Shown here one piece after another: positions 1 through 20,863 of a DNA stretch of 20,863 nt. The stretch is from assembly GCA_963816185.1 (NCBI GenBank), contig CAWFJJ010000002.1, forward strand, positions 1-20,863. The letters run 5' to 3'. Positions within the stretch are counted from its first letter, which is position 1. The number at the start of each line of letters is the position of its first letter. The DNA comes from Thermoanaerobaculia bacterium. Lineage in GTDB: Bacteria > Acidobacteriota > Thermoanaerobaculia > UBA5066. The position numbers and the translations under genes were made by a program. The notes under the pieces are model-generated. The model was not told the DNA's origin, did no database searches, and worked only from the letters and a program-made list of their open reading frames with translations.

Positions 1-191
1 ACCAGCAGGAGTACGAGTGCTCGTTCTCGGACACGATCGACCAGTACTTCAGGACCGTCGACGTCGAGAAAGCGTTCTCGGACGACGTCATGCCGCTGTT
101 CCCGGATGCGCCGCCCATCGAGCCGCTGTCACTCCCCTCAGGCGACGTCTTCCTCGACGACATCGAACCGATCACCGAGTCCGAGCAGTGA
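1..191 (+). CDS. C-terminal end of a terminase large subunit ATPase-domain protein (partial, runs off the left edge)
   Basis: Frame 3 reads QQEYECSFSDTIDQYF...ESEQ* (TGA 189-191). QEYxCxF is the motif that closes the TerL ATPase domain before the nuclease linker. The stop overlaps the next GTG (GTGA). Not in the ORF track. Confidence 0.7.
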   Translation, partial: QQEYECSFSDTIDQYFRTVDVEKAFSDDVMPLFPDAPPIEPLSLPSGDVFLDDIEPITESEQ

Positions 192-799
192 GGTACGTCG
201 TCGGTGTCGACCTCGGTCAGACGGCGGACTACACGGCCATCACGATTCTCGAGGAGAGAGAGGAGAACTCCTACGACGTCCGCTACCTCGAGCGCCTCAG
301 GAATACGCCTTATCCACCGATCGTCAGAAGGCTCGACCACCTCGTGAAGAGGCTCCCCGAGAAGCCCTCGATGGCCGTGGACGCGACCGGCGTCGGCAGG
401 CCGGTCATCGACATGATCCGCGACGCCAACCTCCCCGCGACCATCTACCCGATCACGCTCACGGGCGGAGACGCGGTCACTCGGGACGGGATGGAGCGAC
501 ACGTGCCGAAGAGGGACGTGGCCTCGACGATCGCCGTGCTCCTCCAGACCGGACGGCTGCGGATCGCCCGCGGCCTTAGGGAGTCCGAGACCCTTCTCCG
601 CGAGCTCCTGAACTTCCGCGTGAAGATCTCCCTTTCCGGTCACGACACGTACGAGGCCTGGAGGGAGCAGGAGCACGACGACCTGGTCCTCGCGGTCGGG
701 CTCGCGGCGTGGCTGTTCGAGAAGGGGCGGGACGGGTACCTCCTGTACATGGAGGAAGAGCTTAAGAAGTTCAGAGAAAGGAAGGAGAGGGCCGGTTGA
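188..799 (+). CDS. Terminase RNase H-like nuclease domain, stand-alone copy 1
   Basis: From GTG188: VRYVVGVDLGQTADYTA...VDATGVG...HDDLVLAVGLA, the three acidic motifs of the TerL nuclease. The ORF-track start at 17 is probably too early. Confidence 0.8.
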   Translation: MRYVVGVDLGQTADYTAITILEEREENSYDVRYLERLRNTPYPPIVRRLDHLVKRLPEKPSMAVDATGVGRPVIDMIRDANLPATIYPITLTGGDAVTRDGMERHVPKRDVASTIAVLLQTGRLRIARGLRESETLLRELLNFRVKISLSGHDTYEAWREQEHDDLVLAVGLAAWLFEKGRDGYLLYMEEELKKFRERKERAG

Positions 800-1491
800 G
801 CTTCGTCATCGGCGTCGAGCTGGGCCAAGTATCGGACGTCACGGCGATCGCGGTGGTCCAGGCGCTGACCCTGAAGTTCCTCAGGAGCGAGACGGTCCGA
901 GAGGGTCGTATGGCGACGATTCGCCCGGTCTACGAGGGCCCTGATGGCCGGGAGGTACGGGAGCACCCACCCGTCAACTTCGCCCTGCGACACCTCGAGC
1001 GCTTTCCGGTGGGCTCGTCCTACACCGAGATCCGCGACAGAGTGGAGGCGCTCGCGCCGAGCCTCTCAGGCCCAGCGGTGGTTCTGGATGCGACGGGCGT
1101 GGGAACGGCCGCCCTGAACCTGTTTCGCGACTCCGGCCTCTACGTCTCGACCGTGACGCTCGTCGCCGGCGATCAGGCGGCGCAGGACGGGTCCGACTAC
1201 CGGGTCCCGAAGAAGGACCTCGTCTCCGTGACGCAAGTGCTCCTTCAGGAAGGGCGACTGAAGATCGCCAGGACGTTGCCTCACGCTCAGCTTCTAGCCC
1301 GCGAGCTCATGAACTTCCGCTCGAGGGTGAGGGCCCAGACCGTCGAGTCGCAGCTGGACTGGCGCGGAGGGCCCGACGACGACCTCGTCCTGGCGCTCGC
1401 CATCGCCTCGTGGCGAGCAGAGCGGGATCCGGGTCTCGGCTTCTCGTGCAGCTACGGAGTCTCGGAGCTGGATGGGTGGAGCGGGTTCTAG
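796..1491 (+). CDS. Terminase RNase H-like nuclease domain, stand-alone copy 2 (paralogue, first Asp replaced by Glu)
   Basis: GVELGQVSDVTA...LDATGVG...VPKKDLVS...LMNFR...DDDLVLALA aligns along its length with copy 1. TTG start overlaps the previous stop (TTGA), with AAGGAG upstream. Confidence 0.8.
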   Translation: MSFVIGVELGQVSDVTAIAVVQALTLKFLRSETVREGRMATIRPVYEGPDGREVREHPPVNFALRHLERFPVGSSYTEIRDRVEALAPSLSGPAVVLDATGVGTAALNLFRDSGLYVSTVTLVAGDQAAQDGSDYRVPKKDLVSVTQVLLQEGRLKIARTLPHAQLLARELMNFRSRVRAQTVESQLDWRGGPDDDLVLALAIASWRAERDPGLGFSCSYGVSELDGWSGF

Positions 1492-1520
1492 CCTGGTGTT
1501 CGACGAACCCTTAACTCAGG

Positions 1521-1554
1521 AACCCGGAAAACCCGGAGAAGGCTTTTCCGGGTT
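1521..1554. terminator. Stem-loop between convergent genes, possible bidirectional terminator
   Basis: AACCCGGAAAA (1521-1531) is complementary to TTTTCCGGGTT (1544-1554). There is no long U tail. Confidence 0.45.
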
Positions 1555-1622
1555 GAGGCCACCGCCGCTCCTTCCGCCACGGTGCAGCGGCCAGCGCGTT
1601 CACCGAGATGTCGCTTAGGAGG

Positions 1623-1946
1623 TCAGGCGGGAGGGCCGGAAGACGTGGCCTTCGCGGCGGGCTCCTCGGGCGGGCCGGTCATGTCGCGCAGCTGCTTGCC
1701 AGGCTTGAACCGGATCGTGAAGCCGGGTGGAATCTGCACTTGCTCGGCGGGGCGTTTCGGGTTGCGGCCGACGCCGCTTTTCTTGGGCCTCACGAGGAAC
1801 ACGCCGAAGCCGCGCAGCTCGATGCGATCGCCGCGTGCTAAAGCCTGGCGCAGCACGTCAATGATCGTGTCGACGGCTTGCGTCGCCTTCTGGCGCTCCA
1901 GGCCGGCCGCTTCCGCGACCGTGTGGACGAGGTCGTTCTTGATCAC
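1623..1946 (-). CDS. HU/IHF family DNA-binding protein
   Basis: From GTG1946: MIKNDLVHTVAEAAGL...IELRGFGVFLVRPKKSGVGRNPK...IRFKPGKQLR, the HU/IHF signature. Confidence 0.93.
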   Translation of the reverse strand: MIKNDLVHTVAEAAGLERQKATQAVDTIIDVLRQALARGDRIELRGFGVFLVRPKKSGVGRNPKRPAEQVQIPPGFTIRFKPGKQLRDMTGPPEEPAAKATSSGPPA

Positions 1947-2522
1947 GTGGGGAGAGTCTATGCGTCCCCCCGTCGTCGGGGGAACGTCCGTTTTGATCCG
2001 GAAACCCGTTAGCTTCCGCTCCAAAATGACTCCAAAACGGACGGCAACCGCCATCTAACGACGCGAAAGGGCGCGGCAACGAACTTCGTTCTGGCGCTCA
2101 CGACCAACTCGTGCAAGGCGAAACGCAGGTCCGGGACGGCGTCGAGTTCGCGCATGGCGTTTCGGCGACAGCGAAGCTGCGGGCCCCTCTAGCACTGGGC
2201 CGGAGGCGCGAAAACGGGCGGGACGCGCGACGGCCGGAGATCGGCACGCCGCCCGCAAAGGCGCGCTCCTCGCGCGACGTTGGGCCACGTGGCGCGAAAG
2301 GCACAGGAGGAGTTTATTGGGGCGCGGTATTTATTGGGGTCGCCGTACGGGGCGACAGCGCGCCGTCCGTCGAATCATCACCGTCCCACTAAGTGCTCAC
2401 ATTTCAATCGCTTACGTCGCGGTGGCCAAGGCTGGAAAGAACTGATCACTGGGAATCAGAACGCCAACACTGACCCCCTAGAGGTCCCCAATAAACTGAT
2501 TACGCCAACTAATTCCGGGTGC

Positions 2523-2565
2523 CAATCGGGTCGAATTCCGACTTGCGCCCGACCCCATAATCTGG
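2523..2565. promoter_or_regulatory. 43-bp regulatory/promoter-like module, copy 1
   Basis: 35/43 identical to 12363-12405; contains AATTCCGAC and a -10-like CATAAT. Confidence 0.5.
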
Positions 2566-2623
2566 CTCGAGATCCGGCTTCTGCGATCGGCTCCTATACC
2601 TTTGACGGTGGCGTCGATGCGGC

Positions 2624-2666
2624 CTGACGTATTCCCGTCAGTCTGACAAATGACCCGTTATCGGAC
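2624..2666. other. Candidate site-specific recombination site (res-like or dif-like)
   Basis: CTGACG-N6-CGTCAG (2624-2641) runs into GTCTGACAA-N8-TTATCGGAC (2641-2666), an imperfect palindrome with a GTCCGATAA arm. Confidence 0.4.
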
Positions 2667-2770
2667 CGTGTGCACAAAAACGGGCGCAAGTGGCAATTCG
2701 ATTTTCCACCGTCAGCCTCTCGCCGAAAGGCTCCGCCGAGCATCCGCAAGGTCCGGGCGACGACGCTGTT

Positions 2771-2798
2771 TTGAGTGAGAAGTGGCCATCCCTATAAT
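2771..2798 (+). promoter_or_regulatory. sigma70-type promoter
   Basis: TTGAGT-N16-TATAAT; a perfect -10 in GC-rich DNA. Confidence 0.55.
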
Positions 2799-2875
2799 CG
2801 CCGCCAGCCTCGGGGTCCGAAAAGACCTACCAGCGCAAGGAAGAATCGGGTGAAGGAAGTGCGTCTCGGTCCTAG

Positions 2876-3127
2876 CGGGAGGCGGCGAAACAGAGCCTCG
2901 CCGCCGTGGCGCCGCCGGCCTCCTGCGCGGCCCACCATCGCGAGAGCCTTGCGAGTCTCGACGACGCGATGGAGGTGCTCCGTTCCCTGAAGACGGCGAT
3001 GGAATCGTCCGAGCCCGCCACCCAGCTCGCGAGCGTCTCCGCCGGGGCCGCCGCTCTGCGTTCGCGCGCCGACGCCCTCCAGAGGGAAGAGCTGGCCCTC
3101 CGCGAACGCTACGGCCTGAAGCACTGA
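2876..3127 (+). pseudogene. 3' remnant of a helical hypothetical protein gene, apparently 5'-truncated
   Basis: Open frame REAAKQSLAAVAPPASCAAHH...RERYGLKH* with host-like GC-rich codons. It begins right after an in-frame TAG (2873-2875) with no convincing start. Confidence 0.5.
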
Positions 3128-3167
3128 CTCCGGCGACACACGCGCGTCATAAACTCTGCCGACCCTC

Positions 3168-5576
3168 ATGACGACAAACGACGCAGGCGGCCTGCCGCCC
3201 GACGGAGACCTGACTCTCGATCGGGACCCGTCGCGCCCGCGCGCGGCCGCGGCTCATGCGGCGCTTCCGGGCGAGATCGGCGGCTTCCGCATCGTCGGCT
3301 TGCTCGGCGAGGGCGGGATGGGCATCGTCTACGAGGCCGAGCAGCGGAACCCGCAGCGGAGGGTCGCCCTCAAGATCGTGCGCGGCGGGCACTTCGTCGA
3401 CGACCAGTACCTCCGGATGTTCCGGCGGGAAACCGAGACGCTGGCGAGGCTCACGCACCCGAACATCGCAGCCCTCTACGAGGCGGGGCGCACGGACGAC
3501 GGCCAGCACTTCTTCACGATGGAGCTGGTTCTCGGCGAGACGCTCGCGGCGTGGGCGCGGCAACACCTCGGCGGCGACCGGCCGAGCGCGGCGCAGATCA
3601 AGGAGCGCCTGCGCCACTTCGTCACGATCTGCCAGGCCGTCAACTACGCGCACCAGCGCGGCGTCATCCACCGCGACCTGAAGCCCTCGAACATCGTCGT
3701 CACGGATGCCGGCGCCAAGATCCTCGACTTCGGCCTCGCGCGCATTACGGACGCGGACGTAGCGGCGGCCACGGTGATGAGCGAGGTCGGCGCGATCCAG
3801 GGGACGCTCCCGTACATGAGCCCCGAGCAGGCGCGCGGCGACAGCCGCGACATCGATCTCCGAACCGACGTCTACTCGCTCGGAGTCGTCCTCTACGAGC
3901 TCCTCTCCGGAAAGCTGCCGTACAACACGCGCGGCATGTCGGTCGTGCAGGCGATCCGCAACATCTGCGAGGAGCCGCCGAAGCCGCTGGACCTCGATGC
4001 CGACCTTTCGACGATCGTCATGAAGGCCCTCGAGAAGGAGCCGGACGGCCGCTACCAGAGCGCCTCGGCCCTCGCCGAGGACGTCGGGCGGTACCTCCAG
4101 AACCAGCCGATCCTCGCGCACCCGCCGAGCACGATGTATCACCTGAAGAAGCTCGTCGCGCGGCACCGCGGCATGGTGGCGGCCGCGGGCGTGATCGCGG
4201 CGCTCCTCGTGGCGCTCGGGGCGACGATGGTCGTGCAGGCGGGACGCGTGCGGAAAGAGCGCGACCGGGCGACGGCCGAGGCCGCCAAGGCGAGCGCGAT
4301 CAACTCGTTCCTCCTCGATGCGCTCGGCGCGGCCGATCCGTGGTCGAAGGGCTCGCGCAACGTGTCGCTGCTGGACGCGCTGCGCCAGGCGCAGGACAAG
4401 GCCCAGACGTCATTCGCGAACGAGCCTCTCGTCGAGGCGTCGGTGCTCCAGACAATCGGGACGACGTTCTCGAACCTCGCGGAGTTCCCCGAGGCGGAAA
4501 AGGCCCTGAAGGCGGCGCTCGACCTGCGCGTGAAATCTGCGGGGCCGAAGAGCGCCGAGGCCGGCGAATCGCACGCGGCGCTTTCGGGCATGTACTCGCT
4601 CTGGCGGAAGTTCGACGACGCGGAGACGCATGCCCGCGAGTCGCTCGACATCACACGCGAGCGCCACGGGGCCGCGAGCCTCGACGCCGCCGCGGCGATG
4701 AACGAACTCGGGATGGCGCTTGTCGGAAAGACGAAGGTCGGGGAGGCGAAGGCCATCGGCGGAGTGATGATGAAGATCGTGACGAGCCGCGGCGCGCCGG
4801 AGCCCGGAAGGCCCGATCCGGCGAAGGTCGAGGTAGACGCGCTCCTCATCCTCTTCCAGGCCGCGCTCGCCGAGGAGGACTATAAGACTGCCCTCGCGCT
4901 CGCCCGCCAGCGGCTGGCGATCTCGAAGAAGAGAGTCGGAGACCGCCACCCGGAATTCGCACAGGCCCTGAACGACGTCGCCCTGGGCCAGATGTATACG
5001 GGCGATCTCGCCGGCGCCGAGCGCACGTATCTCGAGGTCATCGACCTGGACATCGCGCTCTTCGGCGAGAACCACCCGGAGGTCGCGTCTGCGCGCGAAA
5101 ACCTCGGGAACGTCTATTTCCGCGGCGGCCAGCTGGACAAGACCGCGAAGAACCTCGAGGTCGTCCTCGCGATGCGAAGGAAGGCGCTCGGCGACGACTC
5201 GGAGCCCGTGGCGCAAACGATGGCGAACATGGCCACGGTCTACTGGAAAGCCGGAAACGACGAGGCGGCCGTGAAGAATTACCGCGAAGCGATCGATCGT
5301 CTCTCGCAGAAGCTCGGGCCCGAGCATCTCTACGTCGGGAGGCTCCTCGGGGGCATGGGTGACTCGCTCCGGAAGCTCGGGAAGTACCCGGAGAGCGAGG
5401 CCGCGCTCGAGCGCTCGCTCGACATCCAGGTGAAGGCGGTCGGCGAGGACAACGTGGCGACGCAGAGGACGATCAGGTCGCTCGCTGCGCTCTACACCGA
5501 CTGGAAGAAACCCGCGCAGGCGGCGGCGTATACGGCGAGGCTGAAGCGGGAAGCGAAGGGACCCGCGGCGAAGTAG
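3168..5576 (+). CDS. Serine/threonine protein kinase with a transmembrane segment and C-terminal TPR repeats
   Basis: LGEGGMGIVY, VALK, HRDLKPSN, DFG, GTLPYMSPEQ and DVYSLG motifs; hydrophobic segment near residues 335-355; TPR-like repeats (HPEVASARENLG). Confidence 0.95.
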   Translation: MTTNDAGGLPPDGDLTLDRDPSRPRAAAAHAALPGEIGGFRIVGLLGEGGMGIVYEAEQRNPQRRVALKIVRGGHFVDDQYLRMFRRETETLARLTHPNIAALYEAGRTDDGQHFFTMELVLGETLAAWARQHLGGDRPSAAQIKERLRHFVTICQAVNYAHQRGVIHRDLKPSNIVVTDAGAKILDFGLARITDADVAAATVMSEVGAIQGTLPYMSPEQARGDSRDIDLRTDVYSLGVVLYELLSGKLPYNTRGMSVVQAIRNICEEPPKPLDLDADLSTIVMKALEKEPDGRYQSASALAEDVGRYLQNQPILAHPPSTMYHLKKLVARHRGMVAAAGVIAALLVALGATMVVQAGRVRKERDRATAEAAKASAINSFLLDALGAADPWSKGSRNVSLLDALRQAQDKAQTSFANEPLVEASVLQTIGTTFSNLAEFPEAEKALKAALDLRVKSAGPKSAEAGESHAALSGMYSLWRKFDDAETHARESLDITRERHGAASLDAAAAMNELGMALVGKTKVGEAKAIGGVMMKIVTSRGAPEPGRPDPAKVEVDALLILFQAALAEEDYKTALALARQRLAISKKRVGDRHPEFAQALNDVALGQMYTGDLAGAERTYLEVIDLDIALFGENHPEVASARENLGNVYFRGGQLDKTAKNLEVVLAMRRKALGDDSEPVAQTMANMATVYWKAGNDEAAVKNYREAIDRLSQKLGPEHLYVGRLLGGMGDSLRKLGKYPESEAALERSLDIQVKAVGEDNVATQRTIRSLAALYTDWKKPAQAAAYTARLKREAKGPAAK

Positions 5577-5630
5577 GGGGACACGCTCACTAGCCGCCGG
5601 GACAAGCGTCCGGAGCGCGCGTTGACGCCG

Positions 5631-6077
5631 TCACCGTGAAGCCCTCCGAAGTACGTAGGTTCGAAAAACCTTATCGTGCCAGGCCTGCTTCTCGCCGTCC
5701 CAGATGACCCAGAGGAAACCAAGGTAAAGAAGCGGTCCAGAAACGAACGCCGCGAAGAGATTGCGGCCGAGTGAGCGCCAGAAGCCGATTGGGCCGCCCT
5801 CGATGCTGACGACCTTCAGACCGACGACCCTTCGACCCCACGACTGGCCTGTCGTACCGACGAGGAATGTGAAGTTCCAGAGAAACCACGCCCACACAAA
5901 TATGTTGACGGCGCTAAGTGACGGCTGTTTATTGAAGAACCCGCCTTGATTGCCGAGCATCGAGCGATCGATAACGAAGTAAGCCACGAAGGCGAGCGCC
6001 ATGAGGATTACGCCGTCACAAAAGTCCGCGACCCAGCGATCCACGAACCCCGCAAACTCCCACTGCTCCTCAGACAT
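5631..6077 (-). CDS. RDD family membrane protein (integron cassette 4)
   Basis: AGFVDRWVADFCD...GQSWGRRVVGLKVV...KQAWHDKVFRTYV matches the RDD pattern; preceded on the minus strand by GTTAGAC. Confidence 0.9.
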   Translation of the reverse strand: MSEEQWEFAGFVDRWVADFCDGVILMALAFVAYFVIDRSMLGNQGGFFNKQPSLSAVNIFVWAWFLWNFTFLVGTTGQSWGRRVVGLKVVSIEGGPIGFWRSLGRNLFAAFVSGPLLYLGFLWVIWDGEKQAWHDKVFRTYVLRRASR

Positions 6078-6087
6078 CGGTTTACCA

Positions 6088-6103
6088 GCCGTCTAACGAT
6101 ATC
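6088..6103 (-). repeat. attC site, R' part (split by the IS110 element)
   Basis: GCCGTCTAACGATATC; joining 6095-6103 to 7544-7567 reproduces 10041-10073 exactly. Confidence 0.85.
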
Positions 6104-6221
6104 GTTTCAATGAAGAGGAGAAAAGGGCTGTCCTCGCCGACGTGGTCACCGAAGAATCGGGCCACAACGATTAACGGGGTCAACCTCCGAGGAGGTGCCC
6201 CAAGCAAGGGAGGACAGCCCG

Positions 6222-7325
6222 ATGAAATCTTATGTGGGACTGGACGTTCACAGCAAGTCGAGCGTTTTCATGATTCAGAACGAGCGGGGAGAGGAGCTGG
6301 GACGAGGCGAGGTGCCGACCTCTGTGGAAGGGTTTTCCTCGTTGCGGCTACGTTTCAAGCTTCGCGCCTCGACGCTGGTGGCTCTCGAATCGGGGACGAT
6401 GGCGTTTTTTGCGGCGCGAAAGCTTAGTGAGCTGGGGCTTTCACCCGTCGTGGTGGATGCGCGAGAGGTCAGGATCAAAGCCCATCGGCCCCGGCAGAAA
6501 AGCGACACGAGAGACGCCGTTGAACTGTGCGAAGGCCTGCGGCGTGGAATCTACCGGTCGATCGTGCATGTGCCGCCGGAGAAGATCGAGCACCTTAGAA
6601 ATACCCTCTCGAGGCGCCGCCATTTCGTGCGTCTCGGGACGGCGCAGATCAACGCGGCGAAAAAGATGCTCCGGAGCGCGGGGCTCTCCGAGCTCAGCCG
6701 CCAGCATCTCGGGACCCTTCGCGCGTGGCAGCGCCTTCTTGGGGCCCTGGTTCCACATCCGCAGGTAAGGAGCTACGTCGAGCTTCACCACCGCGCCTGG
6801 CAGAGTGCCCTCGAGCAGAAGAACGCGTGCGAGAAGAGCCTCGAAAGCCAGCACGCCGCCTTCGGCGAAGACCTCGAGAGACTCAAAACCGTTCCAGGAG
6901 TCGGGGAGATCGTGGCGCTGACGGCAATCGCTGTCTTCTCAGACGCCACGCGCTTTCCGACCGCCAAGCATGCGGCGAGCTACGCGGGGCTCGTCCCGCA
7001 AACCTACCAGTCGGGCGAAACGAACCGCCAGGGCCACATCACCAGGACGGGTTCGCCGGAGCTGCGGGCCATGCTCGTGCAGGCGGCTCACACGGCCAGG
7101 CGGCAAAGCAGCCCACTGAATCCGTTTCTGAGAACTCTCACGTTGCGCCTGGGGACACGCCGCGCTGTCACCGCCGTGGCGCATCGTCTCTGTCGGGTTC
7201 TTTACGCGATGCTTCGAGACAAGACGAGCTTTGATCGATCGATGCTGAAAGCCCACGAGCCGCGCACGGCGGTAAAGGATGCCCGGATCTATCGACTGAA
7301 ACCTCAAGCGGCAAAGAGCCGCTGA
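6222..7325 (+). CDS. IS110 family transposase/recombinase (DEDD RuvC-like plus Tnp domain)
   Basis: MKSYVGLDVH, VALESG, KSDTRDA, TVPGVG, ASYAGLVP..QSG (catalytic Ser), AVAHRL; GGGAGG upstream of ATG6222. Confidence 0.96.
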   Translation: MKSYVGLDVHSKSSVFMIQNERGEELGRGEVPTSVEGFSSLRLRFKLRASTLVALESGTMAFFAARKLSELGLSPVVVDAREVRIKAHRPRQKSDTRDAVELCEGLRRGIYRSIVHVPPEKIEHLRNTLSRRRHFVRLGTAQINAAKKMLRSAGLSELSRQHLGTLRAWQRLLGALVPHPQVRSYVELHHRAWQSALEQKNACEKSLESQHAAFGEDLERLKTVPGVGEIVALTAIAVFSDATRFPTAKHAASYAGLVPQTYQSGETNRQGHITRTGSPELRAMLVQAAHTARRQSSPLNPFLRTLTLRLGTRRAVTAVAHRLCRVLYAMLRDKTSFDRSMLKAHEPRTAVKDARIYRLKPQAAKSR

Positions 7326-7378
7326 AGACGAAGAAAGAAAAAGCACGCCGCAAATCTTGCCGAGAATCGGGTGGATGA

Positions 7379-7521
7379 CCCTGCTGCTGAGCATTGGGCC
7401 GCAGAGCCCGGGATATCGTTTGGGGCGCCATCCGCTGAAGTGATACGTGGGGCTCTGACCCCGAATGGACGAGTGGCCGGCTGTTTCGTGCGGCGCAAGC
7501 AAGACATTATTCAGCGAGGGG
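7379..7521 (+). ncRNA. Candidate bridge/seek RNA of the IS1111-type element
   Basis: Outer stem CCCTGCTGCTGA/TCAGCGAGGG. Inner stem CAGAGCCC (7402-7409)/GGGCTCTG (7450-7457) encloses GATATCGTT and CCGCTGA, which match the attC flanks. RNA ends are approximate. Confidence 0.72.
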
Positions 7522-7543
7522 CTTGACAGGAATCTTCATGGGC

Positions 7544-7593
7544 AAGCTCAGCGGCGAGCGTAGCGAGGCCGCTGCAGCGCGGTGGTGGGTGGC
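7544..7593 (-). repeat. attC site, remainder (R'' box degenerate)
   Basis: AAGCTCAGCGGCGAGCGTAGCGAGGCCGCTGCAGCGCGGTGGTGGGTGGC, homologous to the other attC copies. Confidence 0.8.
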
Positions 7594-7613
7594 GCTCCTC
7601 CTGGGACGCGGGA

Positions 7614-8556
7614 CTACGTCGCAGGGCGGTACTCGCTTCGGCGGTTTCGCCGACGTGCCATTTCGCTGGAGTAGCGGATACCGAGGAGAGAGGCGTGGTC
7701 CGTGCCCAGGATGAAAGGGGCGTTGTGCCCGTGGGCCGTGCGTCGACCACGAGGAGGTCGGCCATGAGACCTTCGATTTCGGGCTTCGTGATGACCACGT
7801 CACCGAGGAGATGGCCGAGCGCCCACCCGACGCCGTAACCGAGGGATGGAGGGATGGAAACGATCGGACGAACCCGGCCGATGGCGCGTCCAATGGTCTC
7901 AACGAGAGAGCGGTAAGTGAAGGTTTCTGGCCCAATGGCGTTGATGACGGTGCTGTCGACCCCAGCGCCCTGCGTTACGGCAAGGGAGGCAAGGTCGTCT
8001 ACGAAGATGGGCTGGAGCCGGTACTGACCGCTGCCGAACACACCGAAGACGGGAAAACGGCGCAGAAGCCACGCGATGTTGTTGATGAGGATGTCCTGCT
8101 CGCCGAATAGGACCGTGGGGCGCAGGATCGCGTAAGAGAGGCCGGACTCGCAAGGGCGCGCTCCAGGACGGCCTTGCCGTGAAAGTACTCGAGCCGCGAA
8201 CTCTCGGATGGATTCGTGATGCTAACGTGCACGACCCGTTGAACACCTGCCTCCTTCGCGGCCCGGAATAATGTCAGGGTGTTTTCAACGGCGACGGAAT
8301 GCCGAAACTCAGGCGCATTGAAGCGAACCCAGTACGTGTTGTAGAGCACGGTGGCGTCTTTCAGGGAGTCGACGAGGCGCTCAGGTCGATCGAAGTTGAA
8401 GGGATGAGCCTCAATGCGACCCTGGAGAGGACCCGGGCGACTGAGGGAGTTGGTGATGGTTCGGACCCGCACGCCGGTCTCGAGTAGGCGCGACGCGATG
8501 TAGCTGCCGGAATAGCCGAATGCGCCGGTTACGACGTGAAGAGGTGCGTCCGGCAT
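7614..8556 (-). pseudogene. NAD(P)-binding epimerase/atypical SDR (NDUFA9-like), frameshifted (cassette 3)
   Basis: VTGAFGYSG Rossmann motif, YFHGK, and LQPIFVDDLA...AIGPETFTY in another frame; likely true tail LGIRYSSEMARR...* ends at 7614. Frameshifts near 8110-8150 and 7710 may be sequencing errors. Confidence 0.8.
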
Positions 8557-8590
8557 AAATGCCTCCGAATTTGATGCGGAGAGGGTCGAC

Positions 8591-8656
8591 GCCGTCTGAC
8601 AATAACAGGCTCAGCCGGGAGCGTAGTGAGTCCGCTGCGGGGAAAGGTTAGCTGGC
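8591..8656 (-). repeat. attC site
   Basis: Minus strand GCCAGCTAAC...GCAGCGGACTC...GGCTGAGC...GTCAGACGGC; the upstream gene's TAA lies inside the R'' box. Confidence 0.85.
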
Positions 8657-9388
8657 AATTGACTCGACGGTTAGACGATGCCAGTGGTACTTCATGTCGC
8701 GGACATAGAAGATTGAGTCGAGGCGCGCCTCGGATTCTGAGAACAGCAGGCCTGAATGCATGGCCTCGTAGACGCCGAGCTGGTCGGTCACGACCTGGCT
8801 GTCCCATGGATTGCGAGCGATGCGAACGACCTCGACGCGATTGGGATGCCTCCGAGCGCCGAAGGCTGCATAAAGCTCTGTTAGATACGCCTGGGCGGCT
8901 GGTAAGTCAGGAAAGGCAGAGGCTGATAGGAGCTGCGGGCGGGCGCGCAGGTCGTAATCGGCCGAGATGCGGGCACCTTCCCCTCCCGCTGGAGTCAACG
9001 AAAAGCCGACTCGCACCTCTGAGATTCGCCAGTCGACGTGTGCTCGATTGAAGCGAAAGAAAGTGAGGGCATTCCCGGCTGCAACCATGATGGCGTTGTC
9101 GGCATCGCTCCGCAGGAATGTCACTCCGCGCTCGCGACCGCATCTGACGACAGCCCGATAGACCACCTGTGTGTAGGTCGTACCGAGCCGTAGAGGCACG
9201 AACGATGGCCTCATGCGCTCCATTAGCGCGATGACGATGGAAACGAAGGCATGTGGGCCGTACTGGTCTGGGACGAGGTGATCGGGTAAGTGGCGCCGAA
9301 GGGCGGAAGGAGCAACCGCGAAGTTGACCAGAAAGCAATGCCGGAAGCTGGTCTTCATCGGCACTGGATGGAGTGGGAGAAATCGCAT
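8648..9388 (-). CDS. DUF2071/YqjF-like protein (cassette 2)
   Basis: FLVNFAVAPSALRRHLP..L.PD...AFVSIV...MRP...YRAVV...GVTFLRSD pattern. Confidence 0.75.
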   Translation of the reverse strand: MRFLPLHPVPMKTSFRHCFLVNFAVAPSALRRHLPDHLVPDQYGPHAFVSIVIALMERMRPSFVPLRLGTTYTQVVYRAVVRCGRERGVTFLRSDADNAIMVAAGNALTFFRFNRAHVDWRISEVRVGFSLTPAGGEGARISADYDLRARPQLLSASAFPDLPAAQAYLTELYAAFGARRHPNRVEVVRIARNPWDSQVVTDQLGVYEAMHSGLLFSESEARLDSIFYVRDMKYHWHRLTVESIAS

Positions 9389-9407
9389 TGCGGTACGGCG
9401 ACTTTAA

Positions 9408-9472
9408 GCCATCCAAGGATACCGCGTTCAGCGGCGAGCGCAGCGAGTCCGCTGCAAGCGTTGTTACGCGAC
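9408..9472 (-). repeat. attC site
   Basis: Minus strand GTCGCGTAAC...GCAGCGGACTCGCTGCGCTCGCCGCTGAAC...CTTGGATGGC; 59 bp between the outer edges of the 7-bp boxes; R' degenerate. Confidence 0.85.
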
Positions 9473-9473
9473 C

Positions 9474-10031
9474 CTAGTGCTTTCCATGAGCAAGCTCGCG
9501 AAGAATAGTCAGCGGCATGCCGCCGAGCCCATCGATACGGCCATGAGAGAAGGAATAGGACGAGCGCATCTCGGCCGGGGACCCGACGAGGAAGACAACC
9601 TGGCCCTCGCCACAGGTTTCGCCGGCCTTAGATGTGTACGACAACTCGGGAAACTCGTCACCGACCGAGAAGTACAGGATCGCTTCGGGGTCACGCTTGA
9701 GGAATTCAGCAACTACCGCCTTGAATCTCTCGCCTTCGGGCATGTAGGTCACGAGCAGGATGACGCTCGAACGGGCGATCATCTTCTCCGGCGACAGCTC
9801 GTGAAGAGGAACCTCTGGCGTAGGCTGTGCCAGCGACGAGCTGTGAGGGGAAACGCGTGGAGAGCCTTCGGTGGTGACCGATGCCTGGCGCATCGTGCGG
9901 AGGGACGAGACATATCCCCAAGCATATAGACCGAGTTGTGCGGCCTGTAGCACGCACAAACACGCAAGCACGACCGTAAGGGTCTTGACGGCTTTGGTCA
10001 GAATGGGCACGTAGTTCACGTCATCGTTCAT
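9474..10031 (-). CDS. Hypothetical membrane-anchored protein (cassette 1)
   Basis: 185 aa with an N-terminal hydrophobic helix. The ATG follows GTTAGGTGACCT directly and the stop abuts the next attC. Confidence 0.75.
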   Translation of the reverse strand: MNDDVNYVPILTKAVKTLTVVLACLCVLQAAQLGLYAWGYVSSLRTMRQASVTTEGSPRVSPHSSSLAQPTPEVPLHELSPEKMIARSSVILLVTYMPEGERFKAVVAEFLKRDPEAILYFSVGDEFPELSYTSKAGETCGEGQVVFLVGSPAEMRSSYSFSHGRIDGLGGMPLTILRELAHGKH

Positions 10032-10033
10032 AG

Positions 10034-10073
10034 GTCACCTAACGATATCAAGCTCAGCGGCGAGCGTAGCGAG
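10034..10073 (-). repeat. Partial attC site (other arm disrupted)
   Basis: GTCACCTAACGATATCAAGCTCAGCGGCGAGCGTAGCGAG, then homology stops. A TCCGCTGCAAG remnant lies ~40 bp further on without a GTT box. Confidence 0.8.
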
Positions 10074-10205
10074 ATGGGATGAGAAGGCCGGTGTCCCCGG
10101 CGCAGTCGGAAAATCCGCTGCAAGGACATTGCGGGCTCGAGGCCCAGAAGGGAGACCGGCCGTGAGGAAGCGTAGCACCGTGACAGGCGGAACCTGTAGG
10201 AGGGT

Positions 10206-10299
10206 ATAGGGGCGCAATGGGAATTGCCGGGGCTGTGGCGCGTAGAGGCGCTGGTCGCCGAGCGCCAGGACGGGCCGCAATTCCCATTGCCGCTCTACA
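10206..10299. repeat. GTAG-type REP cluster (inverted pair plus a second GTAG palindrome)
   Basis: ATAGGGGCGCAATGGGAATTGCCGGGGCTG (10206-10235), inverted copy at 10277-10299, and GTAGAGGCGCT...AGCGCC at 10242-10266. Confidence 0.75.
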
Positions 10300-10830
10300 G
10301 GATCGGTCAGTTCTTGGCGCTTCCACCGGCTTCAGGTCGAACTTCCCACTCGAGACCACGAAGATGATGCAGTCGCTGGCAGCGTCGCACTTCGTCACGT
10401 GCCTCACGCCGTGGGGCTGGTACTCGTATCAGCCGGGCGGGAGCTTTATCTCCGGCCCGCTCTCCGTCGCCGCGATCATCGTCCCCGAGATGACTGCGAT
10501 GCGCATGTCCGACGAGTGCATGTGGAGCCCGGCGTTGAAGCCAGCCTTGAATTTGTGAAAGGCGCCATGAGGCCCTTTGGCCGGATCGCCCCAGACCACC
10601 GCCATCGCTACGTCGCCGTTGGCCGGGTTCGGGACCCATTTCAGCTCGTCGTGAGTCATGGTCACGAGCGTGGCGGGCTTGGCGGTGGGATTCGCCTTCT
10701 CCTTGACCGTCGGGCGTGTGCCTCTCGCCTCCGCCCCCATTGGAGCTCCGGCGAGGAGAAGGACCGGGAGAACGGCGATTTGAATCGCCCCGGCATTTCC
10801 GGAGGCTCCAACACTTGAGAGGATGGAGCC

Positions 10831-12125
<1,295 letters not shown>

Positions 12126-12362
12126 TGACGACCTCCTCAAGGGACACGTTGAAGCCTATCGCGCGCGTGAAAGAATTCAATCCGACGCGGTGTCTTCCGT
12201 GGGTCGCCTCGCCCCCCACCTCCTCGACGAGGATATAGAGCTCTCCGACGAATGCCGCTCGTCGATTGAGAGGTATCCTCGGGCTGCTGATTGAACCGCA
12301 CCAACACCAGCGTCGCGCGAGAGCTAGTCCCGGGCTGACTAACCCGCCTCCCGCCAAGCACT

Positions 12363-12405
12363 CGATTGGGCCCAATTCCGACTCGCGTCCGATCCCATAA
12401 TCCGG
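12363..12405. promoter_or_regulatory. 43-bp regulatory/promoter-like module, copy 2
   Basis: 35/43 identical to 2523-2565; CATAAT at 12396-12401. Confidence 0.5.
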
Positions 12406-12490
12406 GCTCAATGGGGAGAGGACCCGAGCCACTTTGGCTAAGGCAGCCCGGCACGAGGAATGCTTCTTAAGCGCCGCGCACGTTCTAATG

Positions 12491-12519
12491 GCCGCTCCCG
12501 AGGGAGCGGCGTTTTTTCT
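12491..12519 (+). terminator. Rho-independent terminator upstream of tatA
   Basis: Hairpin GCCGCTCCCGAGGGAGCGGC followed by GTTTTTTCT. Confidence 0.8.
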
Positions 12520-12595
12520 GAGGCCTCGCCGTAGACCCTTGTCTGCCATTTGCGACTATCATCAAGATGGCTCTGAGTGAGCTTCGAGGAGTTTC

Positions 12596-12832
12596 ATGAT
12601 CGAAGGCCTGTTTCAACCGATGCACCTTCTTCTCATCCTGATTATCGCCACGCTCGTTTTCGGACCGAAGAAGCTTCCGGAACTCGGCAGGAATTTGGGG
12701 CAAGGAATCCGAGGATTCAGGGACGCGATCAAGAACGCGGAGACGGGGGCGAGTGCGGACGACTCGCACGCTTCGGCGACCCTGCAGACCCCACCGCGAA
12801 GAAGTAACCGCCGTTTTCGAGCACGCGTTTAA
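12596..12832 (+). CDS. tatA: Twin-arginine translocase TatA/TatE subunit
   Basis: HLLLILIIATLVFGPKKLPELGRNLGQGIRGFR; GAGGAG upstream. Confidence 0.92.
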   Translation: MIEGLFQPMHLLLILIIATLVFGPKKLPELGRNLGQGIRGFRDAIKNAETGASADDSHASATLQTPPRRSNRRFRARV

Positions 12833-12993
12833 GCCCGCGGGTCCGTAGGACGCGAGAGAGACCCTAGCGGGAGTCTAAGAGGCCCGGACGGCTGCCTCTA
12901 CCCGCTGGCGTGCACAGACGAGCGACTCGGTCACTACGATGACTCCGTGCGCGCACACGTCGACCAAGGTCTGCCGCTGAGTGTGACCTCGCT

Positions 12994-13500
12994 TCAGGCA
13001 GCTTTTCGAACCAGTACCGGCAGCAGCCGCTCCGCGTCGAGGTACTCGACGCGGAACGGTGAATCCACCGGGCCTTCACCCGGCCTGCCGCGAGGAGGCG
13101 GGATCGCCGAGAGATGCGCCGGGGTTCTGCCGAAGTACATTTCTGCCGGCGTCGCACCGCCGAGACCCTGATGCGGGCGGAAGTGCGCGTAGTGCAGGAG
13201 GCCGAGCTCGACCTTGTCCAGCAGGTCTTCCGCTGCCGACGGCCGCAGCAGGCGCAGGCCGAGAGCGTCCTTCAGCGTCCTCCACAGTCTCTCGATCAGC
13301 GCGATCGAGCCCTTCTTTCCGATCGCCCCGAACCTCTGCTTCACTCCGAGCTGAAGGAGCTTCCGGCGAAAGATCTCGCCCGTGAAGCAGCGGGCCCGAT
13401 CCGATACGAAGTGCCTCGGCCGTCCATGGCGCTTCGCCGTCCTTGAGACGAAGCTGGCCATATCGCCGGCCGAAGGCTCCTTGGAGAACATCCGCGCCGA
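12994..13500 (-). pseudogene. 5'-truncated DDE integrase/transposase (rve core, IS481-like)
   Basis: RPRHFVSDRARCF...IERLWRTLK...RPHQGLGGATPAEMY. The first catalytic Asp and the HTH are missing; the rest of ORF 12994..14442 is antisense shadow. Confidence 0.8.
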
Positions 13501-13590
13501 AAGGTCTCGACGCGCGTGAGGCTTGAGATCGCGCCTACACTTCAAGTTAGGCAGATGCGCGGGGCCGAGAGAAACAGACGTTCCACTTGC

Positions 13591-16356
13591 GTGAAAGCTG
13601 CGCTTGCTCTGGCGTTCCTGCTCGCCGCCTTCGACGCACCTGCGCGTCTCATCCCAACGGCTCCCGTCAACGCGTGGCCCGTCATTCCCGCGGTCCAGAA
13701 GCGCTCGGCGCGGCACGTGGTCGCCCTCGAGCTTGTGAGCTACGGGGCGGCTTGTATGTATTGCGTCCCGACTCTCATGCGCGTCGCCGTCCACGACTCG
13801 CTGGGAATCGAGGCGTCCCGAGACGTCACGCCCGGCAACACGCCCGGCTACATCGCGAACGCCGCTGCGCTCGAAGGGGCCGACGGGTCTCTCCGCCTTC
13901 TCCTCTTCGGAAACGTGGACCCGGCCGGGAACGCGACGCAGAGCGGAAACTTCCTCTACAGCGCAGATGGCGGCCTGACCTGGGGCGTCGTGGCGGACCT
14001 GTCCGGGCTGCAGTCCTACAGTTCTTCGGCGGTTGCCGACTTCGGCGGGCCAGTAGCCGGAGGCGCTTCTTCTCAAGTTCGGCTGGGAAATTCCTCCGTG
14101 CCGTTCGTCGTGTCGACACCGGTGGGATTCTGGGGCATACGAGCGGACGGCTCCGGTTACCTTCTGACACCGGCCTGGGGCGGCGCCCTCCTCGGATCCG
14201 ACATCGACGGCTCGAAATTCCTGGTGGCAGCCCTCCTCTTCTCGCCGCCGCCTCCGTACTACATGCCCGCGACGTGGAAGGTCGCGATCCTGGACCTCTC
14301 GGGCAACCTGCAGCAGCTCTTCGAGCTCGCCCCGGATTTCGTTCCCTGGATAGAGGGGTGGATCGCGCCGGACGGCAGCGCCTACCTGAACGTGGATTGG
14401 AGTCAGGGCGGAAACAACTTCTACCCTACGACACCTCCGCAACCTCTACCCTCGAGGTTTTCCGTGACGCTCTGCAGGCAAGGGACGGTCCGGGAGATCG
14501 TCTCGTCGGACGTCCGATTTGCACTTCTAGGCGCTCCAAGCGCCGATTTCTCCCAGGCGTGGATCGTGACGACCGACTCGGGCGCGACCGTCCTGAGCTC
14601 CTTCACTCCTTCCAGCGGTCTCGTCGAGGCCTGGCGCGACGCATCGCACCCGCGGTTGGCGGCGCTCTTCGCGGGCGCCTCCGGCGAGCGCGTTCTCGTC
14701 CAGAAGAACCACCTCGGTCCAACGGCCGGGAACCGTCAGGAGTTGGAATGGGCCCTGTGGAACGTCGGTGAGGGGGCACCGGCCGCCTACGACACTGTCG
14801 CTCTCAACTCGTGGGGTCCCGTGACGGTTGTGCATCTCGACGTTGATGCCGCGGCCTCCGGCGCGCCCATCATCGTGGATCCGGGATCGCCCCAGGATAT
14901 CGCTGGCCCGTCTGCGCCTTTTTCCCCGACGGGGCCAAATTTCTTCCCGACGCAGGGCCTAGTTCGCGCGTCCCTTCTGCAGCAACTCGTCATCCCGGCG
15001 GTGGCGCGTGCAGCGGGGAAAGGCGGGTCGGACTGGCGGACTGACCTGATCCTCCGGAATCCGGGGTCGAGCCCTCTCCAGGTCACTGCACGCCTCCTCG
15101 CGAACCCTGAGACGACGAGCCAACCGGTCAATGCAAGCCTGACCCTTGGCCCGGGAACCATTACCATCCTGCCAGACGTCCTCAAGAGCCTCTTCCAGCT
15201 CGAGCAGGGTTCGGGAGCGCTTCTTCTGATCCCCGGCGGGAGCGGCTCTCTCGCCGCAACGAGCCGTTCGTACACCGCATCGTCGAATGGCACCTACGGG
15301 ATGGCGGCCGATGCCGAGGACGTCATTCTGGGCGCCCGGCCTGGCTTCGAGCAGACGTTCGCGGCAGGACTTCTCGGAACAGGCTTTCGGACGAACCTCG
15401 TCGCGAGCGACCTCTCGGGGCAGGGATCTCAGCTGCAGGTCTTCCCGCAATCTGCTGGCGGCGTCATCAGGGCGCCGATTTCCGTCGTCGCTCCACCCGC
15501 GGGCCAGGCCCAGATCGACGACCTCGCGGCCCTGACGGGCACGCCCGCCTCGCAGACAGCTGCATTCCGTTCAGCGACCAGCGCCGGCAGCGTCGTGCCA
15601 GGCCTCATCGCAATCGACAACGCCACGAACGACCCCACGTGGTTCGGTCCGGACGCTCCTCCCGGGCAGCTCACCATTCCTGCAATCGTCCACGCTGGAG
15701 GAGCCAACGGCGCCCAGTACCGGACGGAACTCTTTCTCTACAACCCCGACGCCGTCCCTCACGCTATTTCTCTCGGCGTCATCCCTTGGGACGGGTCATC
15801 CGGCGGGCAGCCCGTCACGGTCACGCTGGCTCCCGGCGAATCGCGGCGAGTTCCGGACGCGCTCTTGACGCTCTTCGGCCTGAGCGGCGTGGCGCAACTG
15901 TACTTCACGAGCGCTTTCCCGACCGGCAGAGTTCTCGTCACGTCGCGGGCTTACACGCTGCTCGACGACGGCTCGACCTACGGCACGCTTCTGCCGCCCC
16001 TCGGGGCAACCCAGTCCGCCGCGGCGGGGGAGACGCTGGAGATCCTTGGCCCGATTGGCGCGCACACGTCCCGCACGAACCTCGCGCTCGTGAGCCTAGT
16101 CTCCTTCCTATCCGCGAACGTCCACGTGCAAGTGCTCGACGCCCGAGGGAGCATTCTCGATTCCTTCGACCAGGTAGTCGCGCCGGGAAAGGGAGTCCAG
16201 ATAAACGACCTCTTCCGCGCCCGAGGCCTCGGCGACGGACCGGGGGCCGCGCTCATCAGAGTCTCGCCGTCCAGCGGAACTATTGCCGCCTACGCGACCG
16301 TGATCGACAACGGGACGAACGACCCGGTCTATTTCGCGGGCAACCTGGCGCCCTAA
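13591..16356 (+). CDS. Large secreted protein: propeller-like N-terminus with an Asp-box plus two copies of a ~230-aa C-terminal domain
   Basis: Signal-like VKAALALAFLLAA (alternative start ATG13555), YSADGGLTW, CMYC; repeats LVIPAVA...IDNATNDPTWF and LTIPAIV...IDNGTNDPVYF. Confidence 0.85.
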   Translation: MKAALALAFLLAAFDAPARLIPTAPVNAWPVIPAVQKRSARHVVALELVSYGAACMYCVPTLMRVAVHDSLGIEASRDVTPGNTPGYIANAAALEGADGSLRLLLFGNVDPAGNATQSGNFLYSADGGLTWGVVADLSGLQSYSSSAVADFGGPVAGGASSQVRLGNSSVPFVVSTPVGFWGIRADGSGYLLTPAWGGALLGSDIDGSKFLVAALLFSPPPPYYMPATWKVAILDLSGNLQQLFELAPDFVPWIEGWIAPDGSAYLNVDWSQGGNNFYPTTPPQPLPSRFSVTLCRQGTVREIVSSDVRFALLGAPSADFSQAWIVTTDSGATVLSSFTPSSGLVEAWRDASHPRLAALFAGASGERVLVQKNHLGPTAGNRQELEWALWNVGEGAPAAYDTVALNSWGPVTVVHLDVDAAASGAPIIVDPGSPQDIAGPSAPFSPTGPNFFPTQGLVRASLLQQLVIPAVARAAGKGGSDWRTDLILRNPGSSPLQVTARLLANPETTSQPVNASLTLGPGTITILPDVLKSLFQLEQGSGALLLIPGGSGSLAATSRSYTASSNGTYGMAADAEDVILGARPGFEQTFAAGLLGTGFRTNLVASDLSGQGSQLQVFPQSAGGVIRAPISVVAPPAGQAQIDDLAALTGTPASQTAAFRSATSAGSVVPGLIAIDNATNDPTWFGPDAPPGQLTIPAIVHAGGANGAQYRTELFLYNPDAVPHAISLGVIPWDGSSGGQPVTVTLAPGESRRVPDALLTLFGLSGVAQLYFTSAFPTGRVLVTSRAYTLLDDGSTYGTLLPPLGATQSAAAGETLEILGPIGAHTSRTNLALVSLVSFLSANVHVQVLDARGSILDSFDQVVAPGKGVQINDLFRARGLGDGPGAALIRVSPSSGTIAAYATVIDNGTNDPVYFAGNLAP

Positions 16357-16576
16357 GCTGATCACGGGCAGATGGTCAAATCGAGCCGGTTCGCCCGCCG
16401 CCGTCTGGTTTCCAGCGCTCGGTAGTCCCGGACAACCGCGCTCTGAGCCATTAACTCGGGGATCCTTCAGGGAAAGGGTCGATTACTCGAACCTAAATCG
16501 CCGTCCGGACAGAGAAGTCCGTTTAAGGGTCGGGAATGAGCCTGAAACCGGGGACGTGACTCCTGGCTCTATCCGC

Positions 16577-16688
16577 CACAGGCCCCCGGCAATTCCCATT
16601 GCGCCCCTACAGCCGCACCGAAAAAGATGCAGAATGGCCGCGGTTTCACGCTTCACAGCCCCCCGGCAATTCCCATTGCGCCCCTACA
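16577..16688 (-). repeat. Two direct 35-bp GTAG-type REP copies between convergent genes
   Basis: CACAG(G/C)CCCCCGGCAATTCCCATTGCGCCCCTACA at 16577-16611 and 16654-16688. Confidence 0.8.
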
Positions 16689-16695
16689 ACGCCCG

Positions 16696-17172
16696 TCAGA
16701 ATCGTGTCCGGACCTGCTCCCTTATGAAGGAACGGCTCCCGTTGGGGACATGTAGTTCGTCGCAGGCTTCCGCCCACGTGAAGCCTTGAAGCACGAACCT
16801 CACGAGACGTCCTGCCGTCGGCGGGAGCGATCTGGCCCCCAAACGCGCCTCGGCCGCCGATAGGCCGGTGTCACGTCGGGCTGTCGGCGCTAAGCCCGCG
16901 AGTGACTCTATGGGCTCGAGGCGCGTCGCGTAATACCACTTCCTGTTCTTCGTTCGTAGGAATCGCCCCACGAGCGCCGCAACGAGGCGGTCACCTGGAG
17001 GGAACTCCCGTAGGAGGCCGTGCCGTTGGAGGAGCCACACCACGACGTCTTGGAGCAAGTCATCCCGGCACGGCCCGTGGAATCCCTTCCGTCGCAGCGC
17101 CTTATCGACGGCCGCGATGAGGGTAGCGCCGACCTCTTCGGAAACAGGACGCCTGCGCACGGCGTTAGCCAC
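16696..17172 (-). CDS. Divergent ECF-type sigma70 factor-like protein
   Basis: Region 2-like RDDLLQDVVVWL and region 4-like SLPP...GFTWAEACDELHVPNGS; 158 aa. Confidence 0.6.
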   Translation of the reverse strand: MANAVRRRPVSEEVGATLIAAVDKALRRKGFHGPCRDDLLQDVVVWLLQRHGLLREFPPGDRLVAALVGRFLRTKNRKWYYATRLEPIESLAGLAPTARRDTGLSAAEARLGARSLPPTAGRLVRFVLQGFTWAEACDELHVPNGSRSFIREQVRTRF

Positions 17173-17365
17173 CTATTCAGTGTGACCTCCGCGGTCTGGC
17201 TCCTAACGATGCAGATGCATCAATTCGCCAGGCTGACCATCGATCCGCCCCTTGCCGGCCATTTACCTAGACAAGAGGAGAAGGAATGCAACGTCGATCG
17301 TCTCCCGCCGGGGACCCCACCTCACGCTGACTGAATTTTGAAAGAAATGCCTTGAAAGAATCACT

Positions 17366-18928
17366 ATGAAACGTGCTCTGCTTTTCCTCACCCTGGTCGC
17401 CGCCGTCGCGGCCCTGCCGCAGGTCGCGAAATCTCAGGATGCGGCTGCGATCCAGGACCGACTTCGCTGGATCAGTAGTTTCGCGATGAGCGGCGCGCTG
17501 TACCATTCGCACATGCAGGCGCTCGGCTTGGACATGAAGGTCGACTCCCTCGGCCCCTACCAGCCACCCGATCTCGGGCCTCTAATCAGCACCAGCTATG
17601 TCGCCACTCATGACAGCCCTAACCAGGACGTCGAACCCACCATCTCGAATGTCTTGATGGGGTATACCCCATACATCACCAGCGCCTATATGACCTATTC
17701 GTCCGTAGCCCCGAACTTGCCTCTCATTCACTCAGTCACCACGACAGATTCCTTCACCACCTTTACGCCCAGTTCGCCTTTCCTCATGCCGCCCACGGTA
17801 CCACCCCACGGTTCCTTCCAACAGGCCTACGATCCGTTTCTGGCCTCAAGTCCAAGCAACGGCCACCTGTACACGGTCGGCGTGGCCAACACCTACCCGC
17901 CATCGGTTACGGCTGTCTGTGTGTGGGCCTCAACTAACGGCGGCAGCGTGTGGTCTGCGCCTACCGCCATCGAGAACAATTCTGCCGACACGACCTACGA
18001 GCTTGACAAGCCGCACATTGCGGTCAACCCCAACAATGGCTACGTGTTTGTCACCTATCTCCAATACACTCCCTATCAACCGCCCGCCCCGCTTGGCGAG
18101 GCCAACATCCACCTTGCCCGCAGTACGGATGGAGGCGCCCACTTCACACTTCTAAATGCGCCTCAGGGCAGTTCCGGCGTGGTCGGCGGGCCTCAGCTGG
18201 CTGTCAATCCGACCAACAGCAATCTCTATCTCGTCTGGGCTGATTACGGCACCAACTCCTTGCGTGTCAGTACCTCAACAGATAACGGCAATTCCTGGGG
18301 CACGCCAGTGAATCTTTCCATCCCTACGGGCCACCTTATCGGTCCAGTAGCGGGTCTGAGGTGTGACATTCCGAATCAGCTGCCGAACTATTTCTACCCA
18401 TGCCTCAGCAACTACATCCGGATTTATAGTCTACCAATCGTGCGCTACAACCCAGTGGCTAGTGTGTTGGGGGTCACCTGGCACCAGCGCGAGGATAACG
18501 GGACGACGAATCCCGTGCCGACCGACACGTACTACTCCACCTTTAACGGATCCACATGGCTGGCGCCGGTCGTTGTTTCAGCTACAGCGGGCGTGAACGA
18601 ATTCATGCCGGCGCTTGACAGCGATGATGACGGCAACGTGTCGATAACCTACTATAGTACATCAGGGATCACTGGCAACGCAAAGTACCGTGAATGGCTT
18701 GCCTTCCGGATTTCCAACGGGACGGTCATAAGGACGAACCGCTTGCTGGCTTCGCTGCCGTCCGACCCGCACAACTACACGATTTGGCCGTACTTTATCG
18801 GCGACTATCAGGATGGTACGAGCATTCGTGACATGGGGTACCGCAGGTACGTTCCGGCTTGGGTCGGCATCGACGCTGGCTTCAATCCACCTCGTGGAGA
18901 GATCCACTTCACAGACGACAGCTACTGA
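17366..18928 (+). CDS. Secreted Asp-box (BNR) beta-propeller, sialidase-like fold
   Basis: Signal peptide MKRALLFLTLVAAVAA; ASTNGGSVW, RSTDGGAHF, TSTDNGNSW; DKPHIAV and FIGDYQ motifs. Confidence 0.85.
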   Translation: MKRALLFLTLVAAVAALPQVAKSQDAAAIQDRLRWISSFAMSGALYHSHMQALGLDMKVDSLGPYQPPDLGPLISTSYVATHDSPNQDVEPTISNVLMGYTPYITSAYMTYSSVAPNLPLIHSVTTTDSFTTFTPSSPFLMPPTVPPHGSFQQAYDPFLASSPSNGHLYTVGVANTYPPSVTAVCVWASTNGGSVWSAPTAIENNSADTTYELDKPHIAVNPNNGYVFVTYLQYTPYQPPAPLGEANIHLARSTDGGAHFTLLNAPQGSSGVVGGPQLAVNPTNSNLYLVWADYGTNSLRVSTSTDNGNSWGTPVNLSIPTGHLIGPVAGLRCDIPNQLPNYFYPCLSNYIRIYSLPIVRYNPVASVLGVTWHQREDNGTTNPVPTDTYYSTFNGSTWLAPVVVSATAGVNEFMPALDSDDDGNVSITYYSTSGITGNAKYREWLAFRISNGTVIRTNRLLASLPSDPHNYTIWPYFIGDYQDGTSIRDMGYRRYVPAWVGIDAGFNPPRGEIHFTDDSY

Positions 18929-18992
18929 GCCCACCGGGGCGGGCTGATCTCCGTGTGCGACCGGCCCCATCGTGCTCGAAGGAGATTCACTC

Positions 18993-20699
18993 ATGCGCCA
19001 GGAGGGAGCACGAAGGGCCGTCTCGGCGGTAGCTTTTCTGTTCGCGCTGCTTTCGGCGCCGTTGCGAGCCGGCACGATCTCCGAGTTTCCCCTTCCCGCA
19101 GGGACACCCGTAACCGGCAGTTACTTCGGTGCCTATGCTCGGGCCATCACGGCTGGCTCTGACGGGAACGTGTGGCTCACCGACCTTAGGCGCCTAAGCA
19201 TCATCCGCATGACCCCTAGCGGGGACGTCACGGAATTCAACACGCCGGCTCTCGGCATCACGGTCGGGGATGACGGGAATGTCTGGTTCACCTCAGGGGG
19301 TCAGATCGGCCGGCTGTCGCCAGACGGCGCAACGCAAGCATGGTTTCCTCTCCAAACCGGGAAGTACGCCGTAGGAATCGTCTCCGGACCAGACGGAAAC
19401 CTCTGGTTCACCGAGAGTAACGGTGAGGGCCCCAATCCCGGCGGCTCGCCACCTCTTCCCACGGCAATCGGGAGGCTTACGCCGGCAGGGACGATGACTG
19501 AATATCCGTGGGTGCAGGCTTCCGACATCATTGTCGGGCCCGACCGTGGCCTTTGGTTCATAGCAAATTTCTTTTCTCTGGGGCGCGCAACGCTTCAGGG
19601 AGTCCTGAGCGGGATCACGTTTCAGCCGGCCATCAACGGCTTGAACGCCATCACCCTCGGCCCTGACGGAAACGTCTGGTTCACTTCGGGTTCTGTCGGT
19701 AAGATCTCACTGACCGGCGAGGCCACGCAATACGCCGTCCCGACCCCCAACGCCAACGCGTTCGACATTGTCGCCGGCCCTGACGGCAACCTATGGTTCA
19801 CCGAGATGAGCGCCAACCAGATTGGCCGGATCACGCCGCAAGGCGTCATCACGGAGTTTCCGGTCCCGACCCCGGATTCTCAACCTGCCGCCATCTGCGT
19901 GGGCCCCGACGGCAACATCTGGTTCACGGAGTCAAACGCCGCCAAGGTGGGGCGCCTCGCTCTCTCCGGGCCCGCCGCCGGCAACATCACGCTGACCGTT
20001 CCAGCCGCCGCCTCGGCGCATGGCGTCAACGGCACGTTCTTCCACACCGACCTGTGGCTCATGAACCGCTCGTTTACGTCGCCGGTCGTCGCGACGCTAA
20101 CGTACCGGTGCACGACTGGATTCGCCTGTGGCAACGCCGTGCAAGCGGTCACGCTTCCGGCCCGCCAGAGCGTCATGCTCACCGACGTCATCGGCCGGAC
20201 CTTCAACGCTCCGAGCACCTCCGGCGCCATCGAGATTTCCTCGCCGACGACCTCCGGCCCCGTCAGTGCGTCCTCGCAGGTCTCATCGCCGCTGCCGCCG
20301 GCTCCCGCATTCGGGACGCTGGTCCCAGCCTTCCCGCTCTCCGATGCGAAAATGCACACGGTCTTCATCGGCATCCAGTCAGGCGGCGGCTTGACGTCGG
20401 GCTCGCGGTCCAACGCTGGGGCGTACAACCCGCAGCCAGTGCCCGTGGACGTAACCTTCGCCCTCTTCAAGGGGGATGGGACGACGCTCGGGACATACTC
20501 GAGGACGTTCGGGCCGAATGAGGCCTATCAGCTCTACCCGAACATCTTCGACCTGCTCGGCGCGGGCGCGACGGTGGCGACGGACGCGTATCTCGTCGTG
20601 ACCGCCACGGCCCCTGTGTTCCCGTACGTCACCGTCATCGACAACGTCTCCGGCGACTCGTCATTCCTCTCGGCCTCGGACGATGAGACAGCACCGTAA
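18993..20699 (+). CDS. Secreted Vgb (virginiamycin B lyase)-like beta-propeller with the shared C-terminal domain
   Basis: About seven IxxGPDGNxWFTE repeats; AAGGAG before ATG18993; tail LTVPAAASAHGVNGTFFHTDLWLMN...VIDNVSGDSSF. Confidence 0.88.
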   Translation: MRQEGARRAVSAVAFLFALLSAPLRAGTISEFPLPAGTPVTGSYFGAYARAITAGSDGNVWLTDLRRLSIIRMTPSGDVTEFNTPALGITVGDDGNVWFTSGGQIGRLSPDGATQAWFPLQTGKYAVGIVSGPDGNLWFTESNGEGPNPGGSPPLPTAIGRLTPAGTMTEYPWVQASDIIVGPDRGLWFIANFFSLGRATLQGVLSGITFQPAINGLNAITLGPDGNVWFTSGSVGKISLTGEATQYAVPTPNANAFDIVAGPDGNLWFTEMSANQIGRITPQGVITEFPVPTPDSQPAAICVGPDGNIWFTESNAAKVGRLALSGPAAGNITLTVPAAASAHGVNGTFFHTDLWLMNRSFTSPVVATLTYRCTTGFACGNAVQAVTLPARQSVMLTDVIGRTFNAPSTSGAIEISSPTTSGPVSASSQVSSPLPPAPAFGTLVPAFPLSDAKMHTVFIGIQSGGGLTSGSRSNAGAYNPQPVPVDVTFALFKGDGTTLGTYSRTFGPNEAYQLYPNIFDLLGAGATVATDAYLVVTATAPVFPYVTVIDNVSGDSSFLSASDDETAP

Positions 20700-20712
20700 T
20701 TTCCCCACGGCC

Positions 20713-20744
20713 TGTAGGGGCACAATGGGAATTGTCGGGGGCTG
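20713..20744 (+). repeat. GTAG-type REP copy
   Basis: TGTAGGGGCACAATGGGAATTGTCGGGGGCTG, 13 bp after a stop codon. Confidence 0.75.
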
Positions 20745-20863
20745 GTGCGCACGGACCAGAAGTCGGCCGTGGTTCGCGTGCCCGCGGTGCAGGCCCTGGC
20801 CCCATTCCATCTGGGGTGGCACTCTTCAGCGTAACCGGACGTGTGCCGCGCAACCGATTCCAC

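Follow-up and report, generated by a model that had tools for sequence, protein, structure and literature searches.

The window analysed here, a whole stretch of 20,863 nt from a Thermoanaerobaculia bacterium (GCA_963816185.1, contig CAWFJJ010000002.1, positions 1 to 20,863), contains at positions 6104-7543 (+ strand) a 1440-bp insertion sequence of the IS110 family, which encodes a DEDD/Ser transposase and splits an attC-like site exactly. The features of the element are the following.

6104-6116, + strand: left end, with a 6-nt terminal extension GTTTCA (6104-6109) followed by the subterminal inverted repeat ATGAAGA (6110-6116)
6106-6111, + strand: TTCAAT, candidate -10 of a circle-junction promoter
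6125-6220, + strand: leader structure, whose 11-bp stem (6125-6135/6210-6220) buries the Shine-Dalgarno sequence GGGAGGA
6222-7325, + strand: transposase/recombinase, 367 aa, with a RuvC-like DEDD domain and a Tnp domain
7523-7543, + strand: right end, with the subterminal inverted repeat TCTTCAT (7533-7539) and the terminal extension GGGC
7523-7528, + strand: TTGACA, candidate -35 of the junction promoter

The transposase matches the Pfam families PF01548 (E 9.1e-14) and PF02371 (E 5.3e-24) and scores 226 bits (cut-off 140) against the NCBIfam model NF033542, 'IS110 family RNA-guided transposase'. Its catalytic residues D8, E56, D95, D98 and S264 lie within the motifs VGLDVHS, ALESG, KSDTRDA and GLVPQTYQSG; among 20 relatives, D8, D95, D98 and S264 are invariant and E56 is nearly so. 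The C-terminal domain can be aligned with the recombinases of known structure from IS621 and ISCro4 (E 2.2e-8 and 6.7e-9, respectively), with S264 corresponding to the serine of their ESG motif, and the alignment of the N-terminal catalytic residues to IS621 is weak. The GLVPQTYQSG segment fits the C-terminal motif GL-P----S(t)G that PMC11187229 gives for the IS1111 group. The same source gives 330-350 aa as the size of IS1111-group transposases, a range outside which the present protein falls, most of its full-length relatives having 361-372 aa. It is 24.6% identical to the IS5075 transposase over residues 5-338, and a comparison with at least 5000 matching plasmid records yielded none at 60% protein identity, the best among the matches listed being at 32%. 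The hosts are soil Acidobacteriota/Thermoanaerobaculia MAGs.

The subterminal inverted repeats, which reach up to 11 bp in relatives (ATGAAGACGGG/CCCGTCTTCAT), carry extensions of 6 and 4 nt, a feature of the IS1111 group. The non-coding DNA is also distributed as in this group, with 218 nt downstream of the transposase gene (7326-7543) vs 118 nt upstream (6104-6221). The sequence-only reading of this locus had proposed an IS1111-type element with a DEDD/Ser recombinase, and in kind this is correct, the long non-coding region lying downstream. Its premises, i.e., that these recombinases use a bridge or seek RNA, that IS1111 elements encode it downstream of the gene and that some of them target attC, agree with what the literature describes. 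Judged from these sequence features, the element is a member of the IS110 family with IS1111-type organisation. The leader between the left end and the gene has a predicted folding energy of -61.7 kcal/mol (z -5.55; 0/200 shuffles equal it) and, according to this model, is clearly regulatory.

The genome contains six full-length copies of the element (99-100% identical) and one 454-bp 5' fragment. The full copies are 4-12 substitutions apart and their reading frames are intact. All six, as well as the 5' fragment, sit immediately after the sequence ..CTAA(C/G)GATATC, and in 6/6 full copies the right flank begins with AAGCTCAGCGGC. The sequences that correspond to the target in the window are the following.

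6091-6103, - strand: R'-side part of the split attC-like site, which reads GATATC and then GTTAGAC (GTTRRRY box)
7544-7590, - strand: rest of the split attC-like site, 47 nt, with a degenerate R'' box at 7584-7590
10034-10073, - strand: uninterrupted target copy, ACCTAACGATATC followed by AAGCTCAGCGG..., with the insertion point between them, in a long-centre attC variant

Positions 6095-6103 (AACGATATC) joined to 7544-7567 are identical over 33 nt to 10041-10073. The exact splitting of an attC site, announced from the sequence, is thereby confirmed; target duplication is absent and the boundary between element and target is ambiguous by a single C (6103/7543), which behaves like a shared core base. 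The target at the junction reads CCTAACGATATC on the left and AAGCTCAGCGGC on the right. The insertion point is located 6 nt from the R' (GTTRRRY) box of a 60-bp attC-like repeat of the host, and 6/6 full copies occupy this one position of the attC-like site. With the transposase gene on the + strand and Pfam-supported cassette ORFs on the - strand, the element is antisense to the cassettes; the next of these ORFs (5631-6077, RDD family) starts with its ATG 13 nt past the GTTAGAC box.

The repeats themselves present the hallmarks of integron attC sites: RYYYAAC...GTTRRRY ends, an imperfect hairpin of ~60 bp and an arrangement in arrays between co-oriented short ORFs. Their ends GCCTAAC...GTTAGGC pair in single-strand DNA folds (-16 to -22 kcal/mol). 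Four attC-like sites, spaced by 0.6-1.1 kb and accompanied by - strand ORFs, are present in the window, and dispersed attC-like clusters occur on other contigs of the genome. A search of this genome (assembly 94.9% complete) for an integron integrase with TIGR02249 gave a best score of 74.1 bits, below the cut-off of 265; the arrays are either clusters without an integrase or their integrase gene is unassembled. When one mismatch is allowed, AACGATATC is found 6 times in the window vs 2.26 expected (2/100 shuffles reach 6), and TCAGCGGCGAGCG has 74 matches in the genome, most of them chance matches inside genes of this G+C-rich genome, so that only those with a ..CTAAC.. prefix were counted as sites. 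The 117 bp that follow the intact site (10074-10190) were considered as a possible second inserted element; this was rejected, this long-centre attC variant being common to three other sites.

Downstream of the transposase gene, a comparative analysis points to an RNA with two loops, whose predicted elements are listed below.

7371-7488, + strand: predicted bridge/seekRNA core, the two-loop structure matched by the covariance model
7379-7425, + strand: target-binding loop, with closing stem P1 (7379-7383/7421-7425)
7383-7394, + strand: right-target guide GCUGCUGAGCAU, complement of right flank +12 to +1 (top strand)
7396-7399/7406-7409, + strand: hairpin P2, between the two guides inside the target-binding loop
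7412-7417, + strand: left-target guide GAUAUC, in the same sense as left flank -6 to -1
7418-7421, + strand: GUUU extension, handshake-like, a same-sense match to bases 1-4 of the element
7431-7480, + strand: donor-binding loop, with closing stem P4 (7431-7432 and 7435-7437 with 7474-7476 and 7479-7480)
7438-7446, + strand: candidate right-donor guide AAGUGAUAC, complementary to left-end bases 9 to 1 of the element, bases 3 and 7 being fixed mismatches
7448-7453/7457-7463, + strand: hairpin P3, within the donor-binding loop
7465-7473, + strand: candidate left-donor guide AUGGAC, in the same sense as ATGGGC of the right end, and then GAG (7471-7473)

The comparison set consists of 53 related element/flank sets with many different targets, from 83-92% DNA identity down to ~55% protein identity, and per-position guide counts were made on 50 aligned relatives. 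Element ends in distant relatives were placed from motifs, 6 nt before ATGAAG and 4 nt after CTTCAT, and not from empty sites. In the two-loop structure, 97.6% of 998 cells pair, vs 93.6 +/- 0.3% in shuffles, and 65 cells are changed on both sides, vs 20.4 in shuffles (0/500 shuffles reach either value), although these controls overstate the significance because the relatives have a common ancestry; slid controls gave 31.6-51.0% pairing. Compensatory changes include C-G to U-A in P1 (18/50 relatives) and G-C to A-U in P2 (16/50). The covariance model, to which the window sequence itself contributed, gave six hits in the 5.09-Mb genome, one per full copy. No Rfam family covers the region at the gathering threshold, and at E values up to 5 over 6050-7620 just two chance-level hits were obtained, both within the gene. 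Single-sequence folding of the non-coding region showed no stability signal compared with shuffles (z +0.21, -1.57 and +0.27) and was therefore left out of the structure model; it disagrees with the comparative structure. Of four sequencing runs viewed in contig form, three (X17-X19) are probably DNA, going by their labels, and only X20 is firmly labelled as RNA; assembled X20 contigs of a relative cover 7280-7392 and 7365-7495, contigs being unable to show transcription, ends or strand, and uncovered stretches carrying no weight as evidence.

Both guides of the target-binding loop follow the flanks of the elements. Since the right-guide columns of the MAFFT alignment are blurred between clades by a gap of 1 nt and a register difference of 2 nt, this guide was evaluated by matching sequence by sequence against permuted flanks and by right-aligned counts. 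In the region homologous to 7374-7400, the longest stretch that exactly matches the reverse-complemented right flank has a mean length of 6.74 nt over 54 distinct element/flank sets, vs 4.05 nt when flanks are permuted among elements (maximum 4.5 in 300 permutations). The right-target guide covaries with flank positions +1, +2 and +4 inside the attC clade and with very different flanks across the family. In the eight distinct sets of the attC clade, flank positions +1 to +12 pair in 7, 7, 8, 7 (plus one G.T), 8, 8, 8, 8, 8, 8 (all G.T), 8 and 8 cases; in the six copies of the genome itself, the guide has a G.U at +10 and an A.A mismatch at +2.

For the left flank plus left end against region 7404-7426, the mean match is 7.33 nt, vs 4.38 nt after permutation (maximum 5.02). 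The homologues of 7412-7417 are identical to left flank -6 to -1 in 36-48 of 49-50 cells per position and are Watson-Crick complementary to it in 1-5 only. L014 and L017, for instance, combine a GAUACC guide with a GATACC flank, where a reverse-complement reading would need GGTATC. The left-target guide thus has the same sense as the left flank and would pair with the bottom strand. Because GAUAUC and GUUU run on, 7412-7421 corresponds to the left junction. The GUUU extension is identical to left-end bases 1, 2 and 4 in 49/50, 46/50 and 41/50 relatives, respectively, an agreement which is a match and not covariation, both sides being nearly invariant.

From these data, we consider it very probable that the element is active, or was so recently, and that its recombinase is guided by the two-loop RNA encoded at its 3' end (~7371-7488). 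One alternative is that the 3' non-coding region is mainly regulatory, as a terminator, mRNA stabiliser or antisense target, in an element that is now immobile. The regulatory leader at the left end lends this some plausibility, but the number of copies, their intact frames and their few differences (4-12) speak against immobility, and conserved loops whose guide bases vary with the target are not something that a terminator would need. We regard this alternative as improbable.

The sequence-only reading had itself placed in the region a single loop, closed by the stem CAGAGCCC/GGGCTCTG, whose segments GAUAUCGUU and CCGCUGA would pair with attC on its top strand (left flank and right flank +5 to +11, respectively). 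The strings are correctly located (GATATCGTT at 7412-7420, TGG-GGCG-CCA at 7421-7430, CCGCTGA at 7432-7438 and the stem arms at 7402-7409 and 7450-7457), GAUAUCGUU and CCGCUGA are exact reverse complements of the flanks in the window, chance is an unlikely source of an exact 9-mer match within 218 nt of non-coding DNA, and the single-sequence minimum-energy fold contains the stem. Among the relatives, however, only 69.0% of the cells of this stem pair, as in shuffles (276/500 reach this value), with 5 cells changed on both sides vs 11.5 expected. When 7408 changes from C to U, the proposed partner remains G, whereas the hairpin partner 7397 goes from G to A. The CCGCUGA segment, unsupported as a guide, mostly corresponds to the 5' arm of P4 (7431-7437 with 7474-7480), a stem kept in 50/50 relatives; its sequence does not vary within the attC clade and is not conserved where the target is another one. 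As a 7-mer it is unremarkable, since a comparison of 218 nt with the 46-nt target also gives GCTGAGC (7386-7392) and six 6-mers. The flank TCAGCGG is already covered by 7383-7390, within the true right guide that had been overlooked. What stands of the earlier proposal is that the 3' region contains guide segments for an attC-like target and that one of them, GAUAUC, lies in the target-binding loop and tracks the left flank. The pairing sense, the right guide and the enclosing stem were wrong, the first of these errors being due to the palindrome AACGATATCGTT, which the insertion created. The chance that the single-loop model is correct is in our view very small.

A third explanation is that the protein recognises the attC site, through its fold or its conservation, without the help of an RNA, and that what matches in the non-coding region arose as a by-product, for example from captured pieces of the target or from mimicry of the ends. 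The attC sites are structured and integron integrases recognise them by their structure, and the right end of the element is somewhat target-like (e.g., CAAGC at 7496-7500 and TCAGCG at 7511-7516). This explanation is the least credible of the three, as relatives with 55-64% identical proteins occupy very different sequences that both guide segments follow, single-base flank changes are mirrored in the guides within the attC clade, and the experiments described in PMC11187229 show the RNA to be essential in the family.

Returning to the two-loop RNA, the complementarity of its second loop to the ends of the element forms a clear pattern at the sequence level. The candidate right-donor guide has Watson-Crick pairs with left-end bases 1 to 9 in 44, 42, 5, 41, 50, 38, 1, 48 and 33 of the 50 relatives, and base 6 covaries (MI 0.47). 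The candidate left-donor guide is identical to right-end positions -6 to -3 in 50, 50, 49 and 50 of the 50 relatives and to position -1 in 45/50. Beyond it, 7471-7472 have the same sense as right flank +1 and +2, so that 7465-7472 resembles the right junction; flank +2 is identical to the guide extension in 44/50 relatives (MI 0.75), and 7473 shows no consistent match with flank +3 (17/50). Fixed mismatches are located at left-end bases 3 and 7 and at right-end base -2. The positions of the donor loop are mostly invariant, with covariation only at left-end base 6, right-end base -4 and flank +2.

Both loops would follow one design. A stem closes the loop, the 5' strand is complementary to a 'right' DNA half on its top strand, a small hairpin comes next, and the 3' strand repeats the sequence of a 'left' DNA half. 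The RNA, once made and bound by the recombinase, would direct recombination by reading the target with loop 1 (7383-7394 with right flank +12 to +1 and 7412-7417 with the bottom strand of left flank -6 to -1) and the ends of the element with loop 2 (7438-7446 with left-end bases 1-9, 7465-7470 matching the right end). The 3' strand of loop 1 would extend into 4 nt matching the left end of the element, and that of loop 2 into 2 nt matching the right flank; with these extensions, the 3' strands together would spell the left and right junctions. Such a spelling would suit the post-exchange state of insertion and, equally, an excision in which the integrated copy is recognised. The final bases of the left flank and of the element seem to co-vary (C/C, T/T, with two exceptions, as read by eye), and these terminal bases would serve as the core. 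Upon circularisation, TTGACA (7523-7528) and TTCAAT (6106-6111) would be brought together with a 17-nt spacer, forming a putative promoter for the transposase gene, from which read-through would also yield the RNA. In the clade studied here, the guides would be set to the 60-bp attC-like repeat of the host.

Elements of the IS1111 type that target attC and have seekRNAs (ISKpn4, ISPst6, ISPa25) have already been published, and the present element, with its predicted RNA, is a new example from an apparently distant lineage of soil Acidobacteriota. In PMC11187229, the transposases of ISKpn4 and ISPst6 are reported to co-purify with seekRNAs that match their attC target on both strands, the top-strand match being located 5' of the bottom-strand match. 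The guide order is the same here, with 7383-7394 (top strand) located 5' of 7412-7417 (bottom strand). According to PMC11208160, 93% of IS1111 elements have a predicted bridge RNA in their right end. Like ISPa21, ISKpn4, ISPst6 and ISPa25, which are described as IS110-family elements of IS1111 type that are site- and orientation-specific in attC (PMC11187229, PMC3001079), the present element is antisense to the cassettes and 6 nt from an R box and would encode its RNA downstream (PMC11187229, PMC3001079, PMC13604230). The targets given for that group read ..TTGAA followed by CGAATTGTTAG in the orientation of the element and lie near the 5' (R'') end of attC (PMC13604230, PMC3001079), whereas the present element lies near the 3' (R') end, with the R box on its left and not on its right, assuming that the strand printed as 'top' corresponds to the orientation of the element. 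It also occupies another attC family in another host, soil Acidobacteriota, the two groups being set apart here by target strings and descriptions.

Another system of comparison is IS621, with a bispecific RNA that is encoded upstream and has target- and donor-binding loops formed by simple internal loops (PMC11208160, PMC11208158). Both systems have a DEDD/Ser recombinase, and the RNA predicted here would share with that of IS621 two loops that each read both strands, a core base at the crossover and short handshake bases, which in IS621 pair with the other DNA once strands have been exchanged. In contrast to IS621, the predicted RNA is encoded downstream, its guides come in the opposite order and an additional hairpin turns each loop into a three-way junction. 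The handshake bases follow the right guides and concern the top strand in IS621, as described in these sources, whereas here they come after the left guides and would match, in the right half of the other DNA, the partner on the bottom strand. If this mirror-image handshake is real, either the bottom strand would be exchanged first or the RNA would be built to read the integrated copy for excision.

PMC11187229 also describes the close relatives ISEc11 and ISXne4, in which the RNA scaffold is kept and the guide bases are exchanged for a different target. The present set resembles this natural reprogramming in a much larger series, with 54 element/flank sets and many targets. One attC type is targeted at two different positions by at least two lineages, namely this clade and L040/L098. 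It is possible, and we suggest it tentatively, that the present elements acquired attC targeting separately from the clinical IS1111-attC group, through natural re-setting of the guides at least twice in a large soil clade of IS1111-type elements (6 nt from R' and, in L040/L098, at the attC centre), with left guides that run into the right half of the partner and so mirror the IS621 handshake.

The general picture of how such elements work remains unchanged. IS1111-type recombinases are less well understood than IS621, and a single scaffold with 54 element/flank pairs, in which single-base guide changes track the target, helps to define rules for programming them. The attC-like arrays of uncultured soil Acidobacteriota appear to be colonised by RNA-guided elements. 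As the site is split between L' and R', cassette excision should be blocked there, an effect also suspected for ISPa21 in clinical integrons (PMC11616780).

The element occupies 6104-7543 as a 1440-bp insertion without target duplication, since its joined flanks, 6095-6103 (AACGATATC) and 7544-7567, equal 10041-10073 exactly; the only ambiguity in its boundaries is a single C (6103/7543), assignable to either side. The exact split of the site claimed by the sequence-only reading is borne out by this join, and all the strings described in that reading were found in the window. The element carries the following features:

6222-7325, + strand: transposase ORF, 367 aa, with its ATG at 6222, 7 nt after GGGAGGA
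6110-6116 and 7533-7539: subterminal inverted repeats ATGAAGA and TCTTCAT, with terminal extensions of 6 and 4 nt
7523-7528 and 6106-6111: candidate junction promoter, TTGACA and TTCAAT, with a 17-nt spacer (15 nt of the right end plus GT) after the ends join in a circle

The transposase contains Pfam domains PF01548 and PF02371 and scores 226 bits against the NCBIfam model NF033542 'IS110 family RNA-guided transposase' (cut-off 140). Its DEDD residues lie in the motifs VGLDVHS, ALESG and KSDTRDA, and its C-terminal domain aligns with the solved IS621 and ISCro4 recombinases, S264 falling at the position of their catalytic ESG serine. The element ends are of the IS1111 form. Of 54 relatives, 46 have TTGACN at 15-17 nt from the right end and, by analogy with the junction promoters described for the family (PMC11187229), we infer a promoter on the circularised element. 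The 5′ leader (6104-6240, + strand) folds strongly (-61.7 kcal/mol, z -5.55), and an 11-bp stem within it (6125-6135 with 6210-6220) buries the Shine-Dalgarno sequence; judged by eye, the arms of this stem keep their pairing with other letters in relatives (GGGTTGCCCTC...GAGGGCAACCC). The stem probably limits translation from read-through transcripts.

The genome itself (5.09 Mb, 30 contigs) holds six full-length copies, 99-100% identical, and one 454-bp 5′ fragment. Copies differ from that of the window by 4-12 substitutions, and the guide segments are identical in 6/6. The left flank of all full copies and of the fragment reads ..CTAA[C/G]GATATC, and the right flank of all six full copies reads AAGCTCAGCGGC, past which one flank diverges completely. 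Empty targets are also present: the 18-mer GATATCAAGCTCAGCGGC occurs twice exactly and six times at no more than one mismatch.

Seven loci in Thermoanaerobaculia/Acidobacteriota MAGs encode proteins 86-95% identical to the transposase; in a sample of the phylum, matches at E <= 1e-40 are confined to 4 of 401 genomes, including that of the window and one flagged as unpublished. Of 8000 candidates scored in a large protein collection, 1078 are relatives at E <= 1e-20, most of them ~58% identical, ~366 aa long and encoded on short soil contigs. A metagenome scan gave 80 loci, in which element ends were placed by conserved end motifs; 56 loci retained both ends together with 10 nt or more of flank. 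Two loci (L068 and L098) were left out because their right ends looked wrong, and 54 distinct element/flank sets, window included, were retained. These occupy many unrelated target sequences, e.g., palindromes with CAACTTGCCCC to the left and GGGGCAAGTTG to the right of the insertion point. The per-position alignment comprises 50 of the 54 sets (L016, L049, L051 and L054 were omitted; their RNA regions look the same as the rows kept). In one relative, L012, GAGTTCA stands at the left end and again as right flank, forming a 7-bp direct repeat, and the left end exceeds that of its relatives by 1 nt; these junctions may reflect a slipped or aberrant crossover.

RNAalifold analysis of the 50 rows of the predicted RNA, encoded 3′ of the transposase gene, gave four helix regions, which the pair count splits into five helices:

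P1: 7379-7383 with 7421-7425; C-G becomes U-A in 18 rows
P2: 7397-7399 with 7406-7408; G-C becomes A-U in 16 rows; by our reading extendable by G7396-C7409
P3: 7448-7453 with 7457-7463; A-U becomes G-C in 17 rows
P4: 7431-7432 and 7435-7437 with 7474-7476 and 7479-7480; U-A becomes C-G in 10 rows

Over the whole structure the share of paired cells is 97.6%, compared with 93.6 ± 0.3 for shuffles (0/500 as high) and 31.6-51.0% for slid controls, and both sides of a pair changed in 65 cells against 20.4 expected (0/500 shuffles). The stem proposed in the sequence-only reading, 7402-7409 with 7450-7457, behaves like shuffled alignments (69.0% of cells pair, 276/500 shuffles) and shows 5 double changes against 11.5 expected. 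A covariance model, of which the window's sequence is part, finds six matches in the genome, one per full copy. No Rfam family covers the non-coding region, and its single-sequence folds are no better than shuffles. In the only run firmly labelled as RNA, assembled contigs from a relative span two stretches, 7280-7392 and 7365-7495, and no further part of the element, a weak hint that the predicted RNA is made.

In close relatives sharing the attC-like target (the attC clade), the flanks AAGCTCAGC, GAGTTCAGC, GCGCTCAGC and GCGTTCAGC are accompanied by the guides GCUGAGCUU, GCUGAACUC, GCUGAGCGC and GCUGAACGC, respectively, at the position of 7386-7394, an alignment that shows one-base covariation already within this clade. 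In its eight distinct sets, flank positions +1 to +12 pair with 7394 to 7383 in 7, 7, 8, 7 (plus one G.T), 8, 8, 8, 8, 8, 8 (all G.T), 8 and 8 of 8; at +2 the copy in the window shows A.A. For a family-wide control, flanks were permuted among elements (300 permutations). The mean longest exact match between the reverse complement of the right flank and region 7374-7400 is 6.74 nt (permuted 4.05, maximum 4.5), and that between the left flank plus left end and region 7404-7426 is 7.33 nt (permuted 4.38, maximum 5.02).

The segment 7412-7420 had been proposed to act by reverse complementarity to attC; the left flank is instead followed in the same sense. In L014 and L017, two related loci, the flank GATACC faces the guide GAUACC, and 7412-7417 are identical to flank positions -6 to -1 in 38, 36, 43 (of 49), 43, 45 and 48 of 50 rows and complementary in 1-5. 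The GUUU that follows 7417 equals the first four bases of the element in 49, 46, 24 and 41 of 50 rows. At its third base, a further 22 rows have G against top-strand A (columns G22/A16/T9/C3 against A38/T10/C2), which by our reading, not counted by script, would pair with the bottom strand as G.T.

P4 closes a predicted second loop built like the first. In this loop the 5′ strand (7438-7446) complements left-end bases 1-9 in 44, 42, 5, 41, 50, 38, 1, 48 and 33 of 50 rows, and left-end base 6 covaries with it (MI 0.47). The 3′ strand (7465-7472) repeats the sequence of the right end and then that of the right flank: right-end bases -6 to -3 are identical in 50, 50, 49 and 50 of 50 rows, with base -4 covarying G/A (MI 0.86), base -2 in 16, base -1 in 45, flank +1 in 42 and flank +2 in 44 (MI 0.75). 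Flank +3 shows no consistent match to 7473 (17/50). Positions 7444, 7469 and 7440 mismatch the element ends in nearly all relatives, and 7444 changes together with left-end base 3 (identical 37/50, complementary 5/50); left-end base 3 and right-end base -2 show mismatches that are fixed and covarying. The second proposed guide, CCGCUGA, is the 5′ arm of P4, a structural role that explains it without a guide role. Guide/flank covariation across homologues is found for 7412-7417, in the same sense; CCGCUGA and the flank it matches do not vary within the attC clade, where covariation therefore has no bearing on a guide role. The original observation is real and its general interpretation right; the specific guide assignment and the stem are wrong.

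This design agrees with the published logic of bridge RNAs and seekRNAs: one loop would read the target and the other the element ends, each reading both strands. The segment matching the top strand is located 5′ of the one matching the bottom strand, as reported for IS1111 elements (PMC11187229). The final base of the left flank seems to vary with that of the element, C with C and T with T (our reading, not counted by script; L037 and L096 are exceptions), and would act as a core of one base. Each 3′ strand continues into the right half of the other DNA, and the RNA therefore spells the left (7412-7421) and right (7465-7472) junctions. In IS621, the handshake bases come after the right guides (PMC11208158), whereas here, in mirror image, the extensions follow the left guides. 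This may stem from the reversed guide order, from bottom-strand-first exchange, or from recognition of the integrated copy for excision, which according to the seekRNA authors requires correct flanks (PMC11187229).

The target is an imperfect 60-bp palindrome ending in RYYYAAC / GTTRRRY (e.g., GCCTAAC ... GTTAGGC), with a centre of variable length; both boxes pair when the repeat is folded as single-stranded DNA. It occurs four times in the window, 0.6-1.1 kb apart, between - strand ORFs, three with Pfam support (RDD, epimerase-like, DUF2071). No integron integrase was found in the assembly, 94.9% complete (best TIGR02249 match 74 bits, cut-off 265), so either the arrays are clusters that lack an integrase or its gene is missing from the assembly. 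A long insert (10074-10190) lies in the centre of the intact comparison site and is shared, at 87-96% identity, with three other genome sites, two of which also hold the element; it was rejected as another mobile element, being a long-centre attC variant common to those three sites. Uninterrupted right halves (7543-7581), preceded by ..CCTAACGATAT, reach a very high summed contig depth (141-214) in X17 and X19, soil sequencing runs probably of DNA by their own labels, so sites of this attC family are also abundant beyond this genome.

IS1111 elements targeting attC have been described since 2008-2009, and work from 2024 showed that their seekRNAs match attC and co-purify with the transposase (PMC11187229). 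Their printed targets, ..TTGAA*CGAATTGTTAG (review table, PMC13604230), and their insertion close to the 5′ end of attC, in antisense orientation relative to the cassettes (PMC3001079), place this group 6 nt from R″. On the cassette (-) strand, our split site reads ...GCCGCTGAGCTT, the insertion point, then GATATC-GTTAGAC, with the ATG of the next ORF 13 nt further; the element therefore lies 6 nt from the R′ box, also antisense to cassettes, a different configuration if the printed strand follows element orientation. None of at least 5000 matching plasmid records reaches 60% identity to the transposase (highest 32% among 30 matches listed, spread down the ranking), and IS5075 is 24.6% identical; by these comparisons, the protein appears distant from anything on plasmids. 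An origin of its attC targeting independent of the known group is likely. The element is a distant addition to the attC-targeting IS1111 elements already described. L040 and L098, with proteins 58% and 56% identical, form another lineage of the same soil clade and sit directly after ...CAGCGGCGAGCGCAGC, at the centre of the same attC type; their left guide matches that position (CGAAGC or CGCAGC, then GUUU), and their right end was not reliably located.

Elsewhere in the window, an IS3-family element (10781-12094, + strand), with about nine genome copies at ~86% identity, contains:

10831-11076: HTH_Tnp_1 ORF
11108-11224: ALIL frameshift pseudoknot, 107 bits
11424-12128: rve ORF

A REP- or MITE-like palindromic repeat, whose core is CAATTCCCATTGCGCCCCTACA, occurs on both strands (10202-10247, 16569-16614, 16654-16699 and 20712-20747). 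Finally, three direct repeats exactly 701 bp apart in 680-2113, ~75% identical over ~31 nt, suggest that an ORF was triplicated in tandem long ago; a phage terminase RNaseH-like domain is present in the neighbouring ORF (17-799).
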